64,000 nucleotides of DNA. It comes from Sphagnum compactum (taxonomy: Eukaryota). How positions within the stretch are numbered: position 1 is the stretch's first letter; each line of letters starts with the position of its first letter. Below, one piece after another: positions 1 through 64,000 of the stretch. The stretch covers positions 4,154,001 through 4,218,000 of the forward strand of contig OZ234493.1 of assembly GCA_965153455.1 (NCBI GenBank), in the 5' to 3' direction. Under the pieces are notes generated by a model that saw only the letters and a list, made by a program, of their open reading frames with translations, did no database searches and was not told the origin of the DNA. Both the position numbers and the translations under genes were made by a program.

Positions 1-14
1 CATTAGCAATTGTC

Positions 15-130
15 CTAGGAAGATTTAGCTAGGTTTGGTTATAGGACATATGGGAAGCTAAATTTTTTTATAACCCTACTACTTTTTAGCTACATGTAGG
101 ACCACATAGTCTAAATATGGTGAATTTAAC
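15..130. repeat. Copy of a dispersed short repeat family (MITE-like); related copies at ~27245-27380 and, inverted, ~48870-49030
   Basis: Shared blocks such as tttagc(c/t)a(a/g)(a/g)tttgg(c/t)tata and (tagtct)aaa(t/c)atgg(t/c) are seen at all three places. No TIR or TSD was resolved. Confidence 0.5.
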
Positions 131-699
131 TTTTTTCACTATTTTTTTGCCAAAAAAATTGAAAATTTTCTCACAAAAACCTTTGAGAAGGTCATAATTC
201 ATTTTTAAATATTGTAACAATGTAAAATTTTGTGTAATTTTTTTTTGACTATTCCCAACAATACAAAATTTAAGTGTTTTAAAACAAAATTATTTTGATG
301 TTATTTTTAAAATCACTTTTCAACCTACATTAATAATTTTTTCATTTCTTTCACACTAGCAAGGAAACTTTTTGAGGAAATCAAAGAAATTGACAAGGGA
401 AGATCTTGAGAAGACTTTGATGAAGGTGTTGGATCTATGAATTAACATGAAGGTGATTGAAATATATATATTAACATTTGAGAAAAATTGGGAAGCATGA
501 TAATCAAGATAAGAAAAAACCTAAACATTTGAGAACATAGTAAGCACCCCTTAACAAGCATTATTTAGTGGAAAAAGTGATTCACATTGCTCAAAACCTA
601 GTTTTTGTTACAGGATTTGATTGTTTTGACCTTATAGCCATTTCAAATGAAAAAAGGATCACTCCTTTTTAGTGTTCAAATTTATGATGTTGGTTGGTA

Positions 700-3650
700 T
701 GTTCTCTTTCATGTAAATGTGTTGGTTGGTTCATGGCTTTTTGGCCAATGCTGTAAATAGAAATTCATCGTTCAATGGTATAGTAAGTGAACTTGGAGGT
801 TTCACAAGGTAGTAGTGGTAGCATAAATGGGGGGTGGTGGGATTTTTTTAGGTAAACTTTAAAGAAACAATTAGCAAGAAGCTTTTGGAAGGGGCTTACG
901 CAAACATTTCAAAAGGTAGTCCAATCTTTAGAAAGTGTGTGATCAATATTAAAAAACTTGACCTATGCAATTGGAATATTAATAGAGTGGAGTCTTTTAA
1001 CTCAATGAATGGCATTGACAAAGCAACAAGGATTCATATAAAAGGAAATGTGGGAGTAGAACATCAATGAGAAGTAGATCAATGTCGTCCACAAGGAAAC
1101 AAGAAAAAATCTAATTTTAAAGGTAGCAATATGGTAAATTAAGTTGTAGAGTGAGGTTTGAGGATATGTCATCTCTTGAAAGGTCTAATGATGTTTTTAT
1201 GATAGATAACATCAAAATAAAGCCTTCCCCATTCTAGTTTTAAATATGTTTTAAGAAGGCACATGGCTTTTAAACATGACAACGTAACAACATTGAAAGA
1301 CTTGGATATGATGCCTTGGGTTCAAACCAAGATCATGAAAATAAGGACAACACATCAAAATCACAAATGCAATTTGCCTCCTATAGCCATAGTAAAGGTC
1401 AAGAGAAAATTATCACACCCTTTTTTACAAACAAAGATGCCACAACATTAGTTAGACCCCTTAGGCCTAGGAGGATTAACCATCATGTAAATAGAAACAA
1501 CAGTCACAACACAACAACAATTCTTTCAAGAGGAATAAAAGCTAAGGAAGACATATATCTAAGATTCATTTTCCCCTAAGAGGCAAACCTTAGCAAACCT
1601 TAGCATGCAATGCCAAACCTTGAAAAACATCTCACTAGTTAGAATGAAAATATTGAATAGTTGGGCAAAGGATAAATTGCATAAGTCTTTCAAACAATTG
1701 ACAATGAAGGAAAGGGATTCTTTGAACTACAATTTGAAAAGGAACAAGGCAAAACATCTACATTAAGCCATTTAGGTCGCAAGTATGAAAATCAACTCAT
1801 CACTTTCTTTAATTGGAAACCACATTTGTTTTCATTAGATTCCAAAGAAAATGAAAGCCTAGATCATCCAATTTGGATTAAATCGTGGGGTTAAGCCAAT
1901 TCATGAGAATATAAACATATAAAAATCAATTGGTAACCAAATAGGGATGGTCCAATTCATTGACAACTTAGAGTTTGAAAAGGCTAAAATGTTGGGCCCA
2001 AGGATAAAGGTGTTAGTGGAGCAATTAGAAAAGTTATTTCAATCGGTTATCCTACTTCATGTGGATAAAAAAGGAGACTTTAAGTTACAACTAGTCTACA
2101 AGGGCTTACTTAGTTGATGTGTCAAATGTAGGGCTATTGACCACCCTATGTGCCTCTACCTACTAACAAAAACATAGTTCAAAATCATTAAAAACCTACC
2201 AACAACACATGCATCCAAACATAGCTCAAAAAAAAGAGGCAACCCCATCTATAAAAGCCAAGCAAAAGTCAAAAGAAAGTGGGTGACCCCCCCCCAAATA
2301 GGCCTTGCAAAAAGGACCCCCCAAAGGAAAAATTGGCCAAAACAAGTCACAAGGTCTTCTTTGAGATAAATTTCCCATTGTTAGAGTTAGTAACCCCCTT
2401 TAGAGCTTGGCAATAAAGAGGCAAAAGTAGTTTATTCATTCACAACTAGCAAAATCAACACATAGTAGAAGCTAACCAATTCAACATGTTTGGGCAATAG
2501 CCCATGACATAGAAATAGAACATTTCAATCTTGCCCATGCATCTCAACAAGAAGTAGAAGAAACCCCTAACCTCACATGGAAGATAGTAGCATATGACAA
2601 AAACAAGGATAAAGGTGGTTCCCTTCAAACATCCCACCTTACTAGACCGCTTCGAGAAATAGAGACTTATAATTATAATTTAAACTTATCAAGTAACTTT
2701 TATCAAACACTGGAGTTGGAACAAAACCTTTAGACATGGATTAGAAAGGCATGCATTCTCTCAATTATAGTCAAGGCTAACATCAAAACATCACACTTAG
2801 ATATGTAATGGAAAGAAAAAAGTTTTGCCTTCAAGCCCATAAGTTGTTTCAAGTGATAACCAAAAAGGATTAATTCTTGGGAAAATCAAGTTTGATGCAT
2901 ATTACATATTAAGTTGCCATGGAACTTAAGGAAATCATTCTTAATGCTAAGAACAAAGTTAGACCTTTAATGTAGTGCTAAGATGCAAGTTTGACATATA
3001 AATGGAAAGCATGTGTAATTAGAGGTAACATTTATTAGATTTTTGCAATAATCCAAGTCAAGGAAAAGATGATGTTTCTAGCCAATCCAAAACATTATTC
3101 TTGGAGCCATGCCCCATATTGTTTCAACAACCTCCTAATCATGACATCAAATTCCTTGGTCAAAATACAAGGAGACATCCAGGCATGGTTAATTTAGACA
3201 TGATTACATAAAACCCATGAGTTGACCCAAAGAATGATTTAGCAAATAAAGCAAAGTTTTCATAAACCTAAGCTTTGGGACAATATTCCCATTGAATCTT
3301 CCAAACTCCCCTAATGTAAAAGGACCAATTTAGCATAACCTCCCCAAATGTATAGTTTTCTAGGATAGGGATGCCATGAACTCACAAAAGGAGCATAAAG
3401 ACATTTTTTGCCAAAGTTAATCCACAACTAGATATTATTGTAGTTGCACAAACTCTCAACTAGAGATTGTGTAAACAAGGTGGCCAACATCCAACTCAAG
3501 GGAAATACCTCCTTTTGGAATGAGGTAGTGTTTTTAGCCACAATAGACCACTTCAAAAGAATAGAATTGTAATTTTCACTATAGGAGCATGTTAAAGGTA
3601 GAAATTCCACCTAGACTAGTTAGTCATATGGGCATCCTAGTAACTAGATA
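700..3650 (-). mobile_element. Highly degenerate L1-like LINE relic (endonuclease and reverse transcriptase remnants)
   Basis: The minus strand carries frameshifted echoes of LINE ORF2 motifs in the expected order: NV-YAP (~3390-3405), GDFN-like (~3295), LDFEKAYD-like (~2530-2550) and RQGCPL-like (~2280-2300). There is no long ORF, and boundaries are approximate. Confidence 0.4.
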
Positions 3651-5798
3651 GTCACTAGTGATAGATTACTTATTGCTCCTTAGTTTATCTTGAGGATTAA
3701 GCCATTAGGATTAATTGATCCATTGAGATGGGCGATTAATATTTGTTTATAATTTACCATGAGGGATTTATGAATGAATTAGGATACGGGAGCCTATTTT
3801 GGTGGGAGAGGTGTGAACCTTGTGTGGTCTTGTGAAAGGGGGATTTGGATATGGACCGTTTACCATTTTTGTATGGAATTTTGGAGGAATGCAAGGGAGA
3901 ATGTTGTATGAAAAAAGAGTAATGCAAGTGTGTGTAGAGATTAAAAACCTTGTGTGTATCATGTGGTAGAATTTTGTTTTATTTTATTCTCGTTTTACTT
4001 ACTTTCTGATATGATAGTAATTTAATGTAATTTGATGTAGAATATTGTAGTTCTCATATTAGTTTATTCTACTAAACTATGTTATACATAAAATTAGCTC
4101 TTTGGAGTAGGGAAGCTTGTTAAAAGGTAATTGTTGCAAGATGATACGAATAGTTTGTAGACAAATTGGTGGAAGGTAATAGCTCATGCAGTTAAGGAAG
4201 TTTGGTGGAAATCACAAAGTTGCTTATTGGCTTACTCAACCAACAATTTTCCCAGTTATTAAAATGTGGGGTTAAAACATAGTTACCTTCCTACCTTCAT
4301 AATGAATAATCAGAAATTTCAATTGGTTTTTTTTTTACTTCATTTTTTAAATTTTATGTTGAAAAACAAAGCTACCTTCCCCATGGTAATCATTGAAAAC
4401 TACCTTCCCCTTTGTAATTTTTTAGAGATTTTGCTTGATTTTTGGGCTATTTGGTCCATGGTCTTATAGATTACCATATTACACATTCCAAATCAACGCG
4501 CAATGAACAATCGACATCATAAATGTTTAAGGTTTCAACAACACATGTTCAAGAGCCAAACTTTGGACCGAAATTTTCAACTATGAGCTCCCCTCTCCAA
4601 AATGGATCAGGGTGCAATCATAGTTGGGGTACACAAAAGGAATGTCTCACCCCAAAAACACTTTCAAGACATTACTTTGAATGATCATTACTTTATGAAG
4701 TAATTTTTTTGGTAGATTTTTTTTTTTCATTAAATATTCACATTTTTTTATTAAAATGGTGATGATTTTTTATGATTTGGATGATTAAAACATGTCTTTA
4801 AATGTCTTGAAAGATTGTTGAAGAATTATGTCCCATTGCGTAGTTTTATCAAAAATGACTCAATAGGACTACCAATATTTGTTCAAATTGTTCCATATTT
4901 TAACCATAAGTAGAATAAAATATGTTCTATACAATGGCATAATTTTTTTGTATGGTAAATCACTAAATTTTGTGGAATTGATGATAGAATTAGATTTTTT
5001 CATAAAACGGATGCTTTAATAAGGATAACCGAATTAATTTTGTTAATTAAAAATTTACATTCCAAAGGTTTGGAAAGAAGTATAGGAAATATGGGTTTAA
5101 ATTTTTTTCTTTGATTTTTAAATTTTGTGTATGTGTATACATTAAGGTTGTTTTTTAAATGAATTTTTATAAAAAAATTCTTGAATTTTTTTTTGGTATG
5201 ATGTAAAATATAAATGCATCATTTGATATAAATATGTAGTAGGGTTAAGGTTTTTAATCAAAATTATGATTTTTTTTTTCCTATTTTACAATCTTTGTGC
5301 ATGTACATGTTAGGTATGTATTTAAATTGAATTTGAATTAAATAATAATAATAATAATAATAGACATTACATGAAAATGAATGGTACTTTGAACTCCAAG
5401 AATAAATTCTTACTTGAATCAATTTTTTCCTCTTATGATAATTAATTCTCAAAATTTCAACACGATCGGAAAAAATAAAAATAAAAATCAATAACACACA
5501 ATGTCAATTGTCATTGAATTCAATGAAAACAACGCCAACTATGAAATTCAAATATAAATAATTAAAACTTGTCGTAAGCTTTACACTCACAAAATCAGAG
5601 AACACAAATTATTAAAAACCTAAAAAAATCAGAAAGCTCAAAATGCTCAACGCAAAAGACAAACTGAACTCTAAAATTGAATATCTTGTAGGAAAAAAAA
5701 AACCTTAATATGATAAATAAATTAAAAAAAGGAGTTCTAATATTTACCCCTCCTAAATTTATATTTAAAAATTAAAAATTAAAAATAAAATTAAAAAA

Positions 5799-5826
5799 CC
5801 CTAAACCCTAAACCCTAAACCCTAAA
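5799..5826. repeat. Interstitial plant telomeric repeat (CCCTAAA)x4
   Basis: Four perfect CCCTAAA units read directly from the sequence. Confidence 0.9.
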
Positions 5827-6399
5827 AAAAAAACTCAGTTAGGAGGATCAGCTTGTTGCACATAGTCCTTGTCCAGGAAAGCTCATGGACCTGTTATGAT
5901 GCTGCACAATGAAGAGCTCTGCTCAAGCTACGAGCACGCATCAATGTCCTTCGTCTAGAGGTTTGCAGTTTTTACTACTTGAATATATACATAGAAATCT
6001 TGATAAGATCTGCTGCATGGTGGCAATGTAATGCTGTGCAGGCGGCCCATACATTCAGGAGAGCAAGGGCTGGTTTACTGCAACCAATCTGTCTCACACT
6101 TTCACATCCTCACATGTAACCTGAAGTGAGCATTTTTCATTACAGTGAAAATCAGTTGAGTTCAACAGCACCTCATGAACCCACCTCCACAAAACATCCC
6201 TATTTGATCACAATCCTATCCAAGAAATCAGTTGCTGCTCTCTCCTTGAGGTCTTCCATGATAGGTCTCTGTCAACCTTTCTGCAGCCAAGAAGGGCATG
6301 TGTTGTTAGCCAGCATCAGTTCTAATTTTAAGGGTTCAACTGAGAACCTTAGAACTGCTGCTGAAATCAATGGGTCACAATGTCTCTGAAATTTCATTC

Positions 6400-8400
6400 T
6401 TGTTGTGTTGGTTTCGGCTTGAGTGGAACCAGCATAATGGTTTCGAAGTTGTCTCTGCGCGCTGGGATTATCTGCTTGTGGTGCACCGAGATTCACACTA
6501 GTGTGTTTTGTCTGCTCTTCTTCACTTTTTGTTGCTAAAAGCATGAGCGCCAATACAATAACCTCATGAGTGCCTCTCACTCGCAAAGTATGATGAAACC
6601 TTCTGGCACATTCCCAGAGGCAATGGGAAGAAGAGTCCAGATGATGCTATTGACCACCAGAAATTCAGAGACTTGCCTAATAATGCTCAGAAGGAGTCTG
6701 GAGAGTCCTTTTCACAGCCCAGGGGTTAGGGTGGGTTTAGGCATCATAATGTGGGAATTTGAGCAAGCTCCTGTCCGAGCATCTGAGTTTCCTTGAACCA
6801 CGAAATTCTTTGGAAACTGGGTCAGTCTGCAGCCAGACAGCAATGTGAAGGGGGGAAAAGAACTGCTAAACATTGTCGATAACTTGGTGATCGAACTCAC
6901 TCCGAATGCTAGCTAGGGATGGTTGCCGTAAGTGAAGAATAATGCAAGCTTCGACAGGTTCCACTCCTGAAATGGCTGGGAACTCGTGCAACGCCAGGAG
7001 GCTCCTCAGTGAGTAGTACTTCAGCAACTCCACGTCTTTCTTAATGCCATAGTGGTTGCCTGTAATCTGTGCAAGAGCCAACAATCTCATATCTATGCCT
7101 TTCTCGGCCTTGTGGCTAAGATCAAATGTAGTATCTGTTCTTATCAGTTTAATATCTGATACGAGACTCATTGAGTCTCATGATATTAGTCTAATTTTTT
7201 TCGGGGGCGTGGGCATCCGGAGCTTGCTGCCTGGCTCTGCATGAGTCGCCATGGTATTGCAATCCTTCCTAGGCTGGCACATCCCTCCCCATTCCGGGAC
7301 CTAAGAAACCCAAATAGGATTTTACTTAACTACTAGTCTGTGATGACAACAAGTTGTGGCTGGAACAAGGAGACAAGCCCCTGGGACAAGGCTTTCGTTG
7401 CATGAAGACATACCAACCAAGAGTCCTTTGGAACTACTTCATGCACCAGACTAAATATGCCAGGCACACTCCTATATAAGAAGTTTATATAAGAGACCAA
7501 CAGTGGTCCATTGTCAATTCCTGCTTTTGAGATGCTGGCAAGGTCATTAGTCTGTGCTGCATGGGAATGCATTGGACTTCCTATATATGTCCAATGACTG
7601 TATTCTGTCATCTGTTTGTTGTCTGGTTCAAAGGTCATGCCTGTAGCTGATGATTGCATCTCTAGGACAATAGTCTCGAAATTGTCAGGAGGCAATACCG
7701 AAATGTGTGCTATGAGACCACATCAGAAACAGAAAACTATTCCTTCAACTCATAAATACTCTGCCTTGTGAAGAGCCATTCGATATGAAACAGACGTCAC
7801 CAGCAGTCAAAACTAAAACTAAGATAACAAAGAATTGAGTAAGTGCGAGTACAGTAACCTCGTGAGTGTGTCACTCACTCACGAAGTAATGATCAGACCA
7901 TCAGGTCTGAGTTTCTGCCACACTTCCAGAGGGCAATGGGAAGAGGACCCTTGATGATGTTGGCGAGCAGTCAAGAGTCTTGCACTACTGATGCTCAGGA
8001 GTGGAGAGAATCCTTATTAAAGCATGACAAAGAAATCCAGATATATGTAACATTGGAGAAGGTGAGGTTAATGTGCTGTGCGAGTACCTCAGCAAAGCCC
8101 ATCTCTGGATTCTGAATCCCATAATGGTTTCCGACATGTGTGTAAGACTGCAATATATATAGAGCCCCTTCCGACATGAGAAGCTTCGCAGCTTTCTAGG
8201 CCAAATCTGTTTTTGTTGAAGTTCATAGACCAGAGTATACCATGCACAAGCCTATACAAGAGACCAAGAGTCGAACATTGTGCATTCCTGCTTTTGAGGT
8301 GCTGGACAAGGCCATTAGTTTATGCTTGTACATTTGTGACTTCCTATCTGATGACACAAACTAGTTTGACAGTGATCACCAGTCCAATTACAGCAACATA
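6400..8400 (-). pseudogene. Fossil protein-coding sequence made of two diverged tandem units; product unidentified
   Basis: Homologous block pairs: ~6435-6452/7669-7686 (DNFETI), ~6550-6715/7845-8020 (THEVxVLAL, LPIA), ~7043-7060/8114-8131 (GNHYGI) and ~7490-7580/8255-8345 (SKAG..LLVS). Differences within GNHYGI and DNFETI are all synonymous on the minus strand. Many stops and frameshifts. Confidence 0.6.
7095..7291 (+). ncRNA. U2: U2 spliceosomal snRNA, full length (variant or pseudogene copy)
   Basis: ATGCCTTTCTCGGCCTTGTGGCTAAGATCAAATGTAGTATCTGTTCTTATCAGTTTAATATCTGATA is nearly identical to the plant U2 5' end. Also present: branch-point recognition GTAGTA, stem IIa, a perfect stem IIb (GAGACTC-ATT-GAGTCTC), the GATATTAG complement of the IIa loop, an Sm-like AATTTTTTT and loop IV ATTGCA. 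Length is about 197 nt. Confidence 0.93.
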
Positions 8401-8982
8401 ATTGCTCTCACCACAGCAAAGTGAACGGAGAGAAACCCAAAACCAATCCAATACAGACATCTAAGCTTATCAAAGCATAATATTCTAAAGGTGTATCCAT
8501 AAATATTTGCTCGTTAGCACTCTCATAACCATCACTTAACAAGCAAAAGAGAGTGGAAAGGCTACAGAGAACATAACTCTGGTGCCTTGGCAGAATGTTC
8601 AAAAGTCGAGATGCACACAAGTTCAGGTAAAATACAGCTCCTCAATAGGATTCAGTGGACAGGAAACAATGATACTCTCACCGGTAACTTATTACTTAAG
8701 TAGATCAATTTATGGAGTGAAGTGCTGTGTCATACTTTCGCCTATAAGAGAAATCCATGTCTTTGGATTAGATCAAGAAGCCCAAGCTTTCATGACCTTC
8801 AACTTCTTTGGTAGTGCATCATCACCTCCAGAGAACAGGCAAGAAACAACTCACCATGGCTACTCCTGTCAAAAGCTAGTCACACTGATAACATCACACA
8901 TTCATGCAAAATCTACCAAAGATGTCAGGTCAAAAATTTGTCTCTTTTCTAGGGAGAAATAGCCAACAACAAATCTGTATCC

Positions 8983-11900
8983 CTATAGACGAGTAAATTG
9001 TCGTTTATCCCCTTGTGCTCGCTTCCCATATGGATTGCTTGCACTGAATCTGTGCCCAGACCCTTGCCCCTCTGGCCGGCTGCCATTGCCTGCAGAGCCC
9101 ACCTTTCTCCTGAACTTGGCAGCATTGCTATCTAGGTTCAAATTCACTTTCGGAGGACAGCTGAATCCAAATGAGGCTGCCACAGCCTGCACTCCACCCA
9201 ACCCAACATCTATATCAAATTTGGGAGACAATCACTTTCTGACACTGACTTTGAGAAACTACACTGTCTCTTTACATCATGAAAGCAATCCACTTTTTGC
9301 AAATTCACTCGCAATTAACACTTCAAAATCACTAGTGCAAAATGTTAGCATAACCTACATATTGTTCAAACTTTTACATGCACCCAACATCCAAAATGAT
9401 GACCTGGAGATCTAGGCGATGGACATTGAAGATGTCCTTCATGGCATGAGAATTGTAGGCCAGCAGATATGACCGATACGCATCACGAGCAGACTGATGC
9501 AAATAGTAGTTCTTCTCCACAAGCTTTTCCTATAAAGCCATAACATGTAGTAAGCACCTTAACATCCCATTCAGATTTAGACCAAGGTGATTCATGCTAT
9601 TTAGCTTTAACCATTAAGGATAGCTATGAACTAGGATTCTCTGTCATTTGATTGTCTTACATAAATGCCTCTCAAAGGACATTACCAATACAAATAAATA
9701 GTAAAATAATCATGGAAGAACAATCATGAATACAAGCCTTCTCCTGTTATAGCACTTGCAATTAGTTAAAAGCCCAGTGTAAATTTATTTTCATATTAGA
9801 GCAATGGGATCAAGGAAATGGCACAAACTAGTTGTGATTGGACATTTGCAATCTTGTTTGATGGGAACTCATATTCGTTGAGAGGAACTTTGGCACCCTG
9901 CACACATCAAAATACACCCTTTGTGTCAATATGTACTGAAACTAGTCCAAACCGGAGTTTTATATCTACTCAGGAAAGGAAGCCCCCACTGTCAACAGAT
10001 TCATTGCAATTTCAAGAACTCTGCCCTTCTCAAGCACTGAATCCAACTACGATGCATGATAACATGCAGCATCTACAAGGTCAGATTGTGATGAAGGTTC
10101 ATAGGAGAAGCTAGATACTGCTGTAGGATGAGGCATACCTTCAAGTAGCGAAGGAAGCCAAGCTCTTCAGGAATAAGGAAAAGAAGAGCCCTTCCTTGAG
10201 CTCCTTCTCCTCTTGCAGTACGACCCACTCTATGAATGTATTCCTGCAGTAATGCAACATAGAAGATTCTAGCAAGATGACAGGCTAGATGAAACTCCCA
10301 TAAACAAAACCAAAACAAGAAAGCACAAAAGAAACAAAGTTGAGGCTTGAGATTTTACCCTTGGATCATCAGGTGGGTCATACTGAATTATCCAATCCTG
10401 CAGGCAACACAAGCAAGAATGCATATAGTAGAAAAGTCTGAATCGCAGTACCTCACACAATACTGGACAAAACTCCATTCAACCCAACACCACACACTCC
10501 TGGGCTCACCTCATTAATTGAGTTCTATAATTTGCAGTTCCGAAAACACTATCCTACAGCAATGGTAGATACAGAATAGATAATGAAGTGTACAAAAACA
10601 AATATAACCTGCACAGAACAGAAAAAGTGTAGGAGGCCCACCACAGCAGGAATGTCCAGACCACGTGCTGCTACATCTGTGCAGAGAAGGATGCCTTTTT
10701 CAGCGTTGCAGAACTCAAAATAGGTTGAAGTTCGTTTTTGCTGCTTTTGTTTCCCATGGATGTCTAGGCAAGGGATGTCAATATAGTTCAGCAATTCACC
10801 ATGGAATTTAACAGAATTACATGATGAAAAGAACACCATGATCTGTGCACAGTCCACCACAAAAGTTGTGTTGTGTTATTAGCACATCTCAGACCACAGT
10901 ACCCAAACACAAAGGAGCAAACCAAGCCAAGTCAGCACAACTGACTCAAGCACAAAATAAACCCTGCAACCATTAACACCACTTGCATATCAAGAGCTCA
11001 AAATAGTTTGTGGTACATCCTACATGATGTTTTGACTCCTGGGTAGTGTCTGTACAAGCATGAGGCTATACCTTCTTCTTGAGATTTTTTTTCAAGAACG
11101 TGAAGAGGAGAAGAAACCGCTGCTCACTTGAGACTACACAGTAACCTTGTTCCAGACCCTCCACAGTTGCCTGCCTCCCCACTCACAATGACCTCCCCAG
11201 TCACTTCAAGAAAGCAAACACGGATGCTGTGGGGGCATCTGCTATCAAGCAGTGCACAACAGGTGAAAGTCCAGGTCCTTACAGAAGGTGGACATAGAAC
11301 TTGACTGCAGAGGAACATTCATGGTTAGGACATCAGCTACAGCAAAGGCGATAGGAGACCCTAGCTTTTTCAAGAATCCTGCTCTCCTGGGGCTTGTAGC
11401 TCAGCAGCCCACCTCAAGGGAGCACTACTGGAGTCTGAGGGGCAGTGACTACCAACAGTAACACATATGATGGTCACTATCATTACATCCCCAGAGATTC
11501 TCAATTCCTAATAGTGGGTTAACAGTGAATGTAAGCTACCAGCCTTTGAAATGAGTTTCTGTCCCAAGTTTAGAAGCAACAGGAAGAGACAACCATGATG
11601 CCAGGTAGCATACCAAACATAAGCAGACACAACCACAGACAAACACTAAGAACAGATGAGAAAAACCCCAACACATGGAAGAAGAAGAAGGCAAGAAGCT
11701 CAAACTAAAAACAATGAAAGAGAAATTAGTGGTGGGCCTTGATTCCTGTGGACTGCATGTAGGAATCCAACATTCATAAAGTCTATTCAAAGCACCGAGA
11801 GATAACCAACAAAACAGACTTACATTTTTCACATAAATAAAAAAAATGCTAGTGCTTCCAACTAAGCTGAACTTGAGCGGGTTGCATCTTCTGGGAGTGT

Positions 11901-13755
11901 GACAAGTACCTTGGTTCGACCGTCATCAACACCAATGTACAAGGGGGCCTTCTTAAATGACACACGTGCCAGATCCTCCACCTGCACCTCTCAATAGAGC
12001 AAAAATATTAGGACAGTTTGACTTTGATGTAATGCTAATAAATACCAATTTCTGGGTTCACTGCTCTCTATTTTCAATTGGTACAACGGATCACAAACGT
12101 GACAAACACACCTTTGTGGTCTGGGTGGCTGAGAAGAGAACAGTCTGACGTTCCTGCAATAGCACCACAAATGTATTAATTCCATTTTCATATGTTCTCA
12201 GACATGCTTTTCAATTACAGAGAACTAGCACTGACTAGAGTTGCAAAAAATGACCATGTTCAACAGCACCCTCCAGATTTAGGGAAGTGTGTCTCTATCC
12301 AAAAGCAGCAGATCAAGAACCTTAGGTAAGAGCCTGATAATTTGCTTCATCTCCTCCTCAAATCCTATCTCCAAGATACGATCGGCTTCATCAATGACCA
12401 GGCACTGCACAAAACCTCAGGGAAAATATATATACTAGGATGTGAATATCTCTTCCAAGAGAAAAATGCAGTGCAGAACCTTTTTTCTCTCCTCAGTTTT
12501 TTTCCTGGCTGGGCCAACAATGATCACTGGTGATCACAGATTTCATAGAATGTTATGCACCACCTGCCTTAAGTCTACACAGAGCTGTATAAGGCACACA
12601 CAACAATCAAAGAAATTTGCCTTGGAAAGATGATGTGAAGCTTTGAGGAGGACTTGAAGATGACCAACCTTCAGATTCTTGAAAAGAAAACCCTTCGTGT
12701 TTTGAAGGTGATCCAAGAGGCGCCCCGGAGTAGCTACTAGAAAATTCACTCCTTTGGCCAGTTTCTCAGCCTCTGTTCGCCTGTTGGCTCCCCCCATAAC
12801 AATGCCATGTGTTTGCTTATGGTACTTCAGAATATCTCTCGCAACACCATATATCTGCAACCACATCATCTTACAACATGTTAAATGGAGATCTGTGGAA
12901 TGAACAAGAGATTCAATGAAAGCACCAAAACCCACCATATGTCTCAAAAGCAGCAGCAGCAGATGGAAATAACTGGAAGATGACATATCATGAGTTTCAA
13001 GCAAGGAAGGAAGAAGCTCACCTGCATGGCAAGCTCTCGTGTGGGTGAAATGATAAGGACGCCAGTACCATTGCGAGGCATGAAGTGTGCATGGAAAAGC
13101 AGCTCTGCCGCTGGTACCACAAAAGCTAGGGTTTTACCAGACCCTGTTCTTGCAGCTCCCAACACATCACGTCCTGTCAACAGCTGAGGAATTGACCTTG
13201 CCTGGATCTGCAGAAACAAAAACAACTCCCATCATGCGCTCTGCAAATCAGGCCTAAGGAGGGGTGGGTGTCAATACAATCCCTCCCTCCCTAGCTAGGG
13301 TTTCTTTCTTTCACCTGACGGCTCTTTGCAAAAGCGAAACCCTAATCAGCAGCTCTAGCTGCCAAAAATTCTTCTTCCATTACCTCAGTCATGTGAGTGA
13401 ATCCAGTGTCGCGAATTGCATTCATCGTGGGCTCAGAAACAGGCAAAGTCTCGAAAGCCGTGTTGCTCATGATCCCTCCCACTTGTGCAGTCCCACCATC
13501 TAGCATCTCCATCTCAAACTTCATCTTCTTCCTCTTCTTGTTCTTCTTCTCTTCTCCAGCAGCAGCAGGAGACTCCTCTTCTCCTTGTTCTTCTTCCACC
13601 TCAGAGACCGGCACAGCCTCCACAACGTCCGTATTGTTCGTCACATCACTGACTTGGCCCGCGTCTCCATCCGAGATCTCAGCCTCGACCTTCATCTGCT
13701 TCCGCTTCTTGCCACCAGCAGCAACCATCTTCTTCTGCGACATTGTCGACTTCAT
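8983..13755 (-). CDS. HAS1: DEAD-box ATP-dependent RNA helicase, HAS1/DDX18 family (Arabidopsis RH27/RH51-like), ribosome biogenesis
   Basis: 13 exons, all with GT-AG introns: 13755-13384, 13207-13022, 12854-12669, 12404-12321, 12153-12112, 11981-11910, 11170-11072, 10842-10642, 10397-10359, 10243-10139, 9897-9829, 9529-9404, 9186-8983. Motifs: Q motif (GFTHMTEIQ), [46 protein letters not shown], and the Has1-type C-terminus ([24 protein letters not shown]). Alternative start at 13743. Confidence 0.95.
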
Positions 13756-14009
13756 CCTCCCTTCCTTCCTTCCTTCCTTCCTGTGTGCTTGCTTGCAACT
13801 AACCCAAATTGCTGAACAAAGGATCAGAAAACGAGCACATTCTCTGCCAGTTCACTTTGCACTTCAAAACAGCATTGCAAGCATCCTCGATTCTCGCACA
13901 AATCTCCCAACAATCTCGCGGAGCTCTGAAGGAAATCCGAGGCAAGCCGCGAAGCTCGTGAAGCCGAAGAGCTTCGGACAGGGCTTCCCTCTCTCCCTCC
14001 CTTCAGCGT

Positions 14010-14095
14010 TAGGCTTAGGGTTTTGGGTTCAGGGTTTTTAGGGTTTCATGTTTAGGGTTTATAGGTCAGGATTTCGGGCAAGGGTTTAGGGTTTT
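14010..14095 (-). promoter_or_regulatory. Cluster of telo-boxes (AAACCCTA on the gene strand) upstream of the helicase
   Basis: Several TAGGGTTT motifs lie about 260-340 bp upstream of the ATG. Telo-boxes are typical of plant ribosome-biogenesis and translation gene promoters. Confidence 0.6.
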
Positions 14096-15899
14096 GTAAA
14101 ATCATATTTTGTGGGTTTAGGAAAAAATAATAAAATCTGGTAATTTTAGATCAACTGTCCTATTGCTGCCACGTCCTCAACAGAGATTTTTGTTTAATTA
14201 TGTAGTTTTATATAAAATACTCTCTTAAAATGTAGTTGAGTACATATTGGTATTTTATGGGGCTATAAATATTAATAAAATACAAAAAATATAAATAAAA
14301 ATATCCAATTGCTACCAAGTCCTCATATGAGATTTTTTTGTGAAAATTATATAGTTTTACATAAAATGTAGGTTGTATATATAGATAGTCATAGTATTTC
14401 ATGGGTTTTAAAAAAGTAATGGAAATCTGAGAATTTTAAATAAAAATATGAAATTTCTTCCACCAATGGAGAAAGAAAAAACAAAGAATTTAGAAATTTA
14501 GTATTTATTTACATTTATTTATTTAAGAATTCTACTAGCTTTCATAAATTAAAATTTGTCATCAAACCCTATTAAGTTGAAAACCATACTTTTGTTGTCA
14601 AACTTATTAATAGCATCAATCTTTATTGTCACAAAAAAAACTACTGAATCTTACTTACTTTCTTTTTTTCACCAAAACCTAGAATGAATTTTATTTTTAA
14701 AAAAAATATTGTATCTTAGCATAAGCAAAGATCAAGTGTAATTATTTTATTATATATTAAAGCAACATAGCCTTTTTCAATTGTGTTGTCAATTTGTGTG
14801 GGTTTATGTTATCAATCATCAATTTCAAACATTTTTATTTGGACATAGTATCGAGCCAAAAGTTACACAAATTACCATTTTTTATTATCAAACTTGATTT
14901 TGAAAAATAAAACATAGTTATGTGACACACGAGTGCTAAACTAGATAACATAATAATATGATAATTAATGGCCTTTTATTTGGGTAAAACGCTCTTCAAC
15001 ACCAATAAAAATGGATTAAAAAACAAAATAAGTATAGGAAATATTTTTTAAAAATATTTTTAAAATTCTTTTTTGGAACAATGTCCAATAAATATGATAT
15101 GCAAGTGTGATGTTGGGCAATATGTAGGGTTTGTGTTTTAATGACCAATTCAATAAATTTACAACAAACACCTAATTGTCTAATTCATATGTAAATTGAC
15201 CTCACTATTTTGCTTTATTCAATTCCTTTTACTATAAGACTTTATTTATTCTATTTTTGACTACACATGTCTCCTTGAATTTCTTGTAGGGTGTTAGCAA
15301 ATCGGCGTGTGGAAGCGTTGAAGAAATCGTACAATTCAAAGCCCCTGCCATTTCAGCGCCACATCCATACCCACACCAACTAACTAAGTAACTTACTGTC
15401 TCGCGCATTATGTTTTGCCATGCATTCCTGAAGTCAATATCTCAATAGAATTGAAAGATGACCCATCAACACAGAGGCAGAAGAGATTTCAGATCCGGCA
15501 ACATATCAGTGATCAAAGAAAAGAAACGAATAGAAAAAGAAGACCCAATTTATTTAAACCACGAAAGACTGAGGAGCGGTTTGAAGAACATAGACAGTCA
15601 TACACATAGGGATATCTGATATTTGTTGGCAGGAAGAAGAGGAGCATTACGAAGGGGAGCAATCTCATCCTATGTTAATTCTTCTCATGTTTTGTTTTAG
15701 CGACGGAGGAGTAGTCAAAGACCTTGCCACCTTCCATGAGCAGGACTCTTTCAGGTTGTGTCCACAGTTCTACTCTAGAATTAGTACACTGCTGCTCTCA
15801 ACTCTGAATGGTGGTCCACAGTTCTCTACTCAAAATTGAGTATGCATCTTGGAGTTTCAGAATCCAACATTCACAAAGTTAGTCTCCTCATTCACTTCC

Positions 15900-18000
15900 T
15901 CTGTTTTGGCAGCTGGAAACCCTTGAGCTCCACCAAAGCATGCATGGGGACATAAGCTCAATATGCATGTCAATCCCTCACAAGGATCCCCAATATCTTG
16001 GAAGGTTTCAGATTGGTGATTTTTCTTCGTGTTCATTTTCATCTTCTTTTGATTTCTCAAGAAATTCTTCACAAGAGATTGAGCATTGTACTTTCTGTGG
16101 GGATTTTTCTTAAATGGATTGTTAGGGTTGAAGAAGAAGCATCAAACCTTCTCTGACAAAATCCATGGAGTAACCTTCATGTAACAAGTAACTGGCACTA
16201 CTCCTTATACTGCTGCACCTTCCCCAGTGAACAAATGGTTGCTAGTTCTTTTTGTATGCTGAATTAGTTGGAGCTTGTTGCTCTGGTGTATTTTGCAGGT
16301 GATGTGTATGTGGGCTGTATATGTGGCAATGCACATTGGTAGTATATGCCCACATCATAATTGCCTAGACTTTACAAAATCCTGTTTTCCCATTCTCCAG
16401 ATCACATGATGATGATTGGATGATGTCTATGATGTCCTGGTGGTTGCTCTTCTTAACTGTCCTGGTAGTTTGTTCACATTCCGTTTTCATAGCCCAATTG
16501 ACATTTCTGGCAGCAGTGTTTCTCTTCTGATATCTTGGAACGTCTCCGGAGAACTACGAGGTGGTCCTGTCGAACAACATTAGAACATTTTCATTTTGTA
16601 TTTTGTTCCTCAATGTTGACATTGGGTAAGGGTGTGGTGGTTTGAATGGGGTGTTTCCAGATGTGAAGCTCCACCTCCCAGATGGAGGGAGCTGTGGAGC
16701 CCTGACCAGTGCATGGTTCAACAAGAAGTCGGTGTATGTCTCTTCAGTGTCGTCTGTCCATCTCAAACTCTACTATTCATTTTCAGTTCCAACTAGGCAT
16801 CACACATTTACACACAACTTGACAACAAGACAACAAGGTGCAACCTTAGCCTGCCAAGACCCTTTCAAGTTTCTCAAGAAACTTCCATGGATGACGCACT
16901 GGAGGTGTCCTGGAGCTGAGAGCAAAGCCACCAGAGACAGCAGTCTGGGGAGTCGATAGAGGAGTGCAATGATGTGTCAGGACTTGACCTTTATTGCCAT
17001 CATGTTGTTGTCATTGGGCATTATACATTTGAAAATTCTGCTTTCTGGAAGTACTGGGCACAGTTTCTGCATGTGAGAGCTCTGTTGGAATATGGAAGTT
17101 CAGCAGACCAAGATGTTGTTCCTTGAAATCAATGTTCAATTCTAGAGCCATCTTCTGCAGAGGGTTTAAAGGTTTCTCCAGGGGAAGCATTTTCCAAAAG
17201 AGGCAATTCAAGCTCTCCATCATTGTGCTTGTCTTATTATGATATTGATGATTTGCAAAGAACTAGCACCAATTTTTCAGATTTCTCTTTGAGTGGAAAG
17301 AGCCCACTTTGTTCCTGTGTGGTGATTTCATTACTGGTGTGAAGCAGCCTCATAGATGTACAACATGGTTGAGTGAAGAAACCTTCCTCAAAAGTTGAGC
17401 CAATGTAGGCAAGTGGATAGGAATCATGGCCACTTGGGTTGAAATTACTACAAGCAGTGCAAGCATTGATTTCAAACCAAAATGCTCAGAAATTGTTGAA
17501 TAGTCCAGTACAATTTTGGTCTACAACTCCTTGTTGCTTGTATAACCTTTCCTGTTTTTCCTGCCACACTTTCAGACACACATCCTGTTTTTCCCACAAC
17601 ACTTTCAGACATATATCCTGTCTTTCCCACAATGCTTTCAAACACAATATCCTGTTTCTTTTCCCACAACACAATGGTATGTTGAGTATTCCGAGTGGTT
17701 CAAGGGTATTGTGAATAGTTGCACAAACACATGGCTGTATGGTTATTTGTGGATGAGGAGTGAGTTGGGCACTACTGATCTGAACATGAACTGCAGACAT
17801 TCATGATGCTGTTGCAGTGCCCAACACATGCACTACCATGCACTTGAATCTCAGGTTCTCACTCCACTTCAACCTGCACACTTTGGGGACCCAGGTCCAA
17901 GTCATCAATTTGTTGAAAAGGGCAAGAAAAGGTGGGATTGATGAAGATCCATTGCTGGCATTGCTGTTGGAAGAATCTCCCAATGAGGTTGATTGCCTGC
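15900..18000 (-). mobile_element. Degenerate Ty3/Gypsy LTR-retrotransposon relic (integrase and possibly gag/chromodomain remnants)
   Basis: Minus-strand fragments: LPLEKPLNPLQKMALELNIDF (integrase LxPLxxPxxP..IDF), TPLSTPQT (like STAYHPQT), GNTPF and YLLHEGY (chromodomain-like). Many stops. No LTR pair was found. Confidence 0.5.
17549..17672. repeat. ~33-bp tandem repeat, about 4 copies, inside the retroelement relic
   Basis: Unit approximately tcctgtttttcccacaacactttcagacaca(ca); it translates on the minus strand as 11-aa WEKQDxCLKxL repeats. Confidence 0.8.
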
Positions 18001-18860
18001 CATGTATGTCTGAGTTACACCCTAGAATCTCCTCGAAGGAGTTAGACTGCTCTAGCCCTTACACATCTGAGGTGAGCATTCCATTTTGCTCATTCTGCTT
18101 CAGACATCTAAGTACTCTACATGTTAGTCTTTGCTATAGTGTGCCTGGTTCTTATGCATGCTTGCATATTGTCCAGTATCCATCCGGTCAGATTTCATTC
18201 AAGCTCTATGACTAGGACCTTGGTTACTTTGCCTCAAAACTTGAGGCAGCAGGTACAGATCTTTATTATGTCACTGGTTGTGCAATTCTAGCAACCACAA
18301 CAAAAAACTTGTTTACATGCAAGATTAGGGTTTGTGCTCTGTCTCTGCAAGTTGTCATGAAAGAAATCCTAATTAGGCTGAAGTAGGGACTGCTATGGGG
18401 ATTCATGAATCAGGTCCAACAAACCTTGAGAAGATGCCAAAACCCTAAACCCTTTCTTAAATTTAATTTAAATTTTAATTCATTTCTGCAAGATGATTTT
18501 TTTCCTTTTATTTTTCCCAACCTCGTATTAAAAAATGTTTGGATATATAACATTTCATTCCAAAAAAATAGTGGAAATTAATTATAGTGCGTTAAAAAAC
18601 AAAAATTTCCAAAGTCATTTTTTTTCAATTAGTTTTTTATTCAAAAACTTTCAATAATTATTTTTTTTAAATCATGATGAGATCAAAATGAAATAATATG
18701 CTTACAATGAAGATAATTGTCATCTTACTTCATCCAAAAATAAATGTAAATTCGATCTTATTTTCATCCAATTAGTATATCCCGTGTGGTAATACATGCC
18801 ACTATAATGGCTAACCATAGTAACATAATGTTAAATTATGCAACTATAGTGATGGACCTT

Positions 18861-20892
18861 CACTAGTACAAAAGTGGGGTGTAGTTCAGTAGTCTAAATC
18901 ATTATGGGACCTTAAAAGTGAAATAAATTCATTGCACTTTAGTGATTTCACCCTGATTAAATCATTTTATTATAATATCACTATGTAAACATCGTATGTC
19001 ACTACTAATTGACATAATTCACTATTATAATTTATTGTGTTAAATAGGTTTATTTTTATGTTGTTGTTTTAAATATCTTATGTTACTTTATGATATACTT
19101 TATATTATTTCAAGCTACTTTAGTTATTCTAACTTATACCCTAAGTTATTATAAGTTATTATAAGCTTTCTACTTTAAGTTATTTTAAATTAAATTATTC
19201 AACTAACTTTAGGTTATACATTAGGTTGTTTTATTTTAAGTTAATATATGTTATTTCAAATTATACTTTAGGTTATTGTAGGTTATTTTATCCTAATTAT
19301 AACAATTTAAAATAATATAAAATATAATACACTGACCTATAATAACTTAGAATAACCAATAATAGCCTATGAAAAATAATTTGGAATAACCTACAATAAA
19401 ATAACTACCAATAACCTATGATAATATAACTTATAATATAATAGTCACCAATAGTTGTAATAAAACCTAAAATAACAAAAAATAACCATCAATAGAAGAG
19501 CCACCAATAGTCATTAATAAAATAGTCATTAATAACCACCAATATAATAACCATCATTAGCCACCGAAAAAATAACCACCAATGACCTACAATAGAATAA
19601 CCAATTATAGGCACTAATAGAATAATCATCAATAGCCACCAATAACCTATTGTAATTTAACCACCAATATCCATTATATAATAACCAATAATAACCACAA
19701 ATAGTCTATGATAATTAAATCTAAAATAACCGCCAATATCCACCAATAGCAATTAATAAAATAGCTCCACCAATAACCATTAATAGCCTATGGTATTTAA
19801 CCTAAAATAAACACAAATAATCATTAATAAAATAACCACAAATAGACACCAATAAAAAGCTATTAATAGCCACCAATAAAATAGCAAAAAATAACCACCA
19901 ATAGAATGGGCATTAATAGCCATAAGGTGAAATAACCTTCAATAACCAAAAGTAATCAACAATAGCCTCACATAGTCGAAAATAGCCTAAGATGAAATAA
20001 TTTAAAATCACCAAAAATAATATATAATAGTTACAAATAACCTAAAATGAAATAATTTTGAACAATGAAAAGTAGCCCTATAATAGTTGAAAATAACCTG
20101 ACATAGGTAGTATTATTATATTAGCATAAATCTTATGCATTTATTAAACTTTTTTTTTCAAAAGGCTGGTCATTGAATGTTATTGAATAGTGATATTGAA
20201 AAAAAATTGTTCAAATGATTTTACATTTTCTAAAGGAAATGTGATTATGTATCTTATTGAAAAAACTTTTAAATTAAATTTTAATCATTTCATTTGGACA
20301 AAATCTCAATAAGATATGAATTTTCAAAGTCTATGGTTTTTGTAATGTTCAAAATAAAATATTTGATAAATATAGCGCAATGTAACACATTATCACTATG
20401 CGGTGGCTTGATGATAGGGGTGTGAATTTTCATCTTAAAGGTCAAGGGATCAAACTTCACAAATTGTGTGTTTATGGTCAATATTGGTAAATTGACTGAA
20501 TATTCTCCTATATAGTTCCCTAGGGTAGACGCCTATTTATGTTTATTATATGGCCTATGTACCTAGGTTAGGTTTTGAAGCTAACATAAGTAGTGACACA
20601 TGTCAATAATTCATAGGTTGAAAATCATGAAATTATCAATAATATTAAATATTACATTAAATATTAAATAACTTAAATTTAATTAATTTCCATGCTGCCT
20701 AGTTAATTAACTAGCAAGTGAAATAGTTTGGTAAATTTGTAGTTCATTGCATATTATTGAACCAATTCACTATCCATAATAATTAGTCCTTGTTCACTAG
20801 GGGGTTGACAAGTTTCACCATGGAAAAAATGTCCAAATTCACTCAAAATTTAGTGAAACCTAAAGTGAATTAAAACGCATTTTGGTGTAGTG
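18861..20892. mobile_element. Non-autonomous CACTA (En/Spm-type) element, ~2.0 kb
   Basis: Ends are CACTAGTACAAAA...TTTTGGTGTAGTG, with a 3-bp TSD CTT (18858-18860 and 20893-20895). It has TAGTGA/TCACTA subterminal motifs and an internal AATAACC-rich degenerate minisatellite. Confidence 0.8.
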
Positions 20893-21949
20893 CTTAAAAT
20901 AATGTACTCTTATATTATACAACTATAATTAAAATTTAAGGTTACATGGTTAACCATAGCAATGTAGTCCTAAATTATATGATTATAGTACCTAATTGTA
21001 AACATCAAATCATATTCATGTCTAGGATTCGTTGATAGTCGTAAAGGACATGGTGAAATATGGCTAAATGACTGGGCTGAATACAAAATTATAAAATGTC
21101 CTAGTCATAGATGCCATGTTTTGGAGTAGTACTAATTGTCATTTGCAACTATGTATTGTCATTTTTATAACTAGTCACCATATTTTTCAATCTATTACAA
21201 TTATTATGATTATGGTGCAAGTAATTTATGATTACCCAATTTTCCATTCTTCCATGTTTTTTTTTTTCAATTTTTCATCCAAGAAATTATAAAGAAATTG
21301 CAATTTGATTATTTCTATGTGGTGTACTTGTACATTTGATGTACATTACAATGTTTTGAAACATATTATAATATATTTATTGATTATGTTGTTGTGTACA
21401 CATTTGTCATATATTGTGGATGGGCTAAGTAAGCATGTATATAAATAGGTAATTAAATTAAGTTAATTAGTCAATAAGGAAATTAAGTACATAAGAAAAT
21501 AAAAATATTATATATTAATTATATATTATACTCAATGGTTAATTACTTTATTATTAATTACAAGTTAACAATTAATAGTTCATATTTATAATTAATAATT
21601 TTATTATCTAGTAAACATTAAATATAAAACATTGTTAATATTTAATAGGTATAACTACTATTTAATAATTATTGCAATTATTTAATAAATAATTAGATAC
21701 TAATTATTGATTATTGACTAATTTTAGTTTCATCAAAGTTTCATCATATTTTAAATTTGTCATGAAAATTTAACCAATTTTTAGTTTTGTCGATATTTAA
21801 CTAACTTTTTACTTAGCCAATGTTTAGCCAAGTTTTTGTTTAACCGACTTTTGTTTGGCAATATTTAGCCAAGATTTAATGTCATAATGCAAAAGCAATG
21901 TTGACATCAAGGTTTGAACATCAAAGTAATGATGTCATCACCAAAATGT

Positions 21950-23450
21950 TATTCTACCATCTCCAAATGTTTACACATGAAAACAAATCAAACCCATCCT
22001 TGGGTGATATTATAATCATAAAACAAGGATATTATTAAAGATACAAATTATTATCAATGCATGGTTAGAGTACAAATATGTGTCCAAAGTAAGAACAAAT
22101 CACACCTTCTCCTACCTTACATCTCCATGATTCCTACTTATAAATAATTAATTATACATGACTTAAGACCAAATTAAGAATCTATTAGCACAAAATGGAT
22201 GAAATCACTCCAAATTTCCACTCACAGATTATCATGATCTTCCATATGGCATCATAGTTACACCCTGCTTATAAATTTGTCATAGAATGTTTATAATTGC
22301 TTTGCAAAATGACCCAAGAATTATGATCTGAACAATTAGCCTTTTCCCAAAAATTTGACAACAATTAACCCAAATTATCCCTTTCAAAATCCCAACATAG
22401 GAAAAGTATTAACAAACATAACCTCAATCTCCCAAAATTGTCCCCTTGCACAAATACACCATCACTACTACAAAATGTGGGTGTAATTCATTAGTCCTTG
22501 TTCATTAGACATAGAATTCACCATTTTCCAACTAATCCCATTTATTAAAACTAGTGAATTCATTTAAAATCTAGTGAAATCACTTGGCGTATAGGGACAC
22601 CTTTTGTTGTAGTGCATGAATTGAGCCCTAACATGATATATGGTTTACCAAAAAACATGAAATTATATTCAAAGCTCTCACATCAACAAGTATTCATTAC
22701 CCTTACCGAAAGTTAAGTATATAGAACTTGAACTTGTGATGCCATGAACATATCAACTTTTACAATCCCCTAGAGCCTATATCATTAACTCCACCCATGC
22801 CACTAATAACCTATTCAACTCTAATTTTCCAACTACAAAATTTCTTATGCAATGGATATTATCAAGATCTATAACCAAACAAACTAGGGAGTTCACATTT
22901 GTGGGCATTTTTCCTGTCGATGCAACATCAACTAAAATAATCATGATGAAAAACCACCCAAACATAATAATGCAAAAGATATTTAACTTATTGAAAGTTG
23001 GTACCTTTATCCCAAACCTCCACAACTCCACTCCATCCTTGATGCCAATAGCATCCATGCACTTTGAGAAAACAAAAAGCCAACAAACCACATCCCAAAA
23101 AAATTTAAACACCATAAACAAAGGCTTATCTCCATTGCTCCTTCTCAAATCAACCACCATTCCACTAAATGATGAAAGACAACACAAGTGGTAGTTTTCA
23201 ACACTTAGACATAGATATGACTTTTCCTATTCACACAATAAACTCTAATGATATACATGACATAATTCCAACCAACAATACTAAAAATGTCACACCTCAA
23301 AATTTTGAAACTTACATGATCCCAACTTTAGAACAACATAAGATTCATTTAAAGAAAACTTTTCATTTCAATTTTCATATCAAAAGATTACCCAAGTCAT
23401 GTAGAATTTGAAACTTCAATTAGATTCATAAAAAAATTAATATTAATATT
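21950..23450 (-). mobile_element. Possible second LINE ORF2 relic, interrupted by a CACTA mini-element
   Basis: Weak echoes of pre-RT LINE motifs (GIKDGVE like KAPGxDG; GKMPTNVNSLVCLVI like GxxPxxxNxxLIxLIPK; a KAYDxVEW-like stretch near 22215-22250). Very degraded. Confidence 0.3.
22463..22614. mobile_element. 152-bp CACTA mini-element (MITE-sized)
   Basis: Imperfect TIRs CACTACTACAAAATGTG / CACCTTTTGTTGTAGTG, with a 3-bp TSD CAT (22460-22462 and 22615-22617). The left end resembles that of the 18861 element. Confidence 0.8.
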
Positions 23451-26400
23451 CCAAACAAATGGTTAAGGAAAAAGTTTCAAGAAAATAACATTTAGGTTCT
23501 TTTAATCAAGAACACAAAAGGAACATGTTTTAGGAAGCTTGTTAAACTATTAAGCTTGTGTGTCATTGATGGTATAAACATTGATATGATGATGCATGAC
23601 AACTATGTGAGTAAAAATCATTATAAGAATTCGTGTTTTTTTCTAGGAAAATTAGTAAAAACTATCCCAAAAATGAAAATGTTAAATTTGGCCAAGTAGT
23701 CACATTGGACAAGTTGACTTCAACACGTGCATTTTGACTAGGTCTTTTGGATTGGGTCACTTGGACAAAGTCTTTTTGATTGAGTTTTTTTTATTAACAA
23801 TTTAATATTTGGGCAACAAAAATCTATAATTTTCAATTATTTGAAAATAATCATGCAAAAAATTATATAATTTTATTTATTTACCTACATACTCTATCCA
23901 CCCACCCTAATAATAAATCCCCATAACAATTTATTACTTACCTACCCACCTAATAATTAATGCAATAAATAAAATTTATATAATTACTTACCTAGTCAAG
24001 CTACACTAAATGGCCCATGTTAACTAATTAAGTTAAACAACTACCTAACCTAATTAGGCTAACTAGCGGAGGTTAGTTATGCTAGTTAGGCAAGATGGGC
24101 TATCAAGGTAGTGGCTTACATTGGAAGTGTCAAGTCTTTAACCATTGTACACCACCTTCATAAGATGATTTTTTTTGAGCACATATTTTAATGAAATTGT
24201 TCAAATTTTTACACTATTTACATAGGAAAATAGGTAAAATAGTTTAGCCTAGGTAGGTGCTAGCTTACACTAGCCTAACCTATCTAGCCTATATTAAACT
24301 ATACCACATAGGTTACTTAAATTATATTATACTACATTATCTAAGTTATACTAACTTATGCTACCTAGGCTATACATAAACTATAATGGGCTAGGGTGCC
24401 TAGGCCATTATAGGCTATATTAGATTATATTAGAGGTTATATTACTTGCTAACTAAACTACGCAACAATATACCCTATTTTATTAACTTTTTACCTATTT
24501 ATCTTACCATAATTTCTTGTGTCCCAATTGCCTATCTAGGATTTCCCTATAGCCCATACGTATTTACGTAATTTATTTTTTCCAAATTTTATGACTACAT
24601 GTTTCATTTGATAGTATTCATGGTTTTTTTATTAGAAGTGTTCATGTTTTGTTCCATTTGATTCCATGTCTTATTTTATTACACCCTTGCCCTTTTTTAT
24701 TATAAATGTTCATTTTAGAAAATCATATTTGACTAAATTTCCCATCAACCAATAGTAAAAAGGTCATTTTACTTAATTGAAACAATAAAAAGAAACATGT
24801 CATTTAAACGACCAAGGGCATAAAATCAAATTGACTAAACTTTTAATGAAAATGGACAAGGTAGTCAAACTAATTGTACATCTTGAAAAACCAAAAATTC
24901 CTGTAATGAATATAGGGTTTCATATATTGGTTGTTTGGGTCAAAAATATAAACCACTTATTTTTATATTATAAGATTATGTTTACTGTCAAAATCCCAAA
25001 TAATTATTATAAGTTATGCATTAAAAGTATATATTCAATCTTTATAAAAAAAAATACTTGAGACTTTAAATATTAATTGTTAATTTAGGTTCAATTGGAA
25101 GGATGGAAAGGTTGGAACTTATATTAAAACATAATTCATATTGAAAGGTAATTGCATGTGAAGTGAGTGACACCTTTGGTTTACAACTTTTAAAGAGAAA
25201 ATAAAGAAATAACAAGGGAATTTTCTTAATGTTCTGTTATAATAGATGTATTAAAAAACATGTTATTTTTAAACATTTTTCCCCTTGTTGTAAACAAGAT
25301 CCAAATGCCTCATGACTTCACTTGTAATTGTATTTCAAATAAATACATGGTAGCAAAATTGAATGCATGGGTAAATTTTTTATTAAATTTAAGGTGATTT
25401 AAATATGTGGATATTTAAAAATCAAAAATAATAATAAGGTCCGAAAAAAAATGTTCTTTCATATAATATCCGCCAAAAAATATCATTTTTGATACACATA
25501 ATCTCAAATTTAAACATTAGATTCGTCTTTTCATGGATTGAAATAATTTATATTGTAATAAATTGCAAATGTTTTGGTTCTTGAAAGAATTTGACATGTA
25601 TTGTGAAAAAATGTGCAGTTTAGAAAAATGTGTGAATATGTGATGTTAATGATGATGATATGTAATACTTGAAAAAAACATGTTTTTTTTTCACAAATCT
25701 AACAAATTTGGGCATTTAAATTTTATGATTAGTTGACAATGTGAATTTATATATAAGTTATAAGTTTGCAATTGGATTAAAGACTCATGTCTCTTACACC
25801 TATTAATTAATATTCATCCAAAACTTGGTCTAATTGATGAAGTCGGGTTCAAAAGTTCAACAGTAATGAAGTGCATCACTATTTGAAACCCTAGATTCTA
25901 CAATTGATTGTGATTAATATAGTAGATATATGCAAATGAATCAACATTCACATAACACATCAAACTTGTTGAATTATTCACAAAAAAATCCATCTTCTTT
26001 CATTCGCATGTTTACTCTATCTAAAACTATTGCTATCGGATTACCACATAATATAAACAACTAAATGCAACATGGTGAATAAAATATTCAATATCTCTCA
26101 TCTTTGAAATATCCATTTTTGATTGATTTTCATCATTGTCATCAATCAAAATTTTCTTCATCTTCTCTCATCAACCCAAAATCAATACCCCTTTCCTATA
26201 CATACATAACAACATAATCAACATTTGCATCATTTGCTATTCCTTTCAAATCATCACAAACTTATCAAGATTCATGTCGACATGAAGGTGGGAACATTTA
26301 AAACCTTGTTAAGGTGTGTGTTGTTTATTATCTCATCTAATCATCGACCGTAGATTTTCAACCTTTTTGAAACTTGTAAGTTTTTCTTACATCTATGGAT

Positions 26401-28294
26401 TGTGCACATTTGATAGTTTTAAAAGTGAGATTAAAGGTTAAAAAATGATAATGAGCTCAAACACTGGTGACTAATGCAATGTGTGCACATATTTGTATAC
26501 AAAGTCATGCCTATGATTTCAAGCACTTGTTTGTGAACAATTCTTTGTTGTCATGTTACATGGAAGAGGTTAACGTCATGTCTTTAGGTGCCTGTTGAAG
26601 GTCCTACTATTGATGCACATAGGTGGGAACATTATTAACATGCACATTTTTCATCATTAATCACAAAACTTTTGAGGATAAAAAATATAAAAAAAAGACT
26701 ATTGAAAAGATTTTTTGGTCCAAATAATATTTAAGTCTCACCAAATAGTAGCATATTGTTTCATGCTTCCATTGAAGCTGTCTAATAATAACATTAGAAT
26801 TTCCAATAACAACACTCAACAACATTGAGCTTTTCAAAAACGACATTCAAGAAAGAACATCAATTTTTACACAAGTTTTTAGAGGTTGACAAACATTGCT
26901 TCCACCCTAATGCAAAATACAAAGTACAAAACGTAAACCCTAAACCTTCATACTAGGTGGAGGAATACCAATGTCATCGCAAAATGTCTAAATAGACACT
27001 TACATGGTAGGGCTTTAAGTTTGAGTATTGTTTTTGGGGTATTTTTGGTATTTGCATGAATCTAATTAGCCTAAAAGGTTTATTCATGCCATTTAAAACT
27101 AGGTTGCAACCTTATATACCATATTGATGTTGGCACCTTGCTTGCAACTAGTATTGTTTAAATTAATATTCATGTAATTTAACGCAAGTATTTAGTCAAA
27201 TTTTTTTTTTCAAATTTTTATTGTAGACAAAGGTTTGATTGTTCAAAAGAAAATTTAGCCAAATTTGGCTATAAACCAAATATGAAAATTCAAAAAAGGA
27301 TATTTTTATATTCGTGGCTACTTGTTGAGGCCTTTTTTTGAATTACGGGAATTATTTTCTTTGAAATATGGCAAATTTGGGTCAATTTTTTTCATGAAAA
27401 ATACTTTCTATTAGTGAAAATTTAAAATCATATTTTCAGGTTGAAAAATAATAAAATAAAAATTTCCCCTCCCCAAAAATACTATTAATAATAATTCGAC
27501 TATATCACAAGAAATAATGTTAACAACAACCAAATTGGTGTTTTTTTTTTTTCTTTTTTTCATTTTTAGCACCTAAAATTTAGCAAGATTTGTGGAATTT
27601 ATATTTGAAAAAAAATTCCGAAAAATTCCCAATCTCTTTGTCGAAAAATGGCGAAATTTCGCCTAAGAAAAAAAAAGAAAAAAGAAAATAAAAAAAGAAA
27701 AAAAACACTGAACCGAATTCACCGCCAAAATCTTATTAAGTCTTTAAAGGTACCTGCATCATGGATGATACAAATTTCTAATGAAAATGGATGAATGAAG
27801 CCACAGGGAAGAAGAAGAGAGAAGAAGATGAACTCTTGCTTCTTCGTGGATGAAGAAAAATCTTACGTGCTATTAAAAGATCTGGTCTGTGGGAAAGTCT
27901 TTCTTTCCGGAGGGGAAGAACGCCCCGGTCGAATGATACCGTCGGATGAGAGGTCGGGGAGGATCTGTGTCGTTGGAATGGAAAAGAGTGAAACATTTGT
28001 GTAAAAGATAGTAGGGGGATGTAGCATCGCGGCACGTGACAGCAGCCGCGGTGACAGTCGAGGGAGCGGACTTGCAGCAGCGGACTTTGTCTTTCGTCTG
28101 CATCTCTCCTCTTCTGCGACTTCCTGCACTCGGCTGCATCAGACATCGTCTCGTGCATCTTCCCCCTTTTCAAACCCAAAAAACCGCTCCTCTTTTGCTC
28201 CAGAATTGAGAACAATCGAGTAACAAACAAACAAACAAACAAACAGGCAGCAAACAGACAGCAAGGGTGCTGTTCTGTTGTTGCAGTGAAAGAA

Positions 28295-31200
28295 ATGGAG
28301 GCGCCTTCTTCGTTGTTGCAGCGACATGGGTACACTCTTCTCATGCATTCGTCGCAGCAGCAGCAGCAGCAGCAGCAGCTCCACTCTCAGCCCCCGCCGC
28401 CGCCGCAGCAGCAGCAACTACAGTACCAGCAACAACAACAACAACAAGTGCAACCTGATAGTCACGGCTTTACCAGCAGTGGTGGTGCAGTAGCTGCTGT
28501 CAGCTTGAGTGGCCAAAAACGCGACAACTCTGGCGTACCTCTTCTTCCTCAACCTTCTCAAGGTATGTAAAACCCTCTCTGTGTTTTTTTAGGGTTTAGG
28601 GTTTAGGGTACTTTGCTGAAGGATGTTGTTGTTGAGAGAAAGAAAACATGGGTTGGTTTTCAAACTTGAACCCCTCCATGCAGTCTCTCTTTGTAACGTT
28701 TTAGTGCCTTATCTTGCAATGGAATCTGCTGGGAAGAAAAGTGGTGAAACTGTTTTAGGGTTTAGGGTTTGTCTGATGAGGATCTCTGGCACAATTTCCT
28801 TTCTTTCACTCTCGGATTTCCCCTTTTTTTTCATGCTTGCTCATTTGTGTCGCTGTTTTGAACATTGCCACATCTGAAACTGGTCATGGTCTCAGTTGTA
28901 TTCAGCTCGACCTAAACCTGTAAATTCGGATGTTTGCTATTGTTCAAAACTGCTGCTGAATTTTTCCTGCAATTTTTAGGATTAGGGTTGGTGTCTTCCC
29001 CTCTTCTTCTTTCTGATTTGCTCTGGTATGTTGCTAGACGGAAATTCTCTGCAAAACCCTATGAGGTCATCTCTCCATTGTTATTATTATTATAATGGAA
29101 GATTCTATAGTTTGCTGGCCACTTATATCAGTGAAAAGGCTGGTGGGAGTACAGTACATGATGTGGGGCATAATTTATGTATGTGTGGAGTGTGGCTGGA
29201 TGCTGATCAAATTTGTTTCAAATTTCTCTGCTTGTCTGATGTGAAATTTCACGACATGGACAAAGTTGGTTCTCACAACCTCATTGTTTACTTCAGACTC
29301 TGCAGATGGAGTGACATTTGTTAAACTCTTTGTTGGTTCTGTACCACGAACCATTTCTGAAGAAGAGGTACAGAACCCTTCCAATTGTTGCTATTCAGAT
29401 GAGCCAATTTATATTTTTAGAGAAGCATGTCAAACAAGGTGCAGCAGGGTCATTCATCATTGTATTCTGCTGCCCTGCTATGAACCTTTACAGAGTTCAA
29501 CTTGAAGAGGAGGAACACTGTGTTTGCAGTGCATTTGAATTACCATGGGACTGTTGGTACATGGTTAAACTTAAAGAAAAGTATTGTTTAGGGTTTAGGG
29601 TTTTCGCAAGACCTTCTGATGGTGTCATGTCAGAAACTTTTGCAGGTGTGGCCTATGTTTGCAGAGCATGGGAATGTTCTGGAAGTAGCAATCATCAAGG
29701 ACAAGCGCACTGGGACCCAACAAGGTATGTCTTTTGCCGTTCAAGTAATTCTGGATAGACTTGTATATTTTTGGATCTATTTTTTTGTTTCAAATTCTTT
29801 TTTCAGACATCTTGCTGAGTATGCAAAGATGAGCAGGCCTGGAAGAATGTAGGCATATGCTAAATATTAGTTCTTATTTACAGCTAGTCTGTAATTTTTC
29901 ACTTAGTGGGCAAACTAAGTGCTGACCAGGGTGTTGGTGGGGGATATGTTCGCTAGGACCAAGGCATGTATCATTAGGATGGATTAGACTTCAGTTTGGA
30001 CTGCAGTGTAGGCCAGTTTGTTTGTTTTAGACTTCAGATGAGAGAGCCCTAGTCTAGTAAAGATTCTCCAGGCTTTGCATATCAATAATACTCCATATAA
30101 ATGGCAACAATGCCCATGTTGAGTCCCAATCCCCTCAAATGTGTATGTGCAGTTGAAAACTATCATGTGTTTGGTTGGTGTTTGTTGAGTGGGTGTGGCT
30201 CATTTAAGTGTGAACCGGATAACCCCTTTTTTGCCTTTTATGCCTGAGTAATAGGATGTTTGAATCAAACTTGTTTGAATGTTGGCAAAAAGTTATTGTC
30301 TTGTGCAATAGCAAAGTCTCCTGGTGATTGTCATGTGATGTTGGCCATTATGATTGTGAATGGCATCAGACTTATTCTCATGACAACTCATGTAGTCATG
30401 TATGATGCAATCAATGTCCTTCATTCCAATTTAGGGGTGTGGCACTACTCCCCACAGTACATATGTTTAATTTAACACCTGAAAAGAGACACATGGTGAT
30501 TGCAGCTGCCTAGATTTATCCTTAGTTTTGATCTGGTGGTAGAAGTACATGGGAAAAAAGATCTGGAGACTGTTGCTGGGAAAAATGTTGTGGCCCTGGG
30601 CCCAAGATCCATGAAATGGTGCTGGGTCCTGTACTATTCACACCAACCTCTATTGAGTGAGTATTGCCAGTGTGTTGTGAGGCTTGAGTATGTCCAATCT
30701 CACACATAGTTCCTCCAATTTGGAATACTGATATCTTTGAATGGATACCCAAATGTTTGAGGCTCTCCACATTGCCATTATCCTGCATGTTTCTGCAATT
30801 TTCTACTCACATCAGTATTGGATGCAGACTCATTTGTCTGTGTGAGCTATGTGTGGGAATCTTGATTGGTTTATTCCAGAATCAGTCTACGGTTATGTTT
30901 GTATTGACTTGTCTCAGTGAATTAGCTAGATTTTGACCACTATCATCTGTATCGATTCTCATACAGCTTATGGTTGTAAGCTTCATTCCTGTGTTTGTGA
31001 TTTTGATTTTTTTGGTTGGTTTCTTTGTAGTGGATGTGCACCTTGAAGGAAATGTGGATGCCCATGTTTGATGCTATAATTTGTGAATTTTCTTGAGTTG
31101 GGAATTCTTGTCATTGTCACTACATAATGTTTGTCAGTCAGCCAATTAATGTGTGAGCTCCTGGAAAGCAATTTTGCAAAAACTGTTCCTTCATGTACTG

Positions 31201-34200
31201 GATCCTAAACCCTAAACCCTCATAATCTCACCAGATTGTCACAAACACCCAAGTTTGTGGGTCATCCAGTTCATATATCTGTTTTGGTAGTTACAGAGCT
31301 GCAAACATGATTGTCAGTCAATTTTCAGATTTTCAGCTGTGAAACAGATCTTTTAAGTAATGAAAAACTCAATGCAATTGACAGGCAATTGTTTCTGCTA
31401 TTTCAGTGTGCATTCAGAAGTGGGTCTTCATAATTTTTATGTTCCTATAGCTGGAGGTGGGAACTGCTTGCATGTCTTTGAGAATTAGGCTCTACTTCAT
31501 GATTCAAAAGTGTTCATTTTGCAGGTTGTTGTTTCATCAAGTACAGCACAGTTGAGGAGGCAGAGAGGGCCATAAGGGCTCTTAACAATCAACGCACTCT
31601 ACCAGGGGTATGTTGTCTTAGGTTTTAGGATTTAGAGTGATTTGGACAAAGCTGTTTGTCATTGGATATCTGTTAGTTCTTTGTGACCAGGTTCAACATC
31701 ATACTGCTACAACCTCATGTTTCAGAAATGTCCCTACAATCAATGATGAGCCTCCAGGTCCAGAAACATCAATGGCTATGGTACAACGTTAGACTTGAGC
31801 ATTGTGAGTTCAACTCATAGTGCTGCTTTGTACTTCTTCCCAGGGCACGGGTCCAGTACAAGTCCGTTATGCCGATGGAGAGCGTGACCGTCTTGGTAGT
31901 GGTCCTGCATTACCTTTCTGTAAGAAAAAGGTTTTGATTGTGACATCAATATTGCTATTTGTATAAACTTCCGCTTTCAATAGACATAAACCTGCATTGA
32001 ACATTGGCTGTAATAGCTTGTGTTGTGCAGAACTGTTTTACTATGTGGGAAGCTCAGGCTTAAGAGTCAAAGGTCTGCATGAGTAACTTGGTCAAGTAAG
32101 AAATTCTTTTTTTGCATTATGCGGTCATGTGGGTCTTGGATTTACATGGATCCTGTCAATTTTGACTTGTGGTAGGTGCTGTGGAGCATAAATTGTTTGT
32201 GGGTTCTCTCAACAAGCAGGCTTTAGAAAAAGAAATAGAAGAGGTAAAGCTCAAACCCACTATTGCAGGAGCATCAAGTGCTTGCTTGACCCTTTTCTCT
32301 GTAGCGACAGAGTTATTTGCTAGGTAATGCATTGGCATGCCTATTAGCCTTTCATTGGGTCCCATTTCCTGCCTTCCACTGGGTCCTAATTTGACTACAG
32401 AAGTGAGCCCTATCAATTTTCTGAAACCGAAAGCCAATAAAAACGAATGACTGTGACAGATATGTTCATGTGTGGTTGCAGATTTTTTCTCCATATGGAC
32501 GAGTGGATGATGTATATATCATGCGTGATGAGCAGAAGCAGAGTCGAGGTCTGTACTTGTGCCCATTTCTAGCTTTCAGAATCTTGATTGCAAAATTTCC
32601 AAATCAGTTGAAAATGGGTTTGCTTTATTCAAGATGATTTTGTTTGCATGATGGTTTTGTTCTAGTCTTCAAGCTGGGATTTGTCTCTGAAATAGTGTGT
32701 TGGAAAGAGATTCCTGGGGGGATTTGTGAAGGGGGTTCTATGCCTGCTTTGTTGTAGGTGGAGAGCAGAAGTTACTGTACTCAAAGTTCTGTGACCAATG
32801 TTACTGGCAAGGCAGAGCTAGATCCATCCATTTTGACTTTATCTGGAGATGATTGCAGGTTGTGCCTTTATCAAGTACCCACAAAGGGAGATGGCACAAG
32901 CAGCAATTAATGCACTGAATGGCAATTACACAATGCCTGTAAGTTTTAGACAATGTTCTGAAATGTTTTCTTTAGCCTGTGCTTTCCATGAGCTATTATT
33001 GAACTCTGATTTTTATATTAGAAATAAACATGAAGTGTCCAGGATGTGTAAGTAGGTCCTTTAGCAATGTGTCACTCTCTGTTGGTATTAGGCCAGTCCG
33101 AAGAATGTGCTAACTCTGGGAACCCCCTCTTATTCCTGTACTCAGGGTTGTGATCAGCCGTTGGCTGTACGATTTGCAGATCCCAAGAGACCCAAGGGGG
33201 TTGATGCCAGGTGTGTCCTAAATCGTATCTGTGTTCTCCTTTTCGGGTAATTGGGTAGTCAGGGATGGCATTGAATTTCTAGTTCCGTCTGGGTATGATT
33301 ATGAGTTTCTAGTTTCCATCTGGTGATGGAATGAAAGTTAAAGGGAGTGTGTGTGATTCATACTTGGATGGCAGAGTTGGTGGTCCTGGTGTTGGGGGCC
33401 CAGGCTTCAGTCCTGGACCGGGACAAGTGACAGGAGAACTGAGGTGTGTGGTCCAAAGTGAAACTGGCAGGGTATCTCCTCATTCTAGGTCACTAGCCTT
33501 GCAATCATAAAGCACACCGAGATATTCAATTCTACAGCTTTTCTGTGTTTTGGAATAGGACTATGCAGCAACCGCAGATGGGATACTTGGCTGCCCAAGG
33601 TCCACCAATGGGGTGGAGACCAATGAGTGGGCCAGGTGTTGGACTACCTCAACCTCAAGCAGGGCCATCCCCATATGGAGCACTTGTGGGACCGAGAGGA
33701 GGAGGCTCTGTTATGGGCGTGGTTACACAAACTGTACGTTCCCGAATCTTCAACAAGTCAGTGTGTGCATGCATCTTGTGAATTCAGATGGGTTTGTTTG
33801 TTCAACCAAGAGCCTTTTACAAGTCTGTTGTGACCATATTGTGCTTGACTGTGCAATTTGAACCAGGGATATTGTGAGGAAAGAATTCGTTCCCATTCAA
33901 GTTTGTTTTCTCATGTTGAGAGACAGAATCTAGGGTTCACACTTGATGGGTTCATGAGGTGTTGTAAGTAAAGCTTTTGATTTATGCAGGGTGGTGTGAT
34001 GGTAGGGCCTCCTACTGTTATGATGAATGGCCATCTCCTCCCCCAAAGTGTTCCAGTACAAATGGCTGCTCCAGGAATGCTGCTACCTCAGCAACAGGTA
34101 GGTGGCTGTGCTACTAGACAAATGTGCTGTACTTCTGTATGGTCTTCCTTCAGTCTGTGGGCTTTACCCTAGGTTTCGTGCTCATGGACCCACACCTATA

Positions 34201-37200
34201 GTTGTGTCTCTGCTTCCTGTATGTGTTGCAAATCTTCTGTGTTATGTTATTAGACCTCAGAGATTGTGTGCTAGTGTGGTGGTGGTAGCTATTGCTATGT
34301 TCATTCCTGAACACCTTTCATGGTCTGGAAACAAGTCAGGGATATTACCAGCTCCCTGAACAACAGCTGCAGCAACAACCGTATGCAGTCCAGCTACCTC
34401 AGCAGCAACAACTGCAACCGCAGCAGCAGCAACAGCAGACCTATGTTCAGATCCCCACTTCCCATCAGCAACAACCTCAGGCTTATGGCCAGATGCAGGT
34501 TTTTTTTCTTTCCTAATTTTGTGAATGGCTTTGAATTCTTGCTACCCAGTGTTTTTGCCCGAATGATCAGATGCTACATCCACCACTTGTTTTTGTTGTT
34601 ATTATTGGTGTCAAAGTCATGAAGAGTTGTGGTCTTCTGCTGTTGCCATCTCTTGTGAAATCATCAGGAGTTCTTGTGGAAACAGAGCATGAGAGGTCAC
34701 TTCTAATTTATTGGAGTTGAATATTCCAGTTCAAGAAATGTTTTTGATATCTATGTGATTGCTTGATGGGTTTTTTCAATTTTGTCAGGTCCCTTCATCA
34801 CATCCACAAGTGCAATCACAGCAGCAGCAGCAGCAGCAAGTGGTCATGCAATTTCAGCAGCAGCAGCAGCAACAGGCTTCTTTGCAGGCTGTGCCTCAAC
34901 AAATGGTGCACACTCAATCCTTCCAGCCTAGCCAGGCCCAATCTCAGCCCCAGCCAGTGCAGCAGGTTCTTAAAATCACTTTGCACTTTTACACTCTTCA
35001 TGAAAACAATTGCATAGTACTTGCTGTGTTTAGTGAGTGAGAGGAATCATTCTGTTCTTGAGAATTGTATTACCAGTCAGCAGAATTCTCAGCTGCTTAC
35101 TGTACCCATATCTGCCTTGTTTTGGGTGGTAAAAAGTGCTGAAGTTGAATGCCAGAAGAGAACCGTAAACCGTAAACCCATTACATGTCAGTCCTAGCAT
35201 CTAGTAGGAATTGTTCAAAAGCAGATGTGCAAGCTGATTGACGGGCCACAAAGGTCCTTAGATACTATGCTATGCTACCGATGACTTACATGAACGTCAG
35301 TGGTATTTGCAGATATATTATCAGATCCCTGTTGTCCAACCTGTGCAGCAGCAGCAGGTACTTTTTTTACCAGGTCTTTCTATGTCGATGTCTAAGACTG
35401 TTATTCAATATGCTGCCTGATCATATGTTGATTTCATCTCTATGAAACTGAATAAAATGTCAGTCCAATTTTGGCACTTGTATTCTCTTGTGCAGCCAAC
35501 TTGGGTACTTCCTGTCCAGCAGCCACAAACAGTTCTGGCTGCTGTGACTGCTCGTCCATCACCTGCCAAACCAGCAAACTGTGACTGGACTGAACATACT
35601 TCACCTGAGGGCTACAAGTACTATTACAATAATGCCACTGGGGAGAGTAAGGTAAGTACCACTTCATTATTTGGTTGTCATTTGTCTCCAGAAAGGAAGA
35701 AAGTGTTGGAAAAAATTTCACCACTGCATTCCCCATCCATCTTTTCATCTTCTTAACATCTTGAAGAGGATCACCAATCTTGATTTTTAGTTTTTTTTTT
35801 CATGATGTATGGCAGTGGGAGAAGCCAGAGGAGCTAATTGCTGCTGAGCAACAGGAAAGGCAAATCCCAATTGCTGCAGTCACTGTAAGTTGAGCCATCG
35901 CTTGCAGCAGGTCAAGATTGTGGCAAGAGTTTGTTATCTGTTGATGACGTGGTCAGTGAGTGACTTTTTGGTGCTCCGTGTGAGATATTCAGAGAACGGC
36001 ATTTGCACATTCCATTTTGTTGTAGTGGGTAGTTGTACCCATGTGAGTCTAAAAGAGACATGACTGAGCATTAGAGTGGGTAATCCCTGTATGTATCAAA
36101 AGCTAATGTATCAAAGTTGTTTTGTCAACTTCACAGCAACAATATTCTGGATCTGCTGTTGGGTCACAGCATCCAGTCCAGGTACTTACATTGCCTTCAC
36201 TTGTAACTTGAAGTTTTGTTGTAGTCTTTTTATCCTGCTACAGCATCTAACAATGCGTGCTGTGGTTCCTCTAGGTATTGAATTACAGTTGGCCACAATC
36301 CAGTAATGGGCTTGTTGAACAGCCTAGGCAACAGGTACAATTCAAGTTTTGGGTGTGTCAGAATTCTTGCTGTTTTGATTCATGGATGTACATTGTTCCC
36401 TAATTGTAATTTCCTGCCTCTTGAGACTACTTTGCATCACCAAATGCAATCGTTTTCCATGTGGCCAAACAAAGACTGTCTCGTGAGATTGGCTTGGTTG
36501 AACCCATTTGTCAAAAATGAGAGTCGGTGCTGGGGATCTATCACCAAAATTGGGTAAATAACTTCCAGCTTCTGAGCCCTGTTTGAAAATTACAACTAGC
36601 TGAGACAGGACTTCTGAAGACCTAAAAGACCGCTTTTCATGCTCATGGACTCCACTTTTCTCAATGTGGGGGGTCTGATGGAGCTCTATGACATTGAACA
36701 GCATATGTTGAATACCCTCCACCACATGCAATACTTGTTAGAGGAGCATTGCCTGATACAGCAGTGGAGGGCAGTCTGTCTGCCTTGCTCATGCCGAGTG
36801 TGGTAAATTGCAGGGACCCCCTGGTGCCAACTTGTTTGTGTTTCGAATTCCTGATGACTTCACAGATGAGAACTTGAAAGAAACTTTTGCCCCTTTTGGT
36901 AATCTTCTTCTTTGATCCTCTTGCTGTGAGTGAGGGGACACTGGTGACTGTGGTGTTAAAGAAGTGGTCAAAAAAAAACATCACCACTTTGACTGAGCCT
37001 GCACCATCACAAGTATCTTAAGGCAACCCCCTGAACATTTCTTGAGAAGTCAGGTCTCTCTCTCTCCAGGCAGGCAGTGACTGACTCCCCTTCGCCGCCC
37101 ACCTGATGAGATATGATTGAGCCATATCCACATCTGCCCCCACAGAACGTCTCTGATAAAGAGCAACATGGGTGTAAACGTTTGAGTAACTTAGGTCCAA

Positions 37201-37713
37201 GTCTTCTTGTGCTGCAGGTAATGTCATCAATGCAAGAGTGGGTGTTGAAAGGGAAAGTGGCCGGAACAGGGGCTTTGGGTAAGTTGTTCGATTTTAACTA
37301 TCAACAATTTGACATATGTAACTTGGGTCTAGGGTCATGTTCCATTGTTGCTTGCTGTTTCTGACACTAATTCTTTGCTGGTTTCAAGGTTTGTGAGCTA
37401 TGACAGTGCAGCATCTGCAGAATCTGCCATACAAGGTCTTAATAATGTTCCTGTAGGAGGTCGGAGGCTCAAGGTACAACATTAACCAGCTCACTCTTTG
37501 TCCCTTTCACTTGTGTTCCTAGAAAACGGGAATATAAGTATTCTGTGGAATTGTAAGTTGGGATGCATGGTCTTACTCAAGAAAATTAAAAGGACTGAGC
37601 TAAAGGCACTGACTGTTATTGGATGTTGTGTCTGGAATTTGTGGCAGGTTGAGAGGAAACGAGGGGAAGAAAATGGAATTCAACAGGCTTATCAACAGCA
37701 GCAGGCTTACTGA
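28295..37713 (+). CDS. FCA: FCA-like RNA-binding protein: RRM1-RRM2, Q-rich region, WW domain and an additional CELF/Bruno-type RRM3
   Basis: 23 exons, GT-AG introns, frame-consistent: 28295-28562, 29297-29367, 29646-29724, 31525-31607, 31844-31895, 32176-32243, 32482-32548, 32859-32938, 33146-33210, 33375-33443, 33559-33733, 33990-34097, 34340-34498, 34789-34965, 35313-35357, 35496-35651, 35816-35884, 36137-36181, 36275-36334, 36814-36898, 37218-37278, 37389-37473, 37648-37713. FCA hallmarks: VKLFVGSVPRT, IKDKRTGTQQGCCFIKY, KLFVGSLNKQA, GCDQPLAVRFADPKRPK, and WW domain [28 protein letters not shown]. RRM3: GPPGANLFV...RGFGFVSYD...GGRRLKVE. The small Q-rich exons are less certain. Confidence 0.92.
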
Positions 37714-40700
37714 GCTCTGTAGCCTCTCTCTAGCATAGCTGTAGTCTAGAATATTGTTCCTTCAACTGAATTGGTTGGCTGGCCACTATCTGAGAAAGTT
37801 TCATGTGCCTTGACAGAACATTGAATTGGTTTTTGGTTTTGGATTGCAAACTTGTAGTTGGCTAATGGCTTCACTTAATTGTGGTTGAGGGCATCAGGTG
37901 ACATTATAGAGGAAAATGGCAAAACTTAGTTATTTGTTAAGCTCTCAGAGATTAAAATTCAAAGAAATGTTGAGACACTGATCAAATTTTTTCAAAGTCA
38001 ACTTTAGCAAAGTTGTCATGCTCTGTTCTATGTGCTTTTTTGGACTCCTTCCCACACTACTCACTGATTGATAAACTCGGGTATTTTGTCTACATTCCAA
38101 ACACTGGGTTGCCATAGGAGTCTGATACTAGGACTCTTTGCTCTGCAGAGGTTGAGCACAAGACCTGTGCAGGTGTCTTCTCCATTGTGGGTTCTCTAGA
38201 TGTGATGCTATTCCATACACCAACCAAACGTGTGTGAATAGTTGGTGATGAATAGTTGGCAATGACTGTGTTCTTAACTGATAGGAACTCTAATACAACC
38301 TTTTCTATTTATCGTGCAGGTGGAGGAGCTGGGCAAGAGATGGCAATTTGACTCAACTCCTGACGTCATTGCCGACCCGATTTATCATTGAAGAAATTGT
38401 ATCAAAGAACATCAAACTCCACAAGCACCACACCCATGGCTCCGGTATCCGCCATGCACTTGTTTCATCAGCCTTCATAGTAAGTTATCCATCATATGCA
38501 CACATAGTAACTGTTAATGTCACTCACAGATTGGGTCAAGTTTTTGAGTCAAAATTTTTATCTTGAAATCCTACACCAATGTGTAGTGTCTTCTTCCCTT
38601 CCCTATGGGTAAAACGAATATAATACTTATAGATTTTAGAATAACTTTCTTGACAAAGAAAGAGATGTTAAAAATGCCAGTTTTTTCTTTTGCAAACTTC
38701 AGTTGAAATGTTGTCTTGTGGAAAATTTTAATGTTGTGTATAATGTTGAGGATATTAACACTTGTCATAAATGTCATACAACAGATTATGTGTGAAATGG
38801 CAAAGGGGCTTCACAGATTTGAGCCACAAATTTCATCCCCATTCGACTTGTTGCAGTTGATTTATGTAATTAATAGAGAACCTCTGGTCCAGTCTTGAGA
38901 TTAGTGCTTTGAATCTCTAAAACTTTCATTTTCGATCATTTTCACAAAGAAGTTAGAGCCAATCCAGTTTAAGACCACATCTTGAGATGGCTCTAATTCA
39001 ATTTTGAATTGAAACAATGTACCTGGTTAGGTTCCAATGACGATTCCAACCAAAAAATAGGAACTTGACCTATGACCTGGACCTAATATTAAGGGTTGTC
39101 ATTTGTATTTAGGTTGAACTTTGTTAACTATTGTTTTTTAGTCGAGGCCCATCTGCAATTTGTAGTTCTTATACTTTCACCTTAATAGGTGTTTCATCTA
39201 TAAGTATATGTCTAGATTTATTGTGATAGATTTATCTATAGATTTATAGTTATACCTTATCTTCCAACATTATTATAGTTTCATTCATAAATTTTGTAAT
39301 TGAATATTGGCCAAATGTCCTATGGTTGGACGTACATTAACTAACTTTATGGTTACATCTATACCAACAAATTATATAATTTTTGTAGTCGTATTTATTA
39401 TGTATAATGGAATTGTTTCCTCAGATAGACTATAAATTCTAATTGAAAAAAAATTCAAGCTTCATAACAAACATCATATAGATTCTTTTTCATTTGTAAT
39501 CTTGTTTTGGAAATCATATCACCATAACACTTCAAGTTGCTTTCCATTAGTACCTATATTTTTTGTACTAGTTATGGTTTTGATTGTGCCATTTCCCTAG
39601 ATAATAACCATGTTATTATCATAGTCATGGGTCACTTTTGCATCTTTTAACGAATGTCAACCTAATAACATAGAATAACTAGAGTTTATCACATTGTTCT
39701 ATAACAAAATGAACATAGTTATATAAAAAATTGTGTTAACATTTTCATCATTCTTTACACAAGTTTGCTTTTACTTTTCACTTATTTCTTAACTGATTTT
39801 TATTTTTTTTTCCAAAATTGAATATAAATTTGAGATCTGGATATGAAAACCAATTGTTAGCACATTTGTGAATACCACCTTGTAAGATAAGTGACTTGGT
39901 TAAATTATTTTTTTAAATTGAAACCCTAATCGGTTTTCATGAATATATTTTTAAAGAACCAAAAGTTTGTCATCTCATTTGTTGGGAAGAACCGGCAATT
40001 CTCATAAAAAAAGAAAGAATTGGCCAACATTGGCATTTTCTTCAAAACTAAAACTTTCAAAAAGGTTTTCTCTTCATTAAATTTGGTTGGTTTTGAATCA
40101 TAAATCCTCGTATTAGCATATGAAATTCATAAGGTATTGGTCAACGGTCAACAATACCTTACGACAATTGTAAGGTATTTTTTTTCAATTCTTTATTATG
40201 ATTTTTCTTTTCATATAAAAGAAAATATTTTTACAATTTCAAATTTATTTTAAAAAGGTCTTACACACTAAAATTCAAAAATAAAACAAGACAAGACAAA
40301 GACAAGTCAATACAAAACCAAAAACAATGACAAACTCAAATGATGACAATAATTCAATTATTAAAAAAAACTCAAAAAATATGACAATGAAAAATCAACA
40401 CAAGAAAAAAAATCACGGTAGTTCAATTTGTGAATATTGAAGTATGCAAATTGTAAATCACAAGTCCATCAAGCTAAAATTAAGTCTCAATTAATCAAAG
40501 CCTAAGTCCACCATAAAAAAAATGTTGAAGTTCATATGGAAAGAAGTAATGTCTTTACAATGCAATGTAGCAACCAATTGCCTCCACAAAATCCACAATT
40601 GTCGTCAACTTTGGTGTTGAAGCAACATTAAAAGTGAAATCCCATAGCAAGCATGAACAAAAACTAACTATGTTTCAACATAAGTACTGATAGATGCACA

Positions 40701-43700
40701 TTAATCAAGCTAGATTTTAGGTATCTTCCAATGTTGAAACACTCACATAAACACAAGCAGACTTGTATTTGCCAAAGGAGAAACACATTTTCTTGGGTCA
40801 ACCATGTAATTGATTGCAATTGGGTAGTTTTGCAACTTTCTAAACACATGACCAAAACTAATGTTCAAATTAACAACACCCAATGACACATGACTTAATA
40901 TAGACTCCACTTAATATAGACTCCAATCAATCCTTGTATTTAGGGAGTTCAGTTCCAAACAACTCATTAAAAACATTGTCATCCAACCCGACAAGGGATT
41001 TATTGGTAGCTCTCTTCGAAGTAGAACTTGAACCAACATCAAGAATAATAATAAAACCCTCAAGAGTAGGAAGACCACTACCAAGTGCTTGTTTTTTTGC
41101 ATTCAAGTTCCTATAATAAAAATCATCACAAAAAATGAGTGCACAGTGAATAGAAAATCAACTATCTAAACACACAAGTAATTAATTTAGTTTAACATTC
41201 TCAAATGTAATTCACTTTGACCTTTTCAAATCCAACTTTCTTGTCATTCAATGTTTCATCATAACATAGAAGGTGAATGTTTTTTATCTCACCACTTATA
41301 ATATGTTGTAAAATTCTGCCACATAAATGTTTATCAATCTAATTGTACTTACGCCAACCAAAAACTAGAACCAATGCAAAGCAAATAGAAACTTCAAAAA
41401 TTTAGAACAAACCAAAAATTGCAATAAAAAAAAATTCAAGCAAATACAAGATTGTAAAAAACAAACAAACTTGAAACAAAACAAAGAACATTTACTTCCA
41501 ATAAAAGATCAAGTTTCTATGGCTAGTCATTTCCATTCCATATTCTTTTGGTAAAAGCACCTCTTCCATGCATGTTATACTGACCCTTTTACTAGTCTTA
41601 TTAAACAAAACCTTGTTTTTTTAATTAGGAAAAGCTATTGTGAGCTTATCAACAATAAGCCATAATTGGTTTTGATCAACTAATGCAGTGGTAAGTTAAA
41701 CATCATCACCCAACCTCCACTTCAATTTAGCACACAAGAATTGAGGGTATTGCTCGAACTCACTAAAAGGCCAATCAATAAGATGACATTTTGCAATTTC
41801 CATGAAAATGACAATGACATTAGGTATAGGGCAATCAACTACAAGTTGATGCATATTAAATGAATGTTTTGTGATCCATCAATTTTTTTGACACGCCTTG
41901 ACAAAATTTTAATACCACACCATTAGCCAATTGCAAAATACAAAACTTATAAAAATCCACATTCCTAAGTTCTTGACAACCATGGATGAAAAAATTATGC
42001 ATATAAAATAACCAAAGCAAATATTTAGTTCTATAAATGTTGTTGGTTGACACATCTCTTGTGCCAACATCTTTTTCTTTTCATTAATAAATAAGACATC
42101 AAACTTTTTGATGTTTTACTAAGGCCTACACCAAAAGCACATAAAGTTGTTTCATCACTAGCTAATTTAACACATTGAAACCTAACATCTATAAAAATAT
42201 TGAAAGGCACTACAAGTGTTTTCCCAATTTCAACAATGCGTTTTTTTGTCTTTACTTATCAACTATCTAATTGTTCTAACTAATGATTGTATGCTGCATC
42301 ACAAATGAAAAAAATTAAAACATAACTAATGCATCAACTACCTAAATCAAAAACCCTAATCAACAATTGTAAATTTCTCTAAGCAAGGACACATAATACA
42401 AAAACAACATACATACACAAAATTAGAGCAAGAGATACTTGAATGTAATAAACAAAGTCAATAAATGACAAATCCTACTTGATGTCAAAGCTTTAAACTA
42501 TTACCATTTTAGAAAAACATTCGAAAAATAATGAATCAACCACATCAAGAAAAACAAAAAAAAAACATCACAAGCACATTTGAAATTTCATTTACAAGTA
42601 AAAAAGAAATAACATAACCTAGAAAGTAAGATAACATAAACAAACATTACAAAAATATAAACCTAGAAAAAAACCAAAATTATAAAATTGCATTCAAAGA
42701 TTCATACCTTGTTGGTCGGTATAAGTTGTCCTTTTTTTGCAACTTAAGGAATGAACATGGACAACATGTCCACCAATTCCATAATAATGTTTTCATCTTT
42801 TGCCAAATTTATAATGGATTTCTTGGTGTCAAAACCTCAAAATTCTCACCACTAATAAAATGCATTTATGGCCCACATTTTAGCATGTCTACTTGTTCTT
42901 TGATCACCCTTATTGACATTCTACAACTCCTTTTCATAATATCCAAAAATCGATGTTTTCGGCATTAGAACAAAACAATATTATGAAAACAAAGTGTATC
43001 ACTGCTAGCATCAACAACTTTACTTTCAAGCTCAATAGGAACTTCATCAAAATTTGTTGAAATTACAAGGTATGAATGAGCTACCAAAAAAATCACCTAA
43101 AACTTCAAAATCCTAAATAAACAAGGGAGCACAAAAGGTTCTAGAAACTTGTGAAAAGACTAAAATCAATTTCAACAACACATGAATCAAAAGATTGTAG
43201 ATCATCAACAACAAACAAATTCCAAAATCATCAGTAACCCACATAACACCATCATCGTCAATGACGTTCTAATCAAAAGTTACACGGGTTGATGCACAAA
43301 ACTACAAATCAATAGACTAAGAAAAGTGAACAATTGATTTATTGCTACTACTTATAGCTAAGTTTGATAATCCATGCAAGGACTTCATCAAACATTCAAT
43401 GGTATGATCAACATCAATGCAAGGCTTCTTTGACATAGGTTTGTCGATGGAAGACATTGCATAAAATAGAATGAAAGCACAAAATACACATTTTAAAAAA
43501 AAAACAAGAGACTATTATGTAAAACCTTAATGCAAAGGCATGAAGGTTATTGTAGGAGCATTGAAAGTGCATCAAAATTGGCATATAATAAGATATTAAA
43601 AAAATGGATGAACATAATAATGCACAACCAAAAAGAACAAAAATGAATAGCACATATGCACAAAACAAACAAGAGCACAATGTTATTATAAAGAAAAAGA

Positions 43701-44121
43701 AAAAGAACACCCAAAACGAAAAATATATTGTAGCAACACAAAAAAAGAAAAAGAAAAAAAGAATACTTTGTTGAAAAAGCAAAAAATGTTTAATGATGTA
43801 AATTTTTTTTCGAATTTTAACACATTGAAACACAAGTGTTGCTAGCACCAAAGAAAAAGAAAATACATGATGATTTGCTACATAACATATTTGCTCGTGG
43901 CAGAAAGACAAGATATTTCAATCACCATGAAAGAAGCAATAAAATTAGAATGACAAACAATTATATTGACAAGTTATTAAATAAAACTTATAAAAAAACT
44001 TATAAAAAACTATACTTAAAATAATAAACTTATAAAAGTCAATATAACTTGTCATTATAGTTTTTTATAAGTTTATTTTTGGATTGTGCCAACAACACAA
44101 ACACAATGTGAAAACAAAATT

Positions 44122-44470
44122 AAACAAGGGGGTGTGTCACACTCTTTTATTGCCATTTACATTAAAATTAAAAAAAAGTATCTTAAGGCGAAAGAAGAAT
44201 AATGGGAAATTCAAATATTTTTTCACCATGCAAAAAAATATAATCTTCCAAAAAAAAAAATCCTCTAAAAGAAACCAAAATCCTTCAAAATATATTATAA
44301 CTTTATATAACTAATCTCAAGTTTCAACACAAGCCAAAAATATCATGTTTCAAAAAAATCCTCATATAATAAAAATAGACCTATTATTATTATTTACCTA
44401 GGGGCCTATACAAATCCCTTAAGCTACTATTATACTCTATAAATGAATCTAAACACACAATAAAATATCC
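44122..44470. repeat. Dispersed repeat, with further copies at ~45931-46245 and ~60900-61064
   Basis: Near-identical blocks such as aactaatct..agtttcaacacaagccaaaa..atcatgtttcaaaaa..atcctcatataataaaaatagacctattattat...ggggcctata.aaatcccttaagctacta occur at all three sites. Confidence 0.85.
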
Positions 44471-44671
44471 TTGCCTTTTTGGTAATTAGGCAAGGCCAAC
44501 AAACAAATGGTAAGGTGTGAAAACCATGAAAAAAAGCCAAGCAAGGTGTGAAACCTGCACAAAGATGTCACACTTGGCATTCATCCACAGGCTGATTGAT
44601 AGGTCACTACTAGGACAAAACAGTAGCCCTGCCACCTCACCTCTGGACTGCCCTAAGATTATGACCAACTA

Positions 44672-44750
44672 GACACGTGGAGGAATTATGACACGTGGCA
44701 CCTCTAGATCACAAACAATTGTGACCCACCCACAAAAAAATCTACGTGGC
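44672..44750 (+). promoter_or_regulatory. Cluster of three G-box/ABRE motifs
   Basis: GACACGTGG (44672), ACACGTGGC (44691) and TACGTGGC (44743) lie within 80 bp. Function is untested. Confidence 0.4.
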
Positions 44751-46186
44751 AATCACCTGGTTGATTGGGAAGTGGACGGTGGAGTTCGTGAGGGGAATTT
44801 ATTAGGCTTGTCTTTCTAGATTTGGGTTTAAAAATAAATAATTTTTTAAATAAATAAATAAATAAAATTAATTAATTTAAAAGAATAATAATAGGGTGTT
44901 TTTCTTGTGGAGTACCATGTAAGGTAAGATTAGATTTGGGGGAATAATAAACCTATGGGGAAAATAAAATTATAAAATAATAAATAAATAAATAAAATAT
45001 ATATAGATATATAGTTGTACACCTCCAAAGTCTAGGGTTGAATTGAGAAAATTGAAAAGGTTTTAAAATTGATGGTCATTAATAATAAATAGGGTAATAA
45101 AAAAAATTGAACCAATGTTTTGGGTAAGTGTCCTAGACTAATTAATTAATGCTTTTGGGTTGTCAATAGGTGGGTGGTTATATCCATTTAGCTAGGGTTA
45201 ATACTTAATTAATAGCTTAATTAAGTATTAACCCTAGCTTAATTAAGTATAGTTTGATAATTGGGTTATTTATTAAAAACCTTTGATTTATGAGAATACC
45301 TTCCTTTTATAAAACATGAAATATTCGGTTTGATCAAAAAAAAAAATCCAATTCTCTTGTGGAAGGCCATTTTCCGTGTAACCATATGTATACATTTTCT
45401 TCAGAATTTATGGATGATTTACGTATGCTTACCATGGATGATATGTATTATTTTACACCTTATTTTGGATGTTTGCATAATACACATCCTTTGGCATGCA
45501 TAACACATCCTATTTGGCGTGTGACAATATTTCTTGAGTCCTATTTGGGACATGTCTCTCATTTTTATCAATTTATTTAAAATAATTGCCTCAGGTCCCC
45601 CTTTTTGGCAAATCTTGCCCCGTTTTTTTGCCCCCTTTGGCGAATTCACATCTTCCTAAACACAAGTGACTAAATCCCAATATGACTTTCCGCAAGTGAA
45701 ATGGCAATAAAATCACTTATTAGAGAGGGAATAAAAAAAAACCCATTGTCCAAATGAAGAAGCATCTAATTTCAACTTCTAAAAAATCCAATATATGTGA
45801 AGACTAACTTCAATCCAAAAAAAAAAAAAATCTTTAATTTAAAAAAATCCCAATTAGCTAGGGTGAATTTTTTTTAAAATTAAAATAAAATCACCCATAT
45901 GTGAAAACCAACTTTGATACACTACAAATAACACAAGGGGTGTGTCACATTGTGGCCTTGCCATTTACATTAAAAAGTATCTTAAGGCAAAAAAAGAATT
46001 ATAGAAACTCAAATATTTCACCATGCAAAAAATATAATCTTAAAAAAAAAACCCTAAAACCCTAAAACCCTAAATCCTTCAAATTATTATATAACTCTTG
46101 TAACTAATCTGGAGTTTCAACACAAGCCAAAATATCATGTTTCAAAAATCCTCATATAATAAAAATAGACCTATTATTATTACTTA

Positions 46187-46636
46187 GGGGCCTATAAAAA
46201 TCCCTTAAGCTACTATAATACTCTATAAATGAATCTAAACACAATGGGCCTATAAAAATCCCTTAAGCTACAATACTCTAGAAATGAATCTAAAACACAA
46301 TGGGCCTATTAAAATCCCTTAAGCTACTATACTCTAGAAATGAATCTAAAACACAATGGGCCTATTAAAATCCCTTAAGCTACTATACTCTAGAAATGAA
46401 TCTAAACACAAGGGGCCTATAAAAATCCCTTAAGCTACTATACTCTAGAAATGAATCTAAAACACAATGGGCCTGTAAAAATCCCTTAAGCTACTATACT
46501 CTATAAATGAATCTAAACACAATGGGCCTATAAAAATCCCTTAAGCTACTTTACTCTAGAAATGAATCTAAACACAAAGGGCCTATAAAAATCCCTTAAG
46601 CTACTATAATACTCTATAAATGAATCTAAACACAAT
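46187..46636. repeat. ~56-bp minisatellite, 8 copies
   Basis: Unit gggcctataaaaatcccttaagctactatactcta(g/t)aaatgaatctaaa(a)cacaat is repeated head-to-tail with no spacers. Confidence 0.95.
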
Positions 46637-47136
46637 ATATCCTTCCAAAAAAAAACACTCCATAATACCTCATCTCAAGTTTCAACACAAGCCCAAAAAT
46701 ATCATCTTTCAAAAATCCTTTACACCAAGCCTATGTCTCTTCCTTGTGGGCAAAGCCCAATAAACACTACTTACTTGCTTTCCAAGCAAGGAGAGCAAAC
46801 CCCCAATAAGATGCCCAAAGATAACATTAATTAAGATAATTATAGAGACTAGAAGAACCAAAGACAAAAAACATTGGGTCCTAATTTTAGGAAAAATTTA
46901 AAATTGACTAAGTCTCCTAATTAATTGCTTTTTCCAAAAAAAAAATTTAGGAAAAATAATAATTTGGGATCCTTTTGGAATATACTAATTACAGTTTCAA
47001 AACGAATGTTTTTAAAAATAAAATAAAATTATTGCATTAGTTTTAGGTCAATATTTAATAGAACAAATTCGCCAAAATGGCTAGTCATCATGGTGTTATT
47101 TTCACTAAATATTTCACTAATGGCTATTAATTAAGG

Positions 47137-47335
47137 ATTCACTAAAACTACTCCACCAGGTAATAAGGCTATTTCAGTATTCACTAAGAAACTACTTCAC
47201 CAGGGTATTAAGGCTATTCTTTGAATTCACTAAAACTACTTCACTAGGGTATTAAGGCTATTCAGTAAATTCACTACAACTACTTCACTCGGGTATTAAG
47301 GCTATTCAGCATTCACTAACTATTTCACTAACGGC
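47137..47335. repeat. ~44-bp tandem repeat, about 4.5 copies, upstream of the cystatin gene
   Basis: Unit approximately attcactaaaactacttcaccagggtattaaggctattcagt. Confidence 0.85.
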
Positions 47336-47718
47336 TGTTTAGAACTCACTAACTAATCACTAACCGTTCACCGTTGAGCAGCTTTTAAGCTTCTCTCTTG
47401 TCGCTAACAGTTTCAGAGCGTCTTCTTCGCAATTCTTCTTCGTTTTGTGTGTGCGGCGATGGTTTGTGAAGCTTGATTTGGTGTAAGAAAATAAGAAGAG
47501 TTGGAAGAGAAACCGCGCGCGCGCGCGCGCTGTTGTTGTTGTTGTTGTTTTTCGATTTGTGGATTTGCGGAGCTTGATTTGGTGGAGAAACGCAAAAGAT
47601 CAAAGAGTTTAGAAGAGAAACTCGGTGTGTGTGTGTGTGTGTGTGTGTGGTTGTGTGTGTTGCTTGTTTTGATTTTGGTTTTTATTTTCTGCGGGAGTCG
47701 TAAGAAGACATAGGCACC

Positions 47719-48281
47719 ATGTTGGGAAAGCCGAAACCCGTGGAGAATATCTCCAATGACTTGGAAGTGGACGAGCTCGCCAATTTCGCTGTTACCCAGC
47801 ATAACAGCCAAACGGTTAGTCATTTTGTGTCTTTGAGAAATTAGTGTTTCTCATGCATCTCGGAGGAGATGTTTAGTAGCAAGGGTTCTTGACTCGGGAG
47901 AGAGTTAGGGTTTGCTGATTCAACTAATACTTATCTTTGTGAGAAAAACTCTACTTGAAAAAAAACGTCTGGCCAGTTTCTGTGTACTAGTAGTAAGAAC
48001 ATTTTCTGAGTACAAGACTGAGATGGTTTTTTTTTCCCCTTTTTTTTTGGTTTGGTGTGATGGATTTTTGGTTGGGTTTTGTTTTACAGAATAGCCTGCA
48101 GAAATTGACGTTCTCGAAGGTGGTATCAGCAAAGAAACAGGTGGTGCAGGGAACTATGTATCACTTCACCATAGAGGTGCAGGAGGCCGGGCAGCCGAAG
48201 CTGTATGATGCTAAGGTGTGGCTGAAACCATGGGAGAACTTCAAGAAGCTGGAAGAGTTCAAGCCCTCTGCTACAGCATAA
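47719..48281 (+). CDS. Phytocystatin (cysteine protease inhibitor), single domain, no signal peptide
   Basis: Exons 47719-47814 and 48090-48281 with a GT-AG intron. It has an N-terminal G, LANFAV (LARFAV motif), QVVQG (QxVxG) and KPW. An in-frame TAA at 47701 upstream of the ATG argues against an unspliced N-terminal extension. Confidence 0.95.
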
Positions 48282-48449
48282 TAGGGTACCTAGGTTGTTC
48301 ACTAGGTACCTACCTTCCTACCTACCTGCTGATCTGCTCTGGGGTGCAAAGATATGATAATTTGATTTTTACAATTTATTTTTTTGGTTTGTTTGTTTGA
48401 TTCACTGTGGCTACCAAAAGTTGATTGATATTGTTTTTCACTCTTATTC

Positions 48450-48840
48450 ACTATGTCTAGTGTTTTTCCTTGGACCCGAAGTTTTGCATCCTGTGACAAT
48501 AGAAAAGGTGGAGGTGTGAACAATACAAAGGACTTTTTCTTTTTTCTTCCCCCCTCTTATTCATTATGTCATGTGTGTGTGTGTGTGTGTGTTTGGGGTG
48601 AATTTTTGCAGCTTGTGACAAAAATAAGTGGATGTGTGAATGATAAAAAGGACTTTTTTTTCTTTGTTTTTCCATGCTATTAACTATGTCTAGTGTGTTG
48701 TTCTTTCGGGGGGATGTGAATTTTCGCATCCTGTGACAATTAAAAGTGGAGGTGTGAGCAATACAAATGTCTAGTGTGTTTGTTTTAATTTTGGGTTGAA
48801 TTTTCACATCCCATGACAAAAAGAAATGGAGGTGCTAAGG
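48450..48840. repeat. Degenerate tandem repeats downstream of the cystatin gene
   Basis: atgtctagtgt recurs three times, and (catcc)tgtgacaa..aaa.gtgga(g/t)gtgtga recurs about four times. Confidence 0.6.
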
Positions 48841-51473
48841 GTACATAGGACTTCTCTTTTGGTAAAAATATGCTCAAGTTGCCACATTATGAGGAAACAA
48901 ATTCCGAAGTCACCATGTTTAGACTATATGTTGTAACATGCCTCCAAAGTATAGGAGGAATTATATATTTTTCTACAATCCTCTCCAACAGACTGACCTG
49001 TAGCGAAATTTGGCTAGTCCTGCTTTTATGGGATGTTTTCATATGCGACTGAAAATTTGATATCATGTTCAAAACTTGGTGGTGTTGCCTTGTATGAAAA
49101 TTTGGTATAAGTGACCAAGAAAAGAGGGTTTAATTGGTGACTGAAAACTTGATACAAGTGACCAAAAGCATTTTACAAGCTTCCCTTTGATGAATCCTGG
49201 TTGTCAAATTTTGGCACTTGATTAGTTGAACAGCAGCAGCCCAATGTTTGCCATTGTAGTCTTTTTTTGCTGGCCAAACTGCATTTGAATAATTTCTGCA
49301 TTCTTGAGTAGAGCATCTGGAGTCTGAATTGGAGTAGAATTTGGAGAAACTGAATTTGGAGTATTTTAGATCTCCAAATTTTGAGATTGGGTGTGCATTT
49401 TAGTCGACTTGGTGTTGTTGCCCAAAGTTCTCATGGGTCCTTCAATTTGTTGTTGTGTAGATTTTTCTCTGCAGTTTCATAGATATGTTGCCAGTTTGTA
49501 TGCTTATCTGAAGCAGGCCTTTCTAAGAAAAAGCTTTCTTGACTAGCCAGGAGCATTGAATTTGTGAAAGGCAACAAGTGTGAATGGCTTTTATCTTGTG
49601 GGGAAGAATGAGCTAATTTTGTGTATTTCATAATAATTCTGTCCAGGTTAATGATCAGGTAACAGGTTTTGAATTGGGATGGAGAATAAAAGCCTGGTCT
49701 CAAGGAGGAGCATTTGAAGTGAGAAGTGCAGCGAATGGTGGATGGAGTATGTATGGTCTGTGAGGGATGTATCTGCTCAATATTTTGTGATTTCTGTAGT
49801 AGTAGTTGTTCCATCATCACAGAATTGGATATGATTTGAAAGCATGAGTTTGGGATTCATGGATTCTTGGCACTTCTGTTTTCAGGCGATGGGTATTTTT
49901 ATAATGTAATCCAGACTATTGTGAACAAGTTTGAGTGGGAGAGTTGCAAGATTGTCTGAAATTTATTTTATTTTATTTTGAGAACAGGAGTGCTGCACTC
50001 TGAAATTTTGAATTGCCTCTTCCCTTTGGCCTAGCTATGGAAGTTATGAGAGTTCAACTCTAGGCAAAGGTCATGTGAGAATTCAAATCTAGAAAAAGAT
50101 GGTGGGGAGTTGGGGGATATGTGGTATTGTTGGAACCTTGGGAACATGCTGGGAACACATTGAGAACATAATGGGAACATCTAAACTTAAAAGGTGGAAA
50201 CCTCCTCACTAATCTTGCCCAGCCAATGAGGCAATGAAACATGGACTCAAGAGGCCCAAGGTTTTTGTCGGTTTTTTTCTCTCAGGAAGGGCGAGGATAT
50301 TTGGATTATTTAGTTTTCTATTGTTCCCCATCCCTCCCCTAAAATGTTCTGAAAAGCATCGCACTCTTATCCCATATGCTTTGCCCAAAGTTTTCCCCTT
50401 TTCACACATAAGACATGGAATAAGGGCAGAGGGATTCCCTCTTCCAATGTGGGGGAGGGAAGCTTCGAAGTTTTGGTTTGTTTTCATGTTGATGGGTCAA
50501 TAAAAATGGCTCATTGCAAAAACAAATAGTTTTGGAAGTGCAAAGTCAAAAGCCAGAAAAGAAGAGTTAAGATGAGGAAGATTCTTTACTACCAAATACT
50601 CCTCACCCAACACTGGCCAAAACCAAATCTGAGGTTCTATCAAACTGAAAAGAGTTCCTTTGGACTGGAACCGGAGTTGAGTCTCTCAGATTTTAAATAG
50701 CAGTTGGAACAAGGACAGGAGATTTCTTCTTGTGAAAAGCCTAACTTAGAGAGATCCAGACGAGGACACTGGCTTACACTTGGTACATGATCATGATGAA
50801 ACTCGTGCTTTCACCTGGTCCCTCTTCCACTTGAGTCCAAAATCCTCTTTCTGGTCCCACACTTCACTGAGCATGCTAGCTAGCTCCATTTGCAAAAAAG
50901 GGGGACAAATTGATGACTTTGATTCTGATTGGTACACTTGCATGTCTTGAAGAATTTGGCTGCAAACATCAAGTGTGGTAGCTAACTCAAATGTTGTTGG
51001 ATTCAGGGATTTTAAAAATATTTTTGGGTAGTTTTTTTGGGATGGAGATCCAATCATGTGATGCTAGTCATGCTACAATTTGAATGCCCCAATTTTTCAA
51101 AGTCATCCAATTCTGGTTCCGAGTTCAGAACATATTCAGACCAACATATGTCCTGGAATATTGAGCCAGTCTGACCAATTTTCACCACTTTTGTGGCTGA
51201 ATTGTCAGAAAGGATTCTGGCATTGGCATTCATTAACTTTCAATTCCAGTGTTTGATGTTGAACTTTACGTAACGGAATGCACCTCCACATGCCAACCGG
51301 CAGAAGCGATAACAGATCTGAAACCGCCGCACAAACATAAAGATCTCTGCTCTGCTCTGTTGATGATGAAACCAGGGGAGTGAAAATCCAGCTCCGTAGA
51401 TCAGCAAAAATGTGAGGACTCTTGAGGTAAACTGGCCCATTACCAAAAACACTAGCCTATCATCAAACACTTT

Positions 51474-51750
51474 ATAACAGATCTTTCTCAATTCCTCTCC
51501 ATTTTGAATGATTTAAAATGTTGTAGGAGCACCTTCTCAAGCTTTACAACTCATCTCTGAATTGCAAAGCCAAAGGAAAGGAGCAGCTAAAAAAGAGCAA
51601 TAGAGAAAATATAACAGATCTTTCTCAGTTCCTCTCCATTTTGAAAGATTTAAAATGTTATAGGAGCACCTTCTCAAGCTTTACAACTCGTCGACTCTGA
51701 AATGCAAAGCCAAAGGAAAGGAGCAGCCAAAAAAGAGCAATAGAGAAAAT
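51474..51750. repeat. ~138-bp tandem duplication (2 copies)
   Basis: ataacagatctttctca.ttcctctccattttgaa...aaaaagagcaatagagaaaat occurs twice back-to-back with few differences. Confidence 0.9.
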
Positions 51751-54159
51751 GCATTTTTTCAAATTATAGAACGCGATTTTTTTTCCATTTTTCTTCATTT
51801 TGACCCCTCCTACTTTCAAACATCATAATTTTCTTATTTCTTACTTATTGGAAACAACTTAAAATGTTATAGGAGTGTCACCTGAAGTTCTACAAATCAA
51901 CTTGGAATTTTAATAACAATAGAACAACATACAAAGAATTATTATTTTTGGCAAAAAGGTCCCCAAAAAAACATTGAATTTTGGACTTTAAAATGTGCTT
52001 CCCCACACCTCCCTCCTCCCCTCTAATTAATAAAGATCTGAAATCTTTTAAGTCTCCTATGTTTCATGTAGACACCCATTGCAACTGTTTTGTCCTTGAT
52101 TGCAATTTTTCTTGTTTGGTACAAAAGCAAAACCTTGGGCTTTTATTGAAGGATCTGTAACCTTTAAATAAACCTGACACAATTAGTTAAGTTAACAAGT
52201 CCCCCCAAATGTTTTAAGGGTTTGCTAAGTTACTTCCCAAGTTCCCAATCCCCTTTGTTGCAGTTTTCAGCATTAACAATTCATCCATCATTCCCAAGGC
52301 AACATTTCCCCCTCCCCCCCCCCCCCCCCCCCCCCCAATCAAGTTCTAACAGAAAGAGGACAGAAAATTTGTTTCTAAGAATTCATTGGATGGTTTGTTT
52401 GGAGTTTGGAGTAACTTTGGACCATTGTTGTTGGGTGGGTGTTCTTTAACTTTTTATGAAGCACCTTTGGTTCCACTATCATTCATCCAGTTGTTGTTGT
52501 TCTTACTACCTTCCCATTAGCCTTTACTTATGTACTAATCATCCACATACATCTACTTGTCTTTTAGTCATCTACTATCCTCTCTCTAACTGGAGGACCT
52601 ATTTTTCGGAGGATGAAATATCAAGGTGAAACTCAACCCAAACTTGGCTTTCAACATCAACAATTTCATAAGAGGCTTCTAATCAGCCTTTTTTCTTCAA
52701 GCAAGGGGTGGACAAATTTGGTTTTGGCTAGGGAACTACAATAAAGCTTTTGGCCCATTTTGTCATGAATGTTGGTGGGTGAATTGGTAGGCTACTAATT
52801 TCGTTTCCGTCAAGAGCACATGCCCATATTGCCATGATGATCCTCATCGCAATGAGTGAAGATGTGATCCATCACCTACTCCATACTAAAACCCTAGCCT
52901 AAAACCCTATTTATATTCGTCCTTTGTAATTCTAAGCCTTCCCATATTTGATGCCATTTTCCTTCCATGTTCTTGCTTTCATCGTTGTTTCTTTGAGCAA
53001 GAAGTGCACATATTTCATCGAAGTGTAGTTGAACTTTAGATAAAATTGCCAAAATCAATTCCACCGTGTATTGTTAATGCTAGTTTTATGTTTGCAAATT
53101 GTGGGTGTATTGTTTTTTTTGAATGCTAAAAAAAACTAAAACAACTATTGCCAAGTTTCATCTTGTTATGTTTGTTTAACTTTTCTTTTTTTCATAGTTG
53201 TTTTAAATTTATAATAATTTTATACAAATTATATGTGTTCAATGCTTATGGATTTGTGTAAAATTAATGGAATGACTAGTTCAGCTTTGAAAATTGGCAA
53301 TGAAGAATGTTTTTGATTGTAGTGACAATTTGGACAAAACGATGGCATTAACATGTGCACTCAAGGTGTGTTTCACTCTCAAACCTTTTACAAACTTTTT
53401 TTTAAAAATAGCAAGATTTGATGAATGTGCCAAATTAAGAAAATTGTCTTATAATTTCATTTATAGAAATTTGTATATGACATCTTTATTTTTCTTGTTT
53501 CATTGTTTAATTTCCTCTTCAATTTTAGTGTTATATTTACATACTTGTGAAGGTTTTCAATTTTGTAAAGCTTAAAATCCATTGGCATCGATCTATTCAA
53601 TTTTTCACTTCTTTCCCTTTGTGTTTCAATTTTATGTATGTTTGTGATCTTTTGCATTTATAATTCATATACTTGAGATTTTCAACACCATTCTTTTTAA
53701 ATTTGGTTTGCTAGATCTTTGTGAACTTTCTGAGATCTAACTCACATTTTCAAGTTTGTCATGTCTCCTTCAATTTTTTAATTCAACTTGTCCAAGAACC
53801 CTAAGCTCACCATGCACCTTTGCATTGTGTCTATCCAATTTGTTTTCAAGGACATATATAATCCTAGTGGGTTAAGGTTGCCTTTAAGTGGAGCATGGCC
53901 TCCTAAATAGGTAATTAGACTATTTGAAAACCTATATGCACAAAATATGCAAAACCTTTTTTTGAAGTTTGATTTTTTTTTAATAAAATCCTCCTAGGTC
54001 AATAAACCTTTAATAGGTTGTGAAGTTTTTGATTCACAATTGAACTTGCCTTTGAAGAAACAAAAGCCAAATTTGGATGGCCATGGGAAGAAGCACAAAA
54101 AGTCCTACAATAATAATGAAAAAAAATTCAAAACAAAGTGGGTAGCCGAGTTGCCATGG

Positions 54160-54789
54160 GGGTAGATGCAAGGTTAAGTGGCTCATTTTCAGCAGATAAA
54201 AAGTCTTTAAAAGTTCATTTTTTGGTGTTGAATTAACATAAATGGGGGACTATGGGTTGGTTAGTGAATTAATTAAATTCATATGAAAATATACCCACTT
54301 AAATCTTTTTGACATACATTCTATAAGGAAAAAATCATCAATCCAACAAAAAATGACCCATGTAAAGACTTTTGAAAATAAGGTTCAGATTTTGATCATT
54401 CAAAGGTCCACAACTATATTTTGGTTAAAGCTTTTGTAATGAAGTTTTCAAATCTATGTTTGTTATTCTTTCATCTATCAAATATTAAGTCCCTATGAGA
54501 TATATTTTCAAAAAATGATATTGAAAATTTCATGTGTATGATGAGAAGCGCAAACGGTCGGGACAATACATATGTTTTCACTTCAAAAGTCCATTACTAA
54601 ATATTAGGTGCACATTTACTGTGCACAAATTACATAGATAGTTTCTTATTGAAGTTGAAAATCTTAAACCAAGTCCCAATTGTGCATATAAATGGTTTTA
54701 TGGCATGTTAATGGCATGTTAATTGACTACACCCTGCAAAAAATGACAATGGGACACAAAAAGTGAACCACTATAGCTTGCATTCACTC
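54160..54789. mobile_element. 630-bp non-autonomous TIR element with a 4-bp TSD (Sola-like termini)
   Basis: Left end gggtagatgcaaggttaagtggctcatttt matches the reverse complement of the right end, gagtgaatgcaagctatagtggttcactttt. The TSD is ATGG (54156-54159 and 54790-54793). Removing the element restores the L-P-W-A-K codons of the host transposase. Confidence 0.75.
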
Positions 54790-55372
54790 ATGGGCAAAGG
54801 TTTAGTGTCAAAGGATGGGTTTATTCACAATGTGAAGTGTATGTTTACTTTAAATGTTGAGACCAAGGACAAGATTGTTAAGGGTACAAGTGTGATACTT
54901 TAACGAAACATGTGGGTCATAGGATTGCTATGCATGACTTGCTTAGGCTTGGGGTGAAAAAAGGTGGGGAATACATTGCAAAAGATTGTGCCCATTTGAA
55001 AACCGTGAGGTTGTATGCCTATGGATATTTACAAATCAATTTTGGTCCAAGTGTACAAACATGTAGGTGAGTAAATCAACAAACAATTCAAAACAATATG
55101 TTTCATGTTATTACCCATGGTTGCCCAATGTTGGAGTTTGAAACCTTGTATGAGTTATTTGTTAAATTTAGACGTCCAATCCAATTATACACTAGTATGA
55201 TATTGTTGGTTGGATCCTTGTTGAATTCATGCACATCCAACTCTAAGACATTGGTGTCAAGGCCATACAATCTTTTCAATTCATAACCAACTCTTATGAC
55301 AAAGTTATAAACATTGAGAATGGGTCTTGCATATGTGTCCATGCATATGTGATTGATTGTTAGACCAAGGTA

Positions 55373-56403
55373 CACTAGAAAAAATCTTGCCTTTTTGTAA
55401 CCAATTAATTTGTGATTACACATGATTAATTGTCACATGCAATTTACTTCTAGTCATTTTCGTAATTATTTCAAAGTTCAATGATGTTAAATTATTTTTG
55501 TGATTGTGTTGTGAGCAATTGCTTGTTCATCCTTCCAAAAGGATGATTTCTAAAATTATTTTCATTCAAGAACAACCTTTTATGTCTCATTAATTGCAAT
55601 ATTAACCAACATCTGATAACCATTATGATGTGAACCTAGCCCCTAGAGTTATACTATGGTCTATTAAAAGTACATTAGGGGCATGTTTAGGTTCTAACAT
55701 ATTAGGCTAGGTTAGGATTCACTAGGTTGGGTAGCATATTAATTATAACTGATATATAAGCTAGCATAAACTATTATAACCTATAGCTAGTCAATATTGT
55801 AACTAGGTATTATTATGTATAGTTAGGAGGCTAAGGTAAGTTAAGGAGGTTAAGGTATGTTAGGTAGGTTATATAGGCTAAGTTGGAAAACTTAGATAGG
55901 TTAAATTAGGTAGTTAGATTAGGTAGACTAACAATTTATGTTAAGCTGAATAAATTACATAAGGTATTACTCTGAGCTACATATGATAGGATAAAGCATG
56001 GTACTTTAAATAAGTTAGGTACCTTTTACTTACCTATTTAATATTTTACTTAGGTAGGTAGGTAGGTAAGTAGGTAGGTAGGGTAGGTTAAGTAGGTCCA
56101 TGCGTTTGTTTTTTATTTGCTTGTAAACATGACATGTGTTGCATGATTATGGGTTAACAAAATAGTCAAATGAATGGTAGATTTGTTGCAAATCTTGAAT
56201 GTATATATGAACATTCAACAAATGAAACCATACGAGTTGATTGCATATTTCATCGTTAAAATGATGACATCATTTTTACAACTTTTTGTCGACATGTAAT
56301 TTGTTTCACACAACTATGTTGATTTTTAATTGCAAATGTTGCTTGCAAGTTGTGACTAAAATATAGTCATAAACACTAGTTGTAAATCTTTTTTTCTCTA
56401 ATG
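55373..56403. mobile_element. Probable CACTA-type non-autonomous element nested in the hAT relic
   Basis: It starts CACTAGAAAAAA and ends TTTTTTCTCTAATG (a degenerate inverted repeat). The flanks GTA/ATA are a 3-bp TSD with one mismatch. It contains a TAGG microsatellite. Confidence 0.45.
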
Positions 56404-59400
56404 ATATTTATATTTGGTATGTGAATAGATCATGTCATAACAGTTCATCATTGAAGTCATTATAATGCATTGTTGAATCTAAGCAAGAGGTTGACCAAGG
56501 AGGAACTATCCTATTCATGCCTTTTTGAAATGGATTATTTCAAGGGGAAGGGAAAAGAGGAATCACAAGGCAAATTGAAGATTCAAGGGGTGCCATTTTT
56601 CTATAGGTGTTTATTGTTTTTTTCATAAGGTTAACATGACAATCTAATTCCCCCATGAAGTCATTTTTTGTATATTTTATGAACATTGGACATAAAAGGG
56701 TATTTTTTGCATGTTATGAAATAATAAACTATCAAAGGTATGTTCCATTAAAATTGAAAATATTATATCTGGTATATTCCATTAAAATTGAAAATATTCT
56801 ATCTACATTGTAATTTTATTTTCATAATCAATTTTAAGCACCATATTTTCATTCAAGGAAATTATAGATTTTATTTTTTTCTAATCAGTTGCACCCTTCT
56901 TTTTTTGAATTATATTTTGAAAAAAAATAGAGATAATTTTCAATGGTCCAATCCTTGGGGAATTTGATCCTTGTTGCTAGATTGAAACCTTCATGTGTCA
57001 AGCCAAAAAGGAAATTGGAGTTTTAAAAATTTGTCCATTCAAGTCTTGAAGACCACTTGAAGAATATAATTTTAAAGAATGTCATGATGAGATGGTGTCC
57101 ATGTCAAAGCTTCAAAAGAATATCATGGCAGAACATTGTCCTTTGCTTGTGGTGATGCAAATTGGTTGTAATTCGACTAAAGTGGCAAAGGTAAGGCCTA
57201 TTATGCTTTTGTTTTCTATTTTATAAGTTTGAACTAAATGCATCCCATGTATTTTTTTGAGTTTTTTTACTTTATGTGATGTCTATGGTAGGAAAACTTG
57301 GGTGGCATTTCTAACATACATTTGTTACTCAAGCTTGTTTATGTTTTGTTGTTGATGAAAATCATACAATTTCTTGTGAAATTTTCTCAATAGAACAATA
57401 ATTTCATTTGTGACTTCTTAACTATGTTGAAGGTTTGCCAAAATCAATTGTACACTTTGTTTTGTAACACCCCTTCTTGTTTCCAAGTCAGTGAATATTG
57501 GTCCTTTCATGCTCATGTTACAAGGTGACCAATGCAACGTACTATTCATATGAAGTAGGTGATTAATTATCATACAAATTCCATTGAACATCTTGCATTT
57601 GTTTTATGTAGTGAAAAAACATGGGTTCATTGGGGTGCAGTTTGATTGGAAATGGGTGTTATGCCACTTGTGACATAGGCAACATTTGCACACATAATAC
57701 AACTTGTGAAAGTTGAATGCAAACATAAGTTCTTAATCATTTTTTAATTTTGTCACTTGTATTCTTTCACTTGGTATGGTGGAGTGGTAGAAACAATAAA
57801 TGATTTACAAAATCTCTTAATGTTATTTTCTATTTTGCAAAAGAAAAAAATCATTTGGATTTGTAGAAAAGTTTGATTCAATATAATTTTATGTGGTCTA
57901 CGATAAAGTTCAAATCCATTTATTTATTAATGCAAATGTTCATGATGTTGTGTATTGTGTTGGGATCCTGGCAAAGACTACTTAAGGCTTAATTGGGAAG
58001 TTGGATGCCCAGTTTCTTGAGCAATTAGTGATGGATGCCATAAGGATTCACAATATTGGTTACATGTAAATGTAGAGATGACCTTTCCTCGGCATTTGGA
58101 GGTCTTGAAAAGATTTATTGCAACCCACATCCATGTGAACAATATAAGAAATGTCATGTGTTATAATGTCAATGTTTGCAACCATCATTATCCGACAATG
58201 ACACACAAAACAACATAAACCTTTTTAATGACACTATAAATAAAACTTATTTTGTGCTTGTTTTTCAAGTTCATGTTTTTTGGCAATAAATTAATTGTAC
58301 TTGGAGTCCTATAAGATTTTGCAAGTTTGCAAGCTTATGTTGCAAATGAATAACATTTGGATTTTAAAAAATGGATTGAGACACCCCACTTAGGGGCTTA
58401 TCCCCCTCCAAACATCTAAATGTCAAGAATGACGTTCACGTTGGAACTAGTCCATGCTAACCTAGTTTATGTAATGTAACCATGACATATCCACTTAAAC
58501 ATATTGAAATTGTTGACAAAAAGGCCAACATTCTCCTATGGTCCTAACCATTCTTTCATGGTGAAATTTGGATGCTGAACATAGCGTTTTTAAATTGACA
58601 ATGAAATCCAATGTTGCTCAAGCCATGGCTGAAATAATGGTCATCACATTTGACAATGTTAACCTTGTCATTGTTGATTCCCTCGTGCATATGTGGTGAG
58701 CAATCCATTCATCACAATTGTTGTTTCATTCTTTTTCAAAGTGTTTAAAGTTGGCCAAAATTGCTATGTTTCATATTGTTGACCCTATTAAAGAAGTGTG
58801 TGGCACAATGGTTTGAACTTTCACTTGTAATTAATTGTTGCTATGTATGCATCAAAGTTCTTCACACTTGATATCTTAACAAACGAGGTGGCCTATGATA
58901 TTGGTTAAATGTTCAATCAACAAATGGTCAAGGTTGATATGTTTGAAATGTGAAGCTACTTTTGTGCCCCTCTTTTACATGACATGTTGCTAGACGATGT
59001 TTCATCAACTTTGGCTCATTGCCATATTTTCTATGGATGATTAATATCCATAGCTACAAAACACCGTAGACAGAGTTTCCGTAGTTAGCTCATATACATA
59101 TCGTTTCCGTAGTATGATCACCAAGATGAACTATGGATTGTTTTGCTCAATAACTCAAGGGCACATTGATTACAATGGCAACAGCCAGAGAAATTGTAAT
59201 TGGAGGGATGAATGGCACACCCAAATTTCAAAAAGTCTAGTGGGTGAGTGAAGAAGAGGTGATAATAATGCAAGTGTTTTTAATTTTGCATGAAGAATTC
59301 AATGAGAAGGTGTGAGGGAGATACTTTTGAATTTGTGATCAGAGTTCTATTAACTCAAGCTCTTCACTTTAGCCTTGCAAGGACAAGAGGCATTTCAGGC

Positions 59401-60421
59401 ATATATATGTATATATATGACTGGCAAGCCTGGCCTGGCCTGGCCTGGCCTTTTGGATCCAGCAAATATCTAGTCCAGAGGTCATTCATTTGTCACACTT
59501 TCAGTTGAAACTACACACATACCCAAAGAAGAGAGAGATGTCAATTTTCACAAGTAATGCAACAAATTCATCCAATTGAAAAAAAAATTCATCTTGTTTT
59601 CCTCCTCCCAAATGTTCCTTTTCCTTTGTATTTTCAATTGCCCAGGTTCTCAATTAATTATCAAGGTGAAACCAAATATGAACGTGGTCGAGGTTCATCC
59701 ACAACTGAGTAATAACGAGCATCCAGTGGATGATGGTGCACTGGCGGGTGCTGGAGGAGTTAAATTTCTGTCTCAACAGACGAGGAGGCACATTTAGTAG
59801 TAGAACATGCCTCCTCTCCTCGCAAAGCAAAATCACTGCACATCGACTTTATAAGCCAAACTTCAAATGGGAAAATTCTGAAAGTTTGGGTCCTATGCTT
59901 GGCTTGCTCATCTCATACATTACCACCCTTCTCTCGAGGTTCTCAGAATGGGCCCATTATTCTGGATTCTTACCCGACACCTTTTTTCACCTACGTCTTC
60001 CCTTGTTTTGAAAACCCATCCCAAAACCGTTTTCCAAACCCTAACTTGTTTTGAACACTCAATCTTCAATATTGGGAGATTGGGATAGCGTCCCCCATTA
60101 GTATATTCTGAAAACCCATCCCAAAACCCTTTTCCAAACCCTAAATGGGTCTCGGGAATCTTACTACATACAACAATCTTAACCGACTTAGAAAAAATCT
60201 CTTCCCCGACACACATTGCAAAAATTGTCACCCAAAATAATTCCAAAAATAAAAAAAAAAGAAATATATGATGAGCTCAGGGGCCATTACAATTCCGTAA
60301 GAAAAGATTTAAAGCATCATCATCATTACCGTCATAATCATAATTTTACGACGGCAAAGGAAGTAAACAAAGCCCTAAGTAAATGGTTCAGACCCCCCCC
60401 CCCCCCGGCTCCTCCCCTTAT

Positions 60422-60890
60422 GGCAAGTTCAAAGTATCAACAAGATGTCTATTTTTTATTTTATTTTTTAATAAATGGGGTTTAAATGTAGTTTTGGGAA
60501 CATTTTCATGAAGTTCCCAACAAAATGAAATTCACAAGGGGGCAAGTTCAAAGTATCAACAAGATGTCTATTTCTATATATTTTTTAAAAATGGGGATTA
60601 AATGTAGTTTTGGGAACTTTTTCATGAAGTTCCCAACAAAATGAAATTCACAAGGGGTACGATCAAAGTATCAACAAGATGGTCTCTATTTTTAAATTCT
60701 TTTATAAATGGAGTTTAAATGTAGTTTTGGGAACATTTTCATGAAGTTCCCAACAAAATGAAATTCACAAGGGGGTAAGTTCAAAGTATCAACAAGATTG
60801 TCTCTATTTTTAAATTCTTTTATAAAGGGAGTTTAAATGTAGTTTTGGGAACATTTTTTTCATCAAGTTCCCAACAAAATGAAATTCACA
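60422..60890. repeat. ~118-bp tandem repeat, 4 copies
   Basis: Unit ..tcaaagtatcaacaagat...aaatgtagttttgggaac.ttttcatgaagttcccaacaaaatgaaattcaca. Each unit contains the inverted pair ttgggaac/gttcccaa. Confidence 0.9.
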
Positions 60891-62839
60891 CAATATTAGA
60901 ACTTTATAACTAATCTCAAGTTTCAACACAAGCCAAAATATCATGTTTCAAAAAAATCCTCATATAATAAAAATAGACCTATTATTATTATTATTTACCT
61001 AGGGGCCTATAAAAATCCCTTAAGCTACTATTATACTCTATAAATGAATCTAAACACAATATCCTTCTGTACACTTCTTGGGCTTTTGTGGGGGAGGGGG
61101 AAGGGGGGCAAAGGAGGAATGGATAAACATGCATGATGGAAGGTGAAAAGAAAGAAGCTCCGGAATCAAAATACCCTATTCCAATTCAATCACCAACTTG
61201 CTTTTGATGATGTCGGGGTCCTGGCTTTGCTCTTGCACTTGCAAAAAAGTTTTGTTGTCGGTGTTTTTTTTTCCTCCCAAACCGATTGAACTTTGAAGTT
61301 TATACTTCAAACCGTGCTGGCCTACCCCGCCCTGTTACCAAGCCCTGTCACCCGCTGCTTCTCTGGCCTATCCCTCCCTCATCCCCCAAAACCTCCGTCA
61401 CAAACAGACTTATTAAATTAATATATATGATACCTTACCTTCGCAGCAGCTTAGACACATATTTAATGAATAATTAATTCATTTAAAAAAATATTTTGAA
61501 AATTTCAGTATTTTTCTTCACAATTTTTTTTGTCACTTGAATTTTATATAATATAATTTTTGTCAAAGCTACTACCAAGGTAGAGCCAGGGTATATAGAA
61601 ATATTTTTCTTTGATAATATGTGGGAGGTGTGAAGATCTCATTCCAGCCGCAACGTTATGGATGAGGAAGAAAGGAAGGGACACCTCAGGTGAAGAGGTC
61701 AAGACTATGATCTCACTTTGGTGCAAAAAGGGAAACAAAATTTTCTTTTTCAAAAGTAAGCATTAAAGTATAGTACAAGGGCAGCTTCAACACACGTATG
61801 TATGTAGAATAATTAATTAAATTTGAAAATTCATGTCAAAAATTTAAAAAAATTCAAAGATTCTTTAATTTCCTTCCCAAAATTTTCTTTGTTCTTTTGA
61901 AAAAAAAATTAATTTGAGGGGAAAATTTCAACATTTCTGAAAATAATATAATTAGTGTCGAAGCTACAAATGGTATATGGTCTTGTGGGACATCCGGGTT
62001 TTACAAATTTTTGTCTTCTACTACCATCAAATTTTGTTTTCCTTCTTTTTTGCCCTTTTTTGTGGGTTTGTTTTGGCAGCAAGCTCTCCCTCCCCCCCCC
62101 CCCCCCCAACTCCCTTTTTGAAGCATGAGGTGTTGTACTAGTTTTGGTACGTATATTGTGAATTTTGGTGGTCGGTTTTGGTACTTTTTGTAGCTAAAAA
62201 ACACCAGTTAATATTGTTATTTTTGTATTTATTGCAGCATGCGACGATTCGTCTCAATTGAGGGCGTCTAAGGGTCTCTTTCCATTAGGTTGTTGTGATC
62301 ACAGTAGTTACTACACACACTGTGTGTGTGTGTAACTGCGCTCTTGGATCTAATGGGAAAAGCCACTGACATAAGGCCTTGTTTTTCTTGTCGCTGCTGG
62401 GTAAGTTCGTTCTGTTCTGTTATGATATCATCTTGATTTTTCGCACTTTATAACACGTTTTTGCATTGAGATTTTTGTAATCTTAAGCAATTAGCTCATC
62501 CTCCCGTACTGCAGATGTTTTGAGAAGAGGAAGAAGAAGTAAGTTGCTTCTAAGAAGTAGCTTGGAAGCTCTGTTTCTTTTGTGCGTGTAAGTACTTAGC
62601 AGTCTGCAGATGAGGAAAGAGACACACACACACACACACACACACACAGAGCAGGGATCTAATGGTCGGTCGACAAATAAGAAGAAAATCCCAATTTTTT
62701 TTTTTTCTTATTTGAGGATGTTGTGCAGTTGTTGTAATCGATTTTTTTTTGGTGGGTGTTTTTGGTTTCAGTAAACAAGAAGGATTTGCAGTTTCGACAG
62801 TAAAGATATGGCAATATACAACACCCGAAAATTGGCTAC

Positions 62840-63030
62840 AGTTAGAATTCTTGTATAAGAAGAAGAAGAGGAAGCTAGAATTGTTGTTTAAGAAGCAGAA
62901 GAAGAAGAGGAGGAAGCTAGAATTCTTGTACAAGAAGAAGAAGAAGAAGAAGAAGCTAGAATTATATAAGAAGCAGAAGAAGAAGAGGAAGCTAGAATTT
63001 TTGTGTAAGAAGCAGAAGAAGGAGAAGAAG
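62840..63030. repeat. Purine-rich ~30-33-bp tandem repeat (agctagaatt..aagaagaag, about 5 copies) upstream of the lipase ATG
   Basis: Read directly from the sequence. It produces the K-rich ORF 62749-63054. Confidence 0.8.
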
Positions 63031-63178
63031 AAGCCGGCTGCTATGGAGAACTAGATTAAGCAGAAGATGCTGCAGGTGGTGCAGCTTCTTGTTGCTGTGT
63101 TGTGGTGATCATCAGCTCGGTCTTCTTCATGTCGCACGGGAGTAATATATCGGTGGTGACTACAATAACTCCTTGACC

Positions 63179-64000
63179 ATGGGAACCATGAAATCAATAA
63201 GTTCGGTATGGGTTGTGACGCAGTTCTGCATCACGTCGCTGCTGCTACTAACAATGTTAGCAAGTAGTCGCAGCAGCAGGAGTAGTACCACTGCACAGGC
63301 GGCGACAGGAGCGCCATCAGCAGGACCGGTAGCTTCTTCTTCTGTTGCAGCTCCACCGGCGCAGAACAACTCCACCGGGTTCTGTCAAGCGTTTATTGTT
63401 TCCTCGGACTACACCTGCTCCGAATACATGGTGGGTTGTTGTTGTTGTTGTTGTTGTCGTCGTCGTTGGTGTTCCAAGTGCCTTTCAGGTCTTCAGCTGC
63501 AGTTGTGAATATTAGATTGCCGGCAGCAGCAGCAGCAGGTGCGAACAACTTGAGTGACGAGTCCGCAATTCCTTTGCATGGGTGTAGGTGGAGACTGTGG
63601 ATGGCTATTTGCTTGCGATTCAACGCATTGCAGCAGTGGCGGCGCCGGCAGCAAAGGGACCCGCTTTCTTGTACCATGGCATCATGGAGGTTGTTACCTA
63701 GCTATACATCTCTAGTCCCTGCAGCTTTCGTGCTTCCTTCAATCGTTCGTGTCACTCTTCAGAGATTGCAGCTAGTGAACTGACGACTGGGACCTCAAGA
63801 TTCTTGGCTGAAAAATGTGGCCAGACGATTGAGCATGATGAGTCTCTTCTCTTTCAATATACGCATGATATAGAATCAAAAAGTGACGCGATCTGTGGTT
63901 GGTGTGTCCGGCGCGCATGCAGGGAGGAGACATTTGGGTGTTGAATCCGGGTGAGGAGTCGCTAGCCTTCTTGCTAGCAAACGCGGGATACGAAGTTTGG
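63179..64000 (+). CDS. Triacylglycerol lipase of the acid/gastric lipase-like family (plant LIP1/LIP2 type); 5' part only, runs off the window
   Basis: Exons 63179-63430 (signal-peptide-like N-terminus, GFC....DYTCSEY), 63588-63689 (VETVDGYLLAIQRI...PAFLYHGI) and 63923-64000 (GGDIWVLNPGEESLAFLLANAGYEVW). These match the Abhydro_lipase N-terminal motifs, and the introns are GT-AG. Confidence 0.92.

Follow-up and report, generated by a model that had tools for sequence, protein, structure and literature searches.

The window analysed here is a 64,000-nucleotide stretch of Sphagnum compactum contig OZ234493.1, and its region 28295–37713 is occupied by a single plus-strand gene; all features described below lie on this strand. 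The gene model has 23 coding exons, with GT-AG borders at 22 of 22 introns and a spliced frame free of internal stops. Together with RNA and Pfam evidence it describes an FCA orthologue with the order RRM1-RRM2-Q/P-rich-WW-RRM3, and placement of the exon 15 acceptor by RNA at 35313, not 35325, gives a protein of 730 aa. Exon 1 (28295–28562) carries the AUG start and an N-terminal polyQ segment. Exons 2–5 (29297–31895) encode RRM1 (aa 98–180) and include the longest intron of the gene, intron 3 (1800 nt; 29725–31524), with a putative proximal poly(A) site near 30110–30160. RRM2 (aa 189–269), delimited like RRM1 by the gene model and local profiles, is encoded by exons 6–9 (32176–33210). A low-complexity linker follows in exons 10 to 16 (part; 33375–35579), G/P-rich at first and then Q-rich with up to 24 Q per 50 aa. 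The WW domain placed after this Q-rich linker, as in FCA, scores above the PF00397 cut-off and is also found by profiles (aa 550–582; 35580–35845); it is split by intron 16 and retains both tryptophans.

The C-terminal exons form a third RRM. Exon 19 (36275–36334) has a phase-0 end, which coincides with the switch of seed-plant FCA to a short tail, and is followed by intron 19 (36335–36813). Exon 20 (36814–36898), whose 85 nt are not a multiple of three, opens RRM3 with RNP2. The 61 nt of exon 21 (37218–37278) run from β-2 to RNP1 in the spliced frame; their phase-0 frame is likewise open, and a profile of seed-plant FCA C-termini matches it. Exon 22 (37389–37473) supplies the remainder of RNP1, helix 2 and β-4; in the frame that would result from a skip of exon 20 it runs into a stop after two codons. 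Exon 23 (37648–37713) completes RRM3 and adds a short tail and the stop codon. Local profiles on the 730-aa model place RRM3 at aa 633–718, so that the RRM quoted in the preliminary description is indeed encoded by these last four in-phase exons.

RNA support comes mainly from X22, four pooled stranded poly(A) runs of which ~12% was read, with 422 reads aligned, 359 of them at ≥99% identity. The exon 19–20 joint is crossed by 14 reads from 11 starts and recurs in contigs of three metatranscriptomes (X1–X3), a short-read confirmation of the junction. The exon 21–22 and 22–23 joints have 11 and 13 reads, respectively, and with these three joints covered, transcription does not end before 36814, an outcome that would have counted against the third RRM. 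Altogether 14 of the 22 model introns were found among the joints listed (15 of 27); introns 4, 5, 9, 10, 13, 17, 18 and 20, and hence the exon 20–21 joint, were not among these, and the intron 17 joint is present in X1. The short reads cover joints singly rather than as one full-length transcript. The JGI-called single open reading frame of a Sphagnum paralogue (P0010) runs continuously from WW through the whole of RRM3, which points to one spliced transcript carrying both domains. Poly(A) reads also lie inside introns 19 (depths 16, 9 and 8) and 20 (depth 6) in X22. Retention of intron 19 is predicted to give a 654-aa protein that lacks RRM3, and a form that retains intron 20 is annotated in a Sphagnum paralogue (P0011). 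Because of these intronic reads and the P0011 annotation, inclusion of RRM3 may be regulated.

Intron 3 also carries poly(A) reads near its 5′ end. In X22, poly(A) read depth is 19–27 at 29757–29796, 12 at 29950, 5 at 30105 and 0 from 30161; it thus ends ~400 nt into the intron, and no tail or 3′-end pile-up was seen in these reads. The spliced joint of intron 3 has 5 reads, versus 18 for intron 1 and 16 for intron 2. The intron contains one AATAAT (30084) and one TATAAA (30096), its sole hexamers of this kind, both also present in a second Sphagnum copy (L002). Contigs from X1–X3, which are not poly(A) runs, span most or all of it. Between the two Sphagnum copies, no extra conservation was detected near the putative site, with 3–7 differences per 200 nt throughout intron 3. 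The depth pattern resembles FCA-β autoregulation and suggests a putative proximal poly(A) site.

A search with the WW exon returned two Sphagnum proteins, P0001 (96% identity to the model) and P0004 (98%). Pfam finds three RRM_1 stretches and one WW in each of these two near-identical database proteins, which, together with the 23-exon model, bears out the domain order first proposed. The protein also has the make-up of a CELF/Bruno protein, namely a pair of RRMs at the N-terminus and one at the C-terminus, homologous to CUG-BP1 RRM1–3, with PDB matches to 2dhs (E 7e-39) and 2cpz (E 1e-23). Both RNP motifs are kept in RRM3. In an alignment with CUG-BP1 RRM3, the RNA contacts F404, F444, F446, S448, K473, K477 and R478 are conserved, and four are changed in the moss protein (Y406 to F, F433 to G, Q475 to E, E396 to Q). 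With Gly at F433, Glu at Q475 and the other contacts mostly kept, the moss RRM3 probably binds RNA with a preference other than UG repeats. FCA is reported to bind RNA via its RRMs, to form nuclear condensates, to recruit FY via its WW domain and to promote use of the poly(A) site in its own intron 3 (PMC545797, PMC7457121, bioRxiv 2024.04.06.588283). By homology, RRM1 and RRM2 of the Sphagnum protein would bind nascent RNA, the Q-rich linker would aid condensation, and WW would recruit FY/WDR33 and thereby favour proximal polyadenylation, including that in its own intron 3 (PMC545797, PMC7457121). RRM3 would add a second, CELF-like RNA-binding site of altered specificity.

Arabidopsis FCA (At4g16280) and SSF (At2g47310) share with the Sphagnum gene the FCA-type RRM1 and RRM2, the Q-rich linker, the WW domain and a long intron 3, in Sphagnum with a putative proximal polyadenylation site, but end in a short W-M-W-K-N-K tail where Sphagnum has a complete RRM3. 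Animal CELF1–6/Bruno and plant BRN1/2 (AtCUG-BP1/2; At4g03110, At1g03457) have homologous RRM1, RRM2 and RRM3 but no WW. Among 325 proteins scanned, 38 have an RRM after WW. Seventeen are of streptophyte type, from two Sphagnum paralogues, Ceratodon, Physcomitrium, Riccia, Calypogeia and Chara, and 21 are of non-plant type, drawn from EukProt, MMETSP, JGI, Logan and 50% clusters. The RRM2-WW linker of the protist-type proteins is much shorter than that of Sphagnum FCA, and most of these proteins are presumably alveolate, given the published Plasmodium domain order. No four-domain protein identifiable by name as chlorophyte or red-algal was found in the sampled sets. The 50%-cluster search was dominated by multi-RRM proteins and was used for architecture counts alone. 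The ESM Atlas widened no taxon range, since its matches were streptophyte FCA or general RRM clusters, scoring <0.9 for P0199 and 0.90–0.91 for P0076. A metagenome scan returned at least four loci: a cDNA of conifer type, two that overlap and belong to a Sphagnum copy of 97% identity, and one unrelated.

The survey of architectures called for at the outset thus locates the four-domain form in mosses, liverworts, Chara and non-plant-type proteins, and the shorter form in seed plants. RRM2-WW with no further RRM was found in 127 of 411 proteins scanned, including all gymnosperm and angiosperm records with WW, a partial lycophyte protein (P0050) and one Physcomitrium protein (P0327). No seed-plant-named protein in either scan (325, then 411) has an RRM after WW. 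P0050, the sole lycophyte protein in a set that includes no fern, hornwort or non-Chara green-algal FCA, stops at the exon-19 boundary. The preliminary description had placed the loss of RRM3 on the way to angiosperm FCA; the loss itself is upheld, but its timing is not, because the Araucaria, Cryptomeria and Taxus FCA proteins already lack RRM3, and the loss is therefore older than the angiosperms. Nor is the architecture special to the Sphagnum gene, being found also in other mosses, liverworts and Chara and described for Plasmodium.

Trees of the individual domains, which had been proposed as a check, were congruent between RRM3 and the RRM1/2 pair. From both, near-duplicate Sphagnum isoforms were omitted, as were most copies from angiosperms, fish, insects and diatoms. 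The RRM3 tree, with 49 rows and 92 columns (few for a tree), also leaves out four of the 21 non-plant WW proteins (P0235, P0242, P0276 and P0323). In it, all 24 WW-bearing rows form one clade (97/98, starred), which includes the divergent WW-bearing proteins P0199 and P0246 and lies away from the BRN-type, animal and diatom CELFs. Within it, the seven plant FCA rows group at 100/98. In the RRM1/2 tree (32 rows, quick method), the Sphagnum protein falls within the plant FCA clade, including Arabidopsis P0058 (SH-aLRT 94), and seed plants are nested inside the four-domain plant set. Plant FCA and the protist WW proteins are joined there at SH-aLRT 93, unstarred and with P0199 outside. RRM1/2 identity to seed-plant proteins is 73–81% in most of the matches listed. 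Both trees separate the Sphagnum protein from the plant BRN1/2 subfamily, as does its WW domain, and in both the animal CELF and plant BRN proteins fall in clades apart from it.

The preliminary description had called the gene an FCA/CELF hybrid. Taken literally, this would mean that an FCA of non-seed plants with two RRMs and WW recently acquired the RRM3 of a BRN1/2 protein by fusion or exon shuffling. RRM3 does open with the CELF-type GP(P/E)GANLF, present also in the Chara BRN protein P0110, and its best single-RRM PDB matches are CELF1/2 RRM3. However, an AU test rejects a single clade of plant FCA RRM3 and BRN RRM3 (p-AU 0.0011), the domain clusters with protist WW proteins, and a relic of an RRM3 exon survives in seed plants (see below). 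A borrowed BRN RRM3 is largely refuted by these three observations, and we regard such a fusion as scarcely credible; the label “hybrid” is dropped. Based on the RRM3 and RRM1/2 trees and the AU test, the gene is, on phylogenetic grounds, the Sphagnum FCA orthologue and part of a WW-bearing branch of the CELF family rather than a fusion.

A different objection is that the four-domain form arose twice, in streptophytes and in protists, by independent insertion of WW, or passed between them by gene transfer, with the grouping in the trees an artefact or a result of that transfer. The alignments are short, the RRM1/2 support is unstarred, and the samples include no four-domain protein named as chlorophyte or red-algal, all of which would suit such a history. 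Yet the RRM3 and RRM1/2 sets each independently unite the streptophyte and protist groups, and the divergent P0199 and P0246 fall in the same RRM3 clade. The motifs GRNRGFGF and K[KR]GEE are moreover common to the RRM3 of plant and protist WW proteins and missing from the WW-less CELFs of the tree. We consider two origins or a transfer improbable, and favour a single WW-bearing CELF branch.

The seed-plant proteins retain a trace of the missing domain. A short C-terminal motif is present in 108 of 125 RRM2-WW proteins, with the seed-plant FCA tail consensus GLQAAQEWMWKNKPAGT, and exon 21 translated from its first base reads VMSSMQEWVLKGKVAGT. Joining the phase-0 end of exon 19 to exon 21, with the 85-nt exon 20 left out, gives this shifted frame, which stops two codons into exon 22. 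We built a profile from 93 distinct tails, leaving out the 17 of 125 RRM2-WW proteins that lack the motif (mostly alternative ends). Among 127,894 six-frame positions of the window, this profile scores best at 37218, with 16.7 bits versus 3.1 for the next, and none of 100 shuffled windows scores as high. An ungapped comparison of exon 21 with the conifer-type cDNA L001, which shows 72% identity to the Araucaria protein, finds 33 of 51 bases in agreement, a score reached by 0 of 2000 shuffles. In the reverse test, an RRM3 profile of 41 sequences that excludes plant FCA was compared at 77 offsets with tails read back one base off-frame; 68 of 79 distinct tails score best at the register of RRM3 β-2, against 8 of 200 shuffled tails. 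The W-M motif at the end of the intron-19 read-through was considered as a source of the tail and rejected, as it lies outside the top eight profile matches.

Could the match nevertheless be due to chance, with seed plants dropping RRM3 through an unrelated terminal exon from intron 19? The match spans only ~17 residues, and intron 19 retention does occur in the Sphagnum gene. However, the profile hit is the highest of all positions and falls at the exact start of the exon and in the exact phase, and the three controls (0 of 100, 0 of 2000, and 8 of 200 against 68 of 79) speak strongly for a common origin, which leaves coincidence a very unlikely explanation. Common origin through exon 21 is thus our preferred reading, and its direction is fixed as from RRM3 to tail, not the other way, because RRM3 is common to CELFs across eukaryotes. 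Exon 21 is the one exon behind this relic: exons 20, 22 and 23 could not be detected in the 3′ portion of L001 (304, 79 and 196 of 500 shuffles as high), where an RRM3 HMM gave no significant match either. Twelve seed-plant records continue with Ser past the final Gly of the motif, possibly the result of a 15-nt shortening and of reading on into an intron that corresponds in position to moss intron 21. In Physcomitrium P0327, the shifted-frame end directly follows the exon-19 equivalent, and 4 of its 19 positions misfit the RRM frame; the record may represent either a parallel loss of RRM3 or a skip isoform. No exon 19–21 skip joint was found among the moss RNA joints listed (15 of 27). What is seen is the match to exon 21, and skipping of exon 20 is the route we infer; RRM3 was most likely lost through shifted reading of exon 21, which seed plants kept as their tail.

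The four-domain form as the ancestral state, and flowering-plant FCA as derived from it by loss of RRM3, are supported by the distribution, the congruent RRM1/2 and RRM3 trees, and the frameshifted relic of an RRM3 exon in the seed-plant tail. The ancestry envisaged in the preliminary description is upheld on all three counts. Two RRMs are the derived state of FCA, and the Sphagnum protein, with three RRM_1 stretches, does not have exactly two.

A question of timing and selection remains alongside this history, with which it is compatible: exon 21 might be dual-coding in mosses today. An exon-20-skipped, short-tail isoform would then be made and selected beside the RRM3 isoform, and seed plants would have fixed an old splice choice. 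When the RRM-frame protein was fixed and synonymous codons were redrawn, 17 of 20,000 recodings scored as high on the tail profile, only 24% left the shifted frame open, and 50 of 20,000 reached the 11 of 19 residues by which the P0327 tail matches. Four-fold sites between the window and L001 are saturated in RRM1/2 and WW (19 of 64 match), and 5 of 8 match in exon 21. The shifted frame is open also in L002, which adds little at 97% identity. Most of the signal, however, disappears when ancestral third bases are allowed to persist at 26%, 40% or 50% (755, 2851 and 5678 of 20,000), and the skip joint is absent from the 15 of 27 RNA joints listed. These figures are at most suggestive of present-day selection on the shifted frame in moss, and we hold dual coding to be possible but the weaker expectation.

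Considered jointly, these results make it very probable that the gene is an FCA orthologue of ancestral, WW-bearing CELF form, that RRM3 was lost via exon 20, and that the exon-21 peptide was kept as a tail. The ancestor would have been a CELF-family protein with WW between RRM2 and RRM3. In the line to seed plants, exon 20, the first of RRM3, would have been skipped or deleted, and exon 19 then spliced to exon 21 in phase 0. Translation of exon 21 would have run in the shifted frame to a stop early in exon 22, yielding the peptide that selection would have retained as the conserved seed-plant FCA tail. More tentatively, and with less than even confidence, FCA may be no plant invention but belong, as its plant representative, to an ancient WW-CELF lineage that includes apicomplexan Bruno/CELF and ties RNA binding to 3′-end processing. 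Exon 21 would then have been dual-coding in land plants, with skipping of exon 20 deciding whether RRM3 or the short tail is made. The short-tail form would have become fixed in seed plants and, independently, in one Physcomitrium paralogue, an out-of-frame RRM strand thus becoming a conserved new peptide.

Parts of this picture have precedents. Seed-plant FCA is described as two RRMs plus WW (PMC545797, PMC1939987, bioRxiv 2024.04.06.588283), and FCA was noted as a CUG-BP homologue in 2004 (PMC545797). It has also been characterized as confined to land plants and, beyond its domains, as dissimilar to other families (PMC1939987), and Physcomitrella FCA-type genes already appear in an FCA tree (PMC7673134). 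Two Plasmodium CELF/Bruno proteins, PF3D7_1409800 and PF3D7_1359400, are listed as “Two RRM + WW + RRM” (PMC4630921 Table 3), the same domain order as in Sphagnum FCA when compared by description alone, but that section of PMC4630921 draws no link to FCA. Three-RRM moss FCA proteins are already in public databases, and the supplementary alignments of PMC7673134 or PMC1939987 could already show the moss RRM3. In the open-access literature, outside which most subscription journals lie, no paper was found that describes a third RRM in moss FCA, connects FCA with Plasmodium-type proteins or traces the FCA tail to a frameshift. On its own the architecture is a modest advance; what surprises is the overprinted tail together with the deep ancestry.

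Work on autoregulated polyadenylation and on nuclear condensates uses FCA as a model, and the present result places the ancestry of this protein among the CELF proteins. The role of RRM3, the reason why seed plants dropped it and the role of the new tail can now be tested, as can the question of whether Plasmodium-type WW-CELF proteins choose poly(A) sites as FCA does. The conserved C-terminal peptide of FCA would be explained as an overprinted, frameshifted RRM exon, and the family would thus offer an unusually clear record of the loss of a domain and the birth of a new motif.

Within the RRM3 region, intron 20 (window 36899-37217) is retained in some RNA, with a depth of 6 in the four pooled stranded poly(A) runs (X22) and with contigs in the non-poly(A) metatranscriptome sets X1-X3. 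The annotation of the Sphagnum paralogue includes the same retention event (P0011, with 12 cluster members), which truncates RRM3 past helix 1. Further downstream, a candidate exon with a strong acceptor lies at window 38320-38479 and may serve as an alternative last exon or belong to the 3′ UTR; spliced to exon 22, it would yield a predicted protein of 732 aa with an altered end. Poly(A) depth in X22 is 3-4 in the bins of this candidate exon, and none of the RNA joints listed is a splice joint into it.

At the opposite end of the gene, the conifer-type FCA cDNA L001 carries an in-frame CTG in good context at the site matching the moss ATG, and the residues EAPSS directly follow in both (L001:372-389 and window 28295-28312). 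CTG is the start codon of Arabidopsis FCA (bioRxiv 2024.04.06.588283), so the AUG kept by the moss may represent the ancestor of the non-AUG FCA start.

Introns 1-3 contain telomere-like TTTAGGG/CCCTAAA repeats (window 28590-28610, 28755-28770, 29590-29602 and 31205-31220), to which unrelated contigs were drawn when RNA was mapped onto the window. Elsewhere, exons at 10073-13851 (minus strand) resemble a DEAD-box RNA helicase, and an exon at 47997-48281 (plus strand) has the look of a plant cystatin; both family names are based on sequence motifs.

A further FCA gene with all four domains (P0012/P0017) occurs in Sphagnum, with ~77% identity to the window gene. Among CELF-like proteins, P0077, P0191, P0224 and P0265 have RRM3 duplicated in tandem and no WW domain. 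The only lycophyte record, P0050 from Diphasiastrum complanatum, stops two residues past the exon-19 equivalent and has neither RRM3 nor the seed-plant tail; its gene model may be incomplete. This lycophyte is the key taxon for timing the loss of RRM3.

What the first reader, a model, noticed from the sequence alone, without database searches (positions are those of the whole stretch)
36275..37396. Dual-frame exon: skipping one 85-nt exon turns RRM3 into an angiosperm-FCA-like C-terminus
Seen: exon 20 (36814-36898) is 85 nt, so skipping it shifts the frame. Splicing exon 19 (VLNYSWPQSSNGLVEQPRQQ) directly to exon 21 (37218-37278) changes its reading from GNVINARVGVERESGRNRGF (RRM3) to VMSSMQEWVLKGKVAGTGALGL-stop (TGA at 37394-37396). 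Recalled from memory, not verified: angiosperm FCA proteins end approximately ..R.QQ-GLQAAQEWMWKNKPAG (Arabidopsis ..RTQQSRQSPQELMWKNKA), which lines up in register at QEW..K.K.AG. Inference: the angiosperm FCA tail may be a frameshifted relic of the RRM3 exon, and this locus may switch between a 3-RRM CELF-like form and a 2-RRM FCA-like form by cassette splicing. The skip stop lies 77 nt before the last junction, so it could instead trigger NMD.
Basis: partly seen in the sequence, partly recalled or inferred. Interest (0 to 1): 0.85.

Follow-up and report, generated by a model that had tools for sequence, protein, structure and literature searches.

The report
Moss FCA exon read two ways
In this peat-moss gene for the RNA-binding protein FCA, leaving out one 85-base exon shifts the reading frame so that part of a third RNA-binding domain is re-read as the short tail that ends FCA in ferns and seed plants, which suggests how flowering-plant FCA came to have only two such domains.

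Summary
The window holds a Sphagnum FCA orthologue (28295-37713, + strand) with two RRMs, a WW domain and a CELF-type third RRM. Exon 20 (36814-36898) is 85 nt. Skipping it reads exon 21 (37218-37278) in another frame and stops at TGA 37394-37396. PolyA RNA reads of the same species show the skip junction (3 reads, against 5 for inclusion). Skip isoforms are annotated in S. magellanicum, S. fallax and both Physcomitrium paralogues. The alternate-frame peptide is the best match in the whole window to a matrix built only from seed-plant FCA tails (15.8 bits, next 0.1, of 53,351 sites). Only 41-46 of 200,000 synonymous recodings of the RRM3 peptide match as well. Ferns and seed plants have the tail and no RRM3. 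Mosses, liverworts and Chara have RRM3. So fern and seed-plant FCA most likely is the fixed skip isoform. Open points: whether the moss skip mRNA is translated or degraded by NMD (stop 77 nt before the last junction); a Sphagnum paralogue has a stop in the alternate frame; no seed-plant DNA could be examined. I found no paper describing this.

The parts
28295..37713 (+). FCA orthologue, coding part: RRM1, RRM2, Q-rich region, WW domain, C-terminal RRM3
   Evidence: The 22-exon model equals P0005 at 703/703 residues. Pfam finds 3 RRM_1 stretches plus WW. Identity to seed-plant FCA over RRM1-2 is 63-82% in the listed rows, mostly 74-82%.
35313..35357 (+). 45-nt coding exon missing from the P0005 model
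   Evidence: Loose ends of 6 X22 reads and of X1/X17 contigs before 35492 match 35328-35353 exactly. The peptide is present in S. magellanicum P0007.
35496..35884 (+). two exons encoding the FCA-type WW domain (35496-35651, 35816-35884)
   Evidence: Pfam WW at residues 524-551 of P0005. Word search with this exon finds FCA proteins.
36275..36334 (+). exon 19, ends in phase 0 after QQ; homologous to the stretch before the tail in fern and seed-plant FCA
   Evidence: Junction reads.
36335..36813 (+). intron 19, partly retained in polyA RNA
   Evidence: Depth is 5.6-13 in X22, against 0 in the bins 35691-35787 and 37534-37630, which lie inside two other introns.
36784..36930 (+). block conserved with another moss: exon 20 plus about 30 nt of each flanking intron
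   Evidence: blastn against L008 gives 86.4% over 147 nt. Around exons 19 and 21 the alignment stops within 5 nt of the exon ends.
36814..36898 (+). exon 20: 85-nt cassette exon, RNP2 half of RRM3; its inclusion or skipping sets the frame downstream
   Evidence: Wobble identity to moss X is 21/25 against 241/448 gene-wide, binomial p 0.0016.
36899..37217 (+). intron 20, partly retained
   Evidence: Depth 7-11 in X22. A retention isoform is annotated in the S. fallax paralogue (P0020).
37218..37278 (+). exon 21: dual-coding; the beta2-beta3 part of RRM3 in one frame, the FCA-type C-terminal tail in the other
37389..37473 (+). exon 22: RNP1 half of RRM3; holds the skip-frame stop TGA at 37394-37396
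   Evidence: Junction 37278>37389 has 10 reads.
37648..37713 (+). last coding exon of the 3-RRM form; for the skip form it lies behind a 3'-UTR intron
   Evidence: (13 junction reads).

Best explanation
The locus is the Sphagnum orthologue of FCA in its ancestral layout: RRM1, RRM2, Q-rich linker with a WW domain, and a CELF-type RRM3. The 85-nt exon 20 is a conserved, regulated cassette exon. When it is included, exons 20-23 encode RRM3. When it is skipped, the frame shifts by one base. Exon 21 is then read as a tail of about 22 residues, whose core (Q-E-W-x-[LW]-[KR]-G-K-x-x-G-T) is homologous to the conserved C-terminal motif of fern and seed-plant FCA. The product is a 2-RRM + WW protein of the classical FCA type. 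Fern and seed-plant FCA is best read as this skip isoform made permanent, with RRM3 lost. The tail would therefore have arisen by overprinting on an RRM exon no later than the common ancestor of mosses and vascular plants. Shown here: the exon arithmetic, the skip junction in RNA, annotated skip isoforms in other mosses, the statistical match of the tail, and which lineages carry RRM3 or the tail. Inferred: that the moss skip mRNA is translated into a working protein, that the seed-plant tail exon is the same exon at the DNA level, and that the splicing choice is regulated.
For: RNA: X22 is polyA raw reads with the same species label, 179 of 181 laid reads at least 99% identical. It shows 36334>36814 with 5 reads, 36334>37218 with 3 reads at 3 start points, and 36898>37218 with 4 reads. 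Annotated skip isoforms: P0397 (S. magellanicum), P0389 and P0391 (S. fallax); P0363 and P0367, and P0026, from the two P. patens paralogues. Tail match: first of 53,351 sites in the window. On related loci the matrix gives 20.0 bits for another moss (L002/L008), 26.2 for P0363 and 11.0 for L014, whereas four distant CELF-like loci give at most -1.3. Profile E-values run from 2.5e-9 to 1.3e-4 for the four full-length moss skip products, against 0.38 for the best of 2,111 decoys. The match is not a by-product of the RRM3 peptide. Only 41 (uniform codons) and 46 (gene codon usage) of 200,000 synonymous recodings reach 15.8 bits, and 78-81% put a stop in the alternate frame. RRM3 is ancestral. 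It is 82-89% identical between Sphagnum, other mosses, liverworts and Chara. Chara P0132 has 3 RRM_1 stretches plus WW. The best single-domain PDB matches are CELF2 and CELF1 RRM3, E about 5e-24. The tail without RRM3 is found in Psilotum, Adiantum, gymnosperms and angiosperms, and none of the 107 hits to the RRM3 region is a vascular-plant protein. Marks of a regulated cassette exon: wobble identity of 21/25 (p 0.0016) and conserved intron flanks, plus retention limited to introns 19 and 20.
Against: The skip-frame stop lies 77 nt before the last exon junction. By the rule that a junction more than about 50 nt downstream of a stop triggers NMD (recalled, not tested), the mRNA would be a decay target. 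The Sphagnum chr-6 paralogue has a TAG in the alternate frame of exon 21 (L001, L010), and none of its 27 listed isoforms is a skip form. Wobble identity in exon 21 between the window and the other moss is 13/19, not significantly above 241/448 (p 0.15). Among window-type Sphagnum sequences, exon 21 carries 1-3 changes in 61 nt, as many as the introns, and all of them change the tail peptide. The Sphagnum tail scores 15.8 bits, whereas seed-plant tails score 32.6-62.4. Mosses are not saturated at synonymous sites (54% wobble identity), so the recoding test overstates the case against passive retention. Read counts are small: 3 against 5. No fern or seed-plant DNA was seen, so homology of the exon itself rests on proteins and on gene models that break after QQ.
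Confidence: 0.62

Rival explanations
1. The homology is real, but in mosses the skip isoform is unproductive. Exon-20 skipping, like retention of introns 19 and 20, serves only to lower the output of the 3-RRM protein through NMD, perhaps as autoregulation. The moss alternate frame then resembles the seed-plant tail only because exon 21 has changed little since an ancestor in which the vascular-plant lineage fixed the skip form.
For: The stop is 77 nt before the last junction. The chr-6 paralogue has an alternate-frame stop. There is no significant excess of wobble conservation in exon 21 (p 0.15). Recent Sphagnum changes alter the tail. Retention around exon 20 is heavy. The Sphagnum tail is a degraded match at 15.8 bits, against 32.6 or more for seed-plant tails.
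Against: The alternate frame is open through the motif in 4 of 5 moss genes, although 78-81% of random recodings close it. W, [KR], G-K and G-T are kept in all four. Skip reads are 3 of 8 at the exon-19 donor in steady-state polyA RNA. The P. patens chr-17-Mb paralogue has a skip form and a 524-aa out-of-frame form (P0382) but no RRM3 form among the proteins seen, yet it keeps the tail.
Confidence: 0.3
2. Chance resemblance: the alternate-frame peptide only happens to look like the FCA tail, and the two are not homologous.
Against: It is first of 53,351 sites with a 15.7-bit gap to the second. The same frame of the same exon matches in three further moss genes. Exon 19 upstream aligns in register, and the profile E-values run from 2.5e-9 to 1.3e-4 against 0.38 for decoys. 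Distant CELF-like RRM3 genes show nothing.
Confidence: 0.03
3. Reverse direction: the 2-RRM form with the tail is ancestral, and bryophytes gained RRM3 later by overprinting or exon capture.
For: None found. It is considered only because the dual coding by itself has no direction.
Against: RRM3 is a full domain spread over four exons. It is 82% identical to Chara over the aligned RRM3 stretch (86% in the best BLAST segment). The WW-plus-CELF-type-RRM3 layout also occurs in alveolates and other eukaryotes. The closest solved structures are CELF RRM3.
Confidence: 0.02

Closest known systems
FCA (FLOWERING CONTROL LOCUS A) of Arabidopsis and other seed plants
   Same: Orthologous RRM1-RRM2 (63-82% identity in the listed rows, mostly 74-82%), an FCA-type WW domain, and Q-rich regions. 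The skip isoform ends in the family's C-terminal motif. The literature describes FCA as two RRMs plus a WW domain between prion-like regions (PMC11962161, passages read).
   Different: The moss gene also encodes a C-terminal CELF-type RRM3, and it reaches the FCA-type tail only by a frame-shifting exon skip. The moss tail runs five residues past G-T. Its stop sits before a further intron.
CELF/Bruno-like proteins; CELF2 (CUGBP2) exon-14 skipping, the R3-delta isoform
   Same: Three RRMs, with RRM3 at the C-terminus. The best PDB matches of the moss RRM3 are CELF2 and CELF1 RRM3. In mouse CUGBP2 the exon encoding the first half of RRM3 is alternatively skipped, which disables RRM3 and changes activity (PMC3368720, abstract and passages read).
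   Different: CUGBP2 exon 14 is 144 nt and keeps the frame, with no new stop codon (same paper). Here the exon is 85 nt and changes the frame. CELF proteins have no WW domain in the linker.
Dual-coding regions made by non-triplet alternative splicing (C. elegans tnt-3 and others; INK4a/ARF)
   Same: One nucleotide stretch is read in two frames according to a splicing choice. Such regions tend to show raised wobble conservation (PMC13247117, abstract and passages read).
   Different: This is a plant case, about 61 nt long. One of the two readings appears to have become the only product in a large descendant clade, while the domain encoded by the other reading was lost. Wobble conservation here is not significant.
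Unproductive splicing coupled to NMD in RNA-binding-protein genes (recalled general knowledge)
   Same: A frame-shifting cassette exon and retained introns in an RNA-binding-protein gene, with the stop before a downstream junction.
   Different: The 'premature' stop closes a peptide that is conserved as the normal C-terminus of the family in other plants.

Membership tests
FCA family | Two N-terminal RRMs orthologous to FCA RRM1-RRM2 | tested here: met
   Pfam RRM_1. 502 proteins at E<=1e-20; the 120 best are moss, liverwort and seed-plant proteins, many of them named FCA by their sources.
FCA family | WW domain in the Q-rich C-terminal half | tested here: met
   Pfam WW, 36 bits against a cut-off of 26.9. 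The WW exon alone retrieves Amborella FCA.
FCA family | Conserved extreme C-terminal motif (Q-[ED]-W-M-W-K-x-K-x-x-G) | tested here: met
   Met only in the exon-20-skip reading: 15.8 bits, rank 1 of 53,351, profile E 1.5e-5. The annotated 3-RRM form lacks it.
FCA family | Binds FY through the WW domain and promotes proximal polyadenylation | not testable with these tools
   Function known from Arabidopsis (PMC11962161, passages).
CELF/Bruno-like family | RRM1-RRM2, divergent linker, C-terminal RRM3 | tested here: met
   Three RRM_1 stretches. RRM3 is closest to CELF2/CELF1 RRM3, E about 5e-24.
CELF/Bruno-like family | Linker without other domains | tested here: not met
   A WW domain sits in the linker. 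The same layout occurs in Chara and several protists, so this is a sister architecture rather than a canonical CELF.
Dual-coding exon by non-triplet alternative splicing | Both splice forms exist as mRNA | tested here: met
   5 inclusion and 3 skip junction reads. Annotated isoforms in 3 other genomes.
Dual-coding exon by non-triplet alternative splicing | Second frame open and conserved across species | tested here: inconclusive
   The frame is open with the motif in 4 of 5 moss genes and closed in the Sphagnum chr-6 paralogue. Recoding test gives 41-46 of 200,000. Wobble identity is 13/19 against 241/448, p 0.15. Recent Sphagnum changes alter the tail.
Dual-coding exon by non-triplet alternative splicing | Both frames translated | not testable with these tools
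   No ribosome profiling or proteome data are reachable.
NMD-coupled unproductive isoform | Stop more than about 50 nt upstream of an exon junction | tested here: met
   TGA at 37394-37396 and junction at 37473, a distance of 77 nt. The threshold itself is recalled.
NMD-coupled unproductive isoform | Isoform stabilised when NMD is blocked | not testable with these tools
   No NMD-mutant data were laid. The single read-laying run was used on wild-type runs.

The most novel reading that the evidence does not exclude
The conserved C-terminal motif of FCA was born by overprinting. In or before the last common ancestor of mosses and vascular plants, skipping of an 85-nt exon exposed an alternate frame of an RRM3 exon, and that peptide became functional. 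Mosses have kept the exon dual-coding for more than 400 million years and use the cassette exon as a regulated switch between a CELF-like 3-RRM protein and an FCA-like 2-RRM protein. After gene duplication, one Sphagnum copy gave up the second frame. Ferns and seed plants froze the frame-shifted isoform and discarded RRM3, so a protein domain was lost by fixing an alternative isoform rather than by deletion of coding capacity alone.
Probability: 0.45. Interest if true: 0.85.

Novelty: new variant of a known kind. Interest (0 to 1): 0.8.

Why it matters
FCA is a much-studied plant regulator of RNA 3'-end processing and flowering time, and it is described as a two-RRM plus WW protein. This locus indicates that the two-RRM form is derived. 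The ancestral gene, still present in mosses, liverworts and Chara, has a third, CELF-type RRM. The family's conserved C-terminal motif is the same DNA as part of that RRM, read in another frame.

That gives a concrete, testable route for domain loss and for the birth of a conserved peptide in a nuclear gene. It also points to the unexplored extreme C-terminus of FCA as a functional element. And it offers mosses, where both forms coexist and gene editing is routine, as a system to separate the roles of the 3-RRM and 2-RRM proteins. It would be one of very few old dual-coding exons documented in plants.

Tried and rejected
Tools that gave nothing:
- No whole genome is held for this window, so paralogy was settled from named cluster members instead.
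- Supplements of papers were not opened.
- No collection reachable here holds fern or seed-plant DNA.

Analyses with limited results:
- Wobble conservation of exon 21 between the window and another moss gave no significant signal (13/19, p 0.15).
- Contigs of the metatranscriptome runs X1, X17 and X18 show inclusion or intron-containing forms but no skip junction. Contigs drop minor variants, so this says nothing either way.
- The metagenome scan used patterns inside exon 20, so it could not recover skip-form cDNAs.
- The lycophyte Diphasiastrum models end two residues after QQ and are uninformative about tail or RRM3.

Literature: seven searches found FCA homologues in mosses mentioned (PMC1939987 and PMC7673134, passages read). 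None mentioned a third RRM in bryophyte FCA, a frame-shifted origin of the tail, or the tail motif as text. The library covers only open-licence papers and bioRxiv.

Rejected readings: chance resemblance, and RRM3 as a bryophyte novelty (see rivals).
Full report
WHAT IS THERE. The window region 28295-37713 (+ strand) encodes a protein identical to database protein P0005, which its source names as an unnamed product of Sphagnum compactum. All 703 residues map onto 22 GT..AG exons. Pfam finds three RRM_1 stretches and a WW domain. Over RRM1-RRM2 the protein is 63-82% identical (mostly 74-82%) to the seed-plant proteins listed, many of which their sources name FCA. RNA reads support one more 45-nt exon at 35313-35357 that the P0005 model omits.

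THE OBSERVATION. Exon 19 (36275-36334) ends in phase 0. Exon 20 (36814-36898) is 85 nt and encodes the RNP2 half of a C-terminal RRM. Exon 21 (37218-37278) is 61 nt. Exon 22 (37389-37473) holds RNP1. The last exon is 37648-37713. Joining exon 19 directly to exon 21 reads exon 21 as peptide P0003, followed by two more residues and TGA at 37394-37396. That stop lies 77 nt before the last junction.

IS THE SKIP REAL? I laid four runs on 35400-38300. X22 is a stranded polyA RNA run kept as raw reads and carrying the same species label. About 12% of it was read, and 179 of 181 laid reads are at least 99% identical to the window.

X22 shows these junction reads:
- 36334>36814: 5 reads
- 36334>37218: 3 reads with 3 different starts
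- 36898>37218: 4 reads
- 37278>37389: 10 reads
- 37473>37648: 13 reads

So about 3 of 8 spliced reads leaving exon 19 skip exon 20. The counts are small.

Introns 19 and 20 carry depth 5-13. Bins inside two other introns (35691-35787 and 37534-37630) have depth 0. Splicing around exon 20 is therefore slow or regulated. Contigs of the three other runs show no skip junction, but contigs drop minor forms.

Public gene models agree with the reads. Skip isoforms with the same join are annotated for the orthologous chr-7 gene of S. magellanicum (P0397) and S. fallax (P0389, P0391). They are also annotated for both Physcomitrium patens paralogues (P0363 and P0367; P0026). Two further annotated forms were seen:
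- P0392 skips exons 20 and 21.
- P0368 in P. patens skips all three internal RRM3 exons; in the window these sum to 85+61+85 = 231 nt, which keeps the frame.

IS THE TAIL LIKE THE SEED-PLANT TAIL? Of 103 seed-plant FCA proteins fetched, 89 had a W-[KR] anchor near the end and 14 did not; these 14 were truncated or divergent models. I dropped one spurious match. The remaining 88 gave 76 distinct 15-mers, from which I built a scoring matrix.

Scanned over all six frames of the window, the best of 53,351 stop-free 15-mers is 37224-37268 in the skip frame, at 15.8 bits. The next is 0.1 bits. The mean is -42 and the sd 8.1. Seed-plant tails themselves score 32.6-62.4, so the Sphagnum tail is a weakened copy.

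A profile of the last 45 residues of 91 fern and seed-plant FCAs was searched against the moss skip products and 2,111 window ORFs used as decoys:
- P. patens P0363: E 2.5e-9
- skip product of another moss (L002): E 3.3e-9
- the window's skip product: E 1.5e-5
- P0026: E 1.3e-4
- best decoy: E 0.38

The exon-19 peptide contributes to these scores. It aligns in register with the stretch before the tail in seed plants.

Four vascular-plant gene models stop or diverge exactly after the QQ codons (P0085, P0049, P0241, P0223). Several more diverge right after P-A-G. This pattern is what intron positions shared with Sphagnum would give, but it is indirect evidence.

IS THE MATCH A BY-PRODUCT OF ENCODING AN RRM? 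I recoded the 22-residue RRM3 peptide of exon 21 with random synonymous codons 200,000 times. With uniform codons 41 recodings reached 15.8 bits, and with the gene's own codon usage 46 did. In 78-81% of recodings a stop appeared in the other frame before the end of the motif. Four distant CELF-like RRM3 loci from the metagenome scan score at most -1.3 bits in any frame. The match therefore depends on particular codon choices in moss FCA genes.

OTHER MOSSES AT THE DNA LEVEL. A metagenome scan with an RRM3 alignment returned 17 loci. L002 (cDNA-like) and L008 (genomic) come from a moss whose protein is 81% identical to Ceratodon FCA. Its exon 21 in the skip frame is open, scores 20.0 bits and stops at the same place. 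Loci L004, L005, L014 and L015 are window-type Sphagnum and keep the frame open, with one to three residue changes in the tail.

Loci L001, L003 and L009-L013 belong to a second Sphagnum gene. S. fallax and S. magellanicum each carry both genes, on chromosomes 7 and 6, so the two are paralogues. The chr-6 copy has a TAG in the alternate frame of exon 21, and none of its 27 listed isoforms is a skip form. Overall, four of five moss genes keep the second frame and one has lost it.

SIGNS OF REGULATION AND OF SELECTION. Between the window and the other moss, wobble positions of identical codons agree as follows:
- gene-wide: 241 of 448 cases
- the 85-nt exon: 21 of 25 (binomial p 0.0016)
- exon 21: 13 of 19 (p 0.15)

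Nucleotide similarity extends about 30 nt into both introns around the 85-nt exon only (36784-36930, 86% over 147 nt). These are the usual marks of a regulated cassette exon. They do not show extra constraint on exon 21.

Among window-type Sphagnum sequences, exon 21 has 1-3 differences in 61 nt, as many as the introns, while exons 20 and 22 have none. Each difference is silent for RRM3 and changes the tail. Recent evolution in Sphagnum therefore gives no support for constraint on the tail.

WHO HAS WHAT. RRM3-bearing FCA-like proteins are found in Sphagnum, Ceratodon, Physcomitrium, the liverworts Calypogeia and Riccia, and the alga Chara braunii, at 82-89% identity over RRM3. The layout of a WW domain followed by a CELF-type RRM3 also occurs in Chromera, coccidians and other protists. 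The closest solved single domains are CELF2 and CELF1 RRM3.

Proteins ending in the tail and lacking RRM3 are found in the ferns Psilotum and Adiantum, in conifers and Taxus, in Amborella and in other angiosperms. None of the 107 hits to the RRM3 region is a vascular-plant protein. Lycophyte models are uninformative, and hornworts were not seen.

HOW IT MOST LIKELY WORKS. The ancestral gene was a CELF-like protein with a WW domain in the linker. Skipping the 85-nt exon removes RNP2 and shifts the frame. RRM3 is thereby replaced by a short tail read from the next exon. This isoform existed before mosses and vascular plants diverged, and its tail acquired a function. Ferns and seed plants kept only this form.

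In mosses both forms are still made as mRNA. After duplication in Sphagnum, one copy lost the second frame. The chr-17-Mb Physcomitrium copy has a skip form and a 524-aa out-of-frame form (P0382) but no RRM3 form among the proteins seen.

I put 0.62 on this full reading. I put about 0.95 on homology of the tails and about 0.9 on the skip being a genuine, conserved splicing event.

The main rival (0.3) accepts the homology but holds that the moss skip mRNA is only a decay substrate that tunes expression. The points in its favour are the position of the stop, the paralogue with a closed frame, the non-significant wobble signal and the recent tail changes. Because moss synonymous sites are far from saturated (54% identity), passive retention of an old sequence is more plausible than the recoding test alone suggests.

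COMPARISON WITH WHAT IS KNOWN. FCA is described as two RRMs plus a WW domain between prion-like regions (PMC11962161, passages read). FCA homologues in mosses have been noted (PMC1939987 and PMC7673134, passages read). Mouse CUGBP2 skips the exon for the first half of RRM3, but that exon is 144 nt and keeps the frame (PMC3368720, abstract and passages read). Dual coding through non-triplet alternative splicing is documented in animals (PMC13247117, abstract and passages read).

Seven literature searches found no mention of a third RRM in bryophyte FCA or of a frame-shifted origin of the tail. The library holds only open-licence papers and preprints, and supplements were closed. The isoforms themselves are already in public annotation. 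What appears new is what they mean.

VERDICT. This is a new variant of a known kind: a dual-coding exon set by a frame-shifting cassette exon, in which one reading was later fixed as the family's normal C-terminus. Interest 0.8.

Noticed in passing
window 35313-35357: A 45-nt coding exon is supported by RNA loose ends (6 reads in X22, contigs in X1 and X17) and is present in S. magellanicum P0007, but it is absent from the P0005 gene model.
   Followed up: yes
L001 969-1031; L010 3359-3421: The second Sphagnum FCA paralogue (chr 6 in S. fallax and S. magellanicum) has a TAG in the alternate frame of exon 21. It is annotated with intron-20 and intron-21 retention forms but no exon-20-skip form. 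This may be a division of labour after duplication.
   Followed up: partly
window 36814-37473 (exons 20-22); proteins P0368, P0392: Exons 20+21+22 sum to 231 nt, so skipping all three keeps the frame. Such a form is annotated in P. patens (P0368). S. magellanicum P0392 skips exons 20 and 21 and ends four residues later. Neither junction reached the listing threshold.
   Followed up: partly
window 36335-36813 and 36899-37217: Introns 19 and 20 are strongly retained in polyA RNA (depth 5-13), while bins inside two other introns (35691-35787 and 37534-37630) have depth 0. The retention is local to the cassette exon.
   Followed up: partly
window 29725-31524: The intron inside RRM1 is by far the longest of the gene (1.8 kb) and is AT-rich. 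In Arabidopsis, FCA autoregulation uses a poly(A) site in a long early intron (recalled). Whether the moss intron does the same was not examined.
   Followed up: no
window about 12543-13851, minus strand: ORF pieces with a lysine/glutamate-rich N-terminal region and a helicase-like stretch suggest a DEAD-box RNA helicase gene on the other strand. The label is from recall of the motif; no search was run.
   Followed up: no
proteins P0137, P0146, P0150, P0168, P0183, P0191, P0211: A WW domain followed by a CELF-type RRM3 occurs in Chromera, coccidians and unnamed protist transcripts. The FCA-like layout may therefore be much older than plants.
   Followed up: partly
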